From the NCBI GenBank assembly GCA_004356015.1, contig SMYD01000016.1, positions 6,612-70,611 on the forward strand: a stretch of 64,000 nucleotides of DNA, read 5' to 3'. The stretch comes from Acidobacteriota bacterium. Its GTDB lineage: Bacteria; Acidobacteriota; Polarisedimenticolia; SMYD01. Both the position numbers and the translations under genes were made by a program. The notes below the pieces were generated by a model that ran no database searches, was not told the origin of the DNA, and worked only from the letters and a program-made list of their open reading frames with translations. Below, in pieces: positions 1 through 64,000 of this stretch (positions are counted from its first letter, which is position 1; each line of letters starts with the position of its first letter).

Positions 1-1
1 G

Positions 2-454
2 CTCCGCTGGGTCAGAGTCGAGGATGTTGGTGACACGGAGTTCATCATCGATGAGCAGGTCGACAAGTTCCGTTTCCAGAGGGAGAATGAGAGGATTCTC
101 GGCGAGGGGGGAGAGCCTGCCAAAGGCCGGCCCATGTTGCTGGGTATCACCAAGGCCAGTCTGTCCACCGAGTCATTCATCTCGGCGGCATCGTTTCAGG
201 AGACGACCCGGGTTCTTACCGAGGCGGCGATTTCGGGCCGTATCGACTACCTGAAGGGACTCAAGGAAAACGTCATCATGGGCCGTCTGATCCCTGCCGG
301 GACCGGCTTCGCCATGTATCGCCAGGTGCGCATCGCTCCCGATGGGCCGCCGCCGGGCGTGGAGGGGGGCGAGGATGACGTGCTGGATCTGGGTATCGAC
401 GCGTCCAGGATCGAGGAAGTCATCTCGGCAGCATCGAAGGGGTCAACGGTCTGA
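2..454 (+). CDS. rpoC: DNA-directed RNA polymerase beta' subunit, C-terminal fragment (5' end upstream of window)
   Basis: Open frame from nt 2; translation ...[62 protein letters not shown]... matches the conserved beta' C-terminus. Stop TGA 452-454. Sits directly upstream of rpsL as in the canonical rpoBC-str order. Confidence 0.85.
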
Positions 455-475
455 GGTGGCTGTTTTTGGGCCTCC

Positions 476-505
476 TTGACAGGAATACAGGGAAATTGCT
501 ACGAT
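476..505 (+). promoter_or_regulatory. Candidate sigma70-type promoter for the rpsL (str) operon
   Basis: Perfect -35 TTGACA at 476-481, then an 18-nt spacer and TACGAT at 500-505. Lies about 115 nt upstream of the rpsL ATG in the rpoC-rpsL spacer. Confidence 0.35.
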
Positions 506-619
506 GCGCAGGTTTCAAACACGGATCAGCGACAACCTCAAATCCTTGGGGATGAGGTTGTTGCGTCTATTTATGTCCGCGGGGGGTACGCTGGTACCGG
601 CCCCGCATGGGATGGTGTG

Positions 620-994
620 ATGCCAACCATCAGTCAACTGGTTCGGAAGGGCCGCCGGAAAATTGTCGAGAAGACCAAGGCTCCGGCTTTGCAGGGTTCA
701 CCCCAGAAGCGGGGGGTCTGCATCAGGGTTTATACATCGACACCCAAGAAGCCCAATTCGGCCCTTCGCAAGGTGGCCCGGGTGAGACTCACCAACGGTA
801 TCGAGGTCACCAGTTACGTCCCGGGAGTGGGGCACAATCTGCAGGAGCACTCCATCGTCCTGATCCGGGGAGGTCGCGTGAAGGACCTCCCTGGCGTTCG
901 CTACCACATTATTCGCGGGACTCTGGATGCCGTGGGCGTGGATGGAAGGAAGCAGTCGCGGTCCAAGTATGGAGCCAAGAGGCCAAAGTCCTGA
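620..994 (+). CDS. rpsL: 30S ribosomal protein uS12
   Basis: ORF 476..994 contains the universal S12 N-terminus [14 protein letters not shown]...; ATG at 620 confirmed in the sequence. Ends ...[10 protein letters not shown]. Confidence 0.95.
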
Positions 995-1071
995 AAATCA
1001 TAGGATCCCCGGTATTCCCTGTCGCAGGGCTGTCAGGAATTCCGGAAAACAGTTCAAGGAGAAGTTGAGTT

Positions 1072-1542
1072 ATGCCGAGGCGGCGTGAAGTACCTAAGCG
1101 AACGGTTGTGCCCGACCCGATCTACCAGTCGACTCTTGCATCCCGCTTCATCAATGCTGTGATGAGTGACGGGAAGAAGAGCACGGCGGAGGGTATTTTC
1201 TACGGCGCCATGGATATCCTCAAGGAGAAGACGGGAGACGACCCCATCAAGATCTTCAAGAAGGCAATTGATAATGTCAAGCCGTCTCTCGAGGTGAAGG
1301 CGCGCAGGGTCGGTGGCGCAACCTATCAGATACCCATTGAAGTCAAGCCCAATCGCCGTCTTTCCCTGGCTCTGCGCTGGGTGATCAGTTACGCCAAGGC
1401 TCGGGGTGAAAGGGGAATGAAGGCCAGGCTTGCCAACGAATTTCTGGACGCTTCCAATCTTCGTGGAGGGGCTGTCAAGAAGAAGGAAGATACTCATCGC
1501 ATGGCTGAGGCTAACAAGGCTTTTGCCCATTACAGGTGGTAG
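1072..1542 (+). CDS. rpsG: 30S ribosomal protein uS7
   Basis: 156 aa; [20 protein letters not shown]...[10 protein letters not shown] has the typical S7 start and C-terminus. Position after rpsL fits. Confidence 0.95.
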
Positions 1543-1623
1543 GCAGCTGTCTGTTATTCTGATCGAGGTTCTCAATAAAGCCGTAAGCGGGCGCGGCCTG
1601 GGGCTGCCGCCTGTCGGAGTGTT

Positions 1624-3723
1624 TTGGTGCCACGTCAGTTCCAGCTCAAAAAAACCCGAAACATCGGGATCATGGCCCACATCGACGCGGGTAAGACCAC
1701 CACGACCGAGCGGATCCTCTACTACACAGGGGTCACCCATAAGCTCGGTGAGGTGCATGAGGGCACTGCGCAGATGGATTGGATGCCCCAGGAACAGGAG
1801 CGTGGCATCACCATCACGTCAGCCGCTACCACCTGTACCTGGCGGGACACCCGGATCAACATCATCGATACTCCTGGGCATGTCGATTTCACCGCCGAGG
1901 TCGAGCGCAGCCTGAGAATCCTGGATGGGGCCGTTGCCATATTCTGCGGCGTGGCAGGCGTTGAGCCGCAATCCGAGACCGTCTGGCGACAGGCTGACCG
2001 CTACGGGGTTCCCCGTATCGCCTTTGTGAACAAGATGGACCGGCAGGGTGCCGACTTTCAGGGTGCGGTGAAGTCGATGGTTGAAAAGCTGGGGGCGCGG
2101 CCGGTTCCGGTGCAGTTGCCCCTGGGTGCAGAGCAGGCGTTTTCGGGAGTCATCGATCTGATCGAGATGCAGGCCATCCGTTATGAGGGTGAAGACCTGG
2201 GGGCGAGTTTTGAGAGGGTGGAGATTCCCGCTGAATTGCTGGCTGAGGCGCAGGCTGCCCGTGAGAAGGTGATTGAGGCCGCTTGCGAGGCGGATGATGA
2301 GTTGCTGGAGCGCTACCTGGCAGGTGAGTCCCTCGCGCCGGAGGATATCCGGCGCGGTCTGCGCAAGGGGACCCTGGATTTGCGCTGCGTCCCGGTTCTC
2401 TGTGGGGCGGCCTTCAAGAACAAGGGCGTGCAGCCCCTCCTGGATGCCGTAGTGGATTTTCTGCCCTCGCCTCTCGATGTACCGCCGGTAGAGGGGCATC
2501 TTCCTGGACATGACGAATCCGAGGTGATTTCCAGGAAAACGTCAGACGAGGAGTCCTTCTCGGCCCTGGTCTTCAAGATCATGAACGACTCTTATGTCGG
2601 TCAACTTTCCTTCTTCAGGGTCTATTCCGGAACGCTGGCTACCGGTGATCATGTCCTCAACGGCACACGGCAGCGCAAGTACCGTGTGGGGCGCCTGCTC
2701 AAGATGCACGCCAATAAGCGCGAAGATATACGGGAAGTTTATGCCGGAGATATTGCTGCCGCCGTGGGCCTCAAGGACGTGGCGACCGGCGACACAATTT
2801 GCGATATCGGCCACCCCATCATCCTTGAATCCATGCATTTCCCCTTGCCGGTCATCTCGGTGGCCATCGAGCCGCGCACCAAGGCCGACCAGGAGAAGCT
2901 CGGTGCCAGCATGGCCAAGCTGATGCTGGAGGATCCAACGTTCAAGGTGCACACCGACCCCGACACCGGGCAGACCATCATCTCCGGGATGGGAGAGTTG
3001 CACCTTGAAATCATCACCGACAGATTGACCCGCGAATTCGGTGTTCAGGCGCACGTGGGACGTCCCCAGGTTGCTTATCGGGAAACCATCCGCAAGGCTG
3101 CCAAGGGAGAGGGGCGCTACATTCGCCAGTCCGGGGGCCGGGGCCAGTATGGGCATGTGAAGATCGAGATCGAACCCAAACCCGGCGAAGGCGACCTGGT
3201 GGTGGAAAACCATATCAGGGGTGGTGCCATCCCCAGAGAATTCATTCCCTCGGCGACTGAAGGGGTGCGGGAAGCGGCTGAAATGGGCATTCTCGCTGGA
3301 TACGAGGTGAGGGATGTTCTTGTACGTCTTGTGGATGGCTCCTACCATGAAGTCGACTCCTCCGAATTATCCTTCAAGATCGCCGGTTCCATGGCTTTCA
3401 AAGATGCTTCGGGGAAGGCTGAGCCCGTTCTTCTGGAGCCCATCATGGACACTGAAGTCGTCGTGCCGGAACGCTATCTGGGCGATGTCATCGGCGATCT
3501 CAATGCACGGCGAGGGAAGGTGAAATCAATGACCTCCCATGGTGGGGCGCGGGTGATCGGTGCCAGCGTGCCGCTGGCGGAAATGTTCGGATATACAACG
3601 AATCTCAGGTCTCTTACCCAGGGGCGGGGGACCCATACAATGCAGTTTTCTCGCTATTTTGAGACGCCAAAAAACGTCAGCGATGCGGTCATTGCCCGTA
3701 TCACCGGCGCGGCAAGTCACTGA
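1624..3723 (+). CDS. fusA: Elongation factor G
   Basis: 699 aa; G-domain motifs [14 protein letters not shown] and DTPGHVDF, followed by the EF-G domains. The ORF begins with TTG at 1624. GTG at 1627, with GGAG 8 nt upstream, is an equally plausible start. Confidence 0.93.
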
Positions 3724-3760
3724 GGGTCACCCCGAGGGCCGGGGTGAATGGAGAAAGAAG

Positions 3761-4948
<1,188 letters not shown>

Positions 4949-4984
4949 AGTGCGGCAGGCGAGAGTAAGAGAGGACTGGAAATC

Positions 4985-5302
4985 ATGTTGAACGACAAGA
5001 TCAGGATTCGTCTCAAGGCGTACGACTTCCGTATTCTGGATCAGTCGACGACTGAGATCGTGGACACCGCTCGGCGGACGGGAGCCAGCGTTGTGGGGCC
5101 CATTCCCCTGCCGACGGTGATCAACAGGTGGACGGTGCTGCGCTCGCCTCATGTTGACAAGAAGTCGCGTGAACAGTTTGAGATAAGAACTCATAAGCGC
5201 CTGTTGGACATCCTTGAGCCGACACCGGAGACGGTTGATGCGCTCATGAAGCTGGACCTGCCAGCGGGTGTGGATGTTGAGATCAAGGCCTCCGGCCAGT
5301 AG
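4985..5302 (+). CDS. rpsJ: 30S ribosomal protein uS10
   Basis: 105 aa; [34 protein letters not shown]... is the S10 signature. Only 36 nt after tuf, so there is no separate S10 leader. Confidence 0.95.
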
Positions 5303-5320
5303 CCGCAGGAGTATGACGCG

Positions 5321-5953
5321 ATGAACGGCTTGATTGGCAAGAAAATCGGGATGACCCAGATCTTCATGGAAGATGGGGAAGCCTTGCCTGTGACTTTGAT
5401 TCAGGCTGGTCCCTGCGTGGTGGTTCAGAAAAAGGACACCGAAACGGATGGCTACAACGCTGTGCAGCTTGGGCTGGTCGAAAAGATTGCAGCCAGACGG
5501 GTGACCAAGGCCCGGCGTGGACATTTCGAGAAAGCCGGGCTGCCGCCGTGCCGCATTCTTCGGGAGTTCCGCTTGAGTGAGGGAGACGAGGCGCCTGCCG
5601 TGGGTGAAACCATCAGCGCTGACCTCTTTGCGGAGAACGACCTGGTAGATATCACTGCCAAGACACGTGGCCGCGGTTTCGCCGGAGTGATGAAGAGGCA
5701 CAAGTTCGGTGGAGGCAAGGCGACTCACGGATCCATGCATCACCGCCAGCCTGGTTCCATCGGGCAGTCGGCTTATCCATCGCGAGTGTTCAAGGGCATG
5801 CGTGGTCCTGGCCATATGGGTGACAAGTTCCGAACTTCCAAGAACATGAGAATCGTCAAAGTTGACGCGGAGAATAACATCCTGTTCCTGAAGGGCTCTT
5901 TGCCCGGGGCACCGAACGGGTATCTCATCATCAAGCGTTCGAGAAAGGGATAG
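5321..5953 (+). CDS. rplC: 50S ribosomal protein uL3
   Basis: 210 aa; [34 protein letters not shown]... Confidence 0.95.
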
Positions 5954-5957
5954 AGGA

Positions 5958-6587
5958 ATGTCCGCGGTCCAGGTCAGAAACCTGAAGAATGAGGAACTGA
6001 GTAGCCTTGAGTTGCCGGACAAGGTCTTCGCCTACCCGGCCAAGCATCACCTGGTGTACGAGGCGGTCTGCCACTTTCGGGCAGTCGGCCGCGCCGGGAC
6101 GCATGCCACCAAGAACCGGAAGGATGTCTCCGGTGGGGGGCGCAAACCTTACCGGCAGAAGAAGACCGGCCGTGCCCGCGCCGGCTCCATCCGATCTCCT
6201 CTGTGGCGTGGCGGGGGCACAGTTCATGGGCCCCAGCCACGGGACTACGGTTTTAACTTTCCGCGCAAAATGCGCTGGAACGCCGTGCGCTCCGTCCTCT
6301 CCGAGAAAGTTCGTGAGGGGAAGCTGATGGTGGTTGATGAGTTGAACCTCGATTCCCACAAGACCCGCGATCTGACCAGGACCCTGACAACCATGGGGCT
6401 GGCGGAAAAGAAGGCCTTGCTGGTGGATTTGCAAGTGCAGAAATCACTGGATTTGGCAGCGCGGAACCTCAAGGGTGTGCAGACCATGAGAGTCATGGCG
6501 CTGAATGCTTATGACATCCTCAATCATGAGTTCGTGGTTCTTACGGTGCCGGCCATCGAGCGCCTGCAGGAGTTTCTGGAATCATGA
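5958..6587 (+). CDS. rplD: 50S ribosomal protein uL4
   Basis: 209 aa; ATG at 5958. Position and sequence (...GGGRKPYRQKKTGRARAGSIRSPLWRGGG...) fit L4. Confidence 0.93.
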   Translation: MSAVQVRNLKNEELSSLELPDKVFAYPAKHHLVYEAVCHFRAVGRAGTHATKNRKDVSGGGRKPYRQKKTGRARAGSIRSPLWRGGGTVHGPQPRDYGFNFPRKMRWNAVRSVLSEKVREGKLMVVDELNLDSHKTRDLTRTLTTMGLAEKKALLVDLQVQKSLDLAARNLKGVQTMRVMALNAYDILNHEFVVLTVPAIERLQEFLES

Positions 6588-6871
6588 GAAATCACCAGAT
6601 CATTCTCAGTCCCATGATCACCGAGAAGTCAACCATCCTCAAAGAGAAGACCGGTGAACTGGTTTTCAAGGTTCATCCTGCTTCGACAAAAGTCGATATC
6701 CGGAGGGCTATTGAGCAGTCCTTTGATGTTCAGGTGGCCAGTGTGCGCACGGTCCATGTCAAGGGAAAGTACAAGAGACAGGGGCGCACCGGTGGTTATC
6801 GCGCCAACTGGAAGAAGGCCTATGTGAGCCTGCGGGAAGGCACCAAGGGCATAGAGTACTTCGAACTCTAA
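6584..6871 (+). CDS. rplW: 50S ribosomal protein uL23
   Basis: 95 aa; ATGA overlap with the rplD stop (6584-6587); [17 protein letters not shown]... Confidence 0.93.
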
Positions 6872-6888
6872 ACGCGGGAAATAGAATC

Positions 6889-7719
6889 GTGGCCTTGAAA
6901 AAATACAAACCGACATCTCCCGGACGGCGTCACGCGGAAGCGCGGCCGTTCGATGAGTTGACAACGGACAAGCCCTATAAGCCTCTGGTGCGGGGTAAGC
7001 GGCGCAGTGGCGGACGCAACCGAAATACGGGGCGAATTGCCATGCGGCGCCGGGGTGGCGAGCATCGCCGCCTCTACAGGATCGTGGACTTCAAGCGGAA
7101 CAAGGACGGCGTGCCTGCTCGTGTGGCGACGATTGAATATGACCCCAATCGGTCCGCCAATATCGCGTTACTCCATTACCTGGACGGAGACAAACGCTAT
7201 ATTCTCGCGCCGGTAGGGTTGAAGGTCGGGGCAACAATCCAGTCGGGGGAGGGTGCGGACATCAAGCCTGGCAACTGCCTGCCCCTGTCAGTGATCCCTC
7301 TGGGCACTGAGCTTCATAATATTGAATTGAAGGAAGGCAAGGGCGCGCAGTTGGTCAGGGCGGCAGGGACTTCCGCTCAGCTCATGGCTCGGGAAGGAAT
7401 TTACGCCCAGGTTCGGCTCCCCTCGGGTGAGACGCGCAGGATTCATATCCGTTGCAGGGCATGTATCGGGCGCGTGGGAAACACGGAACACGAAAACGCA
7501 AACCTGGGCAAGGCTGGACGCGCGCGCTGGTTCGGCCGGAGGCCCAAGGTGAGGGGAGTGGTCATGAACCCGGTGGACCATCCTCATGGCGGCGGCGAAG
7601 GCCGGACTTCCGGCGGCCGTCACCCGGTGACACCCTGGGGCGTGCCCACCAAGGGATATCGAACGCGTAACAACAAGCGGACCGATGCTTTTATTGTGAA
7701 CCGCCGCAAGCGCAAGTAA
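6889..7719 (+). CDS. rplB: 50S ribosomal protein uL2
   Basis: 276 aa; GTG start at 6889; KPTSPGRRH...[13 protein letters not shown]...PWG motifs of L2. Confidence 0.96.
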
Positions 7720-7748
7720 TAGCGCCGCAGGGATGAAGAGGATAACTG

Positions 7749-8036
7749 ATGGCTAGATCGATTAAAAAGGGCCCCTTCGTGGATGCTCCTTTGTTGAGCA
7801 AGATCGAAGAATTGAATGCCAAGAATGATCGGAAGGTCATCAAGACCTGGTCGCGGAGATCCACCATAATTCCCGATATGGTGGGTCATACCCTTGCGGT
7901 TCACAACGGGCGAAAGTTCATTCCTGTGTATATTTCCGAGAACATGGTCGGGCATAAACTGGGAGAGTTTGCACCGACGCGCACCTTTCGGGGGCACACC
8001 GGCGGCAAGAGCGATAAATCTGCAGGTGTGAGGTGA
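7749..8036 (+). CDS. rpsS: 30S ribosomal protein uS19
   Basis: 95 aa; [40 protein letters not shown]... Confidence 0.95.
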
Positions 8037-8049
8037 AGCGGAGATACGC

Positions 8050-8421
8050 ATGATCGCGAAAGCCAGACTGCGCTACCTCAAGACGTCACCCCAGAAGGTG
8101 AGACTGGTCGTGGATCAGATTCGCAATCGGGGGGTGGAAGATGCCTTGTCTCTCCTGCGGCATCAGAAACGGGCTGTGGCCAGGGATCTGGAGAAGTTGC
8201 TCCGGTCCGCCGTCGCCAATGCATCGTTCGGGGAGCAGAGGGTCGATCCGGACTTCCTCTATATTTCGCGGGCATTTGTAGATGCGGGGCCGACCCAGAA
8301 GCGCATGCGTCATCGGGCCATGGGCCGCGTTTTTCAGATTCTCAAGCGTTCCTCTCATGTGACCCTGGAACTGGATACCCGTGGCAAGGGAAAGAGTTCA
8401 GGCACGTCGGAATCGGCGTAG
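8050..8421 (+). CDS. rplV: 50S ribosomal protein uL22
   Basis: 123 aa; MIAKARLRYLKTSPQKVRLVVDQIRNRGVEDAL... Confidence 0.94.
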   Translation: MIAKARLRYLKTSPQKVRLVVDQIRNRGVEDALSLLRHQKRAVARDLEKLLRSAVANASFGEQRVDPDFLYISRAFVDAGPTQKRMRHRAMGRVFQILKRSSHVTLELDTRGKGKSSGTSESA

Positions 8422-8435
8422 GAAGGTAAAAGTTC

Positions 8436-9089
8436 ATGGGTCAGAAAGTTCATCCCTACGGGTTCCGGCTCGGTTTCAACCGCACCTGGCACTCCCGTTG
8501 GTATGCGGACCGCAAGTACGCGGAGTTGCTTGTGGAGGACGTCAAACTGCGCCGCCACCTTATGAAGAAGCTTTCTCACGCAGGGATAGCCGGTATCGAG
8601 TTGGAGCGCGCCGCCAACAAGTTGAAAGTCAATATTCTGACGTCCCGCCCTGGGATCATCATCGGGCGCAAGGGTTCGGAAGTTGACAAGTTGCGGGATG
8701 AAGTGGCCAAACGGACCGGCCGCGAGGTGTATATCAATATTATTGAAATCAACAAGCCTGAACTCTGTGCCAAGCTTGTGGCGGAGAATATCGCGCTGCA
8801 ACTCGAGCGGCGCGTTGCCTTCCGTCGCGCCATGCGCAAGGCGGTGGAGTCAGCGCAGCGGTTCGGGGCCACTGGAGTGCGGGTGAGATGTGCCGGCCGC
8901 TTGGGTGGCCGTGAGATAGCACGCTCTGAGTGGTACCTGGAGGGACGGGTGCCCTTGCACACCTTGAAAGCCGATATCGATTATGGAACCCATGAAGCGA
9001 AAACCACCTATGGGATCATAGGCGTCAAGGTCTGGATCAATCGAGGGGAATCTACGGTGGTGCGTAAACCCTCTGAAATGGTTGTTTGA
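8436..9089 (+). CDS. rpsC: 30S ribosomal protein uS3
   Basis: 217 aa; [32 protein letters not shown]... with a KH domain. Confidence 0.95.
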
Positions 9090-9104
9090 GATGGAGTCCG
9101 GAAA

Positions 9105-9542
9105 ATGCTGATCCCCAAGAAGATAAAATGGCGCAAGGTGATGCGCGGAAAGCGCAGGGGGAAGGCGTATCGTGGCGGTCATGTGGCGTTCGGTGACTAC
9201 GCACTCAAGACCCTGGAGGCGGGTTGGATCACCAACCGGCAGATCGAGGCCGCGCGAGTGGCTATGACCCGTGCGGTGAAGCGCGGCGGGAAGATCTGGA
9301 TTCGCATGTTCCCTGATAAACCCGTCACAAAGAAGCCGGCCGAGACGCGTATGGGCAAAGGCAAGGGTTCGCCGGAAATCTGGGTGGCGGTGGTCAAGCC
9401 CGGGAAGATCCTTTACGAGATGGAAGGTGTTGATGAGCAAACGGCGCGCAAGGCCATGTCTCTGGCAGCAGCAAAATTGCCGGTAAAAACGCGTTTTGCT
9501 GTACGGAGAGGTTTGGCGCGTCGTAGCGAGGTGGAACTTTGA
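9105..9542 (+). CDS. rplP: 50S ribosomal protein uL16
   Basis: 145 aa; [41 protein letters not shown]... Confidence 0.95.
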
Positions 9543-9736
9543 AAGTTCAAGCCCTGCGTGAGATGACCCGAGAGGAATTGGGCAAGAAAGACGAGGAGTT
9601 GTGCAAGCAGCTCCTGAATCTTCGCTTTCAGTTGGGAACAAAGCAGATCGAGAACCCCAACAAGATTCGCGAAGTTCGGCGAGATATTGCTAGGGTACGA
9701 ACAGTGATGCGTGCACAGCACGGGGAGACGGATTGA
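9539..9736 (+). CDS. rpmC: 50S ribosomal protein uL29
   Basis: 65 aa; TTG start overlapping the rplP stop (TTGA at 9539-9542); [30 protein letters not shown]... Confidence 0.9.
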
Positions 9737-10059
9737 CCATGGCTCAGGAATCAGCCAAAGAGAGCAGCCCCGGCAGCCGGCGCACCACCAAGGTGGGAGT
9801 CGTTGTGTCGGACGTTTGTGAGCAGACGGTCACCATCAAGGTGGTGACCCAGGTGCGCCACAAGAAATATCACCGGATTATCCGGCGCACAACCCGCTTC
9901 CTTGCTCATGATTCTCGGAATCGTTGCAAGATGGGGGATATGGTTGAGATTCGGGAATGCAGGCCTCTCTCCAAGCGCAAGCACTGGCGAGTGGTTCGCG
10001 TGATCCGGGCAGCACGAGTGGCCGCGTCCCAGGCCACGGCTGCAGGAGTTGGCGCGTGA
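9733..10059 (+). CDS. rpsQ: 30S ribosomal protein uS17 (with N- and C-terminal extensions)
   Basis: Core ...[68 protein letters not shown]... matches S17. Starts at TTG 9733 (overlapping the rpmC stop) or ATG 9739. There are about 20 extra C-terminal residues relative to enteric S17. Confidence 0.9.
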
Positions 10060-10424
10060 TTCAGATGCAAACGGTTCTTGATGTGGCCGACAATTCGGGG
10101 GCCAAGAAGATTTCCTGCATCACGGTGCTGGGCGGATCAAGCGGTCAGTACGGGCGTTTGGGCTCAGTGATCAGTGCTGCGGTGAAAGAAGCAGCCCCCG
10201 ATGGAACCGTCAAGAAAGGGCAGGTGGTCAAGGCTGTCATTGTGCGCACAGCCAAAGAGCAGAGGCGCCGGGATGGGTCGTATATCCGCTTCGACGGTAA
10301 CGCGGCGGTCATCATCGATGACAATAAAGAGCCGGTGGGCACTCGTGTTTTTGGCCCGGTGGCGAGGGAATTACGGGACAAGAAGTTCATGAAGATTATT
10401 TCTCTGGCACCGGAAGTTTTGTGA
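10056..10424 (+). CDS. rplN: 50S ribosomal protein uL14
   Basis: GTG at 10056 gives (M)[21 protein letters not shown]..., the canonical L14 N-terminus. GTGA overlap with the rpsQ stop. The track ORF start at 9957 is an upstream in-frame artefact. Confidence 0.93.
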
Positions 10425-10431
10425 GCGAGAC

Positions 10432-10764
10432 ATGAGCATGCACCTGAGAAAGAACGATACGGTGGAGGTGAGTGCCGGTAAGGATAAAGGGAAACGTGGC
10501 CGGGTTCTCACTGTGGATCCGGCTCGGAACCGTGCGGTGGTTGAAGGCGTGGGCTATGTGAAGCGCCACACCAAGCCGAACCCGCAAAAGAAGATCAAAG
10601 GTGGGATCGTAGAGAGAGAATCATCGGTGCATGTGTCCAATCTCATGGTGGTCTGCGGCGAATGCGGCAAGGCGACCAGGGTGGGGAAAAAATTCCTTGA
10701 GGATGGCAGCAAGGTGAGAGTCTGCCGCAAGTGCTCGGGAATTCTCGATAAGACGAAGGCGTAG
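10432..10764 (+). CDS. rplX: 50S ribosomal protein uL24 carrying CxxC...CxxC
   Basis: 110 aa; KOW-domain core ...VEVSAGKDKGKRGRVLTVDPARNRAVVEGV.... The C-terminal part carries CGEC...(19 aa)...CRKC. Confidence 0.92.
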   Translation: MSMHLRKNDTVEVSAGKDKGKRGRVLTVDPARNRAVVEGVGYVKRHTKPNPQKKIKGGIVERESSVHVSNLMVVCGECGKATRVGKKFLEDGSKVRVCRKCSGILDKTKA

Positions 10765-10776
10765 GAGGGTCGAAGG

Positions 10777-11337
10777 ATGGCCACGGAAGAGACACGGCTG
10801 AAATCCAGATACCGGAATGAGGTCGTTCCGGCGCTGGTGAAGAAGTTCGGGTACGCCAATGTCATGGCGATTCCGCGTCTTGAGAAGATCACGGTGAATG
10901 TTGGGGTCGGCGATGCCCTGCAGAATATGAAACTGCTGGATGCGGCGGCTGAGGAACTGATGGCCATTGCCGGTCAGAAGCCTGTTATCACGCGGGCGCG
11001 GCGATCCATTGCGGCTTTCAAACTGCGTGAGGGCAACCCCATCGGCACGTCAGTGACTCTGCGCGCGAATCATATGTACGAGTTCCTGGATCGATTGGTG
11101 AGCATCGCCCTGCCCCGTGTGCGTGACTTTCGCGGTGTGCCGCGCCGTTCCTTTGACGGGCGAGGGAATTACACGCTGGGTCTGAAAGATCAGCTGGTCT
11201 TTCTGGAGGTGAGCTATGCCAAGGTGGAGAAGATTCGTGGCATGAATATCACCATTGTAACCACGGCCAAGACCGATGAAGAAGCACGCGAGTTGCTCCA
11301 GCTCATGGGTATGCCGTTCCGCAAGGCCGCAGCCTGA
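10777..11337 (+). CDS. rplE: 50S ribosomal protein uL5
   Basis: 186 aa; ...[35 protein letters not shown]... Confidence 0.95.
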
Positions 11338-11373
11338 CTGCCTGAGGCAGCAGGACGGAGGAGAAGAAGACCG

Positions 11374-11559
11374 GTGGCGAGACAATCATCTATTGCGAAG
11401 ACGCTCAAGAAACCGAAGTTCTCGGTGAGGAAGATGAATCGGTGTCACTTCTGTGGTCGGCCGCGGGCCTACCTGCGTAAATTCGGCTGTTGCCGGATCT
11501 GTATGCGGAAATTGGCCCTGGAAGGTCTGCTTCCCGGTGTCACCAAGGCTTCCTGGTAG
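11374..11559 (+). CDS. rpsN: 30S ribosomal protein uS14, zinc-binding type Z (61 aa)
   Basis: GTG start; [61 protein letters not shown]. Short form with a CxxC-x12-CxxC zinc ribbon. Confidence 0.93.
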
Positions 11560-11591
11560 CCTGCGGAGTCCCTGCACGTGAGGATAAATTC

Positions 11592-11990
11592 ATGAGTATG
11601 ACAGACCCCATCGCGGATATGCTGACGAGAATCCGGAATGCCATCATGGCAGGCCACAAGAGCACGGACATGCCGGCTTCCAATATCAAGGAGGCTTTGG
11701 CTCGTATTCTTGAGGCGGAGGGCTATATCTCCGGCTGTGAGCGCATCAAAGATCGGAAACAGGGAATCCTCCGGGTTCGCTTGCGCTACGGACCGGGTGG
11801 CGAACCGGTCATCACCGGCTTGAAGCGAATAAGCCGCCCCGGTTGTCGTGTCTATGTCAGTGCCACGGAGATACCCCGGGTCCTGGGCGGGCTGGGCATC
11901 AATGTGTTGTCCACAAGCAAGGGTCTTCTTTCCGGCAGCAAGGCCCGCAAGCAGGGTGTTGGCGGCGAACTTCTCGTCAGTGTCTGGTAG
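11592..11990 (+). CDS. rpsH: 30S ribosomal protein uS8
   Basis: ATG 11592 preceded by GAGGA; MSMTDPIADMLTRIRNAIMAGHKSTDMPAS... The track ORF (from 11490) over-extends upstream. Confidence 0.95.
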   Translation: MSMTDPIADMLTRIRNAIMAGHKSTDMPASNIKEALARILEAEGYISGCERIKDRKQGILRVRLRYGPGGEPVITGLKRISRPGCRVYVSATEIPRVLGGLGINVLSTSKGLLSGSKARKQGVGGELLVSVW

Positions 11991-12005
11991 GCGGGAGATA
12001 TTGAG

Positions 12006-12542
12006 ATGAGTCGCATCGGAAAACTTCCTATTCCAATCCCGGCCGGGGTGAAGGTGATCCCTGCGGATTCCCAGGTGAGTGTTGAGGGGCCCAAAGGCAA
12101 GTTGACCCAGGTCCTCCCCAAGGGGATTCGCTGCCGTTTGGATCGTGAGAACCTGCTGGTTTTGCGCCGGGACGACAGCAAGCAGCAGCGGGCTCTTCAT
12201 GGTTTGATACGCAGCCTGCTCGCCAATGCCGTCACTGGCACCCATAAGGGGTTCACCAAGGAACTCAGAATTGAAGGGATTGGGTATCGAGCCCAGTTGC
12301 AGGGGCGCGAACTGAACCTGACGCTGGGCTATTCTCATCCGGTGTGCTACGTGATTCCGGACGGTGTGACACTGGCGGTTGAAGGACAGAACAAGATCCG
12401 TATCTCCGGGATCGATCGCCAACAGGTGGGACAGGTTGCGGCAGAAATCCGCTCCCTGCGCCCCCCGGAACCGTACAAGGGCAAGGGTATTCGTTACGCG
12501 GATGAACAAGTGAAGCGCAAGGTCGGTAAGACCGGCGCCTGA
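12006..12542 (+). CDS. rplF: 50S ribosomal protein uL6
   Basis: 178 aa; MSRIGKLPIPIPAGVKVIPADSQVSVEGPKGKLTQV... Confidence 0.95.
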   Translation: MSRIGKLPIPIPAGVKVIPADSQVSVEGPKGKLTQVLPKGIRCRLDRENLLVLRRDDSKQQRALHGLIRSLLANAVTGTHKGFTKELRIEGIGYRAQLQGRELNLTLGYSHPVCYVIPDGVTLAVEGQNKIRISGIDRQQVGQVAAEIRSLRPPEPYKGKGIRYADEQVKRKVGKTGA

Positions 12543-12587
12543 TGTGTTTCTGGGGGCTTGGCTCCCGCAAATCAAAGAAGAGCGGAC

Positions 12588-12953
12588 ATGTTTATCAAGA
12601 AGGATAGGAAAAAAGGCCGGCAAAAGATCCGGGTGCGGATTCGCAAGAAGCTGGAGGGTTCCAGTGAGCGCCCACGGCTGGCGATCTTCCGCAGTGCGAA
12701 GCACATCTATGCCCAGGCAGTGGACGACGCTGTCGGACGCACCGTGGCCACGGCTTCAAGCCTTGACAAAGATCTCAAGGCCCTGGGTTATGGTGGCAAC
12801 GTGGAGGCGGCTCAGAGAGTGGGTGAGGCCATCGCCGAGCGCCTGCTGGCCAAGGGCTGTGAAACCGTCGTCTTCGATCGTGGTGGATTCCTGTATCACG
12901 GTCGCGTCAAGGCGCTGGCGGAAGCCGCGCGGTCCAAGGGTCTGAAGTTTTAG
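12588..12953 (+). CDS. rplR: 50S ribosomal protein uL18
   Basis: ATG 12588; [47 protein letters not shown].... The track ORF start at 12558 is an in-frame extension. Confidence 0.92.
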
Positions 12954-12977
12954 GTCGAAGGCGGCCAGGAGAACGAA

Positions 12978-13490
12978 GTGGAATACGATATCAATCCCGA
13001 TGCTCTGGATCTGAAAGACCAGGTTGTTCACATCAACCGGGTCGCCAAGGTGGTCAAGGGCGGCAAGAATTTCTCTTTCTCCGCTCTGGTGGTGGTGGGA
13101 GATGGCCGCAGCAACGTGGGGTATGGCATGGGCAAGGCCAAGGAGGTTCCCTCGGCCATCGCCAAGGGTGTTGAAAAAGCGAAGCGCAGCCTCATTCGTG
13201 TCAACACAAGGGGAACGACCATCCCCCATGAGATCCTCGGGCGATTCGGAGCCAGTCGTGTCATGATCAAGCCTGCTTCTGAGGGCACCGGGGTGATCGC
13301 TGGTGGGGTGGTGCGTGCTGTCCTGGAGGCTGCCGGTATCCAGGATGTGCTCACCAAGAGCCTGGGTTCTCCAAATCCCCATAACCTTGTCAAGGCGACA
13401 TTCGAGGGACTGCGACGTCTGAAAAGCATTGATGATGTGGCGCGCCTGCGCGGCAAGACGACTGAGGAACTCATGGAGGATCTGGCGTGA
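12978..13490 (+). CDS. rpsE: 30S ribosomal protein uS5
   Basis: GTG start; ...[43 protein letters not shown]... Confidence 0.95.
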
Positions 13491-13690
13491 ATACTGCAAC
13501 CTTGAAGATTCGTCTGGTCCGCAGCCCCATCGGCTACAGTCGCAGGCAGAAGGATACCGTGCGTTCCCTGGGCTTCACGCGTCTGCAGCAGGTCCGGGAA
13601 CTTCCGGATAATGGCGCTGTTCGTGGCATGGTCAACGCGGTTTGCCACCTTGTGGAGGTGGTGGAACATGATGGAGATAAATCTTCATGA
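13487..13690 (+). CDS. rpmD: 50S ribosomal protein uL30
   Basis: GTG start overlapping the rpsE stop (GTGA); ...[53 protein letters not shown]... is L30-like. Confidence 0.88.
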
Positions 13691-14259
13691 AGCTGCATGA
13701 TCTCAAGCCCGCTCGGGGGTCACGCTCGGCGGTCAAGCGAGTCGGGCGAGGGTCCGGCTCCGGGCAGGGGCGCACCGCAGGCCGCGGTGACAAGGGACAG
13801 AAGTCCCGCTCCGGATATTCACGCAAGCGCGGCTTCGAGGGCGGCCAAATGCCTCTTCACCGGCGACTCCCCAAGAGAGGATTCACGAATATTTTTCGCC
13901 GGGAGTGGTGTGCTGTGAACCTTTCCCGCCTCGCGGAATTGCCGGCCGGCACAGAGGTGACCCCTGAGTTGCTGCGCAGCAGGGGCTGGGTGCCGTCGCG
14001 GGCGTTGCCCGTGAAGATCCTGGCCGTGGGTGATCTGGGTGCTGCTTTGACCATCAAGGCCCACCGCTTCAGCAAGGCCGCTATCACCAAGATCGAGGCC
14101 GCAGGTGGCAAGGTCGAGATACTGGAATTGAAACGCAGGGGACCGGGGCCCAAGGCGCTCAGCCCCAGGGCAGCCTTGAGAGCTGCCAAGGCCGCTGGCA
14201 GGAGCGGTGCCACGCCCGCAGCCAGCGACGCGGCGCCTGCGGAAGAGACCAAGGCGTGA
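13687..14259 (+). CDS. rplO: 50S ribosomal protein uL15 with an Ala/Pro/Lys-rich C-terminal extension
   Basis: 190 aa; ATGA overlap with rpmD. N-terminal 145 aa is typical L15 ([34 protein letters not shown]...). About 45 extra residues follow: ...[41 protein letters not shown]. Confidence 0.92.
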
Positions 14260-15656
14260 TCGAAAGTCTTCGTAATATATTCAAGATTCCGGAGTTGCGG
14301 AATCGGGTTCTGTTCACCTTCAGCATGCTGGCCGTCTACCAGGTGGGTGGTCAGATCCCGACGCCCGGGGTGAATACTGTCGCCCTGCAGGAGTTTTTCC
14401 GCAACCAGGCTGGGACCGTCTTCGGATATTTCGATATGTTCGCCGGCGGCAATTTCAGCCGCTTCTCCATTTTCGCCCTGGGGATCATGCCGTATATTTC
14501 GGCGTCCATCATCCTGCAGTTGCTCACGGTGATCTGGCCTTACCTGGAAAAACTGTCCAAAGAGGGCGAGGTCGGGCGCAAGAAGATCGTCCAGTACACG
14601 CGTTACGGCACGGTGGTTCTCTCGGTGGTTCAGTCCATGGGCATCGCCCTCTGGCTGGAGAATATCTCAGGCTTCGGTGGTGGGGTGGTTCTCCATCCAG
14701 GATGGGGATTTCGCCTCATGACCGTTCTCACCCTGACCACAGGTACGGCATTCATCATGTGGCTGGGTGAACAGATCACCGACAGAGGGATTGGCAACGG
14801 CATCTCCCTGATCATTTTTTCCGGTATCATCGTGAATCTTCCCCAGGCGATATTTGATACTTTTGTGGATCTTCAGTCGGGAAGTATCAGTTTATTTGCC
14901 ATCCTGGCTCTCGTGGTCGTGATGATGGCCGTCATCGCGATCATCGTCTTTGTGGAGCGGGCTCAGCGGCGCATCCCGGTGCAATACGCCAGGCGAGTCG
15001 TGGGACGTAAAGTTTACGGCGGTCAGGCTACCCATCTGCCCCTGCGGGTGAACACCAGTGGCGTGATCCCGGTGATTTTCGCATCATCTTTGCTCACGAT
15101 TCCACAGACGGTGGGTCAGATCGTTCAGGTAGGGGCGGTCCAGCGGTTTTCCAGTCTGTTCAGCTATAACGAGCCCCTCTACAATCTCGCATATTTCTGT
15201 CTCATTCTTTTCTTCTGCTATTTTTACACTTCCATCATCTTCAACCCGGTTGACACAGCGGACAACCTCAAGAAGTATGGAGGTTTCATTCCGGGGATTC
15301 GCCCGGGGAAACGAACCGCTGAATATATCGACAAGGTTTTGACACGCCTCACATTCGCCGGTGCCATCTATCTGGGCCTGGTTGCGCTTCTGCCGGTCAT
15401 GCTCATCAGTGGAATGAATCCGGCGGGGTTGGACAGGATCCCCCTGCTGGGAGAGCTGGGGCTGGGAAGTTTGCTGGATAATCTGATGCCCTCGTTTCTG
15501 GCCAATGGCATGGGTGTGAAGTTCTTCTTCGGCGGCACATCGCTGCTCATCGTGGTGGGTGTGGCCATGGACACCGTTCAGCAGGTTGAATCACAGCTGA
15601 TCATGCGCCACTACGAGGGGTTCCTCAAGGGATCGAGAGTACGCGGCCGGAGATGA
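14256..15656 (+). CDS. secY: Preprotein translocase subunit SecY
   Basis: 466 aa, 10 predicted TM segments; GTG start overlapping the rplO stop; [31 protein letters not shown]... Confidence 0.95.
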
Positions 15657-16300
15657 TGTACTTGGAGATCATGGGTCCACCGGGAGCGGGAAAGGGAACT
15701 CAGGCACGCCGTCTCTCGGCGGCGCGAGGGATTCCCCATATCTCCACGGGGGAGATGTTTCGCGAAAATATACGGCAGGCCACGGACTTGGGTCGAATGG
15801 CAGATGAATATCTGCAGAACGGGGGCCTCGTTCCCGATGACCTGGTGACGGATATGGTGCGGGACCGTCTCTCACGAGCCGACTGCCGCGATGGTTACCT
15901 TCTGGATGGATATCCACGTACCCCGGCCCAGGTTCGAGATCTGGATGGGATTCTTTCGGTCCGTGGCTGGGAGCGGACAGGCGTCCTGCTCCTTGAGGTG
16001 AGCGAGGAGGACGTGCTGAGAAGGCTGGCGGGGCGACGCATCTGCACGGGCTGTGGCCATGTATCGCGTCTCCAGGCCCTCTCAGGTGGGGGAGGTTGTC
16101 CCGAATGTGGTGCCGAGATGAGCCAGCGGGATGATGACCGCGAGGATCTGGTGAGAGAACGGCTACTGGTTTATCGGCGTGAGACGGAGCCGGTGTTGGC
16201 TATTTACCAGGAGAGGGGTATCCTGCGCCGCATGGATGGGATGGGCACCGAAGACGAGGTTTTTGAACGGATGCTGAACATCCTCGAGGTGCTGGCATGA
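15653..16300 (+). CDS. adk: Adenylate kinase (long form with Cys4 zinc lid)
   Basis: P-loop GPPGAGKGTQ; LID domain CTGCGHV...CPECG; ATGA overlap with the secY stop. Confidence 0.93.
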   Translation: MMYLEIMGPPGAGKGTQARRLSAARGIPHISTGEMFRENIRQATDLGRMADEYLQNGGLVPDDLVTDMVRDRLSRADCRDGYLLDGYPRTPAQVRDLDGILSVRGWERTGVLLLEVSEEDVLRRLAGRRICTGCGHVSRLQALSGGGGCPECGAEMSQRDDDREDLVRERLLVYRRETEPVLAIYQERGILRRMDGMGTEDEVFERMLNILEVLA

Positions 16301-17118
16301 TCACCCTCAAGAGCGAGAATGAGTTGGCCATTATGGACCGGTGCAACACAATTGTGTTGGGTGTGATCGCGGAAATTTCCCGGATGATTCGCCCGGGATG
16401 CCAGGTCGAAGACCTGGATGCCCATGCCGCTGAGCGCACCCGCGCCGCAGGGGCCACGGCGTCATTCAAAGGCTACCAGGGCTTCCCCTCGACCCTTTGT
16501 GTGTCGATCAACGACCAGGTGGTGCATGGCATTCCCGTGGCGCGCACTCTCGAGAAAGGCGATATCGTGAGCATCGATTTCGGCGTTCACCTTGAGGGGT
16601 TCCATGGTGATGGCGCCGAGACCTTTGTCGTCGGAGAAACCACGCCTGAGGTCGCCGCCCTGGTCCAGGGTACCCGGGAAGCCTTACGCCTGGGAATCGA
16701 ACAGATGCGCCCCGGAAGGCACCTGGGAGACGTGGGGTACGCGGTCCAGACCCATGCTGAGAGCCACGGCTGGGGAGTGGTTCGGGAGTACGTTGGACAC
16801 GGAATCGGCCGCGAGTTGCACGAGAATCCCAGCCTTCCCAATTACGGTCGTCAGGGACAAGGAACCCGCCTGGAAGAGGGTATGGTACTGGCCATCGAGC
16901 CTATGCTCAACCTGGGGACGCCGAAGGTCAGCCTGGGCTCCGATCAGTGGACCGTGACCACCGCGGATGGGCAGCCGTCTGCCCATTTTGAGCGCTCTGT
17001 GGCCATCACATCCGCGGGACCATGGGTCCTGGGCTCGGGGGCACGACCGGGAGAGATCCTTCTGGACCTCCCCATGCAGGACGAGGTGGTTGCTGCCGTC
17101 GGGGGAGGAGTCTCTTGA
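16297..17118 (+). CDS. map: Methionine aminopeptidase type I
   Basis: 273 aa; metal-ligand motifs ...[16 protein letters not shown]...HGIGRELHE...; ATGA overlap with the adk stop. Confidence 0.93.
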
Positions 17119-17336
17119 GCGAGAAAGAGGAAGCAATCCAGGTGGAAGCAACCGTCCTGGAGCCGCTGCCGAACGCCATGTTCAGGGTCGAAATGGACAA
17201 TAAGCACAAGATATTGGCCCACATTTCAGGAAAAATGAGGAAGCATTTCATTCGTATCCTGCCCGGGGACAGGGTCCTGGTGGAGTTGTCACCTTACGAC
17301 CTGACGCGGGGTCGGATCGTCTATAGATACAAATAG
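17115..17336 (+). CDS. infA: Translation initiation factor IF-1
   Basis: TTG at 17115 (TTGA overlap with the map stop) gives (M)[72 protein letters not shown], a close IF-1 match. Confidence 0.92.
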
Positions 17337-17372
17337 GGAAACGGTCGCGGATGGCGGCTGGAAGGTGCTAAT

Positions 17373-17486
17373 ATGAAAGTTCGTGCTTCAGTAAAACGGA
17401 TGTGTGACAAGTGCAAAATCATCCGGCGGCGAGGTGTCGTCCGGGTGATTTGTGTAATACCCAAGCATAAACAGCGTCAGGGTTAG
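17373..17486 (+). CDS. rpmJ: 50S ribosomal protein bL36 (zinc-ribbon form)
   Basis: Not in the ORF track (37 aa). ATG 17373 to TAG 17484-17486 encodes [37 protein letters not shown], with the C-x2-C...C-x4-H L36 zinc motif. Confidence 0.92.
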
Positions 17487-17496
17487 GAGGCTCGCG

Positions 17497-17883
17497 GTGG
17501 CGCGCATTGCAGGAGTGGATCTTCCCCAGGGGAAGAGGACTGAGTTCGCCCTGACGTATATCTATGGGATTGGCCGTACCAAGGCCCTTGATATCCTGGC
17601 CAAGGCCAGGGTCGAGACCGGTATCAAGGTCAAGGATCTCTCAGAGGATGAGGTGGCAAAGATCCGCCGCATCATTCAGGATGAGGGTCAGGTGGAGGGT
17701 GATCTCCGCAAGAATGTGGCCATGGATATCAAGCGACTCATGGATATCGGGTCTTATCGTGGCCTGCGCCACCGGCGGAGTCTGCCGGTTCGCGGCCAGA
17801 GAACGCACACCAACGCGCGCACCAAGAAGGGTCCGCGGCGGGCCATTGCCGGGAAGAAAAAGTCCGCAGGCAAGAAGGGATAG
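17497..17883 (+). CDS. rpsM: 30S ribosomal protein uS13
   Basis: GTG start; [34 protein letters not shown]... Confidence 0.95.
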
Positions 17884-17895
17884 GGTTAGAGCTTC

Positions 17896-18288
17896 ATGGC
17901 CAAACCGAAGGTCAAGAAAAAGAGCAGGGGAGTCAAGAAGAACGTTCCCCACGGCATCGCCAATGTGCATGCCTCGTTCAACAATACGATTGTCAGTATC
18001 TGTGATCCCGAAGGCAACGTCCTCGCGTGGGCGTCGGGAGGAACCGTGGGCTTCAAGGGTTCCCGCAAGGGAACGCCATTTGCTGCGACACTGGTTTCCC
18101 AGGCTGCGGGTAATGGCGCCAAGGAACATGGTGTGCGTTCCGTGGATGTCAAGGTGAAAGGTCCAGGATCGGGTCGTGAGTCAGCCATCAGGGCGCTGCA
18201 GGTGGTCGGCATCGAGGTGAAATCGATCAAGGACATCACGCCGATTCCCCATAATGGTTGCCGTCCGCCCAAGCGGCGGCGGGTCTGA
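17896..18288 (+). CDS. rpsK: 30S ribosomal protein uS11
   Basis: 130 aa; ...[30 protein letters not shown]... Confidence 0.95.
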
Positions 18289-18300
18289 GGAGGTCTGGAA

Positions 18301-18927
<627 letters not shown>

Positions 18928-18958
18928 CGCAGTAAGGACTGAGGAGGACATTCGACTC

Positions 18959-19945
18959 ATGTTGTGGAAAGGTTTCCAGCGGCCCAAGCGCCTGGAGTGC
19001 GATACGACGACGTTGTCGCCGACCTATGGTCTGTTCTATGCCCAGCCTTTTGAACGGGGCTTTGGTACCACGATAGGTCATGCCTTGAGGAGGGTGCTGT
19101 TGTCCTCCATCGAGGGAACGGCGGTGACTGCCGTGCGGATTGAAGGAGTTCTGCACGAGTTCAGTTCTCTGCCCGGCGTGGTGGAAGACACCACCGATAT
19201 CATCCTGAACCTGAAGCAGATCCCCATGAAGTCCCATGTGGATCACCCGGAGACAATCCGAATTTCCGCCAGAGGACCATGCACTATCACCTCCAAGGAC
19301 ATCGAGGTGAATCAGAACGTCGAGATCCTGGACCCGGACATTCATATTGCCACGATCGGGGAGGAAGGCCGCCTGGAGATGGAGTTGCGGGTGAAGGTCG
19401 GCCGAGGCTACGTGCCGGCGGATCGAAATTTTGATGAAGACCTCTCAATCGGCTATATCCCGGTTGATTCCGCCCATTCACCGGTGCGTCGGGTCAACTA
19501 CAAGGTGGAGGATGCTCGCCTTGGCCAGACCACCGATTACGACAAGCTCACCATGGAGGTGTGGACCGATGGCTCGGTGGCGCCCCAGGATGCGGTGGCG
19601 ATGGCTTCCAAGCTGGTCCAGAACCACCTGTCCATCTTCATTAATTTTGAAGAATCCAGTGACGAACTGGACGACGGTCTGGGCAGCGAAGATCAGGTTC
19701 TGCACGAGAACCTGAACCGTTCCGTGGATGAAATGGAGTTGTCCGTCCGGTCGTACAATTGTTTGAAGAATGCAAACATCTCCAGCATCGCAGACCTTGT
19801 GCAGAAGAGCGAGCAGGAAATGCTCAAGACCAAGAACTTCGGTCGAAAGTCGCTCGTGGAGATCAAGGAGATTCTTTCGGAGATGGGCTTGTCCCTGGGT
19901 ATGAAGCCCGAGGACCTGCGCAGATACTCGACAGCCGCCGAATAG
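18959..19945 (+). CDS. rpoA: DNA-directed RNA polymerase alpha subunit
   Basis: ATG 18959 preceded by GAGGAGGA. N-terminal domain, then alpha-CTD motif ...[46 protein letters not shown]... The track ORF start at 18908 overlaps rpsD and is less likely. Confidence 0.92.
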
Positions 19946-19973
19946 GGCGGCAGCGTACGGCGGAGAAAGAACA

Positions 19974-20399
19974 ATGCGACACAGGGTCAAGGGACGTAAG
20001 CTGGGAAGAACCACCGCTCACCGGGTGGCGACGTTGAGAAATCTCTCGACGGCGCTGTTCACCCACGAGCGTATAACCACGACCCTCATGAAGGCCAAGG
20101 AGATGCGTCCCTTCGCCGAGAAACTGATCACCATTTCGAGACGGGACACGCTGCATGCCCGGCGCAACGTGGCTCGGAATATCAGAGATAAATCCGCACT
20201 GAAGAAGCTCTTCGAAACCCTGGGACCGCGCTATGCTGATCGGCCAGGTGGCTACATTCGCCTCTATCACCTTGGATATCGCCCGGGAGATACGGCCGAT
20301 ATGGCCTTGGTGGAACTGGTGGATGCAGCTCCCGTAGAGGCGGATGCGAAGGAAAAGAAGAAGGATGACAGCGAAAAAACTGTCAAAGCCGAATCCTGA
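19974..20399 (+). CDS. rplQ: 50S ribosomal protein bL17
   Basis: 141 aa; [53 protein letters not shown]... Confidence 0.95.
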
Positions 20400-20431
20400 G
20401 AAGTTACGACCCGAGATTGTGAAGAAAATAG

Positions 20432-20458
20432 AGGGAGCATCTGCTCCCTTTATTTTTG
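20432..20458 (+). terminator. Intrinsic (rho-independent) terminator closing the ribosomal superoperon
   Basis: AGGGAGCA-tc-TGCTCCCT perfect inverted repeat (20432-20449), followed directly by TTTATTTTTG. It sits 33 nt after the rplQ stop. Confidence 0.75.
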
Positions 20459-20497
20459 TCCCCATGACAGATTCTGTGAGCCGGGAAAGGACGGGAG

Positions 20498-23400
20498 ATG
20501 CCCAGGCGGGATGACCTGAAATCGATTCTCATCCTCGGGTCCGGTCCCATTGTCATAGGCCAGGCCTGCGAGTTTGACTATTCGGGTGTGCAAGCGTGCA
20601 AGGTCCTCCGTCAGGAGGGTTATCGTGTCATCCTGGCCAATTCGAATCCGGCCACCATCATGACCGACCCGGAGATGGCCGATCGCACCTATATCGAGCC
20701 GCTGGTCCCGGAAGTCCTTGAGCGTATCATCGCCGTCGAGCGCCCCGATGCGCTCCTTCCCACCGTGGGGGGACAGACCGCCCTCAACCTGGCGGTGAAA
20801 CTCGCCCAGGACGGAATCCTGGAACGCTACGGCGTAGAACTCATCGGTGCCAAGCTGCGTTCCATACAGGTCTGCGAGGAACGGCACCTATTCAAGGAGG
20901 CCATGCAGCGGATTGGCCTGGCGGTGCCCCACAGCGCCGCGGTTCATTCCGTGCAGGAGGCGGAAGAGTTCGCGGCGACTTCCCCCTTTCCCCTCATTCT
21001 GCGCCCCTCCTTCACCCTGGGCGGAGCCGGCGGTGGAATTGCCTATAACATCGAGGAGTTGCGGGAGATTGTCCAGCAGGGTCTGAACCTCTCCATCAGT
21101 GGTGAAGTTCTGGTGGAGGAATCTCTCATCGGCTGGAAGGAATTCGAGCTGGAGGTCATGCGGGACCAGGCCGGCAATGTGGTGATCATCTGTTCCATCG
21201 AGAACCTGGACCCCATGGGCATCCACACAGGCGATTCCATCACGGTGGCGCCGGCCCAGACTCTGACCGACCGCGAATACCAGCGGTTGCGTGATTCCGC
21301 GCTGCTCATCATGGGCGAGGTGGGTGTGGAAACCGGTGGCTCCAATATACAGTTCGCGGTCAACCCCGATGATGGGCGGGTCATGATCATCGAGATGAAT
21401 CCGCGAGTGTCCCGTTCGTCGGCCCTGGCCTCAAAGGCCACCGGGTTTCCCATTGCGAAGATCGCCGCCAAACTGGCTGTGGGATACACCCTCGACGAGA
21501 TTCCCAACGACATCACCCGCGAGACACCGGCTTCCTTCGAACCGACCATGGATTATTGTGTGGTCAAGATTCCGCGCTTCGATTTCGAGAAATTTCCCAA
21601 GACCGATCGCCGCCTGGGGACCCAGATGCGTTCGGTAGGCGAAGTCATGGCCATGGGGCGAACCTTCAAAGAAGCTCTGCAGAAGGGTCTGCGCAGCCTG
21701 GAGATTGGCAGGGCAGGCCTGGGTGCTGACGGTGAGGATAATCTGACTCCCGCCGAAGTGCGGGAGGCTCTGGCCGGCGGCTTCCCCAACCGGATTTTTG
21801 CCATACGCCAGGCCATGGTGGCCGGGATGACCGTGGATGCTCTAGCGGAGATCACTCATTACGACCGCTGGTTTTTGGCCAATATCGAGGAACTCGTTCA
21901 CCTGGAGGGCAACCTGCGTGCTTTTGCCCTGGCCCAGGTCCCCGACGATCTCCTGAGAAGAGCCAAGCGCTGGGGGTTCTCCGACAAGCAGCTGGCGTAC
22001 CTTCTCAACTCTGGTGAAGGTGCCGTCAGGTCCGAACGCGAAAAGCGGGGCATCATCCCGGTCTATTTACGGGTGGACACCTGCGGGGCCGAGTTCGAAG
22101 CCCACACGCCTTACCTCTATTCAAGTTATGAAGAAGAGGATGAATGTCGCCCGACCAAGAAGAGAAAGATCATGATTCTGGGCGGCGGCCCGAACCGGAT
22201 CGGCCAGGGGATCGAATTTGATTACTGCTGCTGCCAGGCTGCGTATGCTCTCAGCGAGCAGGGATTCGAAACCATCATGGTCAACTGTAACCCGGAGACC
22301 GTGTCCACCGACTATGACACCTCCGATAGACTTTACTTCGAGCCCCTGACCATGGAAGATGTTCTCAATATCGTCGAAAGGGAGAACCCTGAAGGTGTCA
22401 TTGTCCAGTATGGCGGCCAGACGCCGCTGAAACTGGCCATGGGACTGCATCAGGCCGGTGTCCCTATCCTGGGAACTTCGCCCGAGATGATCGACCTGGC
22501 CGAAGACCGCCAGCGCTTCGAGAAGCTGCTGGAAGATCTGGATATCCCCAAGCCCGAGTCCGGCACTGCCAGATCCTATGACGAAGCAAAGGGAGTGGCC
22601 GAACGCATCGGGTACCCGGTCCTGGTACGTCCTTCCTATGTCCTGGGAGGCCGCGCCATGGCCATCGTTTATGATCCTGAGGACCTGGAGAAGTACATCC
22701 TCCTCGCGGCCAAGGCGTCTGCGGATCATCCCATTCTCATCGACCGATTTCTGGAAGACGCTTTTGAAGTGGATGTGGATGCCATCTGCGATGGCAGCGA
22801 CGTTCTCATCGCCGGCATCATGCAGCACATCGAAGAGGCTGGGATTCACTCTGGAGATTCAGCCTGCGTTCTGCCGCCATATCTCATCGCGGAAGAGCAC
22901 CTGCAGACTATCCGGGACCACACCCGCCGTCTGGCGCTGGCTCTTGAGGTCAAGGGTCTTCTCAATATCCAGTACGCCATCAAGGATGATGTTGTCTATG
23001 TGCTGGAGGTAAACCCCAGGGCTTCCCGGACCGTGCCGTTTGTCTCCAAGGCCACGGGATTGCAGGTGGCCCAGCTGGGCGCCCGGGTGATGGTGGGGGA
23101 GAGTCTGGCCGACCTGGGCGTGGAGCCGCGGGTTCTTGACGGCTACTTCGTCAAGGAAGCGGTGTTCCCGTTCACACGTTTCAACGGCGACGACCCGGTT
23201 CTGGGACCCGAGATGAAGTCCACCGGCGAGGTCATGGGCATCTCCGATTCGTTCGGTGGTGCCTTCGCCAAGGCCCAGATGAGCGCCGGCTCGCCTTTGC
23301 CCACCGAGGGCACGGTCTTCTTGTCGGTGAACGATAATGACAAGGACAGCGTCGTTCCCATCGCCCGCGGCCTTCTGGAACGGGGATTCAAGCTGGTGGC

Positions 23401-23710
23401 CACCGGCGGTACGGCGGATCATCTGCACCGGGCTGGGCTGGATGTGGAGAAGGTGTTCAAGGTCAGCGAGGGGCGCCCCAATATCGTGGACCGCATCAAG
23501 AACGGCGACATTGCCATGATGATCAACACGCCCCTGGGACGCGAATCCTATCTGGACGAGAAGACCCTGCGCCAGAGTGGCTACACCTATGGTGTCCCCG
23601 TGATCACCACCCTGTCGGGTGCCGCCGCCTCGGTGGCCGGCATCAAGGCCCTGCAGGGCGAAGAACTGGTGGTGCGGGCTCTCCAGGATTGCCACAAGCA
23701 GAAGTGGTAG
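20498..23710 (+). CDS. carB: Carbamoyl-phosphate synthase large subunit
   Basis: 1070 aa; two ATP-grasp repeats ([21 protein letters not shown]... and [21 protein letters not shown]...) and a C-terminal MGS-like domain. RBS GGGAG upstream. Confidence 0.96.
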
Positions 23711-23985
23711 GCACGTTGGTTCTCCCGCGAACGTAATTCTGAGTCTGTCAAAGAACCGGTTCTGCTTGGTCCCGGCAAGAAATTCCGCCGCAACTCACTG
23801 ATGAACCTGCCCCCTCTTGTGTCCAGCCTGACGGCAAAGAACCCTGGACTCGTGCCTGCAATCCATGCTCGCCCATCCTGAATCTGAATCAGAGCCAGAA
23901 GCATGGCCAGTGCGGAACCTCATTTCGCGGGATAGGGAACGTTTGCACGCAGCCCTCTGCCGGTCCCTTTGCCATCGATTCTCCC

Positions 23986-25575
23986 TCATTGGCCCGTGTT
24001 CGGCGCTATTGACCCGAAGTACGAGTTGGCCGTAAAAAAAAGTGGTTGCAGTCTCCCTCCTGACCACACGGCCACGATTTTTTGGCCCACAGGCACACCG
24101 TCTATCTGGATCCGCACCCGGCCTCCCTCATCGAACCGTAACTGTGCCACAGGTGTCTGGAGGTTCAGTTCGCCAGGTAGGGGAGTCGGGCCGATGAAGC
24201 GGCTGTAAGGTTCATGGGGAACCCGGATCCGGACCTCGGCAGACGTCTGTGTGCGATGAATCGAGCGTTCCGGGGGGCCATCCAGAACATCACTGTCCTT
24301 GGCCGGGTACGAGATGTAGCAGGCGGCCCGGACCTCCACCGGCCGTTCACCGCGCAGGAAAAGGGCGGCGCGGAAATCTCCCGCAACCGAGCCACCCCTG
24401 ATCTGAAAGGGCATATTGGCGACCACGATCTCCTCGGTTCCCGGTCTGCGGCTGAGTTCGGAGAGATCCTCGACGAGGCGATCACTCGCCTCCGCGGCTT
24501 GGTGCCAGTTGCTCCAGTGGATCTGGAGCATGAGCAGCCAGAACACGATCAACACGGTCAAGAAGATCGCTTTGAGACGACCTGGAAGGCTGCGGATCAG
24601 AGATGCCAGGATCAAGGCGGAGGCCGCGGATGGAAGCAGCAGGTAGCGCTCCTGGAGCCCCACCACGGAGGGGCCGACCAGGACCACGAAGGCGAGAGAT
24701 GCGCCAACGACGAGTGGAGAAATGCGTCTGGCGCCGAGAAAAATGAGAAGAATCATCAAGCTGACGATCGCGGTCGCCACGGTTCCCCAGAGTGCTGCCG
24801 ATGCAGTCAGGACCTCAAGGGGTGCTGGAACCAAAGCCGCCGCCGCATAGGCGAGGCCGTTCTTGGCCCAGGTCCATACCGAATCGTGAGTTAACGTCCG
24901 TCCTGCACCTCCCAACGCCCAGAAACGAAGGCAGAAGTGCAACCCGAGCTGAGTCCACAAGATGAGATAGCTGCGCATCCAGGTCCGGAGGGTGAGACCT
25001 CTTGGATATCGGAGCAGCCCCACCAGGGTCAGAAGAGCCGGCAGGGTGAGCGCGGTTTCCTTGGAGAGCAGTGCGGCCTGGAACAAGAGCATGGTGATGA
25101 TGGGCAGGCCTCGGGCTCTGGTCAGCCAACGATCATGGGCCACGGCCGCTCCCAAATAGAAGACGGCGTAAAGCGTATCGCTGCGGGCACTTATCCAGGC
25201 GGTGTTCTCCACGTGGTACGGGTGCAAGGCGTAGAGGACTCCGGCCAGCCCGGCGAGTCGTGCATCGCCCGTGTATCGCCGGACCAGGATCACGACCAGG
25301 GCCCCGGTGGCGGCGATCAGAAGGATGTTCGTCAGGTGAAACAAGAACGGCGTGAGACCGAAGAGAGTGTACTCCAGCCACAGCGTGGCCATGTAGAGCG
25401 GGCGGAAATCACCGTATGGTGTGGTATAGGCCAGGCCCGTGGCAACGGTCTCGATCTGTGCCCAGTCGTCCGATAGGAAGGGGAATCTCAGACCTGGCAG
25501 CGCCACGACCGCAGCGACCAGCGCAGCGACCAGCGGTGCGCGGCGAGGCCACCAGTGTTCGCGTGTGGTGGGCAC
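23986..25575 (-). CDS. Integral-membrane GT-C-fold glycosyltransferase (ArnT/PMT_2-like) with a C-terminal soluble domain
   Basis: 529 aa; about 11 hydrophobic segments; an early periplasmic-loop acidic motif (...RFPFLSDDWAQ...) typical of GT-C enzymes. Last gene of the minus-strand LPS operon. Confidence 0.55.
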   Translation of the reverse strand: MPTTREHWWPRRAPLVAALVAAVVALPGLRFPFLSDDWAQIETVATGLAYTTPYGDFRPLYMATLWLEYTLFGLTPFLFHLTNILLIAATGALVVILVRRYTGDARLAGLAGVLYALHPYHVENTAWISARSDTLYAVFYLGAAVAHDRWLTRARGLPIITMLLFQAALLSKETALTLPALLTLVGLLRYPRGLTLRTWMRSYLILWTQLGLHFCLRFWALGGAGRTLTHDSVWTWAKNGLAYAAAALVPAPLEVLTASAALWGTVATAIVSLMILLIFLGARRISPLVVGASLAFVVLVGPSVVGLQERYLLLPSAASALILASLIRSLPGRLKAIFLTVLIVFWLLMLQIHWSNWHQAAEASDRLVEDLSELSRRPGTEEIVVANMPFQIRGGSVAGDFRAALFLRGERPVEVRAACYISYPAKDSDVLDGPPERSIHRTQTSAEVRIRVPHEPYSRFIGPTPLPGELNLQTPVAQLRFDEGGRVRIQIDGVPVGQKIVAVWSGGRLQPLFFTANSYFGSIAPNTGQ

Positions 25576-25758
25576 GGAGCCGGGGGGCCTCAGATCCCCG
25601 TACTCAGCCGCTGCCGGGTGTCAGGAACCTGCGTCTCGTCATGGTCGGAAAGGATCTTGATCACATCGTCTCCATGGCTGGGACCAGGCGCCGGCCACCA
25701 GCGAGGTGGAGAGCAAGGGGGCGGCTTCAGCGTGTTCGGGAAGTATACGCTATGGCCT

Positions 25759-26244
25759 TCAGCGTCCCGGGAAGCGTTTCAGGAAGTTGCTGCTGTGGTG
25801 ATCCTTGGGGTCGCCGGTGATCACCGTGCGTCCGCCGTACGCGGCCACTGTGTCGCGCTCGGGGACGGTCTCGAGGGTGTAATCGGTGCCCTTGGCGTGA
25901 ATCTCCGGGCGCAGCCGGTTCAGAACGGAGGTGACGGTTTCCTCGTGGAAGAGCACGACGGCATCCACACAGCGCAGTCCGGCCAGGATTTCCGTGCGCT
26001 CATCTTCCGGCACCGCCGGACGTCCTTCACCCTTCAGGCGGCGCACGCCTGCATCGTCGTTGACCGCCACCACGAGGAAATCAGCCAGCGCCCTTGCCTC
26101 GCGTAGATAGCGCAGGTGCCCCACATGCAGCGGGTCGAAGGCGCCGTTGGCGAGCACAATGCTGCCACCGCCTTCGCGCACCCTGGCGACGAGCTCCATG
26201 GCTGCGTCCAGGTTCACAACCGGGGCCGGGGCCGGCGAACTCAC
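25759..26244 (-). CDS. hldC: D-glycero-beta-D-manno-heptose 1-phosphate adenylyltransferase (RfaE domain II as a stand-alone protein)
   Basis: 161 aa; cytidylyltransferase-fold motif ...[22 protein letters not shown]...; 4-nt overlap with the upstream kinase gene. Confidence 0.85.
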
Positions 26245-27257
26245 CGCAAACTCCTGATGGCCCGGCGCAGTTCCTTGCGGCTGATGGTGGCTGTGCCCTG
26301 CTTCATGACCACCAGGCCGCCGGCGAAATTGGCCAGATGCGCGGCTTCATGGGGCCGGGCCCTGGCCGCCAGGGCCAGGGCATAGACGGCCATGACGGTG
26401 TCGCCGGCGCCGGTGACATCCGCCACCTCGTCGGTGCCGTAGACCGGGATGAGCAGCGGCTTGCGGCGCTGGCGCGTGAAGACGGCCATCCCCTTGCTGC
26501 CCCGGGTGATGACCAGCGAAGCGCAGTTCAGGCGCTTGAGCAACTCGGCTCCGGCCGCGGGCAGACGGTCGTCTCCCGGCCGGTCCAGAGAGACGCCCAG
26601 AGCCGCCTGGACCTCCGGCTCGTTGGGTGTGAGCGTGGTGGCGCCACGAAATTTCAGCAGCCGCCAGCGTGAATCGACCGCCACCAGGCGCGGGCGCAGA
26701 TCCCGGGCCAGGCGGCGCACGGCTGCCGGTTCCACGCTGTCATAGCCGTAGTCGCCGACCACCAGACCGGCGCAGTCACGTGCGATCTCAGAGGCAGCCG
26801 CAGCCAGCTTGCGGCGCAGGGAAGGTGGCAGGGTGTGGGGTCTGCCGCGATCGATGCGCACGATCTGCTGGCGGGTTGTATGGAGGCCGGCGCCGGAGAT
26901 CCGGGTCTTGGTGGGAGTGGTCAACTCGGGTCGCACCAGGACAGCGTCGACGTCCATGCCCTGGCGGGCCATGATCTCGAGGAGAGCGTGGCCTGCGGCA
27001 TCGTCGCCCACCACGCCCACGGGCACCGGTGTGGCGTCCAGGGAAGCGATGTTGGCGGCGGTATTGGCGGCGCCGCCGGGGACGCGCTGATCTTCCAGGT
27101 AATCGAGGATGAGGACAGGGGCTTCCCGCGAGATGCGGTTGACCTGTCCCAGAAGAAACTCATCGACGACAAAATCACCCCACACGGCGAGTCGCACCAG
27201 AGGAAAGCGGTCCACGATTTCAAGCAGGCGACGGCGCAGGTCCACGGTTCCACTCAT
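26241..27257 (-). CDS. hldA: D-glycero-beta-D-manno-heptose-7-phosphate kinase (RfaE domain I, stand-alone)
   Basis: 338 aa; ribokinase/PfkB-like ...[13 protein letters not shown]...; C-terminal ...[10 protein letters not shown]... motif. Confidence 0.85.
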
Positions 27258-27853
27258 GGGCGTTCTCCTGTGGCACGCCGCGGGTCGTCCACCTCCAGGA
27301 CCCAGGTGACGGCATCCAGAAGATCCTCGGCCACATGGTCCGGTGTTGTGGTCCAGTCCTGGCGCTGGTGTTCCTCCTCGCCACGGCCGTAGCCGGTGCG
27401 GACGAGGATCCCCCGGGCTCCCAGATTGCGCCCCATCTGAACGTCCGAGATCTTATCGCCCACCATGATGCTGGCGGCCATGTCAATCTCGAGGTCGCGG
27501 GCGGCGGCGAGAAGCATGCCCGGGCGAGGTTTTCTGCAATCGCAATCGGAGCGGTAGGGAGGCTCGCCGGCACTGGGATGGTGAGGGCAGTAATAGATGC
27601 CGTCCAGACGGGTTTCCCGGGCTGCCAGCAGTTGGGCCAGCCTCTGGTGGACATCCGCGATCAGCGATTCGGGAAAATAGCCACGGGCGACGCCGGCCTG
27701 ATTGGTGACCAGCACGCAGATGTAACCTCCTGCTCGCGCCATGCGGATGGCCTGGGCGGAACGAGGCAGCAGTTCCAGGCGGCTGGTGTGGTTGACGTAG
27801 CCGACTTCGCGGGTGACGGTTCCGTCGCGGTCCAGGAAGAATGCGGGTCTCAA
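27254..27853 (-). CDS. gmhB: D-glycero-D-manno-heptose 1,7-bisphosphate phosphatase (HAD family)
   Basis: 199 aa; N-terminal FLDRDGTV (DxD HAD motif); zinc site CPHH...CDCRKP; MVGDKISD. Confidence 0.88.
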   Translation of the reverse strand: MRPAFFLDRDGTVTREVGYVNHTSRLELLPRSAQAIRMARAGGYICVLVTNQAGVARGYFPESLIADVHQRLAQLLAARETRLDGIYYCPHHPSAGEPPYRSDCDCRKPRPGMLLAAARDLEIDMAASIMVGDKISDVQMGRNLGARGILVRTGYGRGEEEHQRQDWTTTPDHVAEDLLDAVTWVLEVDDPRRATGERP

Positions 27854-27867
27854 TTGGCCTCCATGGG

Positions 27868-28773
27868 TTACGAAGTCTCACCTGGTCTCGAAGCCTCACC
27901 GGGAGGACGGGAGCGCCAGCGGTTGTGCATCCATAACCAGAGGTCGGGCCGCTGGCGCACCTTCTCTTCAATAATACTCGTCACACGGGCGGTCAGGGCA
28001 TGAATATCGGCGCGGCCACGGCCCCTGGGCAGGTTCTCCAGCGGGGGGTCGTAGATGATGCGATGCCTGCCATTTTCCGGGTAGTCGAACACCGGCACCA
28101 GCGGCACACCTGTCTTGAGAGCAAGGACCGCCAGGGCCGGCGTCGTGGAAGCCTGTCGTCCGAAGAACGGGACGAAGATCCCGTGGTCGCCACCCACATT
28201 CTGATCGATGACCAGGCCCACGGTGCGTCCTTCCCGGAGGCTGCGCAGCATGGGCCGGGCCGATTTGTACTTTGAGATGTCCCGGTTCCCGGTGAGAGTT
28301 CGGGTCATGTTCAGGTGGCGTGCCAGGTGGACGTCGGCGGGTGGGCGTCCCACCACGTCCATGTGAATGCCGCGGGCGCCCTGGGCAAGGGCGATCATCT
28401 CCCAGTTGCCGAAATGCCCGGTGAAGACGATGGCACCGCGGCCCGCCTGCACCGCCCCCTCAAGGTGTTCCCAGCCCTCTATCTGCACGTAGCGACCCAT
28501 CCCCTGGCGGACCATCTTCGGCAGCATGAGGGTCTCCACCAGGGTTTGACCGAACATGTGGAAGACCTGCCGCATGATCTGATGGCGCTGCGCAGAAGTC
28601 AGATTCTCTCCCAGGGCCAGTTCCAGGTTGGAGAGGACACGGCGCCTGCGGGAGCGAACCACCATGGACATGATGTCACCCATGCGGCGGCCTGCTGCCA
28701 GGGACCAGTCATGGGGGCACCTCTGGGCCACGGCCGCGAGGGCCTCCATCATGATCGCAGGCGCCGACTTCAT
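27868..28773 (-). CDS. lpxL: Lipid A biosynthesis (Kdo2-lipid IVA) late acyltransferase, LpxL/HtrB family
   Basis: 301 aa; HX4D/E acyltransferase motif ...FTGHFGNWEM...; similar throughout to LpxL/LpxM. Confidence 0.8.
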   Translation of the reverse strand: MKSAPAIMMEALAAVAQRCPHDWSLAAGRRMGDIMSMVVRSRRRRVLSNLELALGENLTSAQRHQIMRQVFHMFGQTLVETLMLPKMVRQGMGRYVQIEGWEHLEGAVQAGRGAIVFTGHFGNWEMIALAQGARGIHMDVVGRPPADVHLARHLNMTRTLTGNRDISKYKSARPMLRSLREGRTVGLVIDQNVGGDHGIFVPFFGRQASTTPALAVLALKTGVPLVPVFDYPENGRHRIIYDPPLENLPRGRGRADIHALTARVTSIIEEKVRQRPDLWLWMHNRWRSRPPGEASRPGETS

Positions 28774-29894
28774 CGGCTTGCCTGGGCAGAACGAGAACCC
28801 GGCGGGGGAGGGCCGGGGGAGGGAAGCGCCAGGATCTGCTCCACCAGGCTGTCCATCCGGTCCAAGGTCATCTCGATCTCCAGGACGGCCAGGTGGGGGT
28901 GAGGCGCGGCCGGGTCCATGCGGACGGCATCCTTGGCCGTGGTGATCACCAGACGCGCACCTGCCTGCAGGCCGGCGTCCACCAGCCCCTGAATCTCCCC
29001 GGGCCGGAACGGGTGGTGATCTGCCAGTGGCGTGAACATGACCACGCGAGCGCCGAGGCTGGTCAGTGTATCCCGCAGGGCGTCGGGCCGGGCCAGGCCG
29101 GCGAAGCCGGCCACGGGCATCCCTTTCAACTCGGCCAGAGAGGGCGGTGCGGGGCCGGGTGAAACCAGGCGCAGGCCGGTGGCCCGGTGCCGGGCCCGGT
29201 AGATGGTGACGCCGGGGGCCACGCGTTCCAGGGTCGCCGCCGCTCGCTCGTACAGAAGGTCGCCATGGGCGCGGGTGAGGATCAGGGCGTGGGCGCGGCG
29301 CAGAGCCAGGGGAGGCTCCCGCAGCAGGCCGGCCGGCAGAAAACGGCCTCCGCCCAGCGGGGCGGTTGCATCAAGGGCAACCAGGTCCAGATCCCGGTGG
29401 AGGGCGCGATGTTGAAACCCATCATCCAGAAGCACCAGGTCGGCCCCGCAGGTGGTGATGGCCTGCATGCCGCCGTGATAGCGCTGCGCGCTCACCACCA
29501 CCGGCACGTCGGCAAGGATTGTGGCCAGGAGCAGTGCTTCATCGCCGGCCTGGTCCACGTCGGCGAGAAGGTGTCCCGGTTTCCCCCTGGACACCAGAAG
29601 GGCCGGGCCTCCCGGGCGGCGCGCATTCCGGCCACCATATCCGCGCAGGACCACGGCCGGCCGCCGGCCGCGTGCTGCCAGCCTGCGAGCCAGGGCTGCC
29701 ACCAGCGGCGTCTTCCCGGTGCCGCCCACGGTCAGGTTGCCCACCGAGACCACCGGCACCGGCAAGTGCCTGATGGCGAGCAGCCCCCGGTCATAAGCGC
29801 TGTTGCGCAGGCGCACGACGCCACCGAACAGCCATCCCAGGGGTGCCAGCACGGGCTGACCCCTGAATCCAGTTGCGGCTGGTGCGGCCATCAT
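28770..29894 (-). CDS. lpxK: Tetraacyldisaccharide 4'-kinase
   Basis: 374 aa; P-loop ...VVSVGNLTVGGTGKTP... is diagnostic for LpxK; 4-nt overlaps with waaA and lpxL. Confidence 0.88.
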   Translation of the reverse strand: MMAAPAATGFRGQPVLAPLGWLFGGVVRLRNSAYDRGLLAIRHLPVPVVSVGNLTVGGTGKTPLVAALARRLAARGRRPAVVLRGYGGRNARRPGGPALLVSRGKPGHLLADVDQAGDEALLLATILADVPVVVSAQRYHGGMQAITTCGADLVLLDDGFQHRALHRDLDLVALDATAPLGGGRFLPAGLLREPPLALRRAHALILTRAHGDLLYERAAATLERVAPGVTIYRARHRATGLRLVSPGPAPPSLAELKGMPVAGFAGLARPDALRDTLTSLGARVVMFTPLADHHPFRPGEIQGLVDAGLQAGARLVITTAKDAVRMDPAAPHPHLAVLEIEMTLDRMDSLVEQILALPSPGPPPPGSRSAQASR

Positions 29895-31183
29895 CTCGGG
29901 CCAGTCGGGGGCAGAAGGGCCGTCAGGGCCTGTACCGTGCGCTCCAGGGCGCCACGCTGTTGATCCAGAAGGCGTTTCCCCGCGCGACCCCGGGCTGTCG
30001 CCTGCGCGCTGTCGCCCAGGAGTGTGGCCATCATTTGAGCTGCCTCGACGGCGTCGGCGGCGGCGAGAAGGGCTCCCTCCTTCTCCAGGCCGGCGGTGAC
30101 TTCCCGGACGTTCGCGCGCTTGGGCCCGCTGATCTGAGGCACACCGGCTGCCGCGGCTTCCAGCGGGTTGTGTCCGCCCACCGGGACCAGGGTCCCGCCC
30201 AGCAGGGCCACATGCGCAACCGCGTAGAGGCCGGCCAGCTCACCGTGGGTGTCCAGCAGCACGACCTGCATGGCACCTGCCGTGGGCGGCTTGTGGCCCA
30301 GACGGCTACGCCGGCACCAGGGAACACCCTCCTTCTCCAGAAGGCGCGCCACCTCGCCGACCCGGTCCAGATGGCGCGGCGCCAGGACCACGGTGCAGGG
30401 AGTGCCGGCGGCAGCCGCGAGGCGACCGGCTTCAAGCGCCGCGTCTTCTTCACCGGCGTGGGTTGAGCCGGCCACCAGGACGCGCCGTCCGCTCAGCCAG
30501 GGGTGCCACTCAGCGGCCACGGCCGCCGCCTGTGGCGCCGGGCAGTCCATTTTCAGATCGCCGGTGACCTGGATCCGGGCGGCGGGGACCCCCAGCTCGC
30601 CGAATCTCCTCGCGTCTTCCGGAGTGCGGGCACAGACCAGGTGGACCGCTCCGAGAGCATGTCCCATGAGACCGGGAAAACGCCGGTAGCGCCGGAGGCT
30701 GCGGTCGCTGATGCGCCCATTGACCAGGGCGATGGGAACGGTGCGGCGCCACAAACTGTGGAACAGGTTGGGCCAGATCTCGGTCTCCACGGCCACGAAC
30801 AGGGCCGGCTGCAGCCGGCGCACCACACGCGCGACCACCGGGGGGAGATCCAGGGGGAAGGTGAAGGCGGCGCCCGTGGCGGGGGGAGCCGCCAGGAGCA
30901 GGCTCCGGGCGGTTGTTGTGGTGACGGAGATACTCACGGGCGTGGCCACCTGCCCGTGGCCCTCCAGGCAGCGGGCCAGAAGGCCGGCAATCTGGAGTTC
31001 TCCGACGGATGCGGCCTGAATCCAGATGCCCCCGCGCCCTCTCTCCATGACGACCTCCGTGGGGAGGCCAAGCCGCTCGGCCACCACCCGCCAGCCCCGG
31101 GGGTGGCGCACCAAGCTCCCAGCGGCGTAGAAAGGAGTCCCCGCCAGTGCGAGCCACGTCAGGGTTTTGTAGAGGAAGTACAT
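29891..31183 (-). CDS. waaA: 3-deoxy-D-manno-octulosonic acid (Kdo) transferase
   Basis: 430 aa; N-terminal ...IWIQAASVGE... motif characteristic of KdtA/WaaA; GT-B fold. First gene of the minus-strand operon. Confidence 0.88.
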   Translation of the reverse strand: MYFLYKTLTWLALAGTPFYAAGSLVRHPRGWRVVAERLGLPTEVVMERGRGGIWIQAASVGELQIAGLLARCLEGHGQVATPVSISVTTTTARSLLLAAPPATGAAFTFPLDLPPVVARVVRRLQPALFVAVETEIWPNLFHSLWRRTVPIALVNGRISDRSLRRYRRFPGLMGHALGAVHLVCARTPEDARRFGELGVPAARIQVTGDLKMDCPAPQAAAVAAEWHPWLSGRRVLVAGSTHAGEEDAALEAGRLAAAAGTPCTVVLAPRHLDRVGEVARLLEKEGVPWCRRSRLGHKPPTAGAMQVVLLDTHGELAGLYAVAHVALLGGTLVPVGGHNPLEAAAAGVPQISGPKRANVREVTAGLEKEGALLAAADAVEAAQMMATLLGDSAQATARGRAGKRLLDQQRGALERTVQALTALLPPTGPR

Positions 31184-31242
31184 GAATTACCAATAACTTA
31201 GGCGCTGAATTCTAGGACGCGGCCGCACCGGCGTCAATTTCC

Positions 31243-32451
31243 ATGGCGCTGGCGGGGTTTGGGGGTGGGACCTATCTTTCAGGAGGTGGCCCTGTCTCCC
31301 GGGGCCGAGATGTCATCCGGGGCGAACCCATGGCAGGACGTATCTTTGATGACCGGATTCCGCAGGATCTGCAACGGTTCATCCTGTGTGTCCACCGGGA
31401 TCGATCCATGCTGGACGACCTGCGGGTCAACCTGGAAAACATTGTTCCGCAGGAGTATCGCGTCCTGCCGGTTGATTCACCCACCCGGGGCCTGGAGGTC
31501 ATTCATGATCTGGAAGGCCAGGGAGACCAGGTGGATATCGTCATCTCGGACATGGGGACACCTGATTTCCCCGGTTATCGTTTCCTGGAGATTGTCAATC
31601 ATCGCTTTCCCCAGGTGCGCAAGGTTCTCCTGACCAGCGGCGGCGAAGACGATGCCGCCGTCTACAGTATCAACACCTCGGACCTGGACAGGTGCCTGCG
31701 GGAACCGGTGAGCCAGGAAGACTTCCGGCTCACCATTCTGTCCCTGCTTCGCCTGTGCCGCCTGCGGGCCGATAACGAAGACCTCCTGGCGGTTGTTCGC
31801 GGTCGTAACCTGCAGCTTCAGGAGATGCTCGAGTCCCTGAGTCAAGCCCATACCGAGATCGAGCAGTCCTACCTTCAGACCATACAGGCCCTGGCCCAGG
31901 CCCTGGACGCCAAGGACTCCTATACCGCCGGCCACTCGCGCCGTGTCAGCCGGTTCGCCTACCTGCTGGCCCGGCGCATGGGTCTGTCACGGGAAAAGTG
32001 CGAGGACGTTCGTGACGGCGCCCTGATGCATGATATCGGCAAGATAGGCGTCCCGGAGCAGGTCCTCCTCAAGCCCGGGCGGATGACGGAAGACGAGATC
32101 AAGCTGATGCAGATGCACCCGGTGATCGGCGCCCAGATCCTGGTTCCGGTGAAGCCCCTGCGGCGCTATATTCCGGCGGTCAAGCACCATCATGAACGCT
32201 GGGATGGGAAGGGCTATCCTGACGGCCTGAAGGCGGAAGAGATTCCGGTGGAAGCCCGCATTACTCTCATTGCCGATACCTTCGACGCCATCACCTCGGA
32301 TCGGCCGTACCGGAGCGCCAGACCGCTGGATCTGGCCGTCGAGCAGTTCACCAAGTTTTCCGGTACGCAGTTCGACCCCGAGTGTGTCCGGGTTTTCCTC
32401 GAGATCCTCACAGAAGACCCCCCCGGTCTGTCCTGTAAGGTCGAGGCCTGA
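31243..32451 (+). CDS. Response-regulator-like protein: receiver (REC) domain fused to an HD-GYP phosphodiesterase domain (RpfG-like)
   Basis: REC-like region with phospho-acceptor context ...VDIVISDMGTPDF... but a degenerate acidic pocket (CVHRD). HD-GYP domain with HDIGK...HHERWDGKGYPDGL. Start uncertain: ATG 31243 or ATG 31330. Confidence 0.8.
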   Translation: MALAGFGGGTYLSGGGPVSRGRDVIRGEPMAGRIFDDRIPQDLQRFILCVHRDRSMLDDLRVNLENIVPQEYRVLPVDSPTRGLEVIHDLEGQGDQVDIVISDMGTPDFPGYRFLEIVNHRFPQVRKVLLTSGGEDDAAVYSINTSDLDRCLREPVSQEDFRLTILSLLRLCRLRADNEDLLAVVRGRNLQLQEMLESLSQAHTEIEQSYLQTIQALAQALDAKDSYTAGHSRRVSRFAYLLARRMGLSREKCEDVRDGALMHDIGKIGVPEQVLLKPGRMTEDEIKLMQMHPVIGAQILVPVKPLRRYIPAVKHHHERWDGKGYPDGLKAEEIPVEARITLIADTFDAITSDRPYRSARPLDLAVEQFTKFSGTQFDPECVRVFLEILTEDPPGLSCKVEA

Positions 32452-32454
32452 TTC

Positions 32455-33555
32455 TCAGGCTTGTCCACCGGACGGCACACTGGCGAAGAACTCGGTCAGC
32501 AGGGCCCCCAGACGATGGATCTCGATGAGAAACGTGTCGTGGCCGTAGATGGTCTCGAATTCGGCGTAGCGAACAGGACGTCCTGCCCGGCGCAGGATCT
32601 CCACAACCTCCCGTTGCTGAGAGAGGGGAAAGAGCAGGTCGGAGGTGAACCCCACCACGAGGGAGGGAGACTTGATGCGCGCCACCCCTTCCTCGTAGCT
32701 TGCAGCGCCTCGCCCCAGGTCGAAAAAATCCATGCTGCGGGCGATGGTCAGATAGGAATTGGCATCGAACAGAGTGCCGAATTTGGCGGCGTTGTGATTC
32801 ATGTAGGATTCCACCGCGAAACACCCTGCCGCCTCGTCCCAGTCCCGGCCGAAACGCGGGTCGAACTCCTCGGCGGATCTATAGGAGAGAATGCCGATGG
32901 CCCGGGCGTGGTTGAGTCCAGCCACGGGGCCGTGACCCGGTTCGTACCGCCCGTCCTGGAAGGCCGGGTCCGCGGTGACCGCCCTTCGCTGCACGGCGCG
33001 CCAGGCGATGGAGAATGCATAGGAACGCCCGGGGGCGGCGATAGCGCAGATGGACTGTGCGCGTCCGGGTTCCTGGGCCCCCCACTGGAAGGCCAGCATC
33101 CCGCCCAGGGACGCCCCTATCACCGTGAAAGCCCGCTCCACGCCCAGGTGGTCAAGAACCTGGGTCTGAGCCTGGACCATGTCTTCCACATGGATGACGG
33201 GGAAATCCGCGCCGTATGGAGAGCCGCTGGCAGGATTGACGGAAGTGGGCCCGGTAGAGCCGAAACATCCCCCCAGGACATTGGTGCAGACGACGAAGTA
33301 GCGATTTGTGTCGATGGGGTGTCCGGGGCCGACCATGGCTTCCCACCAGCCTGGCTCATCGCCAGGCGCATGCCGGGCCGCATGGGACGTTGCCGACAGC
33401 CCCGTGGTGATCAAGATCAGATTGTCACGGGCAGGAGAGAGCTCGCCCCAGGTCTCGTAGGCGATGGTGACTTCAGGAAGGCTGCCGCCGGCCAGCAAGC
33501 TGAACGGCTCCCGTCCTGAGGTGATCGTCACGGTCCTGAGGTTGTCGGCTTCCAT
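32455..33555 (-). CDS. metX: Homoserine O-acetyltransferase
   Basis: 366 aa alpha/beta hydrolase; nucleophile elbow GASLGG; overall MetX architecture (...VVCTNVLGGCFGSTGP...). Confidence 0.9.
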   Translation of the reverse strand: MEADNLRTVTITSGREPFSLLAGGSLPEVTIAYETWGELSPARDNLILITTGLSATSHAARHAPGDEPGWWEAMVGPGHPIDTNRYFVVCTNVLGGCFGSTGPTSVNPASGSPYGADFPVIHVEDMVQAQTQVLDHLGVERAFTVIGASLGGMLAFQWGAQEPGRAQSICAIAAPGRSYAFSIAWRAVQRRAVTADPAFQDGRYEPGHGPVAGLNHARAIGILSYRSAEEFDPRFGRDWDEAAGCFAVESYMNHNAAKFGTLFDANSYLTIARSMDFFDLGRGAASYEEGVARIKSPSLVVGFTSDLLFPLSQQREVVEILRRAGRPVRYAEFETIYGHDTFLIEIHRLGALLTEFFASVPSGGQA

Positions 33556-33720
33556 GGCTCAATTTCGTGCGCGGGCAGTTTACCACCGCACCCGGCCCAG
33601 GTGGCCCCTCCAGGATGCAGATCCCTTTCACTTTCAAGGCCTTGAGGGTGATTGCCGCGCCCTGTGCCGGAACCTAGATTGAGACCAGGGGCGGCGGCGC
33701 CGTCCTCACCTGGATAATTC

Positions 33721-35643
33721 ATGTCTCAACTCCCACCACTGGAAGATCCGCGCACCTTCGACCCCGAGTTGATCGCGCCGGTCATGCCCCACAAGAGGCG
33801 GCGGCGTCGATACAAGATCGCCTGGGTCCTCACTGCGGTTCTCCTCATCGTGGGAATCCTGCCCATCTACACCGTCTCCTCGCGTCTCATTTTCATCAAC
33901 AAGGACACGCTCAAGACCCAGCAGCAGGTGAACCAGATGCAGCTGGCATCTTCCCTGGCCCATCATATCGACAGCTTCATCGAAGGCCAGCGCCGTACCC
34001 TGGCTGTCCTGGCGGAAGTGCTTTCCGGTGAGATGGCCGGACTCTCCGGCGAGAGCTTCCTGTCCAACTTGAGCCGGCGGCGCACGCTGTCGCGATTCGT
34101 TGACCGGGATGTCTTTCTCATGCGCTACACCCATCGTAACGGCACCTCGGTCACGGCCATGCAGGAGGGATTCGAGGCGGTTCCGGAACTCGAGACGATG
34201 CTGGATGACGATTTCGCGACCCATCTCAACACGGACATGGGGGCCGGAACCCGGCTGGGCGTCCCGTTCTACAGCGAGGCGGCGGGAGGCGGCGCCGTGA
34301 TCCTGTCGGCCCCGGTGACACGCAAGGGCCGTCGGGTCGGGGTGGTTTCGGCCCTGGTGGGCCTGGCGGGACTCTGGCGTGAGGCCCAGCGCTCGTCCGG
34401 CTATTCCCTGTTCGCCCTGGATGGAAAAGGCACCCTCTTCAGCGAACTGATCGACATGGAGCGTTTTACCGGTCGGCCCTACAAGGAGCTGGAACTCGTC
34501 CGTGAGTTCATTGCCGTGGGTGGCAGCCGGGTCATGCCCTACCCGGCGGTCAACGCTGCCGGTGAAGAGGTCGCTCTGGTTGGGGCCTACTACGAGACCC
34601 GCCTCGGCTGGGGCATTTTCATGCAGGCCGAAGAGAACCACGCCTACTACATGGTGGACCGCATGAAGCGGGATACCTGGTTCCATGCCGGCATGGTGGC
34701 CATCGGCGCCCTGGCCATGGGGCTGGCCTTTGCCGGCTGGATCAGCCGGCCCATTCGCCGTCTGGCCGATTCATCGGTGGCCTTCGCGGAGGGCGATTTC
34801 CATGCCCGGGTTCCCATCAACTCGGGCAACGAGATTGGCGAACTGGCCGACACCTTCAACGCCATGGCCGAGACTCTGGAACGGTATATCGCCCGGCTCA
34901 AGCGGGCTGCCCAGGAGAACAGTCAGTTGTTCCTGGGCTCCATCCGGGCCCTGACTGCGGCCATAGATGAGAAGGATTCCTACACCCGGGGCCATTCCGA
35001 GAGAGTGCGGGCTTACGCGGCGACGCTGGCCCGGGATATGGGTTTGCCGCCCGATGAGGTCTGGAGGACGGAAGTCGGGGCCCTCCTCCATGATGTGGGC
35101 AAGATCGGCATTCAGGACTGCATCCTCAACAAGCCCGGGCCGCTGACCGAGGAAGAATACGAGATCATGAAGACTCACCCGGTGCGCGGGGCCAATATCA
35201 TGGCACCCATCGAGCAACTCAGTGATGTCATCCCGATCATGAAACATCATCATGAGCGCTGGGACGGGCGCGGGTATCCCGATGGCCTGAAGGCCCTGGA
35301 CATCCCCCTGTCGGCCCGCCTGGTGACCATCGTCGACTGCTGGGACGCCATGACCACCAACCGGCCCTATCAGAAGGCCATGGGCATGGAAGCGGGTATC
35401 ACACGGCTCGAGGTGCTGGTGGGGAAGATGTTCGACCCCGATGCCGTGAAGGTGTTCATTGCGGGCATGCGGGATGGGCATTACAGTGCGGTGTACGACG
35501 AGGCGAAGCAGCAGGTGGCCGACACCACGGAGAACCTCAGCCGCATCGAGCAGGATCCCCGGGCCGTTGTTTCCGCCCGCCGCAATCTCGACCCGGACTG
35601 CCTGACCCCCGAGCCGGACGAACCGCCGGTCACCCAGGCCTGA
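33721..35643 (+). CDS. Membrane sensor protein: N-terminal TM, periplasmic sensing region, second TM, HAMP domain and HD-GYP c-di-GMP phosphodiesterase domain
   Basis: 640 aa; TM helices around residues 30-50 and 300-320; HAMP (...PIRRLADSSVAFAEGDFHARV...); HD-GYP (HDVGKIG...HHERWDGRGYPDGL). Confidence 0.85.
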   Translation: MSQLPPLEDPRTFDPELIAPVMPHKRRRRRYKIAWVLTAVLLIVGILPIYTVSSRLIFINKDTLKTQQQVNQMQLASSLAHHIDSFIEGQRRTLAVLAEVLSGEMAGLSGESFLSNLSRRRTLSRFVDRDVFLMRYTHRNGTSVTAMQEGFEAVPELETMLDDDFATHLNTDMGAGTRLGVPFYSEAAGGGAVILSAPVTRKGRRVGVVSALVGLAGLWREAQRSSGYSLFALDGKGTLFSELIDMERFTGRPYKELELVREFIAVGGSRVMPYPAVNAAGEEVALVGAYYETRLGWGIFMQAEENHAYYMVDRMKRDTWFHAGMVAIGALAMGLAFAGWISRPIRRLADSSVAFAEGDFHARVPINSGNEIGELADTFNAMAETLERYIARLKRAAQENSQLFLGSIRALTAAIDEKDSYTRGHSERVRAYAATLARDMGLPPDEVWRTEVGALLHDVGKIGIQDCILNKPGPLTEEEYEIMKTHPVRGANIMAPIEQLSDVIPIMKHHHERWDGRGYPDGLKALDIPLSARLVTIVDCWDAMTTNRPYQKAMGMEAGITRLEVLVGKMFDPDAVKVFIAGMRDGHYSAVYDEAKQQVADTTENLSRIEQDPRAVVSARRNLDPDCLTPEPDEPPVTQA

Positions 35644-35818
35644 TTGGTCCCCCATCCGGGGAGATCGCGCCGGATGGGGCGGGCGGCGATTGCTCCGACA
35701 GGGGTTCCCTCCGGCCCCATTCTCCTATATCCTTGCCGCCGTTCCCGCGAGAAGATCGTCAGGAGGGCTGGAAGCAGCCATCTGCTCAGATCCTGCGGGA
35801 CTTCCGAGAAGGAGGTTC

Positions 35819-36703
35819 ATGAAGTTTTCCCAGCAATCAGAATCCCTGCGAGAGGCCTTGCAGCCGTATCCGCGCTGGCGCCTCTTCGGGGAAGGGACGG
35901 CTACAGCGACGTTCGAGTTCGCCGAGCCGGAGTATGCGGCCGGTTTTGTGACCCGGGCCATCGAGCAGGCCAGGGCGTACCAGCGCATTCCTCACCTGTC
36001 TCTGGCGGGCGTGACTGTGAAGCTGACCCTGGCAGTGGCTCTGGGCCGGGAAGGGCTGGCCGAGAGTGATCGGAGCCTTCTGGGTGCCCTGGAGCGTGCC
36101 GCCGATCATCCGGGCCGGCCGGCTCCCACCGAAGAGCCCATTCTCTCGCTCATTGCCGATCGCTGGTCTCCCCGCGCTTTCAGCGAGGAGGCGGTGCCCG
36201 AGCCGATCCTTCGGCGCCTGTTCGAGGCAGCCCGCTGGGCGCCTTCGTCCTTCAATGAGCAGCCATGGAGGTTCGTGGTGGTGACCGACCCGGAACGCCG
36301 TGACGTGGTGGCCGAGGCGCTGGTGGCGGCCAACAGCTGGGCCCGCCGTGCACCGGTCCTGGTCGTGGTGTCGGTCGCACGGAAATTTGCCAAGAACCGG
36401 CGTATCAACCGGCAGGCCCCTTACGATACGGGTGGTGCGACCGCTCAACTGGTCATGCAGGCAACGGCCCTGGGGCTGGTGGCCCATCAGATGGCCGGCT
36501 TCGACCCGGCGGTGGTGCATGAGAAGGTCCATATCCCCGATGCGTTCGAACCCATTTCCCTGGTGGCCCTGGGGTACTGGGGTGAAGGCGCCGGCCTGGA
36601 CGAGGACCTGCTGGCGCGGGAGGATGCCGAGCGCGAACGGCGACCTCTCTCCGAGGTGCTGTTCTGGCAGGATTGGGGAGGCGAGGAGAAAGCCTCTTCC
36701 TGA
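35819..36703 (+). CDS. Fusion protein: pterin-4a-carbinolamine dehydratase (PCD/DCoH)-like N-terminal domain plus C-terminal nitroreductase-family domain
   Basis: ATG 35819 with GAAGGAGG RBS. N-terminal ...WRLFGEGTATATFEFAEPEYAAGFVTRAIEQA...IPHLSLAGVTVKLTL...GL.E.D..L aligns to the PCD fold pattern. C-terminal ...RWSPRAFSEEAVPEPILRRLFEAARWAPSSFNEQPWRFVVV... is nitroreductase-like. The upstream in-frame extension (35690) lacks an RBS. Confidence 0.6.
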   Translation: MKFSQQSESLREALQPYPRWRLFGEGTATATFEFAEPEYAAGFVTRAIEQARAYQRIPHLSLAGVTVKLTLAVALGREGLAESDRSLLGALERAADHPGRPAPTEEPILSLIADRWSPRAFSEEAVPEPILRRLFEAARWAPSSFNEQPWRFVVVTDPERRDVVAEALVAANSWARRAPVLVVVSVARKFAKNRRINRQAPYDTGGATAQLVMQATALGLVAHQMAGFDPAVVHEKVHIPDAFEPISLVALGYWGEGAGLDEDLLAREDAERERRPLSEVLFWQDWGGEEKASS

Positions 36704-36733
36704 AACGCCCGGCCGTTCAGCCGGCCCGCTGCA

Positions 36734-38146
36734 TCAGACGAAGACCCACCAGGTCAGCAGTGCGAAGATGGGGAACAGGATCGCCGCCGCCATGCCGAAA
36801 TAGGCGAAAAACGAAGGCATCTTCACCCCGCGATGCTCGGCGATGGACTTCACCATGAAGTTGGGTGCGTTGCCTATGTAGGTGACGGCGCCGAAGAAGA
36901 CGGCGCCCAGGCTGATGGCCTTGAGGACCGCATCGGCCATCCCGACCCCCAGTGTGCCTGTCTGGCCCAGCGCCTGGGCAAGGGAAAAGAACGTCAGGTA
37001 GGTGGGCGTATTATCCAGGAAGGCCGAGAGCAGGCCCGTCGCCCAGAAGAACTGCCATGGCTGGACGATCCCCAGGCCGGCACCCTGTGCCCGCAGCAGA
37101 TCCAGGGCGGGGATCATGGTCAGGAAGATGCCGAAGAAGAGGACACCTACCTCGATGATGGGATGCCAGGTGTAGTGGTTGCCACGGCGTACGGCCTGCG
37201 GCGTCAGCCACAGGGAGATGGCGGCCAGGATGAGCAGCACAACCTCCCGATCATGGAAGGGCCAGGCCGCCGGCACCAGGTAGGGCCTGGTGATGAACGC
37301 CACGGACAGGATGACGCCGACGATGAGGGGCCAGTTCAGGTTGCCGAGAATGCGCAGTGGTTCCACCAGCAGGCGGTCTCGGTGCAGGGCCGCCTCGGGC
37401 TCCCGGCTCAGGGCGTAGTTGTCCCAGACGAAGTAGATCAGCAGCACCATGCCGTTGACCGCGAGCCACTCGGGGAGGAGGGTCAGGGTCCAGGTGAAGG
37501 GCACTCCCCGCAGGTATCCCATGAAGAGGGGAGGGTCACCCAGCGGCGTCAGGAGGCCGCCGATATTGGAGACGCAGAAGATGAAAAAGAGAATGGTGTG
37601 GACCGTATGGGTCCTTTCCGAGTTGGTCTTGAGGAGTGGCCGGATCAGGAGCATGGAAGCGCCCGTGGTTCCCATGATGGAAGCCAGAACGGTTCCCAGG
37701 GCCAGAAAACCCACGTTGGTCAGGGGAGTGGCACGAAGGTCGCCCCGCAGGAGAATCCCGCCGGAAATCACAAACAACGCCAGGAGCAACAACATGAATG
37801 CGATGTACTCCTCCAGCGTGTGCATGAGGGAACCCGGACTCTTCAACAGATAGAGGACCAGGACAGGCACGCCCAGAGCCGCGGCAATCCAGAATTTATT
37901 CAGGTTGCTGTGCCACCACTTCTCCGCCCTGATGGGGAGGATGGCGATGGACAGCAGCATCAGGATGAAGAATGAGAGCCATGCCGGATTAAGGCTCTCG
38001 CCCAGGCCGCTATGGGAACCCTCTCCCGCACCTCCGGCCAGGCTGGCGGCGGGAAGCAGGAGCGCGATGATCAAGAACAGCGCGAGGGCAACGGTACGTC
38101 CCGCGAACCTGCCGACGTGGGCGCCATGCAGCATGATGGCGGGCAT
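36734..38146 (-). CDS. Ion-transporter-superfamily membrane protein (NhaD/ArsB/CitMHS-like Na+/H+ antiporter type)
   Basis: 470 aa; N-terminal signal/TM, about 11-13 TM helices; re-entrant-loop-like ...LLTPLGDPPLFMGY... and ...LSAFLDNTPTYLTF... motifs. Confidence 0.55.
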   Translation of the reverse strand: MPAIMLHGAHVGRFAGRTVALALFLIIALLLPAASLAGGAGEGSHSGLGESLNPAWLSFFILMLLSIAILPIRAEKWWHSNLNKFWIAAALGVPVLVLYLLKSPGSLMHTLEEYIAFMLLLLALFVISGGILLRGDLRATPLTNVGFLALGTVLASIMGTTGASMLLIRPLLKTNSERTHTVHTILFFIFCVSNIGGLLTPLGDPPLFMGYLRGVPFTWTLTLLPEWLAVNGMVLLIYFVWDNYALSREPEAALHRDRLLVEPLRILGNLNWPLIVGVILSVAFITRPYLVPAAWPFHDREVVLLILAAISLWLTPQAVRRGNHYTWHPIIEVGVLFFGIFLTMIPALDLLRAQGAGLGIVQPWQFFWATGLLSAFLDNTPTYLTFFSLAQALGQTGTLGVGMADAVLKAISLGAVFFGAVTYIGNAPNFMVKSIAEHRGVKMPSFFAYFGMAAAILFPIFALLTWWVFV

Positions 38147-38191
38147 CTTACCCCGCCCACCGGTTCGGATCTAGTTGACGGGGTCGTGTTT

Positions 38192-38974
38192 CTAGAACAC
38201 CGGATCGCCCGGCAGCCGCACCATGGCCCGCATCCCCACGAAGGTCATGGGGTAGATCGCTCGGGCCTGTTCTTCGCTCATGGTCAGATGAATCCACGTG
38301 TGGACCGGTTCCATCTCGTCGGCGGCAGGCAGGTCGGGAGGAATGAGGAGGTTGGCCAGACGTTCAAGTTTCTCCTGAACCCAGCCGCCCTCTTTCAGAG
38401 CGGTCTGGTCGCCCACGATATGGACCGCGACGCCCTGGCGGTAGAGGAGCGTGTAGCGGGATGGGTAGGTCGTCTCCTTCAGGCCGGCGATCTCGGCGGT
38501 GACGGAACGGGGATTGATCTCGTCCATGGCGGCGGCCCCTTCAGGCCGGGGCTGGATGATCTCAGCCGCTTCCTGGTCGCCTGATTTGGCCACCAGGTCA
38601 AGCGCCCGGTCCATCCATGCCCGCTGGGGTGAAATGGCGTCTTCCGCTTCGGTCAGGACCTCCATTTCGGCGCCGGTCAGCGGGAGGGCCTGCACGGCGG
38701 TCACCCGCACGTAGACACGGATTTCCTTCTCCTCCAGGTCGAAGACCAGATACGGAGAATCTTGCTCGGCGAGATGGATCTGCAGTTCCTTGAGCTGGGC
38801 TTCCCGCTCCAGGAGGAATTTACGTTGCAGGAGCCTGGCGTACCGGGATCGCCGGTCCTGCTCATCCTCGGCATCTGTCTGACCTCGAGGCGCCACGGTC
38901 GCCAGGGTGGAGAGCAGCAGAAAGACACTCAGGCCGGTCAGCACCTGTCTTCGCCGTGAAGGAATGGCCCGCAT
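38192..38974 (-). CDS. Secreted hypothetical protein (signal peptide, no recognisable domain)
   Basis: 260 aa; N-terminal MRAIPSRRRQVLTGLSVFLLLSTLATVAP signal sequence. Overlaps the upstream L,D-transpeptidase stop by 1 nt, so it is co-operonic. Confidence 0.5.
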   Translation of the reverse strand: MRAIPSRRRQVLTGLSVFLLLSTLATVAPRGQTDAEDEQDRRSRYARLLQRKFLLEREAQLKELQIHLAEQDSPYLVFDLEEKEIRVYVRVTAVQALPLTGAEMEVLTEAEDAISPQRAWMDRALDLVAKSGDQEAAEIIQPRPEGAAAMDEINPRSVTAEIAGLKETTYPSRYTLLYRQGVAVHIVGDQTALKEGGWVQEKLERLANLLIPPDLPAADEMEPVHTWIHLTMSEEQARAIYPMTFVGMRAMVRLPGDPVF

Positions 38975-39693
38975 CAGAAGATATAGATGGGCGTGTACAG
39001 CTGGCTCTGGTCGTAAATCGCCTTGAGGTCGATGGGACCGAGACGCACGCAGCCATGGGTCACGCTCTTGCCCAGGAGGCGGGTATAAAGGGTGCCATGA
39101 ATGAGGAACCCGTCGCCGAAGGCCAGGGCATATTCGCCCAGCACTCCGTCCTGGAACCGCTCCAGGGCGTCACTTCGGTCGGGGACAGGCTCACCTTCTT
39201 CGATGAAGGCCCAGTCGGGCTTGCGCCAGGTGGGGACTTCGAGACGATTGGTGACATGGAACTCGCCCCGGGGCGTGCTGAAGATCCAGGAGCGGCCGCC
39301 TGCAGGATCGGCCAGGATCTTGCCGCTGCCGGTGGAGCAGATGGACTCCCGCAGGGTTTTCTCCCCCCGTCGCAGCCACAGCTTGTTGTGGGCTGCATCA
39401 ATGACGATATAGGTGCCCTTTGGGGCGCGCCGCATGAGTTGCCTGTCCAGGGAGAAGAGATGTTTCTCCAGGCGATTGACGTCTTTCTCCAGGTCCGCCA
39501 GGGCGGCATCCAGATCGGCCGTGGGAACCGCGGCGGCCGCCGCCGCGAGGGCCGAAACCTCAGGAACGAGGCGGGGCGGCAGGGTCCTGCTCTCGATACT
39601 GGTTCTCAGCCAGCCGGCCGCGAGAAAAGCGGCTGCCCCGCCCAGAGAGAGGAGCAATCCTGCCCTGATGATGCGAAAACCGACATTTTTCAC
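38974..39693 (-). CDS. L,D-transpeptidase (YkuD domain)
   Basis: 239 aa; signal peptide; catalytic motif ...FLIHGTLYTRLLGKSVTHGCVRL.... Confidence 0.8.
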   Translation of the reverse strand: MKNVGFRIIRAGLLLSLGGAAAFLAAGWLRTSIESRTLPPRLVPEVSALAAAAAAVPTADLDAALADLEKDVNRLEKHLFSLDRQLMRRAPKGTYIVIDAAHNKLWLRRGEKTLRESICSTGSGKILADPAGGRSWIFSTPRGEFHVTNRLEVPTWRKPDWAFIEEGEPVPDRSDALERFQDGVLGEYALAFGDGFLIHGTLYTRLLGKSVTHGCVRLGPIDLKAIYDQSQLYTPIYIF

Positions 39694-39731
39694 AGTTCAG
39701 ATCGTACCACGAGATGCCAATTGGGGCCACG

Positions 39732-40877
39732 CTAATGAGAGCTGCCGGCGCTGGTAGCATCCACTGCAAGGGTGTCCCCGGGGGCCATGGGGAGGGCTCC
39801 CACGATGGTCACCGGGGTCCCTTCCTTGACCCAGCCATCCAGGAAGTCCATCTCAGGATTGGTGAGTGCCATGCAGCCATTGGTCCAATCATCCCCGCGG
39901 CCCCCATAGCCGTGGATTTCGATGAGACCGCCGATCTGGATCCCCGGGGCGATACGGCCCTCCTCTCGCGCCTTCTTGAACCGGGCCCAGTCTTCATCGT
40001 TGGGATAGTTCAGGAGAAAGGCGCGATGATAGATGGTGTCCCCACCATCACGAACCTGGCTGATGCGGTAGCGGCCCTCCGGTGTGGCCTTGTCTCCCTC
40101 ATGCAACTTGTCCGGAATCGGGTTGAGGCCCAGGTCGATATCAAAGGTGGTCAACAGGCGGCCCGAGTCATAGAGCAGGAGGCGATGTCCGGCCTTGTCC
40201 ACAACCAGGGCCGTGCTGCTCTGGCGTCTGGACCAGGCCACGGTTTGGTCCACCCAGCGCCGCCACAGGGCGACGGTGGTCCGATCCTGCAACCTTGCCA
40301 GGGTGCGGGCAGCGTTCTCCTGTTCGCTCCGGCTGCCGGAGAGGACCTGGCCGGCTTTGTGAATAGCTGCCTGGTAGTCACCTCGCGTCAGGTTGCGCTG
40401 TGCTTCCTCCAAGGTTATCTCCTGCTGAATCAGAGCCTGGCGCGCGGCGGCCTGAAGGTGAACCCGGGCCCCCACAACCCTGGCGTTCAGGAGGGCTTCC
40501 TGCGCCTGGGTGATCCGGGTGAGGGCCTCCTGGCGCGCGGCGGCCTGCACCGTCGCCATGGCCTCCAGGGCCTCATCGGCGGCCGCGTCGGCGGTGGCGA
40601 GCAGGCGCCGGGCCCCGGTATATCCGCGCAGCAGAGGCGGTCGCCGCGACTGCCTGGCAACGGCGATGATGGCTTGCCGTTGCAGGTGGGAAACGCCGCT
40701 GACTCGCTCATCCAGAACGGCCCGAGGCGTTCCGGGAGGAGCTTCCTGGACCAGGCGGCGCAAAGGTGAGCGCAGTACCTCAGGCGTCGGAGGTTTGTCC
40801 CGGGGGATGAGAAGCACAGCGGACAGCACCAGGGCCACGCCCAGGATCAGGGAGGCGCGCCGGTGCCTGCGCACCAT
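39732..40877 (-). CDS. L,D-transpeptidase (YkuD domain) with long N-terminal Ala/Gln-rich coiled-coil region
   Basis: 381 aa; signal/TM anchor; catalytic motif ...IEIHGYGGRGDDWTNGCMAL.... Confidence 0.78.
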   Translation of the reverse strand: MVRRHRRASLILGVALVLSAVLLIPRDKPPTPEVLRSPLRRLVQEAPPGTPRAVLDERVSGVSHLQRQAIIAVARQSRRPPLLRGYTGARRLLATADAAADEALEAMATVQAAARQEALTRITQAQEALLNARVVGARVHLQAAARQALIQQEITLEEAQRNLTRGDYQAAIHKAGQVLSGSRSEQENAARTLARLQDRTTVALWRRWVDQTVAWSRRQSSTALVVDKAGHRLLLYDSGRLLTTFDIDLGLNPIPDKLHEGDKATPEGRYRISQVRDGGDTIYHRAFLLNYPNDEDWARFKKAREEGRIAPGIQIGGLIEIHGYGGRGDDWTNGCMALTNPEMDFLDGWVKEGTPVTIVGALPMAPGDTLAVDATSAGSSH

Positions 40878-40919
40878 GACAGGGAGTCGGTCGATGATGG
40901 ACGGAGACAGGTTGTGGCC

Positions 40920-41540
40920 TCAGCGATTCCGGCGTTTGGCCAGGATCCTGGCCTCTATCTCGACCGCCGCCTTGATCTCCTCGGCGATGGCGAGAGCGGA
41001 TTCGGCCATGGCGGCCGCCTTGTCCCGTGCGGCGAAATAGCCCTCATCCTCAATTTGTGATTCCAGGGCCGGAACCTCTGCGCGGACACCATCGAGATCG
41101 GCGGTCAAAGCCGAGATGTCCGCTCTGGTCCCCTTCCCCCGGGGGGCATCGGCCAGCGCCGTGGTCGCCTCCTCGATGGCCTGCCGGGCAAGCTCCAGGC
41201 CCGCTACCGCGGCCATCCTGGCTGCTTCCTTGTTCTCCACCGCCGTCTCTCGGGCCAGGTGTGCCTTTTCCATGCTGCCGGCCAGCTTTTTCTCAGCTTC
41301 TTCGTAATCCCGCATGATGGCGAAACGCTCATTTTGAGCCTGGATCTCCTGCTGGGCTTCCTCCAGGGCAAGACGGGCGTCGCGCAATTCCTCTGCGGCA
41401 TAGGTCGCGGCGTCTGCATCGCGGGCGGCCTGGAGATCCTGTTCGGCCTGCTGTGCCGTTTCTTCAGGTGGCTCAGCGCAGGCGGCGGTCAGGACAAGGA
41501 CCGCCGCCAGAGCGGCCAGGAGGGGAATTCTCTTGCGCAT
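40920..41540 (-). CDS. Lipoprotein with Ala/Glu-rich helical repeats
   Basis: ATG at 41538-41540 (minus strand) with AGGAGCAGAGGA RBS; MRKRIPLLAALAAVLVLTAAC has a lipobox (LTAAC), then a coiled-coil-like sequence. The track ORF (to 41765) over-extends. Confidence 0.6.
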   Translation of the reverse strand: MRKRIPLLAALAAVLVLTAACAEPPEETAQQAEQDLQAARDADAATYAAEELRDARLALEEAQQEIQAQNERFAIMRDYEEAEKKLAGSMEKAHLARETAVENKEAARMAAVAGLELARQAIEEATTALADAPRGKGTRADISALTADLDGVRAEVPALESQIEDEGYFAARDKAAAMAESALAIAEEIKAAVEIEARILAKRRNR

Positions 41541-41665
41541 GGCGTCCTCTGCTCCTTTTGCTGGGGCTGTTGACAGTCTGCAGCCTTCAGCGGGGGATGG
41601 TACCGGGGCCGCGTCGGCGGGGCAAGAACAGGCAGCGGGGCCTTCGCAGCAGGAAAAAATTGAGA

Positions 41666-41695
41666 TTGACAATGGTGCGCTGGCATCCCTATATT
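41666..41695 (+). promoter_or_regulatory. Candidate sigma70 promoter for mltD
   Basis: Perfect TTGACA 41666-41671, 18-nt spacer, TATATT 41690-41695, with an A-tract (AGGAAAAAATTGAGA) just upstream. About 50 nt before the mltD GTG. Confidence 0.4.
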
Positions 41696-41744
41696 CAAGA
41701 GATTGGTGGCACGGGCAACCGTGTGCGCGGGAGGAGGCCTGTCT

Positions 41745-43676
41745 GTGAAAAATGTGGGACGGCACTCAACGTTTTTGTTTATCTTTGCCGTGGGCATCCT
41801 GCTTTCAGGTTGTGCCGGGGCGGTGAAATCAGGTTCCGACCTGAGCGCAGTCGGGGCACCAGCTCCACCCGTCGTGTCTCCTGTGTCCCCGCCGGAACCT
41901 GCTGAGTCGGCGGATTCCAGGATCCCGGGCTGGAACCAGGCCGGTGCTCTCCCGGCGGATGCCGCGGAGGATCAGGATCCTATCGAAGATCTGATCCGCG
42001 AGGCCGATGAGAACTATTTGAACGGCGTCGCAAGCCTCCACCGGGGCCACGACCAGGACGCGCGCAGGTCGTTCGATGAGGCAGTGTCCATCTATCTCAA
42101 GGCGCCCGGCAGCCTGGTCGACGATCCGCGTCTGGTGGAGCAGTACGAGGATGTTCTCGACTCCATCCACCGGGCCGAGGTGGATGCCCGAGCCGGTGGT
42201 GTGGGTGAGCTTCTGGTCCCGGCCGAGAACCTGCGGGCCATCACCGCTTTCCTCAGCCCGGCCGACGCGGCGCGCGAAGAAGAGAAGGTGCGCGCCAGGA
42301 ATGCCAACGTGGCTTACGACATGCCGGTGGAGATCAACAAGAAAGTTGTGGCATTTATCGATGCTTTTTCCGGTCCGCGCAGGAAACTCTTTGAGCCCGG
42401 TATGGTGCGTTCCGGACGCTACGTCCCGCTCATCCGCCGCATCTTCCGGGAAGAGGGTATTCCCCAGGATCTGTGCTACCTGGCTCACGTGGAGAGTGCC
42501 TTCAAGCCGAACGCCTACTCCCGTGCCCGTGCCAAGGGGTTGTTCCAGTTCATCGCCTCCACCGGGCGCCAGTACAACCTGAAGTCCGACTGGTGGGTCG
42601 ACATGCGCTCGGATCCCGAGCTCTCGGCGCGGGCCGCGGCCCGGTATCTCAAGGCCCTCTATGCCGTGTATGGCGACTGGTATCTTTCCCTGGCCGAATA
42701 CAACGGCGGCACGCGAGTGCGCCGCGCCTGGGTACGCAGCGGGCGCAAGGCCGACTTCTGGGATCTGGCGCGCACCACCCGCATCCGGCGAGAGACACGC
42801 AACTACGTGCCCCAGATTCTGGCCGCCATCGTGCTGCACAAGGCGCCTGAAAAATACGGACTCACCACCGAGCGGGCCAAACCGCTGGTCTACAACACCA
42901 TATTCCTGGACGAGAGCCTGGACCTGAGAGTGGCGGCTCGCCTCGCCGGAACCACGCTGGAGGAGATGATCGCCCTCAACCCGGCCCTGCGCCGCATGGC
43001 GACTCCACCGGACTACCGGAATTTTCCCCTGCGGGTGCCGCCGGATTCAGGCGAGCGGTTCAAGACCGAGCTGGCCAAACTGCCGGCGGCGGAAAAACTC
43101 CCGTGGTACCACCACCGAGTTCGCCGGGGCGAGACCCTCTCCACTATCGCGACCCGCTATGGTGCCAGCGTCTATGCCATCCAGAAGGCCAACAGCCTGC
43201 GCAATCCCCACCGCATCAGCATCGGCCAGGATCTGATGATTCCCGGTTCAGCGGTGCGGGTGGCCGCTCTGGACAGCATGCCGGTGTCCAGTGGCACGCC
43301 CGACGGTACCCGGGTCACTCATCGCGTCCGGCGCGGTGAGAGTCTCTCCACCATTGCCCGGCGTTACCGCACCGACGTGCGCAGCCTGGCCGTGTGGAAC
43401 TCCATTGCCGACCCTCGTCTCATCCGTTCCGGCCAGCGCCTGGTGGTTTACACGGGCACCAGGGCCGGCGGGCCGGCACCCACAGGCAGTCATAACGCCC
43501 GGGCCGGTGGCGCCGGCAGGCAGCGCACAGCAACGACCTACACCGTCAGGAAGGGTGACACGCTTCACGGAATTGCCCGGCATTTTGGCGTCTCGGTGCG
43601 CGCCGTACAGTCCTGGAACGGACTCTCCGGCAGGACGCTCATCCATCCCGGCAAGAAGCTGACCATCTATCGCTGA
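41745..43676 (+). CDS. mltD: Membrane-bound lytic murein transglycosylase D (SLT domain plus three LysM domains), lipoprotein
   Basis: GTG 41745 with GGGAGGAGG RBS; lipobox ...FAVGILLSGCAG; SLT catalytic region (...HVESAFKPNAYSRARAKGLFQF...AEYNGG...). Three LysM repeats (HRVRRGETLSTIATRYG..., HRVRRGESLSTIARRY..., YTVRKGDTLHGIARHFG...). Confidence 0.85.
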   Translation: MKNVGRHSTFLFIFAVGILLSGCAGAVKSGSDLSAVGAPAPPVVSPVSPPEPAESADSRIPGWNQAGALPADAAEDQDPIEDLIREADENYLNGVASLHRGHDQDARRSFDEAVSIYLKAPGSLVDDPRLVEQYEDVLDSIHRAEVDARAGGVGELLVPAENLRAITAFLSPADAAREEEKVRARNANVAYDMPVEINKKVVAFIDAFSGPRRKLFEPGMVRSGRYVPLIRRIFREEGIPQDLCYLAHVESAFKPNAYSRARAKGLFQFIASTGRQYNLKSDWWVDMRSDPELSARAAARYLKALYAVYGDWYLSLAEYNGGTRVRRAWVRSGRKADFWDLARTTRIRRETRNYVPQILAAIVLHKAPEKYGLTTERAKPLVYNTIFLDESLDLRVAARLAGTTLEEMIALNPALRRMATPPDYRNFPLRVPPDSGERFKTELAKLPAAEKLPWYHHRVRRGETLSTIATRYGASVYAIQKANSLRNPHRISIGQDLMIPGSAVRVAALDSMPVSSGTPDGTRVTHRVRRGESLSTIARRYRTDVRSLAVWNSIADPRLIRSGQRLVVYTGTRAGGPAPTGSHNARAGGAGRQRTATTYTVRKGDTLHGIARHFGVSVRAVQSWNGLSGRTLIHPGKKLTIYR

Positions 43677-43705
43677 AGGCCGCGCGGCATCGGCCGCCGA
43701 GCCTT

Positions 43706-44572
43706 CTACGCGTAGCCCAGCTTGTCCAGTCCCTCGTCGTCCAGTCCCATGGCATGGCCTATTTCGTGCAACAGGGTCACTCGGATTTCCTCCAGCAGAC
43801 GCTCCCGGCCCGGGCAGTAACGCTCGATGTTGCGTTGGAAGAGGTGGATTCGATCCGGTTCCGCCGGCACCGTGTCCATGAGGGATCGCTCCAGCAGCGG
43901 GGTGCCTGAGAACAGGCCGAAGATCTCGGGATCCAGGAGGGGCTCGACGGAGAACAGCAGGTCTTCCGTCGGCAGGTCGTCCACCAGGACCGGGATATTC
44001 TTCAGGTAATCGCGGAAGTAGGATGGTAGGAGGGCCACCGCCTTCAGCACGATCTCATCGAATTGCCGCCGGTCCACCCGGAACGGCGCGTGGAAGCGAT
44101 CCGGGGCCAGTTCCACGGCACGGGCCATGCTTTCATCGGCCGCGGCGAATTTCCCCTCCCGTTCCAGGCACAGGCCCAGGGAGTAGTGGGCATCGGCCAG
44201 GCGTTTTTCGCTTTTCAAAACCTTCTTCAGTTCATGGCGGGCGGCCGTGAAGTGGCAGGTTGAGAACTGGGCTGAAGCGAGGCAGAACCGGGCATCGGGA
44301 TAATCGGGGTCAAGTTCCAGCGCGAGTCGCAGGTAGGGAATGGCCTCTTCCGCGTGGCGCATCTCGGCCAGCGCCGCGCCGCAGAGGTAGTGCCCGGGAG
44401 CGGATTCAGGATCGGCTTCCAGGGCTTCCCGCCCCATGTCCAGAGCCTCCTGAAAGCGGGTCTCCTCCAGAGCTTCGTAGGCCTGATCGATCAGTTCATT
44501 GTAGTCACGTGCCACAGCCGTCACACTCCTGAGGGTGATGGGTATTATCGTCTGCGCCCGCGCATTTTGCAA
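43706..44572 (-). CDS. TPR-repeat protein with C-terminal HExxH zincin-like (possible metallopeptidase) domain
   Basis: 288 aa; N-terminal TPR-like repeats; C-terminus ...VTLLHEIGHAMGLDDEGLDKLGYA resembles small 'possible zinc metallopeptidase' (Zincin_1-type) proteins. Confidence 0.5.
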   Translation of the reverse strand: MQNARAQTIIPITLRSVTAVARDYNELIDQAYEALEETRFQEALDMGREALEADPESAPGHYLCGAALAEMRHAEEAIPYLRLALELDPDYPDARFCLASAQFSTCHFTAARHELKKVLKSEKRLADAHYSLGLCLEREGKFAAADESMARAVELAPDRFHAPFRVDRRQFDEIVLKAVALLPSYFRDYLKNIPVLVDDLPTEDLLFSVEPLLDPEIFGLFSGTPLLERSLMDTVPAEPDRIHLFQRNIERYCPGRERLLEEIRVTLLHEIGHAMGLDDEGLDKLGYA

Positions 44573-44685
44573 CGACCCTGGGCAACAACCTTCCGTGTTG
44601 ACCGTCCTCAGGACGCGACTGGAGGCACCTCCTGTCCAATCGGGAAATACTCCGCTTCTATCTGCCTCTGATCCTCACCTCCCAG

Positions 44686-45936
44686 ATGATGACCCTGTCC
44701 GTGCCCCTCATCAATCTGGGCCTGGGGCGTTCCGCCAACCCCACCCTGGCCCTGGCCGCCTATGCCGTGGGGTTCTCCATCTCCGTGGTGTTCAACGCAC
44801 CGGTCCTCTCGGCCCGGGTCGTGACGGCAGGTCTGGCCCGCTCCCCGGCGGCCTACCGAACCGTGGCCCGGGTCATGCGCCTCCTGGGTCTGGTTCTGTC
44901 GGGGAGTGCCGTGACCCTGTCCCTGCTGCCGGCGGGCAAATGGCTGTTCACGGATCTTCTGGGAGCACCGCCCGAACTGGTCGGCCCGGCTCGTCTGGTC
45001 CTGCTGCTGCAGGCGCCCATCCCCATGCTGGTGGCCGAACGGGGACTCGCTCAGGGGATGATTCTTCTCTACCGGCAAACGGTCCTGATCACCCTGGCCA
45101 CCCTGGCGCGGCTGGCGGCGGTGACGGCCATGGTCCTGCTTCTGGCGGTGGTTTTTCGTCTGCCCGGCGCCGCGGCCGGAGCGCTCTCCCTGACCTCGGG
45201 GATCGCCATGGAAGCTCTCTGGATTCGTGTTTCCGTTCGCCGCCGGTTCGGGCCGTTTCGCCGGCCGCTGCCTGCCGGCACGCCGGTGCCGGGCACCGAG
45301 TTGACGTCACGCCGGGTCCTGGGATTTGCCCTTCCCCTGGCCCTGAATCACACAGTCTGGTCCATGCAGCGCGCCCTGATCAACTCCTTCATCGCCCGCC
45401 TGGCCGATCCTGTGACGGCCCTGGCGGCGTTCGGGGTCGTGACCCCTCTCTTCCTGTTTTTTTCGTCCCCTCTGTTTGGCATGCAGGCTACCGTTCAGGT
45501 TCTGCCGCGCAACCGCAGAGATCTCCGCCAGCTGGCACGGTTCACTCTGGCAGTGGCAATCGGCCTCTCCTTGAGTTCGGGCATCGTGGTCTGGGGGGCT
45601 GCGCGCTGGATCCTGGAGGCGGGATATGGCCTGGCCGGGCGGCCTCTGGCCGCGGCGCTGCCGGCTCTGGCGTGGATCTGGATTCATCCCCTGCTCATGG
45701 GGTTTCGGGCGTTCGGCCAGGGGATGCTGCTGCGCACGGGAAGAACGGGACCCATCGCCCTTTCCGCCGCCTCGAGGGTGGTGCTGGTGAGCTCGCTGGG
45801 TTTTGGCCTCGTCGCCGGCTTTCCCGAAGGCAACGGTGCCATGATCGGTATCAGTATGCAGATGGCAGGAGATGCCTGGGATATGGTCCTGGCCTGCCTG
45901 TGGGGCGCTCGTGCTGTGCGCCGCAGCCTGCGTTAA
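44686..45936 (+). CDS. MOP-superfamily (Wzx/MurJ/PST-like) polysaccharide or lipid-linked oligosaccharide flippase candidate
   Basis: 416 aa; about 12 TM helices, Arg-rich short loops; no other start in frame upstream. Confidence 0.45.
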   Translation: MMTLSVPLINLGLGRSANPTLALAAYAVGFSISVVFNAPVLSARVVTAGLARSPAAYRTVARVMRLLGLVLSGSAVTLSLLPAGKWLFTDLLGAPPELVGPARLVLLLQAPIPMLVAERGLAQGMILLYRQTVLITLATLARLAAVTAMVLLLAVVFRLPGAAAGALSLTSGIAMEALWIRVSVRRRFGPFRRPLPAGTPVPGTELTSRRVLGFALPLALNHTVWSMQRALINSFIARLADPVTALAAFGVVTPLFLFFSSPLFGMQATVQVLPRNRRDLRQLARFTLAVAIGLSLSSGIVVWGAARWILEAGYGLAGRPLAAALPALAWIWIHPLLMGFRAFGQGMLLRTGRTGPIALSAASRVVLVSSLGFGLVAGFPEGNGAMIGISMQMAGDAWDMVLACLWGARAVRRSLR

Positions 45937-47369
45937 CCCCCTCCCGGTGTCTCACCGCCGCGGGTGATTCGTCTCACCTCGCGGGCCAGCAGCAGGAGAG
46001 CGATGAGATTGGGAAAGGCCATGAGAGCATTTCCCAGGTCTCCTATCTTGACCACCGTCTGGATGCCTGCCTGGCTGGGCAGAGATCCCAGGAACATCAG
46101 GAGGATGAACAGCAGCCGGTAGGCGTTCTGAATGCGCAGGCCAAAGAGGTATTCGGTGCATTTCTCGCCGTAATAGCACCAGCCCAGCAGGGTCGAGATC
46201 CCGAACAGGAACGAACCGATGGTGACCACCGCGCCGCCATAGGGAAGGACGGAATCGAAGGCATGCATGGTCATGTCGATGCTGTTGAGAGCTTCACCCG
46301 GGCCGCGGAAGAGGGGACTCATCTTGTAGGCGCCGGTGACCGTGATGACGATGGCGGTGAGGGAGCAGACCACGATGGTGTCGATGAAGGTGCCCATCAT
46401 GGCCACCTGTCCCTGCTTCACCGGGTCCTTGGTGCGGGCGGCGCCGTGGGCGATGGGAGCGCTCCCCAGTCCCGATTCGTTACTGAGGATGCCGCGGGCC
46501 ACGCCGAAGCGGATGGCCTGCCGGACACCGATGCCCACCGCCCCGCCCATGGCCGCCTGGGGATTGAACGCCGATTCAAAGATGAGAATAAGGGCTGCGG
46601 GGACATCCACGATCTTGATGAGAATGATGGCCATTGCGCCGAAGAAGTACAGAGCGATCATGGCCGGGACGAGCTTCTCCGCCACCCGCGCGATGCGCTT
46701 GATGCCCCCCAGGATCACCATGCCCACCAGGATGGACACCACCAGGCCGGTCACCCACTGGGGCACGGAGAACTGCTGTGCCGCCGCCACGGCCATGGAG
46801 TTGGTCTGGAACATATTGCCGGTGCCGATGAGGCAGGCCAGGGCCCCGGTTGAGGCAAAGAAAATACCCAGGAAGCGCCCCAGGCGGCCGCCGATGCCAT
46901 GCTGGCAGTAGTACATGGGACCGCCGGCCATGCTGCCGTCCTTGGCCACCTGCCGGTACTTGATGCCCAGGACCGCTTCGGCATACTTGGTGGCCATGCC
47001 GAAGATGGCAGTGATCCACATCCAGAAGGCGGCACCCGGTCCGCCGGTGGCAATGGCACTGGCCACGCCGGCGATATTGCCGTTGCCCACGGTGGCGGAG
47101 AGAGCGGTCATGAGGGCCTGGTAGGGGGTGATATCTCCCTTGCCCTCGCTCTGGTCCCGCCCCATGGCACCGGCCAGCACCAGCTTGCTGGCCGGCCAGA
47201 ACTTCCTGAACTGGACAAAGCCCGTATAAAAGGACAGTGTGATCCCGGTACCCAGCAGCAGGATGACCATGAGAGGGATCCCCAGGAGGAACTCCGGACC
47301 CCAGCCCCAGACATAATCGTCGGTGATGATAGGAATCCAGTGCTTCAGCCCGTCCCAGATCTGGTGCAT
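45933..47369 (-). CDS. Alanine/glycine:cation (Na+) symporter, AGCS family
   Basis: 478 aa; conserved AGCS blocks (...ALSATVGNGNIAGVASAIATGGPGA..., ...GILSNESGLGSAPIAH...). RBS GGAGG 7 nt upstream. Confidence 0.85.
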   Translation of the reverse strand: MHQIWDGLKHWIPIITDDYVWGWGPEFLLGIPLMVILLLGTGITLSFYTGFVQFRKFWPASKLVLAGAMGRDQSEGKGDITPYQALMTALSATVGNGNIAGVASAIATGGPGAAFWMWITAIFGMATKYAEAVLGIKYRQVAKDGSMAGGPMYYCQHGIGGRLGRFLGIFFASTGALACLIGTGNMFQTNSMAVAAAQQFSVPQWVTGLVVSILVGMVILGGIKRIARVAEKLVPAMIALYFFGAMAIILIKIVDVPAALILIFESAFNPQAAMGGAVGIGVRQAIRFGVARGILSNESGLGSAPIAHGAARTKDPVKQGQVAMMGTFIDTIVVCSLTAIVITVTGAYKMSPLFRGPGEALNSIDMTMHAFDSVLPYGGAVVTIGSFLFGISTLLGWCYYGEKCTEYLFGLRIQNAYRLLFILLMFLGSLPSQAGIQTVVKIGDLGNALMAFPNLIALLLLAREVRRITRGGETPGGG

Positions 47370-47727
47370 GGTGTTCCTCCGGCTGCGGTGGCATGGAAGA
47401 CGCCTACCGGCGGCCCATCCTACGGAAGCATGTCAGGTCCTGTCAACGAAGAGGCGTATTTCGAATCTGTCGATGCCCTGGCCGGCCGTCTCCCTGTGCA
47501 CCTGTGCGGGTGATCGGAACGACCCTCATCATGTATCACCTGGGTCCTGGCGGCGCCTGTCATGAACCGTTGCGCCGGGTTCCTCCGGCAGGCTGAAGCG
47601 GGGCCAGAGCGAAGGGGTGGCATCGCTGTGTTGCCCGCCGAGCGGGCATCTGCTTCAATAGATTCCAGAGAGTCGGCTGAACGGAGACCGCCTGCAAGCA
47701 CAGGTCCTCACTGCATCTCTCTTTGGT

Positions 47728-49233
47728 GTGGAAGCCGCCCTGATCAGGGTGGAAGCCGATGTATCCGGCGGTTTGCCCCGCTTCAGTATTGTCGGCCTGC
47801 CGGACGGTGCGGTTCGCGAAGCAGCGGAGAGGGTGCGCGCCGCGGTCAAACGGGGCGGTTTCCAATGGCCCGCCGGGCGCATCACCGTCAATCTGGCACC
47901 GGCTTCCCTGCGCAAATCCGGCGCCGGCCTGGACCTGGCCATCGCCGTGGCGATTCTCGGTGCCAGTGGTGTGCTTCCTCCCCGGCGTCTGGCGGGCACG
48001 GCCCTCCTGGGGGAGCTTTCTCTCTCGGGTGACGTCCGCCCTGTTTTCGGCGCACTGGCTGTCGCCCGGGCCGTGGCGCAGAACGACACGGCCCGTCTCC
48101 TGACCGCAGCCGGCTGCGCCCGGGAGGCGGCCCTGGTGCCCACCCTCAAGGTCTACCCGGTGGCTTCCCTGACGGCCACGGTGGAACTTCTCCGGGGGGA
48201 AGGGGAGGAGCCCTCGCCGGTTCACTGTGGGGCCGCCCAGCTTCTTCGTGAGAGCAGGAAAGTGAATGGCCCTGACCTGGCCGATGTGCGCGGGCAGGGG
48301 CAGGCGCGGCGGGCCCTGGAGGTCGCGGCCGCAGGTGGCCATAACCTTCTTCTGTATGGCCCACCTGGCTCCGGGAAGACCATGCTGGCGCGGCGCCTGC
48401 CGGGTTTACTCCCTGCCCCGACCCTGGAGGAGGCCCTGGAGATCACCCAGATTGCCTCCTGCATCGGCCTGGGTTCGAGTACGGGGCTGGTGGCGCGGCG
48501 GCCGTTCCGGGCTCCGCACCATACCCTGACGCCTGCGGCCCTGGTGGGAGGGGGCGTGCCCCCGCGCCCGGGTGAGATCAGCCTGGCCCATGGAGGTGTG
48601 CTCTTCCTGGATGAACTGCCCGAGTTTGGCCGCCGTGTCCTGGATCTTCTCCGCCAACCTCTGGAGGAACGAGCGGTGGTCCTGAACCGGGCCGGGCGCA
48701 CAGCTGTCTTCCCGGCGCACTTCCAGATGGTGGCGGCCATGAACCCCTGCGCCTGCGGCTACCTGGGTGATCCGGTGCGGGAATGCATCTGCACGCCGTA
48801 TGCTGTGGCCCGTTACCGGGGTCGCATCTCAGGACCGCTTCTGGATCGAATCGATCTGCATGTGGAGGTGCCGCGGCCGTCCCCCATGGACCTCCATGGC
48901 GTAGGCGACGGCGAGGGCAGCGAGGCGGTGCGCGCGCGAGTCGAGGAGGCCCGCGAACGCCAGATGGTGAGGTATGTCGACGTGAAGACAGCGGTCACCG
49001 CCGGACTCGAAGGCGCGGAAGTGCGGCGCCTCTGCCGTCCCACCGAGGCCGGCGGCCGTCTCCTGGTGCAGGCCATGACCCGGCTGGCTCTGTCCGCCCG
49101 CGCCCATGATGCCATCCTCAAAGTCGCCCGGACGCTGGCTGATCTGGAAGGCCTGCCGCAGGCAGGCACGTCCCAGATCGCCGAGGCGGTGGCCTTCCGG
49201 GGACTGGATCGCCTGCCGGAGAAGGAGGTGTGA
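47728..49233 (+). CDS. yifB: YifB/ComM-family Mg-chelatase-like AAA+ ATPase
   Basis: Lon-like N-terminal domain (...GLPRFSIVGLPD...), Walker A LLYGPPGSGKTML, Walker B VLFLDELPEF, C-terminal ChlI-type domain. GTG 47728 is the first canonical start; the family N-terminus appears to begin about 12 codons upstream, where there is no ATG/GTG/TTG. Confidence 0.85.
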   Translation: MEAALIRVEADVSGGLPRFSIVGLPDGAVREAAERVRAAVKRGGFQWPAGRITVNLAPASLRKSGAGLDLAIAVAILGASGVLPPRRLAGTALLGELSLSGDVRPVFGALAVARAVAQNDTARLLTAAGCAREAALVPTLKVYPVASLTATVELLRGEGEEPSPVHCGAAQLLRESRKVNGPDLADVRGQGQARRALEVAAAGGHNLLLYGPPGSGKTMLARRLPGLLPAPTLEEALEITQIASCIGLGSSTGLVARRPFRAPHHTLTPAALVGGGVPPRPGEISLAHGGVLFLDELPEFGRRVLDLLRQPLEERAVVLNRAGRTAVFPAHFQMVAAMNPCACGYLGDPVRECICTPYAVARYRGRISGPLLDRIDLHVEVPRPSPMDLHGVGDGEGSEAVRARVEEARERQMVRYVDVKTAVTAGLEGAEVRRLCRPTEAGGRLLVQAMTRLALSARAHDAILKVARTLADLEGLPQAGTSQIAEAVAFRGLDRLPEKEV

Positions 49234-49242
49234 TGTGGGCGT

Positions 49243-50007
49243 GTGCGCTGCAGCCCTGTGGTAGCATGCACTTTTCTCAACCCGCCATGCTGTGCGCCCG
49301 AAGGAGACAAGTTGAGCCGCGTCGATACGGGGCTGTTGCTGTTTGTTGAAGATCCGGCGCGCACGGTCTCCCGCTGGTCACAGGAAGAGCCGAGTGGAGA
49401 CACGGCGGTGGAAATGCTCGCCGCAGTGCATGGCGACCTGGTGGCCGTTCTCATGGGGGCGCCGGGGACCGCTCTCTACCTGGCACCGGCCGTTGCGGCC
49501 GACGAAGGCTATGTGAAGCAACTGGCCGGTACCTCCGGGGTGGCCATCCTGCAGGTGCCCATGGCTCCGCCACTGGAGCGCTGGGATGCGGGATTATCGA
49601 TCCTGTTCAACCGCTGCACGCATCGCAAGGTTCTCTGCGTCGACGGCGGCGTGCCCGATGTGGCGGTCGAGGATCTCAGCCGGGCCCGGCGCAAACTCGA
49701 TCTCTATGACATGGTTCTGGGAAGAGAAGGGGAGGATCGCTGCTGGCTGGTCGGCTTCAACGGCTACCAGGAAATCCTGGGACCGGCCAATGCCGGTCCT
49801 GACGACACCCTGCATCCTTTGCTCCAGGCCGCCGGTCGCGCCGGCCTGGATGTCTCCCTGCTGGATACCAAGCGAACCCTGGCCACCGGGCCGGACATGG
49901 ATCTGCTGCGGGGCCTGGCCCGGCGGGCGGATTATTCCCGCCTGCGCGCCGTTCTTGAACGGCACCACCCGGCCCGAAAGAGCCGCGAGGAGGCCGGCGC
50001 GAACTGA
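49243..50007 (+). CDS. Hypothetical protein, possibly DUF2064/MobA-CofC-like nucleotidyltransferase-fold
   Basis: 254 aa; GTG start; ...VLCVDGGVPDV...DLYDMVLGREGEDRCWLVGFNG... resembles GT-A-like nucleotidyltransferase folds. Weak assignment. Confidence 0.35.
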   Translation: MRCSPVVACTFLNPPCCAPEGDKLSRVDTGLLLFVEDPARTVSRWSQEEPSGDTAVEMLAAVHGDLVAVLMGAPGTALYLAPAVAADEGYVKQLAGTSGVAILQVPMAPPLERWDAGLSILFNRCTHRKVLCVDGGVPDVAVEDLSRARRKLDLYDMVLGREGEDRCWLVGFNGYQEILGPANAGPDDTLHPLLQAAGRAGLDVSLLDTKRTLATGPDMDLLRGLARRADYSRLRAVLERHHPARKSREEAGAN

Positions 50008-50065
50008 CGGGTGGCGCCGGTCTGTTGGCTGGTGTCCTCGCCCCGGCGGCGACACGGGCGGGGGC

Positions 50066-50094
50066 TTGACGGGCGAGGCTGTGGTTCCTAGAGT
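50066..50094 (+). promoter_or_regulatory. Candidate sigma70 promoter for the outer-membrane beta-barrel gene
   Basis: TTGACG 50066-50071, 17-nt spacer, TAGAGT 50089-50094; GGAGG RBS at 50184-50188 before the GTG at 50201. Confidence 0.35.
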
Positions 50095-50200
50095 CTCGAT
50101 GGCGCGTCGCCCCCATCGGCGCCCATCCCAGCCAACCGCTGGCGCCGTTCCCCACCCCACGACATCGCGGCCGCCCGCCCACGCTTCACGGAGGTAGAAG

Positions 50201-51046
50201 GTGAGATCAATCCGCTCAATCAGTGCTCCAGTCCTGGCCCTGGCCACCGCCCTCATGCTGCCTGTGGTCACGCCGGCCCAGTCGCAGTCAGCGGGAGCCA
50301 CAACCGCGTCTCCGGATGATCGGCGCTTCATCCAGATCTTCGTCCAGGATGCCGCCATCGTCGAGAATCTCTGGATCGAGGGGCAGATGCGCATTCAGTC
50401 CCTCAGCAATGGCGATGATGTTTTTCGCATCGGGCCGGTCTTCGCATTCAGCCCGCTGGACAGGCTGGAGATCGGCGGCCGCATTGATTACATCGATCGG
50501 GCTGTTCGCTTCGATGGCAGCGAATCGGGCCTGGGCGACACCACCGCCTGGGCCAAGTGGCAGTTCTTCCACAATCCGGTGCAGTTCACCGTGGGTGTGG
50601 AGTTGTACCTGCCCACCGGCGATGAAGATCAATTGCTGGGCACCGGGGAGTTCGATATCGGCGTATTCGGCGCGGTGCGCAAGAATCTGGATGAGGCGTA
50701 CATCACCGGCTATTTCGGCTTCCGGAACAACGGCGATGCCACGTTGGGGGCTGATGTCTTCAACAATGACGTCCGACTGGAAGGTGACACCAGCATCTTC
50801 CTGGGTGGCGGCGTCATGCTCCCGATCAACGATCGGTTCGCCCTCTCCGGGGAACTGAGAGTGGAGACCGAGCGTTACGAGCAATCGGTCGAGTTCATCG
50901 AAGGTGCCGAATCGCTCATCGATCTCACCGCCGGGGGCTACTGGTATCTCTCCAGGAAGGCGACCGTGCGTGCCGCCATCGCCATCGGGCTGGACGATGG
51001 CGCGCCGGACTGGCAGCTCATCGGCGGATTTGCCTGGCATTACTGA
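50201..51046 (+). CDS. Putative outer-membrane beta-barrel protein (signal peptide; alternating amphipathic strands; C-terminal aromatic residue)
   Basis: 281 aa; N-terminal MRSIRSISAPVLALATALMLPVVTPAQS signal; Gly/Asp-rich turns alternating with hydrophobic strands; ends ...GGFAWHY. Confidence 0.45.
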   Translation: MRSIRSISAPVLALATALMLPVVTPAQSQSAGATTASPDDRRFIQIFVQDAAIVENLWIEGQMRIQSLSNGDDVFRIGPVFAFSPLDRLEIGGRIDYIDRAVRFDGSESGLGDTTAWAKWQFFHNPVQFTVGVELYLPTGDEDQLLGTGEFDIGVFGAVRKNLDEAYITGYFGFRNNGDATLGADVFNNDVRLEGDTSIFLGGGVMLPINDRFALSGELRVETERYEQSVEFIEGAESLIDLTAGGYWYLSRKATVRAAIAIGLDDGAPDWQLIGGFAWHY

Positions 51047-51093
51047 GATCAGGGAGCAGGCGCTCCAGTGGGGGTGCCTGCTCCGCGCCGGGT

Positions 51094-52776
51094 TCAGGTG
51101 GATCGTCTGACGATCATCAGAGTCAGGTCATCAGGTTGAGGAGCATCACCTGCGAACTCCTCCAGGCCCTTCTGCACCGCCGCCCGGATTTCAGCGGGAG
51201 AGTTGCCGATCTGGTCCACCAGAATTTTTTCCAGGCGCTCGTCGCCGAACTCATCCTCCTGATCGTTCACCGTCTCGGTGACTCCGTCGCTGCAGATGAA
51301 GATGAAGTCCCCGGGCTGCATGTCGATGTCGCCCTGGGGATATGCAAACCCCTTGATGATCCCCAGGGGGACACCACCGGCAGGGAGCCGCTCGACGCCG
51401 CCGGCCGCACGCACCAGAACCGGCTCCGGCGCATGGCCGGCGTTGACGTAACGAACGTGGTGTTCCTTCAGGTTCAGTTCCAGGTAGAACAGGGTCACGA
51501 ACCGGTTGCTCGGGGCGACCCGGGCGACGGTGTTGTTGAGATGGGAGACCAGTTCCCGGGGCTCAGGCCCCATCTCCACGCGGGCATGAAAAGCCGCCTG
51601 GAGATTTGACATGAGCATGGCAGCGCCCATGCCCTTCCCGGCCACATCGGCCAGCACCATGGCGTAGCGTTCTTCGTCGATGCCCTGATAATCGTAGTAG
51701 TCGCCGCCGACCTCGTAACAGGGGATATTGAGGCCGGCGAATTCATAGCCAGGCACGTCCGGAGGCCCTTGAGGAAGCAGCCGTTTCTGGATGTCGGCGG
51801 CCGCTTCCGCCTCCTGATCCATGCGCCTTTTTTCCACCTGATCCTCGAAGAGGCGGGCGTTTTCGATCTGGATGGCGGCGATATTGGCCAGCACGGTCAG
51901 GACCCGCAGGTCCTCATCGGCGAACAGGCCAGAGGCCATCCGGGAGTCGGCGTAGATCAGCCCGATGACCGCCTTGTTGTTCCAGAGAGGCACGGCCATG
52001 ACCGAATGAATCCCCTGGGCCATGATGCTGGCCCCCTCCTTGAAGCGCGAATCGATCTGGGCATCGGAGGTGAGAATGGCGACACGCTGTTCCAGAACCG
52101 TATTGGCGATGGTGCGACTGATGGCCATTTCCTGGTTTGGACGGTCGCTGCGGGAGGCCCGGCAGATCAGTGAACCGTCGGCCTCCTTGAGGAACAATGC
52201 CGTGCGGTCGGGTTTCACCGCCCTGACGACGAGATCCAGGACCTTGGGCAGGAGGTGATCCATGGATTCATGTCCCAGCAGTTCCAGATTCGCCTTCTCC
52301 ACCAGTTCCAGCCGGCGGATGCGGGCCTGCATGTTCTCTGCCGCAGCCAGTGGGCGTCCGGCGGGTCTGGCTTGCCCGGGAATCATGCCCTCGGGCATGG
52401 TCATGACGTCCTTGAGAGGCAGGAAAATGGTTCCCTCGGAGGCCATGGGTTGATCGGAAAAGACCACCCTGCCGCGGGCTTCCCCCTTCTCCTGGTATTC
52501 GAGATGGTAGCCCCCCAGATCGATCCGATCTCCGGGTTTCAGGCGCTCGGGGGCATGCAATCTATGGCCGTTCAGGAAGGTGCCATTGCGGCTGCCGGCG
52601 TCCTGCAGAACCCAGCCTTCGGAATCGGGAAGAATTTCAGCGTGGTGGCGGGAGAGAGAGAGATCGGCCAGGAGCATGTTGTTCCGGGAGCTGCGGCCGA
52701 TGCGCACCGTTTCACCACTCTTCAGCTCATGGGTGGAGCGTTGACCGTCGCTGCCGGTGATGATGATGTGGGCCAT
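51094..52776 (-). CDS. FHA-GAF-PP2C (SpoIIE/RsbU-type) serine phosphatase
   Basis: 560 aa; N-terminal FHA (...VRIGRSSRNNMLLADLSLSRHHAEI...GSRNGTFLNG...), central GAF, C-terminal PP2C with ...GGDYYDY...VLADVAGKGMGAAM... Confidence 0.85.
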   Translation of the reverse strand: MAHIIITGSDGQRSTHELKSGETVRIGRSSRNNMLLADLSLSRHHAEILPDSEGWVLQDAGSRNGTFLNGHRLHAPERLKPGDRIDLGGYHLEYQEKGEARGRVVFSDQPMASEGTIFLPLKDVMTMPEGMIPGQARPAGRPLAAAENMQARIRRLELVEKANLELLGHESMDHLLPKVLDLVVRAVKPDRTALFLKEADGSLICRASRSDRPNQEMAISRTIANTVLEQRVAILTSDAQIDSRFKEGASIMAQGIHSVMAVPLWNNKAVIGLIYADSRMASGLFADEDLRVLTVLANIAAIQIENARLFEDQVEKRRMDQEAEAAADIQKRLLPQGPPDVPGYEFAGLNIPCYEVGGDYYDYQGIDEERYAMVLADVAGKGMGAAMLMSNLQAAFHARVEMGPEPRELVSHLNNTVARVAPSNRFVTLFYLELNLKEHHVRYVNAGHAPEPVLVRAAGGVERLPAGGVPLGIIKGFAYPQGDIDMQPGDFIFICSDGVTETVNDQEDEFGDERLEKILVDQIGNSPAEIRAAVQKGLEEFAGDAPQPDDLTLMIVRRST

Positions 52777-52909
52777 GAAGTCCTTTCAGGTCCCGTGCAC
52801 GGGCTCAGTCGAGCTGTGGAAGTGGTGGCGATTGCACCATCCTGAGCACGGCAAAGTCAAGCAGAGGTGGCGGGTTGGCTTGACGCGGTATTGGCCCGAG
52901 GTTAGGATA

Positions 52910-53380
52910 ATGATTTCAGGAACTCGGGTTCGGTCAGGGTCCGCGAGGAGCAGGTGCGTGTCCGGAAAACCACAGGTGCAGGTGGTTGTGGGGAGCCGGG
53001 TGGAATATGTGGATGCTTTGCACGCGGTTGCCGAAGAGATGGCCAAGCTGGCCGGGCTTCCTGAGGATGAAGGGTTTCACTTTGCCCTGGCCATCCGTGA
53101 GGCTGCCACCAATGCGGTTACCCATGGGAATGGCCAGGATCCGGCCAAGCAGGTAACTCTGAGTTTTGCGCTGGATGGGGGGGCCCTCATGGCCATCATC
53201 TGCGACCAGGGAGAGGGTTTTAATTTTGAAGGTGCGGCTGATCCACGGCTGCCTGAAAATCGCTTCAAGACATCAGGGCGTGGCCTGCTCCTCATGCGCA
53301 GTTTCGTGGATGAGGTGACCTACCAGCATCTGCCCGGCAAGGGCACCGAGGTGCGGCTGGTGAAACGGTTGGCCAACTGA
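52910..53380 (+). CDS. Anti-sigma-factor-like serine kinase (RsbW/SpoIIAB-type HATPase_c)
   Basis: ATG 52910 (AGGAT upstream). ...FALAIREAATNAVTHGNGQD...DQGEGF...SGRGLLLMRSFVDEV... are GHKL ATPase motifs. The track ORF start at 52757 overlaps the phosphatase gene and is unlikely. Confidence 0.75.
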   Translation: MISGTRVRSGSARSRCVSGKPQVQVVVGSRVEYVDALHAVAEEMAKLAGLPEDEGFHFALAIREAATNAVTHGNGQDPAKQVTLSFALDGGALMAIICDQGEGFNFEGAADPRLPENRFKTSGRGLLLMRSFVDEVTYQHLPGKGTEVRLVKRLAN

Positions 53381-53412
53381 ATGGAAACAGGAATGGGATT
53401 CGGAGGACGCTG

Positions 53413-53754
53413 ATGAAAGTAACCAAGCGGGAATACGGAGATGTCACGGTGGTCGACCTCAAAGGGAAGATCACCATTGGGCGTGGTGATGTGGTCCTGA
53501 GGGAGACGGTGGAGCAGCTTTTCGATGAGGGGCGCCGTGATGTCCTGCTGAATCTGGCCGGTGTCTCCTACATGGATAGCGCCGGTATCGGTGAACTTGT
53601 GGCCTGTCACAAGCGGGCCAAGGATAAGAACGGCAGGTTGAAGTTGCTCAATCCCTCAGGCAAGGTCTACGACTTGTTGCAGCTCACCAAGCTTGACGAA
53701 GTGTTCGAGACATTTACCGACGAGAAAACCGCCCTGGTGTCCTTCAACAACTGA
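53413..53754 (+). CDS. Anti-sigma-factor antagonist (STAS domain; RsbV/SpoIIAA-type)
   Basis: 113 aa; ...VVDLKGKITIG...LNLAGVSYMDSAGIGELV..., with the phospho-acceptor serine in the SYMDSAG context. Confidence 0.85.
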   Translation: MKVTKREYGDVTVVDLKGKITIGRGDVVLRETVEQLFDEGRRDVLLNLAGVSYMDSAGIGELVACHKRAKDKNGRLKLLNPSGKVYDLLQLTKLDEVFETFTDEKTALVSFNN

Positions 53755-53815
53755 CGAGATGCGCCTGCAGCGGCCCGGCCCTCTGTTTTGGTGCGCGGGA
53801 GCTTGTGACACGAAG

Positions 53816-53848
53816 AAAAAGCCGGCCTCCCGGAGAGGGGAGACCGGC
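53816..53848 (-). terminator. Intrinsic terminator for the minus-strand secreted-protein gene (convergent with rsbV-like gene)
   Basis: 10/11-bp GC-rich stem GCCGGCCTCCC / GGGAGACCGGC with loop GGAGA(G). On the minus strand it is followed by a TTTTTC run (AAAAA at 53816-53820 on the plus strand). It lies 23 nt beyond the gene stop. Confidence 0.55.
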
Positions 53849-53870
53849 CATGATCGAGTCAGATCTTTCT

Positions 53871-55139
53871 TCAGCGTCCGTTGGCACCGCGGCGTAATTC
53901 TGTGATGTCGACTTCAACGGGATCGGTGTAAGTGCGGCTACCGTCCAGCGCCGTGACTTCCAGGCGGTAGAAGAGCGAGTTGCTGGCGCGCTCAGGCATC
54001 CGGCGCGACAGGATGTCCACCGCGACGAAATTGCCCTGCATGCCACTGACCTGGATGTTCTGCCGGGTGATGGGGTGGTATGGCCCCTCGCTCTGGCTGG
54101 CTCGCAGAAGGCTGAACGAACCCACACCGGCAAGGCTGTCGGCCTGCCAGTCCAGGACGATCCGGTGGCGTTCCAGGCGTCCCCGCAGGCCGCTGACCTG
54201 GCTGGCCTGGGACTGGAAGGTGACTGGATAGGAGTTGGCGGAAAAGAAGGTCGAGGCCACGTCCTGGGCGTAGACCAGCCTGATGGCGGCCACCAGGCGC
54301 TGTCCCGCAGGGTCGAATCCTGCCAGCACGGGATCCCCGGCGGCCAGGGTAAAGCTGGTGGTGCTCAGCGGCAGGAACATGCCTGGCGTTGCCTCGATGA
54401 GATTGCCGAGTGCCTCGGCGCTTCTCAGTTCACTCTCGCTGGGGCCCAGCCGGCGGCTTCGATCCTGGGCCATGAAGTACAGCTTGTACCCCTTGACCGG
54501 GTTGGGAGCGCCGTCATTGATGCTGAGAGCGGCGGCCTCTTCCCAGATGAAGTCGATATTCCCGCTGTCACTGAACCAAACAGTAGGCCGCGGGATGGGC
54601 GACAGGCCTCCAAGGCGGGAGATGGCGCCGGCCGGGCCGAAGCCATCCAGATCGTTGCCCGACTCGTAGGCCAGAGCGAGAAAGCAAGCCGTCGATGAGA
54701 CCACGGGCAGGCAGGTGGAGGATGTGGAGTTGCCCAGCTCACCGAAGCTGACGACCTGCGACTGGGCGCCGAAATACCCCACATGGTCAAATCTGTCCTG
54801 GTTTGTGACGCCATCCCACACCGCGAACCAGTTCAAGTCGGTCAGGCCGAGGCTGGACGGGTAATTTCCGGTGAGCTGCGAATCCGCCTGATAGAATTTC
54901 CTCTTGCGGTAAGCGGGGAAGCCATCAACCGGGTTGGCGGCACCAAGAAAATCGGTAGGATCGACTTCGTTGTAGATCCGCACATGGAGATTGCATGGGT
55001 CAAGACCCCGGCCGCACTGGAAGATGTCTCCCTCTTGTCCGAGAACCGTAGACCCGACGATCTCGCCCGACGTCTGTGCGAAGCCGGCCGCCGGCACGAG
55101 AAGAGCGGCGGCGGCAAACAGCATCAGGAACTTCTTCAT
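53871..55139 (-). CDS. Secreted hypothetical protein (422 aa) with signal peptide and beta-rich C-terminal domain
   Basis: N-terminal MKKFLMLFAAAALLVPAAGFAQ signal peptide; no recognisable catalytic motif; several Cys. Confidence 0.5.
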   Translation of the reverse strand: MKKFLMLFAAAALLVPAAGFAQTSGEIVGSTVLGQEGDIFQCGRGLDPCNLHVRIYNEVDPTDFLGAANPVDGFPAYRKRKFYQADSQLTGNYPSSLGLTDLNWFAVWDGVTNQDRFDHVGYFGAQSQVVSFGELGNSTSSTCLPVVSSTACFLALAYESGNDLDGFGPAGAISRLGGLSPIPRPTVWFSDSGNIDFIWEEAAALSINDGAPNPVKGYKLYFMAQDRSRRLGPSESELRSAEALGNLIEATPGMFLPLSTTSFTLAAGDPVLAGFDPAGQRLVAAIRLVYAQDVASTFFSANSYPVTFQSQASQVSGLRGRLERHRIVLDWQADSLAGVGSFSLLRASQSEGPYHPITRQNIQVSGMQGNFVAVDILSRRMPERASNSLFYRLEVTALDGSRTYTDPVEVDITELRRGANGR

Positions 55140-55200
55140 TAGACTTCCCCCTTGTATGTCGTCCTTGCACAGACCGGTTGCCGGCAGCCAGGACTTCAGT

Positions 55201-55320
55201 GGACATATATGGTATTCTCTTGAAGTATATATTTAGAATACTCTATTGCAATATAGAATCTAATGATTCTGCATCTTCTCTATAATTTCCATAAAACAAA
55301 GGAAAATCTGGATAAAGATG
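55201..55320. promoter_or_regulatory. AT-rich (about 25% GC) divergent regulatory island with nested palindromes and a perfect TATAAT
   Basis: Inverted repeat GTATTCT(55212-18)...AGAATAC(55236-42). Perfect 10-bp palindrome TATTGCAATA (55244-53). GAATC-taat-GATTC (55256-69). TATAAT at 55281-86. Sharp drop from the surrounding GC content of about 65%. Confidence 0.5.
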
Positions 55321-55574
55321 ATCCCACCCGGCGTTGTGGACGAGGAGGTGAGGCGATTCCGGCTGTCTCGCGGTGGATTCCTCCTGCGGTTCAGATGGTC
55401 TGGGAGGCCTCGCCGGGCCTCATCCCCGGGTATCTGCTTGACGTAGACTGAGTTGCTCGGCTAAAGTCGTTTCCGTTGGGCTGGGACCTGCTCCCGTATA
55501 CCGGCTTTGCGAGTTCATGGGCGGAATCGGCGTATCCTCCTTCATCATTCAATGAACATCTTGCGGATCCATCC

Positions 55575-56465
55575 ATGATCCTGGGCATGACCGGTTTTGG
55601 CCGGGGCCAGCGCGAAAAAGACGGACTGGCTGTCAACGTGGAAGTCCGGACGGTCAATCACCGCTTTGCCGAAGTTCAGATGCGTATACCCAGGTCTCTC
55701 GCGGCTCTTGAGCCCGATCTTCGGCGCCAGGTGAGTACCCGGATCGGAAGGGGCCGTGCGGAAGTATCGGTACGCCTGGAGTATGCCGCCGGCGACCCCT
55801 GCCAGGTGCAGATCAACATGGACCTGGTCTCGGGTCTTCAGGATGCAGCGGCCCGGCTCCGTGACGAACTGGGTCTCAGCGGTGACCTTGATGTGGCCAC
55901 CGCGTTCCGCTTTCCCGATGCTGTCACCATCCGCAGCACGGGAATTGAAGTCGATGACGAACTCAGGGGCCTGGTTCGTGAGACTCTCGAAGAGGCGCTG
56001 GCCGCGGTTCATGCCATGCGGCAGCAGGAAGGGGAGATGATTCTCGCGGATCTGCTGCCTCGCCTGGACCGAATTGCGGAACTCCAGGGTGATATCGAAG
56101 CGAGGGCTGCTCAGATCCCCGCAGATGCCCGGCGGCGGATGGAGCAGCGGCTGGCGGAGCTTCTCGGCGAGGGCAAGGCACTGGACCCGGGCCGCCTGGA
56201 GCAGGAGGTGGCCTTGCTGGCCGATCGGACCGATACCACCGAGGAACTGGTTCGCCTCGCCGGGTATGTGGAGCAGACGCGGGAGCTCCTGACCGTCGCC
56301 GGGGATGACATCAACGGTCGCCGGTGTGAATTCCTCCTTCAGGAAATGAACAGGGAGATCAATACCATCGGTTCCAAGTCCGGCGAGGTGCGCATCGGCA
56401 CCCTGGTGGTGGAGATCAAACAGGAACTTGAACGCATCCGTGAACAGGTGCAAAACATCGCATGA
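55575..56465 (+). CDS. yicC: YicC-family stress-induced protein (YicC-like endoribonuclease)
   Basis: ATG 55575; MILGMTGFGRGQ...; C-terminal ...QEMNREINTIGSKS... (DUF1732 region). Confidence 0.82.
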   Translation: MILGMTGFGRGQREKDGLAVNVEVRTVNHRFAEVQMRIPRSLAALEPDLRRQVSTRIGRGRAEVSVRLEYAAGDPCQVQINMDLVSGLQDAAARLRDELGLSGDLDVATAFRFPDAVTIRSTGIEVDDELRGLVRETLEEALAAVHAMRQQEGEMILADLLPRLDRIAELQGDIEARAAQIPADARRRMEQRLAELLGEGKALDPGRLEQEVALLADRTDTTEELVRLAGYVEQTRELLTVAGDDINGRRCEFLLQEMNREINTIGSKSGEVRIGTLVVEIKQELERIREQVQNIA

Positions 56466-57142
56466 GGACAAGAGCATCAGGAGAGAACGAACAACGGGGC
56501 AATCTGATCGTGCTCTCGGCGCCCTCCGGGACCGGGAAAACGACCCTGGCGCGCCGGCTGGTGGCCAGCGTGCCGCGCCTGCGGGTCTCGGTGTCCTACA
56601 CCACTCGGCCCCGCCGCCGGGATGAGCAGGCCGGTAGCGATTATCATTTCGTGGACCGCGATACCTTCGCCGACATGGCCGAGCATGACGACTTTCTCGA
56701 ATGGGCCGAGATCTATGGCCATCTTTATGGCACCGGCCGCCAGGCTACAGGAGAGATCCTGGCCGGGGGCTTTGACCTCCTGCTGGTTATTGACGTCCAA
56801 GGAGCGGAATGGGTGCGCAAGCGAGATCCCCGCGCCCTGTTCATTTTTCTCCTGCCACCGGACTACCAGGCTCTCCTCCAGCGGCTGCGCCGCCGCGGCA
56901 CAGAATCTTCGGGTACAGAGGCGGAACGGCTTCTGGTGGCAGGAGATGAAATTCGTGCCTGGAAGGAGTACGATTTCCTCATCGTCAACGATGACCTTGA
57001 AACCAGTCTGGCCGCCGCGGAGGCGGTCATAGTGGCCGACCGGCAGCGTCGGAACCGGATGGAAACGGTTGCCGAGGAGATCGCGGCCACGTTTCCGGGG
57101 GCCGGCACGGTGAATCCTGATTCATCCCGGTCGCCGGAATGA
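56462..57142 (+). CDS. gmk: Guanylate kinase
   Basis: P-loop ...LSAPSGTGKTTL...; ...YTTRPRRRDE...; ATGA overlap with the yicC stop. Confidence 0.9.
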   Translation: MRTRASGENEQRGNLIVLSAPSGTGKTTLARRLVASVPRLRVSVSYTTRPRRRDEQAGSDYHFVDRDTFADMAEHDDFLEWAEIYGHLYGTGRQATGEILAGGFDLLLVIDVQGAEWVRKRDPRALFIFLLPPDYQALLQRLRRRGTESSGTEAERLLVAGDEIRAWKEYDFLIVNDDLETSLAAAEAVIVADRQRRNRMETVAEEIAATFPGAGTVNPDSSRSPE

Positions 57143-57417
57143 AGGAAGTATGGGAAGAGCGGGCAGGGGCCCGCGAGGAGAGAAAAGTGAAAGACCTGCC
57201 CGATAACATCGATAGCAAGTTTCGTCTTGTCACCATCACAGCCATGCGCGCCAAGCAGTTGCAGCGCGGTGCCCGGCCCAAGGTTGATATCGAGTCCACC
57301 AAGCCGACGGAAATCGCTCGTATTGAGGTCATGGAAGGACTCATTGACTTCCAGGTGGGTGAAGACGCCATCGGGCCCATGGAAGACAACGAGGTCAGCG
57401 AACTTCTCGAGGACTGA
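57139..57417 (+). CDS. rpoZ: DNA-directed RNA polymerase omega subunit
   Basis: ...NIDSKFRLVTITAMRAKQLQRGARPKVDIESTKPTEIARIEVMEGLI... is the RpoZ signature. GTG 57187 with a GAGGAGA RBS may be the real start; ATG 57139 overlaps the gmk stop. Confidence 0.85.
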   Translation: MKEVWEERAGAREERKVKDLPDNIDSKFRLVTITAMRAKQLQRGARPKVDIESTKPTEIARIEVMEGLIDFQVGEDAIGPMEDNEVSELLED

Positions 57418-57426
57418 CGGGGGGCG

Positions 57427-58650
57427 GTGGTGGAGGTCCTTCTGGGAGTGACTGGTTGTATCGGTGCCTACAAGGTGCCGGAATTGGTTCGTTTGCTGCG
57501 CGCCGGCGGCGCCGGCGTGACGGTGGTCATGACACGCAACGCGGGCTGGTTCGTGACCGAGGGGACTCTTCAGACCCTGAGTCAGCGCCCGGTCTATGGG
57601 GACATGTTCCACCCCAGAACGGCTGACGGCATCGAGCACATCGACCTGGCGCGGCGTGCCGACCTGCTGCTGGTGGCTCCGGCGACCGCCCATACCCTGG
57701 CCAGTTTTGCCGGTGGTCTTGCCGACGACCTTCTGAGCACCATCTACCTGGCCTCCGCCTGCCCCGTCATGGTGGCGCCGGCCATGAACAGCTTCATGTA
57801 TCAACATTCCGCGGTGCAGGCGAACCTTGAAATCCTGCGCCGGCGCGGCGTGGAAGTGGTGGGACCCGGGACGGGGGAACTGGCGTGCGGCGAGAGTGGC
57901 CCGGGACGACTCCTGGAGCCTGCCGACATCGCCGCAAAAGCGCTCGCCCTCGCCGGTGGCAAGACAGGGCAAATCCTGGCCGGGCTGAACGTGGTGATCT
58001 CTTCCGGCCCAACCCGTGAGCCGCTGGATGGAGTGCGCTTTCTCTCCAATCCAGCCACCGGTCGTATGGGGCATGCCCTGGCTGAAGCGGCGATTCACCG
58101 TGGTGCGACGGTCACCCTCGTCAGTGGTCCAACCCACCTCCCGGATCCGGCAGGTGCCCGGGTCGTCCACGTCACACGAGTGGAAGAGATGCGCCATGCC
58201 ATCCTGGAAGGCAGCGAGGGGAGCGATCTGGTGGTCATGGCTGCCGCCGTGGGCGATTATCGCCTGGCGCGGCCTGCGGCCGGCAAGCTGAAAAAGTCCG
58301 CCCGGGGTCTCGACCTTCACCTGGAACCGGCTCCGGATATCCTTGCGGAACTGGGCCGGCGCCGCGGGTCGGCGCCCCGGCCGGTCCTGGTAGGGTTCGC
58401 GGCGGAGACCGACGACCTGGTGCTCAACGCACGCCGCAAGCTGGAGGCCAAGAACCTGGATCACATCGTGGCCAATCCGGTGAATCGCGCTGGCGCGGGG
58501 TTCGGGGCGGAAACCAACCAGGTCACCCTGATCAGTCGAAATGGTGACACGGATTCATGGCCGGTCATGAGCAAGTCCCAGGTGGCGGCGCGTCTCCTGG
58601 ATCATCTGGCGGGAGTGCATTTCTCCGCGGCAGCCGGGACGGAGGGATGA
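57427..58650 (+). CDS. coaBC: Bifunctional phosphopantothenoylcysteine decarboxylase / phosphopantothenate-cysteine ligase
   Basis: 407 aa; N-terminal flavoprotein domain (...LLGVTGCIGAYKVPELVR...); C-terminal CoaB ligase domain (...VISSGPTREPLDGVRFLSNPATGRMG...). Confidence 0.9.
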   Translation: MVEVLLGVTGCIGAYKVPELVRLLRAGGAGVTVVMTRNAGWFVTEGTLQTLSQRPVYGDMFHPRTADGIEHIDLARRADLLLVAPATAHTLASFAGGLADDLLSTIYLASACPVMVAPAMNSFMYQHSAVQANLEILRRRGVEVVGPGTGELACGESGPGRLLEPADIAAKALALAGGKTGQILAGLNVVISSGPTREPLDGVRFLSNPATGRMGHALAEAAIHRGATVTLVSGPTHLPDPAGARVVHVTRVEEMRHAILEGSEGSDLVVMAAAVGDYRLARPAAGKLKKSARGLDLHLEPAPDILAELGRRRGSAPRPVLVGFAAETDDLVLNARRKLEAKNLDHIVANPVNRAGAGFGAETNQVTLISRNGDTDSWPVMSKSQVAARLLDHLAGVHFSAAAGTEG

Positions 58651-59333
58651 CCGATCCCGTCAGGCCCGGTGTGCTGGAGCAGATTCGCTTTCTTCATGAA
58701 CTGGGGGTCGATGCGTTGCGACTGCCGGGAATACCTGGGCCGGTGGTCACCGCCAAGGCAGGTGCCGCGGGACCACTGGAAGCAGTGCGCCGGGACCTGG
58801 GCCCATGCACCCGCTGCGCGCTCAGCGAGGGGCGCAAGAACATTGTTTTTGGGGTCGGTCATCCTTCCGCGCGTTTGATGTTCATAGGGGAAGGCCCTGG
58901 CGAGGAAGAAGATCGCCAGGGTGAGCCGTTCGTGGGCCGGGCCGGAAAGCTTCTGGATCGCATGATCGCCGCCATCGGGCTCAGCCGGGAGCAGGTCTAC
59001 ATCGCCAATATCGTGAAATGCCGGCCGCCGGGTAATCGCAATCCCCATGATGATGAAATTGCAACCTGCTTCGGGTTTCTTGTCGCCCAGATCGAGGCAA
59101 TCCAGCCGCAGGCCCTGGTGGCTCTGGGGAAGGTGGCGGCATCGGTTCTTCTGCAGGAACCCATTGCCATCACCCGCGCCCGCGGTCAGATGCGTGAGTT
59201 TCGCGGGATTCCACTGATGCTCACCTTCCATCCCGCGTACCTCCTGCGCCAGTACACCCGGCAGAACCGGCAGGCGGTGTACGACGACCTGCGGCAGGTC
59301 AAGGCCCTGGTGGACCAAGCCGGGAGCGGTTGA
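58647..59333 (+). CDS. Uracil-DNA glycosylase, family 4 (4Fe-4S type)
   Basis: ATG 58647 overlapping the coaBC stop (ATGA). ...[52 protein letters not shown]...[10 protein letters not shown]... is diagnostic of family 4 UDG. Confidence 0.85.
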
Positions 59334-59346
59334 GACCGGCGCGGAG

Positions 59347-61593
59347 GTGGGGGCGCGGCGCCGTGTGGAAGTGGCAGTCCCGCTGCCGGTGCGCCGGCGG
59401 TTTACCTATCTCTGGCCCGAGGGCGCCGCTCCGCCGCTGCCCGGGCAGAGGGTGGTGGTGCCGTTTGGGCGGCGCCGGCTGACCGGTGTGATCATGCGGG
59501 CCGAGGTGAAGGAGCCGGATCCGAGCCTCCGACTGCGTGAGGTGGAACGGATTCTGGAAGCCGAGCCCAGTCTGCCACCGGTGGTCCTGGACCTTGTGCG
59601 TTTTGCCGCCGACTACTATGTGGTTGCCGAGGGTGAGATGCTACGGGCCGCTCTCCCGGCCGGTCTTTCGGCAGCCGGACGGGAGCCGGCCTCCATACCC
59701 AGAGAGGATGTGGTGACCCTCAAGGCGCCGCCGGAGATGTGGGAAGAACGTGAGGCTTCACTGGGGCGGGCGCCGGCCCAGGCCGCGGCTCTGTGCTTGC
59801 TCAGGAAGGCCGCCGGGCGCATGCTCCGCCAGGACCTGCGCCGTGAACGCGTCACCGCCGCCACTCTGCGCGCGCTTCTGGCGCGGGACTGGATCGAGAT
59901 CCTGCATGAACCGCGGCAGCCCCATGCGCCGGCCAGCCTGCCCGAGTTGACGGGTGGAGCGGTGAAGAACCTCACCGGGGATCAGGAGATTGTCACCGCT
60001 CGCCTGGTGACCGCCGTGGAACAACGTGAGGGAAAAACTTTTCTGCTGCAGGGAGTCACGGGTTCGGGGAAAACAGAGGTCTACCTGCGGGCGGCGGCTG
60101 CCGCCCTGAAAGCCGGGCGCCAGGTCCTGATTCTCGTGCCTGAGATTGGCCTCACGCCGGCGCTGGCATCACGTCTTGCCCGGCGTTTCGGGGACCTCCT
60201 GGCTGTCCTTCATTCCGGGTTGAGCGGGACCCAGCGCCGGGCCCACTGGGATCGGGCCCGGCGTGGTGAAGCCCGGGTGGTGCTGGGAGCGCGCTCCGCC
60301 GTCTTCGCCCCCCTTGCCGATGTCGGTCTCATCGTGGTGGACGAGGAGCACGACTCCTCCTACAAGCAGGATGAGTCGCCGCGGTATCACGGGCGGGACC
60401 TGGCTCTGGTGCGCGGCCGCGCGGAACAGTGTCCCGTGGTGCTGGCTTCGGCGACACCGTCCATGGAGAGCTTCCAGCGGGCGGTGCAGGGAAAGGACAC
60501 ACATCTGATCATGCCCCGGCGTGTGCATGCCCGGCCCATGCCGCGGTTCGAGATCGTGGATCTGCGCCGGGAGTTCCGGGAGGTGGGTCGGGCGAACCTT
60601 GTTTCACGCGCCCTGGAATCGGCGCTGATGGATATCCGGCACCATGGCGGGCAGGCCATGCTGCTCCTGAACCGGCGGGGCTGGGCTTCATTTCTCTTGT
60701 GTCGGGCCTGCGGAGATCCCGTTTCCTGTCCTTCCTGTTCCGTCTCCCTGACGCTGCATAAAGACCGGAGGCGCCTCGCATGCCATTACTGCGGCCATGA
60801 AGAGAGGGTGCCGCCGCGCTGTCCGTGCTGTGACCATGAGGCCCTCCAGGAGATGGGGGCAGGCACGGAACGGCTGGAAGATGAGCTGGCCACCCTGGTA
60901 CCGGGCCTGCGGATCATGCGCATGGACGCCGATGCGGTGCGCCGGGCCGGGGGGCACGCGGCAATCCTCTCGCGCTTTGCAAAGGGTGAAGCCGATGTTC
61001 TTCTGGGCACGCAGATGATTGCCAAGGGACATGACATCCCCGGCGTCACCCTGGTGGGAATTCTCGGAGGGGATGCCGCCCTCAGCTTCCCGGACTTTCG
61101 CGCGGCCGAGTGGACTTTTCAGCTGGTTTCTCAGGCCGCCGGCCGTGCCGGTCGCGGGCGGGAGCCCGGCCGGGTCATTCTGCAGGCTTTCCGCGCCGAT
61201 CACTACGCCCTCCTCCGCGCCCGGGATCATGACTATGCCGGATTCTATGCCGATGAAGATCGTTTCCGCCGTGCTCTTCTCTATCCTCCTCACGCTGTCC
61301 TGGCGGCGGTGCGCGTGCGCCATCGTCGGTTTGATGCCGGAGAAAAACTGGCCATGCATCTGGGTGATCTCCTGCGAGCCGACCCTGATGCAGGTGAACA
61401 CCTGCGCATCCTGGGTCCTGCCCCGGCACCGCTGGCCCGCCTGCGCGGCTACTATCGTTTCCACCTTCTCCTGAAATCGCGCCGGCGGCGGCGTTTGACC
61501 GCTGTTCTTCGTCGTCTCGCGGATCAGTTGGAGAAAAAGGGCCGTCAGGGCGGCCACGTCATCATCGACGTTGACCCGGTCAGCCTTATGTGA
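59347..61593 (+). CDS. priA: Primosomal protein N' (PriA helicase)
   Basis: 748 aa; Walker A GVTGSGKTEVY; DEEH box; Cys-rich zinc-binding region (CRACGDPVSCPSCSVSLTLH...CHYCGHEERVPPRCPCCDH). Start uncertain: GTG 59347 or GTG 59364. Confidence 0.9.
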   Translation: MGARRRVEVAVPLPVRRRFTYLWPEGAAPPLPGQRVVVPFGRRRLTGVIMRAEVKEPDPSLRLREVERILEAEPSLPPVVLDLVRFAADYYVVAEGEMLRAALPAGLSAAGREPASIPREDVVTLKAPPEMWEEREASLGRAPAQAAALCLLRKAAGRMLRQDLRRERVTAATLRALLARDWIEILHEPRQPHAPASLPELTGGAVKNLTGDQEIVTARLVTAVEQREGKTFLLQGVTGSGKTEVYLRAAAAALKAGRQVLILVPEIGLTPALASRLARRFGDLLAVLHSGLSGTQRRAHWDRARRGEARVVLGARSAVFAPLADVGLIVVDEEHDSSYKQDESPRYHGRDLALVRGRAEQCPVVLASATPSMESFQRAVQGKDTHLIMPRRVHARPMPRFEIVDLRREFREVGRANLVSRALESALMDIRHHGGQAMLLLNRRGWASFLLCRACGDPVSCPSCSVSLTLHKDRRRLACHYCGHEERVPPRCPCCDHEALQEMGAGTERLEDELATLVPGLRIMRMDADAVRRAGGHAAILSRFAKGEADVLLGTQMIAKGHDIPGVTLVGILGGDAALSFPDFRAAEWTFQLVSQAAGRAGRGREPGRVILQAFRADHYALLRARDHDYAGFYADEDRFRRALLYPPHAVLAAVRVRHRRFDAGEKLAMHLGDLLRADPDAGEHLRILGPAPAPLARLRGYYRFHLLLKSRRRRRLTAVLRRLADQLEKKGRQGGHVIIDVDPVSLM

Positions 61594-61611
61594 ATCACGG
61601 AGAGAAAAGGC

Positions 61612-63093
61612 ATGATCGTTGTCACCATTCATGAAAGGACTCTTGGTGCGGCCCGCCGCCGGCTGGCCGGTCTTGCACGAGGCGCCGGCATGGTGGAATT
61701 GCGCCTCGACGATCTGGCGGATCAGGATTGGCAGGTACTCCTTCAGGAAACCACGCTGCCGGTTCTGGTGACCTGCCGCGGGCGTTTATCCGGTGGCCGG
61801 TTCGACGGGCCCGAGGAGGCACGGCTGGCCGTACTTCGCCAGGCCCTTCAGGCAGGAGTGGCGCGTGTGGACCTGGAATCGGGCACTCCAGCCGAGGACC
61901 TCATTCAGGAGTGGCCGGGAGACCGTCTGGTTCTCTCTCATCACGAATTTCGTCCGGGTACCCAGGGACTCGAAGAGCACCTGGGGCGCCTGCTGTCTTC
62001 CCCGGGGGATATCGTGATCAAGCTCGCTTTCATGGCTCGGCGAACCAGCGATGCGCTCCTGGCCCGCAAGTGGTTGCGCCGGACCCGTGCCGCCGGTCGC
62101 GCTGCCGTCATTCTTCCCATGGGAGAGGAGGGGATTCCTGCCCGGATTCTTGCCCCCTCCTGGGGCGCCGCCTGGACTTACGCGGCGCCTGACGGCGCGG
62201 CGCCGGCGGCCCCGGGACAGCTTCCGTTGAGTCAGATGGCCGGCCTGTACGATGTGGACAACATCGGACCCGACGCGGTTCTCACCGGCATCCTCGGCTC
62301 TCCCGTGACGGCCTCTCTCTCGCCCTGGATGCATAACCGTGGGCTGCGGAACCTGGGTATCGCCGGTTGTTACCTGCCGTTCGCCACTTCCGACGCGGCC
62401 GATCTCCTGCTCAACGCGTCTGCCTGGGGCCTGCACGGTCTCAGTGTGACCCACCCCCATAAAGAAGTCGTGCTGCCCTGGCTGGACGATCTCTCCGACA
62501 CCGCTCGCAGGTGCGGAGCCGTCAATACGCTCTCCTTCGCTGGTGGCGGCATTCAGGGCGAAAACACCGACGGAGAGGCGGCCTGCCGGGCACTGGAGGA
62601 GGCGTTGCCTCATGACTGGCAATGGCCGGGCCGCAAGGTGGCCATTGTGGGCGCCGGTGGCGCCTCCCGCGCCGTGGGCTGGGCTCTTGGCCGGCGACAG
62701 GCTGTGGTCACCCTGTACAGCCGGGATGCCGCTCAGGGAGAGAGAACCGCAGCGGCCATAGGTGCGCTCCACCGGGATCTCAAGACCCTGGGGAACGACA
62801 CCAGGGAGATCCTGATCCACGCAACGCCGGTGGGGACCTGGCCCAACCATGATGTCTGTTTGCTCGGCTCCCGGGAGCTCAAGGCCGATCTGGTCTTCGA
62901 CCTGGTCTCCAATCCGCGGGAAACACTCCTTCTGCGCCGCGCGGCGTCAGAGGGATGTTCCACCCTGGGAGGATTGAGCATGCTGGTTCGCCAGGGTGAA
63001 GCCCAGTTTCACCTTTGGCATGGGGAAAAGCCCTCTCCAGGTTGTTTCATGGCCGCAGCGCTGGAAGGCTTGCGCTACCAAGTCGGCAAGTGA
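61612..63093 (+). CDS. aroDE: Bifunctional 3-dehydroquinate dehydratase (type I) / shikimate 5-dehydrogenase fusion
   Basis: 493 aa. N-terminal type I DHQase blocks (...VELRLDDL..., ...CRGRLSGG..., ...SHHEF...); C-terminal AroE (...GILGSPVTASLSPWMHNRGL..., ...VAIVGAGGASRAV...). One continuous ORF. Confidence 0.8.
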   Translation: MIVVTIHERTLGAARRRLAGLARGAGMVELRLDDLADQDWQVLLQETTLPVLVTCRGRLSGGRFDGPEEARLAVLRQALQAGVARVDLESGTPAEDLIQEWPGDRLVLSHHEFRPGTQGLEEHLGRLLSSPGDIVIKLAFMARRTSDALLARKWLRRTRAAGRAAVILPMGEEGIPARILAPSWGAAWTYAAPDGAAPAAPGQLPLSQMAGLYDVDNIGPDAVLTGILGSPVTASLSPWMHNRGLRNLGIAGCYLPFATSDAADLLLNASAWGLHGLSVTHPHKEVVLPWLDDLSDTARRCGAVNTLSFAGGGIQGENTDGEAACRALEEALPHDWQWPGRKVAIVGAGGASRAVGWALGRRQAVVTLYSRDAAQGERTAAAIGALHRDLKTLGNDTREILIHATPVGTWPNHDVCLLGSRELKADLVFDLVSNPRETLLLRRAASEGCSTLGGLSMLVRQGEAQFHLWHGEKPSPGCFMAAALEGLRYQVGK

Positions 63094-63115
63094 GCCTGTG
63101 TCTATAATGGCGTTC

Positions 63116-64000
63116 ATGGATGAGTCCCCGTCAAGGTACGCGCGCCAGATTCGTTTTGCCGGTCTGGGCCCGGTTGGTCAGAGCCGCCTGGCTTCGGGCA
63201 CTGCCGTCATGGTGGGGCTGGGTGCTCTGGGCAGTGTCTCGTCCGATCTGCTGGCGCGAGCCGGTGTCGGGGTGCTGCGGCTGATCGATCGCGATCTGGT
63301 TGATGAGAGCAATCTCCACCGCCAGCTTCTCTACACCGAGGAGGACGCACGCCAGGGTCTGCCCAAGGCGGTGGCGGCCAGCCGGCGCCTGGCGGCGGCC
63401 AATTCAGGTGTCGAGCTGCAAGTGCGTGTGGAGGACCTGGTGCCGGGCAACATCGATGGCCTGCTGGCCGGTGCCGACGTCATCCTGGACGGTACGGACA
63501 ATTTCGAGACCCGTTACCTGATCAATGAGTGGTCGGTCCGCGAGGGGATCCCCTGGATTTATGGCGCTGCGGTGGCAGCGTATGGCCTGGTCATGTCTGT
63601 TCTCCCAGGTGATACAGCCTGCCTGAGTTGCGTGTTCGAATCGGCACCACCGCCGGAACTGAGTCCCACTTGTGAGAGCGCCGGTGTGATCGGCCCCATC
63701 ACATCCCTGGTGGCTTCCCTGCAGACCGCTGAGGCCATGAAGATCCTGGCCGGCAGGAGCGCCCGGGTGAGCCGTGTTCTGACCGCCGTTGATGTCTGGG
63801 ATGGGCGCCTGCAGCAGATTGCGGTCAAGCGGCGCCAGAACGCAGGTTGTCCAACCTGCGGCCAGCACAGGTTCCCCCACCTGGCAAGTGAGGCTGGAGA
63901 AGGTGCGGCCCGTCTGTGCGGACGTAACGCCGTCCAGATCCGGCCGCGGGAATCCCGGACCGTGGACCTGCCGGCCCTGGCCCGGCGCCTGCGGCCGGCC
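63116..64000 (+). CDS. ThiF/MoeB/HesA-family E1-like adenylyltransferase (3' end beyond window)
   Basis: ATG 63116; ...YARQIRFAGLGPVGQSRLASGTAVMVGLGALGS...IDRDLVDESNLHRQ... with CxxC...CxxC zinc motif; frame stays open to the window end. Absent from the track because no stop is reached. Confidence 0.8.
   Translation, partial: MDESPSRYARQIRFAGLGPVGQSRLASGTAVMVGLGALGSVSSDLLARAGVGVLRLIDRDLVDESNLHRQLLYTEEDARQGLPKAVAASRRLAAANSGVELQVRVEDLVPGNIDGLLAGADVILDGTDNFETRYLINEWSVREGIPWIYGAAVAAYGLVMSVLPGDTACLSCVFESAPPPELSPTCESAGVIGPITSLVASLQTAEAMKILAGRSARVSRVLTAVDVWDGRLQQIAVKRRQNAGCPTCGQHRFPHLASEAGEGAARLCGRNAVQIRPRESRTVDLPALARRLRPA

Follow-up and report, generated by a model that had tools for sequence, protein, structure and literature searches.

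A PCD/DCoH-fold domain without its catalytic residues is fused to a nitroreductase-family domain in one clade of Acidobacteriota

The analysis of a 64,000-nucleotide stretch of Acidobacteriota DNA from contig SMYD01000016.1 (hereafter the window) located an intact open reading frame for a two-domain fusion protein. The frame starts with ATG at 35819, ends with the stop codon at 36701-36703 and contains 294 codons, as the initial annotation had given. Its product is identical to GenBank entry TDI35227.1, 'MAG: hypothetical protein E2P03_01540 [Acidobacteria bacterium]', recorded on an 88.8-kb contig. The coding sequence, its domains and the associated upstream features are listed below.

35650..35679, + strand: perfect 10-bp GC-rich hairpin, CCCCATCCGG / CCGGATGGGG, without a T tract, directly after the stop codon of the HAMP-HD-GYP gene
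35809..35815, + strand: Shine-Dalgarno sequence AAGGAGG, read from the sequence, with 3 nt between its end and the ATG
35819..36703, + strand: complete coding sequence of the fusion protein, 294 aa plus stop codon, assigned from the open reading frame and its translation, the exact protein match and homologs
35819..36109, + strand: PCD/DCoH-fold domain, residues 1-97, with R52, R56, I57, G64 and A74 at catalytic positions
36107..36127, + strand: domain junction HPGRPAP, residues 97-103, flush, located by alignment with stand-alone nitroreductases
36110..36700, + strand: predicted FMN domain of the nitroreductase superfamily, residues 98-294, assigned from Pfam, PDB matches, Foldseek and invariant columns

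A longer frame of 337 aa can be opened from a TTG codon at 35690. This start was ruled out and the ATG at 35819 was accepted, because AAGGAGG precedes the ATG and the same initial methionine is shared by all 15 homolog clusters of the fusion. The Shine-Dalgarno sequence is kept in one relative (L009) and is present in a weaker form in other relatives. Past the closest relative the 175-nt leader shows little conservation, and a search of it against Rfam for riboswitches gave no match at E <= 1. Judging from its sequence, the hairpin at 35650-35679 may represent a transcript boundary, and its location after the upstream gene suggests a separate transcript for the fusion gene. A scan for consensus promoters and terminators between 35500 and 36900 returned nothing, and this hairpin was not called by it.

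Gene order was judged on every contig of sufficient size. It starts with genes for lipid A acyltransferase, LpxK, KdtA, an HD-GYP protein and, on the opposite strand, a MetX-like hydrolase; these are followed by a dCache/HAMP-HD-GYP sensor, the fusion gene, a convergent CitMHS_2 transporter, a hypothetical gene and two YkuD L,D-transpeptidases. An IscU gene lies between the MetX-like and HAMP-HD-GYP genes in more distant relatives only. Since the whole block of ±8 kb is syntenic in all relatives, we ascribe the adjacency of these genes to vertical descent and not to functional coupling. When 20 further genes of the window were scanned with Pfam, none of the pterin, aromatic-hydroxylase, Moco or Rubisco type was detected within about ±15 kb, and no pterin-biosynthesis, aromatic-amino-acid hydroxylase or Moco gene was present in the syntenic loci of the relatives. 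Rubisco and carboxysome genes were likewise absent from the approximately 35 kb of annotated sequence and from the syntenic loci. One weak tblastn match to a canonical pterin-4a-carbinolamine dehydratase (PCD) at 30089-30265 (+) was rejected as a chance match, since it is antisense within the KdtA gene.

Among 5.8 billion proteins searched, full-length fusions form about 15 clusters at 90% identity, with 61-99% identity to the query. Three of 185,579 GTDB species representatives encode the fusion; all three are MAGs of Acidobacteriota, and one is named Candidatus Polarisedimenticolia. In these searches the fusion was confined to one syntenic Acidobacteriota clade; separate fusions with a canonical PCD may exist in other lineages. 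The initial annotation had not recognised the architecture as a described one. Our data agree with this: the architecture is rare and not commonly annotated, and a literature search found no paper describing a fusion of PCD-like and nitroreductase domains. Its public names are all automatic, being 'hypothetical protein' or 'nitroreductase family protein' at NCBI, and in IMG some members carry the automatic name 'nitroreductase/pterin-4a-carbinolamine dehydratase'.

The C-terminal part of the protein is clearly assigned to the nitroreductase superfamily. PF00881 Nitroreductase matched residues 112-253 along its entire profile (1-167 of 167) with E = 8.7e-25 and a score of 88.3 bits against a cut-off of 23.5. 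The fusion protein is matched by 87 PDB nitroreductase chains. The best of these is 4eo3, in which residues 151-321, the NR domain of Thermotoga maritima Prx-NR, align with residues 115-284 of the query (E = 3.8e-32); the second is the Agrobacterium FMN oxidoreductase 2fre (E = 1.6e-27), the alignment with which ends a few residues short of the C-terminus. Foldseek analysis of the full-length model placed 4eo3 and 2fre on top, as did the sequence search. None of the named nitroreductase subfamilies of NCBIfam reached its cut-off with the fusion protein: the scores were 71.4 bits for RutE (cut-off 152), 54.8 bits for BluB (cut-off 150), 38.3 bits for NfsB (NF008275; cut-off 227) and 20.3 bits for NfsA (cut-off 223). 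NfsB-type PDB chains named 'Dihydropteridine reductase' (7uwt, 8v5b, 7xww) gave a weak match confined to residues ~108-176.

Stand-alone relatives of this domain, ~200 aa in length and ~50% identical to it, number in the thousands, and many of them are from Acidobacteriota MAGs. Residues R115, S117, N146-E-Q-P-W150, H223, R272 and R274 do not vary in either the fusion proteins or the stand-alone relatives. R119 is nearly invariant across the combined alignment, but five of the 16 fusion sequences have L, V or H at this position. The stretch with R115, S117 and R119 aligns with RWSPRAF of 2fre; as in the superfamily generally, we take this R-x-S-x-R motif, together with the C-terminal basic residues, to be the FMN-binding positions. 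Nitroreductases of the 2FRE type (2fre of A. tumefaciens and, for example, P0031 and P0094 in Acidobacteriota MAGs, where they are abundant) are related to the fusion over the whole C-terminal domain and have RWSPRAF, NEQPW, HQMAGFD and the C-terminal R-x-R in common with it. They do not have its N-terminal 97 residues, and the fusion clade differs from them by GYWGEG in place of GYPGD, by R151 in place of A and by two short deletions.

The N-terminal domain gave marginal scores with PF01329 Pterin_4a when the window sequence was analysed singly (23.5 bits at full length and 26.1-26.2 bits for the isolated domain; cut-off 26), but the assignment was clear for the family as a whole: each of the 13 non-redundant N-termini matched PF01329 alone, with a best E of 1.6e-8. 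When a profile of the N-domain was compared with the PDB, all top six matches were PCD/DCoH proteins, in register over residues 8-95, and hhalign of the N-domain against a canonical bacterial PCD returned 95.6% probability. A HMMER search through all 1.84 billion representatives with the N-domain profile produced only seven matches at E <= 1e-3, three of which belong to the fusion family (one full-length and two truncated) and four of which are PCDs or PCD-like proteins. This variant of the domain was not found outside the fusion among these representatives, the next closest sequences being ordinary PCDs. The AF2 model of residues 1-105 (pLDDT 87, pTM 0.76) consists of an N-terminal helix followed by ββαββα, which is the ~100-residue fold of PCD/DCoH; within residues 1-97 the elements are the N-helix (5-13), β strands at 20-22 and 27-33, helix α1 (37-53), β strands at 59-63 and 66-72, and helix α2 (82-96). 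Since the PF01329, PDB, hhalign, HMMER and AF2 results agree, the N-domain genuinely belongs to the PCD/DCoH fold family, although it has diverged strongly. Its identity to PCD/DCoH proteins (PCBD1/2, PhhB; PF01329, COG2154) is 24-37% over the full domain, and it keeps the G-F-[VM]-T-R helix, Q50, P58, G79 and D84; it differs from them in always being fused to a nitroreductase and in the residues of the active site described below.

Both domain assignments of the initial annotation, PCD/DCoH-like and nitroreductase, were thus borne out, and every motif quoted there was located: RIPHL occupies residues 56-60, RWSPRAF 115-121 and EQPWRFVVV 147-155. The boundaries proposed for the domains, 1-90 and about 130-294, needed correction. 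Alignment with stand-alone nitroreductases places their Met1 at residue ~98 of the fusion, so that the domains occupy residues 1-97 and 98-294 without a linker. At the junction HPGRPAP, the HPGR part is invariant and fusion-specific, and PAP is the conserved N-terminus of stand-alone nitroreductases. Modelling supported the fold of the N-domain but left the inter-domain arrangement undefined: in the AF2 model of the full-length monomer the pTM was 0.51 and residues 99-118 had pLDDT below 50. A helix of low confidence at 99-118 is as expected in a monomer model if this segment packs on a partner subunit.

To follow the fate of the PCD active site, the N-domain was mapped position by position onto canonical PCDs found in this analysis and onto human PCBD1. 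In 16 out of 16 sequences PCD residue E57 corresponds to R52, H61 to R56, H62 to I57 and Y69 to G64. H79 corresponds to A74, which is S or G in four members. P63 and D88 are kept as P58 and D84, and both are fold-core positions. All 16 members therefore depart from the PCD catalytic motif at five of its seven positions, which include the three catalytic histidines. The initial annotation had rightly noticed that HHP is replaced in RIPHL, by R-I-P, and had called catalysis uncertain on this ground; HHP is indeed gone, but its loss is not the sole one. The substitution of five motif positions throughout the 16 sequences makes a classical dehydratase mechanism in the N-domain very unlikely. The COG2154 catalytic motif is reportedly that of Naponelli et al. 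2008, [EDKH]-x3-H-[HN]-[PCS]-x5,6-[YWF]-x9-[HW]-x8,15-D. In this form, used as a regular expression, it matched none of the 16 fusion members, and it also missed two of four control PCDs that have the histidines, so the per-position mapping is the evidence relied on here. Residues E57, H61, H62, Y69 and H79 line the pterin pocket in the DCoH-dihydrobiopterin complex. No report of His61/62/79 mutagenesis was found in the literature searched. An inactive PCD domain is known from plant type-2 PCD/RAF2, which has no PCD activity and acts in Rubisco biogenesis (PMC5972614; PMC5859369).

Selection was estimated from six orthologous coding sequences by the Nei-Gojobori method. The PCD-like domain gave dN/dS values of 0.03-0.27 and the nitroreductase domain values of 0.14-0.32, and the last nine residues (the C-terminal tail) reached about 0.4-2; all are approximate because dS is near saturation in distant pairs. 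Purifying selection on the PCD-like domain is at least as strong as that on the enzyme half, and the N-domain is maintained as functional despite its lost catalytic residues. Conservation could be measured in a narrow clade (61-99% identity), and its resolving power is limited accordingly; within that clade the best conserved elements of the whole protein are strand β1, helix α1 and the junction HPGRPAP, with mean major-residue frequencies of 0.94-0.97, the value for the nitroreductase domain being 0.79. Invariant residues make up four of five in strand β1 (RWRLF), 11 of 17 in helix α1 (residues 37-53) and five of seven in the junction (mean major-residue frequency 0.96). We take helix α1 to be the equivalent of the long DCoH helix that forms the tetramer/HNF1 interface; the PDB matches 3hxa and 4wil are Thr51/Ser51 interface mutants of that helix.

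On balance it is probable that the protein combines an FMN-dependent NAD(P)H oxidoreductase with a non-catalytic, DCoH-like N-domain that has an interface role. The gene product would be a lineage-specific two-domain flavoprotein. Its residues 1-97 would constitute a pseudo-enzyme descended from pterin-4a-carbinolamine dehydratase and retained as a non-catalytic module, most likely a protein-protein interface similar to that of DCoH. The same fold has roles of this kind elsewhere, namely in HNF1 binding by DCoH and in Rubisco assembly by acRAF/RAF2. Such an interface might set the quaternary structure, dock a partner, or pack on the nitroreductase dimer and so shape access to the active site. 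Residues 98-294 would form a minimal nitroreductase of the 2FRE / T. maritima Prx-NR type that works with FMN as an NAD(P)H oxidoreductase, probably as an obligate homodimer whose interface holds the FMN. By analogy with the NR domain of 4eo3, its most likely reaction is the oxidation of NAD(P)H with transfer of two electrons to an acceptor of quinone-like or nitroaromatic nature. That NR domain is an FMN enzyme with an E°' of ~ -185 mV, which transfers electrons from NADH to quinones and nitroaromatics (PMC8395237). In nitroreductase dimers the N-terminal segment of the enzyme packs on the partner subunit (PMC6017928), and it is to this segment that the N-domain is attached flush.

A different role of the N-domain, namely sensing a ligand or capturing a substrate, should also be considered. 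According to this explanation the pocket lined by R52 and R56 would take up a small anionic molecule, such as the substrate, a cofactor or a metabolite with a phosphate or carboxyl group, and would in this way regulate or feed the nitroreductase site. The former active-site positions have not drifted, and the substitutes R52, R56, I57 and G64 are themselves invariant in all 16 sequences. The former pocket is framed by loop 54-58 and helix α1, both of which are highly conserved, and purifying selection on the N-domain is strong. R52 and R56 in the former pterin pocket could equally mark a repurposed small-molecule site as well as a protein interface. However, the conserved surface extends over all of helix α1, β1 and the junction and is larger than a small pocket requires; the genetic context, with neither an operon partner nor a riboswitch, names no ligand; and a precedent for an allosteric domain with the PCD fold was not found in this analysis. 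We regard a ligand-binding role as unlikely.

The initial annotation had suggested a pterin/flavin redox module. In its full form this explanation supposes a single-polypeptide module for pterin recycling, in which the N-domain binds pterin 4a-carbinolamine or quinonoid dihydropterin and the nitroreductase acts as an FMN dihydropteridine reductase. The N-domain would catalyse dehydration or merely tolerate it, and the tetrahydropterin would be regenerated for a hydroxylase encoded elsewhere in the genome. Dehydration of pterin 4a-carbinolamine also proceeds spontaneously. The PCD and dihydropteridine reductase steps are consecutive, and a fusion of two enzymes of the same pathway is the classic Rosetta-stone pattern. 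Nitroreductases of the NfsB type can serve as the reductase: the pairs CvPCD-EcNfsB and CvPCD-CvDPR regenerated BH4 (PMC11885754), several NfsB-type PDB entries with weak similarity to the query (7uwt, 8v5b, 7xww) bear the name 'Dihydropteridine reductase', and the nitroreductase NprA of R. capsulatus is cited as a dihydropteridine reductase among the references of PMC6017928. Since the two families form a real pair of pterin-recycling enzymes, their association in the fusion is perhaps not coincidental.

Against this, no member retains the three catalytic histidines, E57 or Y69, which are the pterin-pocket residues. The nitroreductase half lies outside the NfsB type, and the dihydropteridine reductase chains do not match it beyond ~108-176. 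Pterin, hydroxylase and Moco genes are absent within ~±15 kb and from the syntenic loci, and no riboswitch was detected by Rfam in the leader. The Rosetta-stone test was also negative, as the nearest stand-alone PCD-like gene, P0124, adjoins a Mur-ligase gene and has no nitroreductase beside it. The redox module is thus unsupported by the residues, the enzyme subgroup and the conserved neighbourhood, and we judge a pterin-recycling role to be rather improbable. A more specific version describes a self-contained pterin enzyme, in which the arginine-lined, PCD-derived pocket would capture an oxidised pterin (4a-carbinolamine or quinonoid dihydropterin) and pass it straight to a minimal nitroreductase of the non-NfsB, hub type functioning as an FMN-dependent dihydropteridine reductase; this we hold to be highly doubtful.

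Finally, the fusion might be an artefact of chimeric assembly, of a frameshift joining two genes or of a wrong start codon, and the longer TTG-initiated frame and the database entries P0121 and P0122, which are truncated or frameshifted versions of the fusion and indicate that such errors do occur in these metagenomes, could be cited for it; however, it is effectively excluded, with next to no probability left to it, by a continuous frame of 292-304 aa in 15 independent clusters (JGI, ENA, NCBI and Logan assemblies), by the constant syntenic position, by purifying selection on both halves and by a Shine-Dalgarno sequence before an ATG that is common to the homologs.

The preferred reading, an oxidoreductase with a non-catalytic interface domain, can be compared with several known systems. 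Prx-NR (4eo3) likewise has a small, independently folding N-terminal domain fused to a minimal nitroreductase. In Prx-NR, however, the partner is an active, independent peroxiredoxin, in place of a PCD fold without catalytic residues, and both the organism and the gene context are unrelated to those of the fusion. The Prx domain functions independently of the NR domain, and there is no exchange of redox equivalents between them (PMC8395237). The proteins acRAF (4low) and RAF2/type-2 PCD resemble the N-domain in having a PCD fold without catalytic residues, but they are stand-alone proteins linked to Rubisco or the carboxysome, genes for which are not present at the fusion locus, and the sequence similarity of acRAF to the N-domain is ~18-19%. 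Both folds, fusions in the style of Prx-NR and inactive proteins of the PCD fold (acRAF, RAF2) are known already; no published account of the present combination was found. If the preferred reading holds, the fusion would be a third pseudo-enzyme context of the PCD/DCoH fold, after DCoH-HNF1 and acRAF/RAF2-Rubisco, and the first that is covalently tied to a flavoenzyme. For most proteins of the nitroreductase superfamily a physiological role is not known, and few clues at the sequence level point to the partner or substrate of a nitroreductase; a conserved fused domain is among them. The practical impact is limited, because the family is confined to a small clade of uncultured Acidobacteriota and its context gives no clue to a pathway.

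The fusion also joins two families that together regenerate tetrahydropterins, and if this link is functional and not coincidental, it would indicate a physiological substrate class for minimal nitroreductases. Were pterin transfer to take place, the protein would be the first natural single-chain module for pterin recycling, and nitroreductases outside the NfsB group would be physiological dihydropteridine reductases in bacteria; this most exciting reading is disfavoured by the sequence. The BH4-regeneration pair composed of C. violaceum PCD with DPR or E. coli NfsB represents the same two superfamilies as the fusion (PMC11885754). It differs in consisting of separate, catalytically intact proteins with a reductase of the NfsB subgroup, whereas in the fusion the PCD half is without its catalytic residues and the nitroreductase half scores below the NfsB cut-off. 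Since this pairing of PCD with an NfsB-type nitroreductase is documented, the idea of a redox module was not a baseless one.

The fusion gene in the window is immediately preceded by a pair of HD-GYP-type (HD_5/HD) proteins that flank the MetX-like gene and are retained as a pair in all relatives. A HAMP domain is present in one of them (dCache in relatives); its partner resembles a response regulator. Their positions in the window, and those of the features of the leader that follows them, are given below.

31243-32451, + strand: HD-GYP-type protein
33721-35643, + strand: HD-GYP-type protein
35650-35679: perfect, GC-rich 10-bp inverted repeat, CCCCATCCGG...CCGGATGGGG
about 35699-35711: short leader block TC(C/T)T(A/G)TATCCT

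The inverted repeat starts 7 nt past the HD-GYP stop codon; it lacks a T tract, and the terminator scan made no call there. The leader block is the same in the window, in its closest relative (L009) and in two further fusion-bearing loci (L001 and L006), although the intergenic regions upstream of the fusion gene otherwise diverge. This block may be a promoter element.

Gene content upstream of the fusion gene varies among the relatives. In the more distant ones the MetX-like gene and the HAMP-HD-GYP sensor are separated by an IscU/NifU_N gene. By tblastn, both the window and L009 lack this gene, and at the corresponding position the window has a gap of just 165 bp (33556-33720). Separately, one sub-lineage has an extra gene for an Sdh_cyt protein (succinate dehydrogenase cytochrome b-like) immediately 5′ of the fusion gene, following the HD-GYP sensor.

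L001:5532-5933: IscU/NifU_N gene
L004:4803-5204: IscU/NifU_N gene
L006:5489-5890: IscU/NifU_N gene
L004:7300-7959: Sdh_cyt gene (PF01127)
L005:2-136: Sdh_cyt gene (PF01127)

Six sizeable window ORFs with high GC3 (254-529 aa) had no Pfam match at E <= 1e-5. One of these six, the 260-aa ORF adjoining the CitMHS_2 transporter, is kept in the syntenic loci, where it is likewise without a Pfam hit.

23986-25575, - strand: ORF
38192-38974, - strand: ORF
44686-45936, + strand: ORF
49243-50007, + strand: ORF
50201-51046, + strand: ORF
53871-55139, - strand: ORF

Similarity to canonical PCD was also seen at window positions 30089-30265 (+ strand; tblastn E = 0.048). It is weak and lies antisense within the KdtA gene (29891-31183, - strand), and was taken as chance.

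Among the database proteins retrieved with the profile of the N-terminal domain, P0121 (119 aa) and P0122 (134 aa) correspond to the fusion in truncated or frameshifted form. The sequence of P0122 matches that of another database protein, P0012, exactly as far as about residue 94 and diverges beyond it. Frameshifts from assembly or sequencing are probably the better explanation of both than stand-alone N-terminal domains. A third protein, P0123 (554 aa), has a signal-peptide-like N-terminus followed by four tandem PCD domains and a hydrophobic C-terminal segment, an unusual multi-PCD architecture. It retains the HHP motif and has Asp at the His79 position.

Follow-up and report, generated by a model that had tools for sequence, protein, structure and literature searches.

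The locus considered here, in a stretch of 64,000 nucleotides of Acidobacteriota DNA (hereafter the window), raises the question of what a sensor phosphatase, a switch kinase and a STAS protein encoded side by side could control when no sigma factor gene accompanies them. The phosphatase gene (51094..52776, minus strand, 560 aa) is divergent from the genes for the kinase (52958..53380, plus strand, 140 aa) and the STAS protein (53413..53754, plus strand, 113 aa), with a 181-bp intergenic region (52777..52957) between phosphatase and kinase and a 32-bp spacing between kinase and STAS. This set of an FHA-GAF-PP2C phosphatase, an RsbW-like kinase and a STAS protein, proposed in a first-pass annotation, was borne out by the Pfam domains, and its reading as a partner switch gained from the intact catalytic and phospho-acceptor residues of all three proteins and from the recurrence of the linkage in unrelated genomic contexts. 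Judging from the sequences, they probably (about 60%) constitute a partner-switching module of sensor phosphatase, GHKL kinase and STAS protein, a type of regulator that is already known; its input domain is unstudied and a sigma factor gene is not adjacent. Neither a second STAS, RsbW-like or PP2C gene nor any Hanks kinase gene was found in the 64 kb window. A sigma-70-like promoter match (TTGACG-17-TAGGAT, 52880-52908, plus strand) lies upstream of the kinase gene, and the -35/-10-like blocks of the intergenic region are partly conserved with the related locus L001, all of these being consensus matches only.

The phosphatase has an architecture shared by its homologues and present in at least 595 stretches from species-representative genomes: by Pfam, an FHA domain (aa 24-88, 52513..52707, E 7e-20), a GAF domain (aa 172-304, 51865..52263, E 9e-15) and a SpoIIE/PP2C catalytic domain (aa 367-558, 51103..51678, E 2e-48), all on the minus strand. 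In the AF2 model (pLDDT 81), FHA (aa 1-95), GAF (aa 172-286) and PP2C (aa 344-558) are separated by a low-confidence, probably disordered linker (aa 98-146, 52339..52485, minus strand) and by a continuous 47-residue helix from GAF to PP2C (aa 287-333, 51778..51918, minus strand), which is a candidate signalling or coiled-coil linker. The phospho-Thr-binding residues of the FHA domain (G27, R28, S42, R43, H45, N64, G65 and T66) are invariant in 30 homologues, as are the metal-binding residues of the PP2C domain (D359, D377, D497 and D549/D550) across the homologues aligned. In Foldseek comparisons, the PP2C fold is nearest to P. aeruginosa RssB, SpoIIE, Rv1364c and SiaA (E ~1e-13 to 1e-14) and matches PstP-type phosphatases more weakly (E ~1e-8 to 1e-9); the GarA FHA is the closest solved fold to the FHA domain, and the matches to the FhaB and OdhI models are weak. 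Part of the linker is semi-conserved (RVxFSDxP...GT[IV]xx[LI]P) and includes Thr116; a Thr with I/L at +3 occurs here in approximately 26 of 30 close homologues, and in a wider set the column holds Thr in 59/107 sequences, 30 of those 59 having I/L at +3. A GarA-like intramolecular phospho-Thr switch in this linker may be hypothesized.

The kinase is an RsbW/SpoIIAB-like GHKL serine kinase by Pfam and homologue alignment. Its mechanically called ORF (52757-53380, plus strand) has HATPase_c_2 confined to aa 80-203, and the true start is the GTG at 52958, not 52757, because GAGGAG lies 7 nt upstream of it and 140-aa homologues cover 100% of the 140-aa product. The N box (REAATNAVTHGN), G1 (DQGEGF) and G2 (SGRGL) do not vary among 27 homologues. 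The protein aligns full-length with B. subtilis RsbW (6m36, E 6e-11) and with SpoIIAB, and its score of 40-56 bits falls far below the NCBIfam RsbW/SpoIIAB equivalog cut-offs of 135-155, so that it is not an orthologue of either. The single-domain STAS protein belongs to the anti-sigma-factor antagonist superfamily (Pfam E 1e-18; TIGR00377, 69 bits for a cut-off of 53) and aligns with RsbV and SpoIIAA, its Ser56 (codon 53578-53580, plus strand) falling on their phospho-serine; the DS[AS]G motif is retained in 73/80 orthologues, the Ser without exception.

Three protein families are thereby common to this module and to the RsbU-RsbV-RsbW-sigmaB and SpoIIE-SpoIIAA-SpoIIAB-sigmaF systems of B. 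subtilis, namely a SpoIIE-type PPM phosphatase, a HATPase_c_2 kinase of ~140 aa and a single-domain STAS protein whose DSxG loop carries a Ser, and the best solved-structure matches of the kinase and STAS protein are RsbW/RsbV (6m36) and SpoIIAB/SpoIIAA. Given this family membership and the intact residues, the kinase would phosphorylate Ser56 of the STAS protein, the phosphatase would take the phosphate off, and the unphosphorylated STAS protein would bind the kinase, changing the partner of the kinase or of the STAS protein itself, with GAF and FHA presumably serving as two sensor elements that control the phosphatase. Unlike the sigmaB and sigmaF systems, however, the module has no sigma gene in the operon or within the 64 kb, its order is kinase then STAS rather than STAS-kinase-sigma, and its phosphatase input is FHA plus GAF, whereas RsbU has an N-domain acting with RsbT and the stressosome and SpoIIE has a membrane domain. 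The long helix between GAF and PPM domains is also found in C. difficile RsbZ and in the work of Baral et al. 2025 (PMC12143880), and this layout has been proposed to act by linker-mediated dimerisation in RsbU-type phosphatases; those GAF-linked PPM phosphatases have a tandem GAF pair, whereas the one described here has a single GAF, a further FHA domain at the N-terminus and a disordered linker of ~50 residues. In Sorangium cellulosum, an FHA domain fused to a SpoIIE-like phosphatase (sce0876) is reported as one of several sensor fusions (PMC2887360), but FHA and GAF lie there on separate proteins (sce0876 and sce6543), with no functional work, whereas in the present case a single protein has both domains and its gene is linked to a kinase-STAS pair.

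With regard to the output, the earlier claim that the window holds no sigma-B-like gene stands: a six-frame search (phmmer --max) with approximate SigB, SigF, RpoE and RpoD seed sequences revealed no sigma-70-family ORF in the 64 kb (best E 0.38). A sigma gene was adjacent to the kinase-STAS pair in 0/83 loci and any sigma gene lay within 5 kb of it in 3/24 long loci, while the one sigma-adjacent case (L009) belongs to another kinase/STAS subfamily (kinase 27% identity; STAS unalignable). The V-W-sigB order that had been put forward as the mark of a standard sigma-B module is inapplicable, because W precedes V here and a convergent gene follows. Since the sigma target of an anti-sigma kinase can be unlinked, as already documented (review PMC8256260), the missing linkage cannot decide the output. 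The output would not be encoded in cis, and our best guess is that the kinase releases a held transcription factor; no other single target of the module is as likely as an unlinked sigma factor, although we put the latter at slightly under even odds.

The main alternative, possible but clearly less probable, is a non-sigma target, whereby the same phospho-switch would operate with the unphosphorylated STAS protein, or the kinase, acting on an enzyme, a secretion/polysaccharide system or another regulator, and the kinase would only set the phosphorylation state of the STAS protein, as exemplified by SypA, BtrV, RbaV and Anabaena All4160. Consistent with this, conservation of the kinase-then-STAS pair extends across Acidobacteriota (60/68 loci have STAS immediately downstream of the kinase) with a sigma gene never adjacent, V-W-sigma operons have the opposite order, 9 of 44 long loci have a REC-GerE response regulator gene after the pair, and sigma-less or non-canonical STAS outputs are on record (PMC8256260; bioRxiv 10.64898/2026.04.08.717354). 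Against it, the kinase still resembles RsbW and SpoIIAB, which bind sigma factors, over its full length, and in distant relatives no conserved gene that could be the target stays with the cassette, the recurrent neighbours being housekeeping genes (ComM, MutS and an HD-domain/dGTPase-like gene). The suggestion of a STAS-controlled transporter gained no support either, as neither an SLC26/SulP gene nor any other conserved fourth gene came to light. For Bordetella BtrU/BtrW/BtrV, Chlamydia RsbU/RsbW/RsbV1-2, Rhodobacter RbaV/W/Y, Vibrio SypE/SypA and Anabaena HenR/All4160, the output involves no co-encoded alternative sigma factor or is unknown (PMC8256260; PMC3999984; bioRxiv 10.64898/2026.04.08.717354). 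None of these switches has been described with an FHA-GAF phosphatase, their demonstrated likeness to the present module is one of protein set and not of sequence orthology, and the module, unlike them, comes from an uncultured Acidobacteriota and is known from sequence alone.

The divergent cassette recurs at 59% identity in L001/L002, at 42% identity in L004/L005 and L010, where the flanking genes are altogether different, and additionally in L093, L094, L095, L099 and L101. In Aminicenantes (L045, L058) the genes take a second order, STAS - 805-aa protein - phosphatase - kinase. Nevertheless, only 5/83 kinase-STAS loci have the phosphatase gene beside the pair and 6-8/80 phosphatase loci have an adjacent kinase or STAS gene, which makes the pairing lineage-specific and leaves room for other substrates of the phosphatase family. 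Its commonest signalling neighbour is a Hanks kinase, a Pkinase gene lying within 6 kb of the phosphatase in 22/80 species-representative loci (about a dozen directly adjacent; in L006 the two are divergent), compared with 6/80 for an RsbW-like kinase. Such counts, together with relatives that have no adjacent kinase or STAS gene (Mor1, 44% identity; L006, 52%; L007, 45%) and the precedent of M. tuberculosis PknD, a Hanks kinase whose action on Rv0516c provides input into an anti-anti-sigma homologue (PMC1847690), could be explained if the phosphatase were mainly an antagonist of a Hanks-type pathway, brought to Hanks substrates by its FHA domain in order to dephosphorylate them, with the kinase-STAS adjacency reflecting cross-talk or chance. 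We regard this as improbable, because the catalytic domain is of the SpoIIE type and structurally nearest to STAS-directed phosphatases, the phosphatase-kinase-STAS linkage occurs in at least two independent arrangements with differing flanks, and the Hanks kinase of L095 and L099 sits inside the cassette and does not replace it.

For the partner-switching module that we favour, the same neighbourhoods bear on the input. In L095 and L099 the phosphatase is divergent from kinase, STAS and Hanks kinase genes, the last directly after STAS, and these two relatives and the 22 loci above, along with the invariant phospho-Thr-binding residues, support the earlier idea of Ser/Thr kinase input through the FHA domain. 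To our knowledge, FHA domains do not read phospho-Ser, and the STAS phospho-site here is always Ser. A Hanks-type Ser/Thr kinase whose gene lies elsewhere in the genome would make the phospho-threonine that the FHA domain docks on, and this residue could belong to the kinase, to a different protein or perhaps to the disordered linker of the phosphatase itself; in M. tuberculosis, the STAS homologue is a direct substrate of a Hanks kinase, whereas here the phospho-Thr is proposed to act on the FHA domain of the phosphatase.

Outside the module lies the gene for a 422-aa secreted protein (53871..55139, minus strand), which the first-pass annotation had grouped with it as an orphan having its own terminator and an atypical AT-rich promoter. 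The latter two features were confirmed, since an intrinsic-terminator-like hairpin (12 bp, 9 GC pairs) with a T-run follows the gene (53820..53849, minus strand), between the convergent STAS and 422-aa genes, and an AT-rich block (55200..55320) occupies the divergent region shared with yicC, with a motif (CTATATTGCA...AAATATATA) conserved in L001 and 26% GC at 55200-55299 against about 60% around. The gene is convergent and only 116 bp from the STAS stop codon, and in close relatives it shares contigs with the phosphatase (103502, 27243 and 9683 bp), but a regulated output or functional partner of the module is most improbable, given that genes for a 275-aa unknown protein and a GNAT protein intervene between STAS and its homologue in L001/L002, that the 42%-identity cassettes L004 and L010, as well as L095 and L101, lack the homologue, that close homologues of the protein are confined to one narrow clade whereas the kinase-STAS pair is phylum-wide, and that the gene has a terminator and promoter region of its own; the grouping is therefore not supported, and the gene appears unrelated to the module. 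The protein had no match in Pfam or NCBIfam, although the orphan label is too strong for a sequence with 21 close homologues (>=48% identity) and 313 profile matches at E<=1e-3. By inspection it begins with a Sec-type signal peptide (MKKFLMLFAAAALLVPAAGFAQ), followed by a Cys-containing N-terminal domain of no recognised fold (aa ~23-180) and two FN3-like beta-sandwich domains (aa ~181-420).

The region 51094-55139 of the window holds four genes. The one for a 560-aa FHA-GAF-SpoIIE/PP2C phosphatase (51094-52776, minus strand; Pfam domains FHA at aa 24-88, GAF at 172-304 and SpoIIE/PP2C at 367-558) is divergent from a plus-strand pair 181 bp away, which consists of a 140-aa HATPase_c_2 kinase with a GTG start (52958-53380) and, after a gap of 32 bp, a single-domain STAS protein of 113 aa recognized by Pfam (53413-53754); the fourth gene encodes a 422-aa protein with no match in Pfam or NCBIfam (53871-55139, minus strand). 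The domain calls of the first-pass annotation (FHA, GAF, PP2C, RsbW-like and STAS) were all correct by Pfam, and the divergent pairing that it described is seen at this spacing. In the mechanical ORF of the kinase (52757-53380, plus strand) the HATPase_c_2 match begins only at residue 80, GAGGAG lies 7 nt 5' of the GTG at 52958, and 140 aa is also the length of the database homologues, which cover 100% of the kinase, so that this GTG is likely the real start. The flanks are housekeeping, with a Na/Ala symporter, ComM and two unknowns on one side and yicC-gmk-rpoZ-coaBC-udg-priA on the other, and the sequence comes from an uncultured Acidobacteria MAG, E2P03_01620 being the name of a protein with 100% identity.

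The catalytic and ligand-binding residues of the phosphatase, the kinase and the STAS protein are intact. In the PP2C domain (PF07228, E 1.5e-48), the metal-binding residues D359, D377, D497 and D549/D550 are invariant among 30 homologues with identities down to 42%, and the nearest folds in Foldseek are those of P. aeruginosa RssB, SpoIIE, Rv1364c and SiaA (E ~1e-13 to 1e-14), PstP-type enzymes ranking behind in the search with the catalytic domain (E ~1e-8 to 1e-9). The kinase (PF13581, E 5e-27) aligns to B. subtilis RsbW (6m36, E 6e-11) and to SpoIIAB, and its N box, G1 (DxGxG) and G2 (GxGL) are invariant among 27 homologues (N52, D83, G85, G87, G107 and G109); its scores against the NCBIfam equivalogs TIGR01925, NF003144 and TIGR01924 (55.5, 48.2 and 40.4 bits) fall below the cut-offs of 135, 145 and 155, by which it is an orthologue of neither RsbW nor SpoIIAB. 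The STAS protein (PF01740; TIGR00377 at 69 bits against a cut-off of 53) aligns to RsbV and SpoIIAA, with Ser56 (YMDSAGIG) at the position of the RsbV phospho-Ser, and DS[AS]G is found in 73/80 of its orthologues, the Ser being present in every one.

How signals reach the phosphatase of a partner-switching module is known for few sensor types only, although such modules are among the major signalling devices of bacteria, and the Acidobacteriota are an abundant, little-studied phylum of soil and sediment. With its linked phosphatase, kinase and STAS genes, the locus has the features by which RsbU/V/W and SpoIIE/AA/AB modules are defined at the sequence level. Unlike the canonical V-W-sigma operon it does not co-encode a sigma factor, as is also the case for non-canonical partner switches (PMC8256260; bioRxiv 10.64898/2026.04.08.717354). 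Stressosome-dependent RsbU carries the RsbU N-terminal domain, whereas the N-terminus here is FHA plus GAF, and the window, with one STAS and one HATPase_c_2 gene only, holds no stressosome RsbT/RsbR/RsbS genes. In the sensor-coiled-coil-PPM phosphatases (Baral et al. 2025) a helical linker runs from the sensor into the PPM alpha0/switch region and mediates dimerization; here a monomer model shows a continuous helix (aa 287-333). FHA-SpoIIE and GAF-SpoIIE fusions have been reported separately (PMC2887360), GAF-linked PPM phosphatases fall within the current general model (PMC12143880), and neither a characterised FHA-GAF-PP2C partner switch nor anything on Acidobacteria was found in the literature searched.

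The first-pass annotation had seen no sigma-B-like gene in the window, which was borne out by a six-frame phmmer search (--max) of the 64 kb with SigB, SigF, RpoE and RpoD seeds: no sigma-70-family ORF was found (best E 0.38), in a search that is sensitive to family-level similarity only. Purpose-built profiles likewise found within the window no second STAS, RsbW-like or PP2C gene and no Hanks-type Ser/Thr kinase gene. Across relatives, a kinase-centred survey of 83 loci, 68 of them evaluable for the position of the STAS gene, placed it directly 3' of the kinase in 60; no sigma-70-family gene adjoined the kinase in any of the 83, and one lay within 5 kb in 3/24 long loci. When the neighbours of the pair were clustered in 44 long loci, the recurrent ones were an HD-domain/dGTPase-like protein (15), TPR_21 (14), ComM (11, the window included), MutS (10) and a REC-GerE response regulator (9), and all but ComM are absent from the window. 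A conserved fourth gene as the output was rejected because, apart from the REC-GerE regulator, these clusters are housekeeping only. The pair often has the REC-GerE regulator, TPR_21 and the HD-domain protein behind it, as in L088 (6865-9403) and L090 (6888-9543), and often has MutS or ComM near. Taken together, the surveys centred on the kinase and on the phosphatase and the recurrent neighbours make the kinase-STAS pair look old, syntenic and unlinked to sigma genes, a unit of the Acidobacteriota to which the phosphatase has been attached in some lineages.

The phosphatase itself is widely distributed. All of the 120 best database matches have the FHA+GAF+SpoIIE architecture, and a scan of species-representative genomes gave at least 595 relatives, of which the best 80 loci were kept, nearly all at near full-length coverage; these 80 include Acidobacteriota (Polarisedimenticolia, Blastocatellia, Aminicenantes, Bryobacterales and Terriglobia) as well as Eisenbacteria, Zixibacteria, Latescibacterota, Ignavibacteria and others. 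Within 6 kb on either side of the 80 loci, purpose-built profiles found an RsbW-like kinase in 6, STAS in 8 and a sigma-70-family gene in 5, and a Hanks-type kinase gene near the phosphatase in 22, about a dozen of these directly adjacent and on the same strand. The divergent cassette of the window recurs in relatives at 59% identity (L001/L002) and, with entirely different flanks, at 42% (L004/L005 and L010), and in the kinase-centred survey the phosphatase is divergent upstream of the kinase in 5/83 loci (L093, L094, L095, L099 and L101); no kinase-STAS pair adjoins the phosphatase in L006, L007 or the relative genome Mor1 (44% identity), and the linkage is thus lineage-restricted. Two window-type cassettes from metagenomes have, immediately after STAS, the gene of a Hanks Ser/Thr kinase of receptor type (L095 1713-4175 and L099 1420-1620), that of L095 starting 74 bp past the STAS stop and encoding 820 aa with a kinase domain, a TM segment and a TPR-like C-terminus. 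Aminicenantes show a different order, with STAS, an 805-aa protein, the phosphatase and an RsbW-like kinase on the same strand (L045 3011-8115; also L058, L046 and L056); the 805-aa protein has no Pfam match and could be a module-specific partner. In the Polarisedimenticolia-like L004/L005 (3177-6247), an FHA-GAF-HisKA-HATPase_c histidine kinase gene, followed by that of a sigma-54-activator response regulator, lies ~3 kb past the STAS end of the cassette, and, its N-terminal module being the same FHA-GAF one, this sensor is reused with different output domains.

The cassette and its many relatives are a defined, compact case of one RsbU-type phosphatase that has both an FHA domain, which reads phospho-Thr, and a GAF domain, a sensor of small molecules, and in some relatives a Hanks kinase gene lies within the cassette, which makes for a testable link from Hanks kinases to a partner switch in Acidobacteriota. 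Current models are not contradicted by the module; its value is as an experimental candidate for such coupling rather than as a surprise. The FHA domain (PF00498, E 7e-20), whose nearest fold in Foldseek is GarA, has the residues expected for phospho-Thr binding in its Gly-Arg, Ser-x-x-His and Asn-Gly-Thr loops, and G27, R28, S42, R43, H45, N64, G65 and T66 are invariant in an alignment of 30 homologues. FHA domains are phospho-Thr-specific and the phospho-site of STAS is always Ser, so the STAS site is not the FHA ligand. In the AlphaFold2 model of the phosphatase (pLDDT 81), FHA spans aa 1-95, GAF 172-286 and PP2C 344-558, with a low-confidence linker between FHA and GAF (aa 98-146) and, in this single chain, one unbroken helix (aa 287-333) leading from GAF into PP2C. 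The linker (window 52339-52485) contains the semi-conserved stretch RVxFSDxP...GT[IV]xx[LI]P. Its Thr116 followed by I/L at +3 looks like a ligand motif for FHA domains and holds in ~26/30 close homologues; in a wider set (n=107) the column has Thr in 59 and I/L at +3 in 30 of these, counts that are unreliable in that they depend on aligning a disordered linker. As a firm ligand motif Thr116-x-x-[I/L] was downgraded, since conservation falls beyond the close clade, and a GarA-like latch at Thr116 is a weak hypothesis.

By analogy with the family (reviewed in PMC8256260; for the phosphatase mechanism, PMC12143880 and PMC11418112), the kinase would phosphorylate Ser56 of STAS, the PP2C domain would remove this phosphate, and STAS without phosphate would bind the kinase. 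Architecture and neighbourhood further suggest that the GAF domain controls PP2C through the long helix and that a phospho-Thr made by a Hanks kinase is the signal that enters through the FHA domain.

The gene for the output of the module is not encoded in cis. We give a probability of about 0.45 to an unlinked sigma factor as its target. In one Acidobacteriota MAG (L009 4257-7653), an FHA-GAF-PP2C phosphatase of 45% identity is divergent from a STAS-kinase pair, and the gene of a group-3-like sigma factor of 278 aa (regions 1.2, 2, 3 and 4) runs convergently to that pair, the sole case of the phosphatase beside STAS, kinase and such a factor; this was rejected as evidence that the pair of the window governs a sigma factor because the L009 pair is of a different subfamily (kinase at 27% identity, STAS proteins unalignable). 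A non-sigma target, the main alternative, is less probable, and the share that is left falls to other readings, among them a phosphatase that mainly serves Hanks kinase pathways. A more elaborate proposal, which we hold to be improbable, is that the pair is a vertically inherited, phylum-wide core regulator with a non-sigma output, into which the lineage of the window wires Hanks signalling by way of an FHA-gated, GAF-tuned phosphatase; candidates for that output are the REC-GerE regulator that follows the pair in some genomes, or an enzyme, and the wiring might use an intramolecular GarA-like latch of phospho-Thr116 in the linker. If true, it would amount to a direct relay from Hanks kinase to FHA, PP2C and STAS, of which no characterised example was found in the literature searched. 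A defence-system reading was rejected, PADLOC giving no match for the four proteins.

The 422-aa protein had been described as an orphan secreted protein with its own terminator and an AT-rich promoter, and grouped with the module. Its Sec-type signal peptide is evident by inspection, a strong hairpin with a T-run follows on its own strand (53849-53820), and an AT-rich block of 26% GC in a ~60% GC context lies 5' of the gene (55200-55320). The orphan label was rejected, given that the protein has 21 close homologues, all from a single narrow clade, and that a profile search found 313 proteins at E<=1e-3; membership of the module was rejected on synteny, and since its place beside STAS is not kept we treat it as an unrelated neighbour. 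The protein has four conserved cysteines and domains of FN3-like beta-sandwich fold, and its N-terminal domain (aa 1-300 region) represents a family not in Pfam, which in several of the profile-matched relatives is fused to thrombospondin type-3 repeats (TSP_3, calcium-binding) or MopE metal-binding motifs that mark these as extracellular proteins. AlphaFold2 on this domain with 18 sequences stayed below pLDDT 50 and yielded no fold. The AT-rich block shares a motif, CTATATTGCA(A/T)T ... AAATATATA(C/T)TT, with the homologous promoter region of L001 (6190-6270; 59% protein identity), which could be an operator or a UP-like element; the region is divergently common to the 422-aa gene and yicC in the window and not in L001. 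An ATTGCA hexamer common to the two promoter regions, that of the module and that of the 422-aa gene, was set aside as too short for meaning.

Rfam at gathering thresholds gave no RNA element in the whole window. Between comM and the phosphatase gene (49243-51046) lie two genes, for a 254-aa product without a family match and a 281-aa product with a signal peptide and weak, sub-threshold matches to DUF3187 and the MetA-pathway outer-membrane barrel family; L001 has unannotated genes of like size (228 and 272 aa) at the equivalent positions, a comparison by size and position alone. GC content is ~58% in window 1-24000 (ribosomal-protein operon, secY, rpoA and carB) and ~63-69% in 24000-64000 (LPS and Kdo genes, among others), and GC skew is positive over the entire window.
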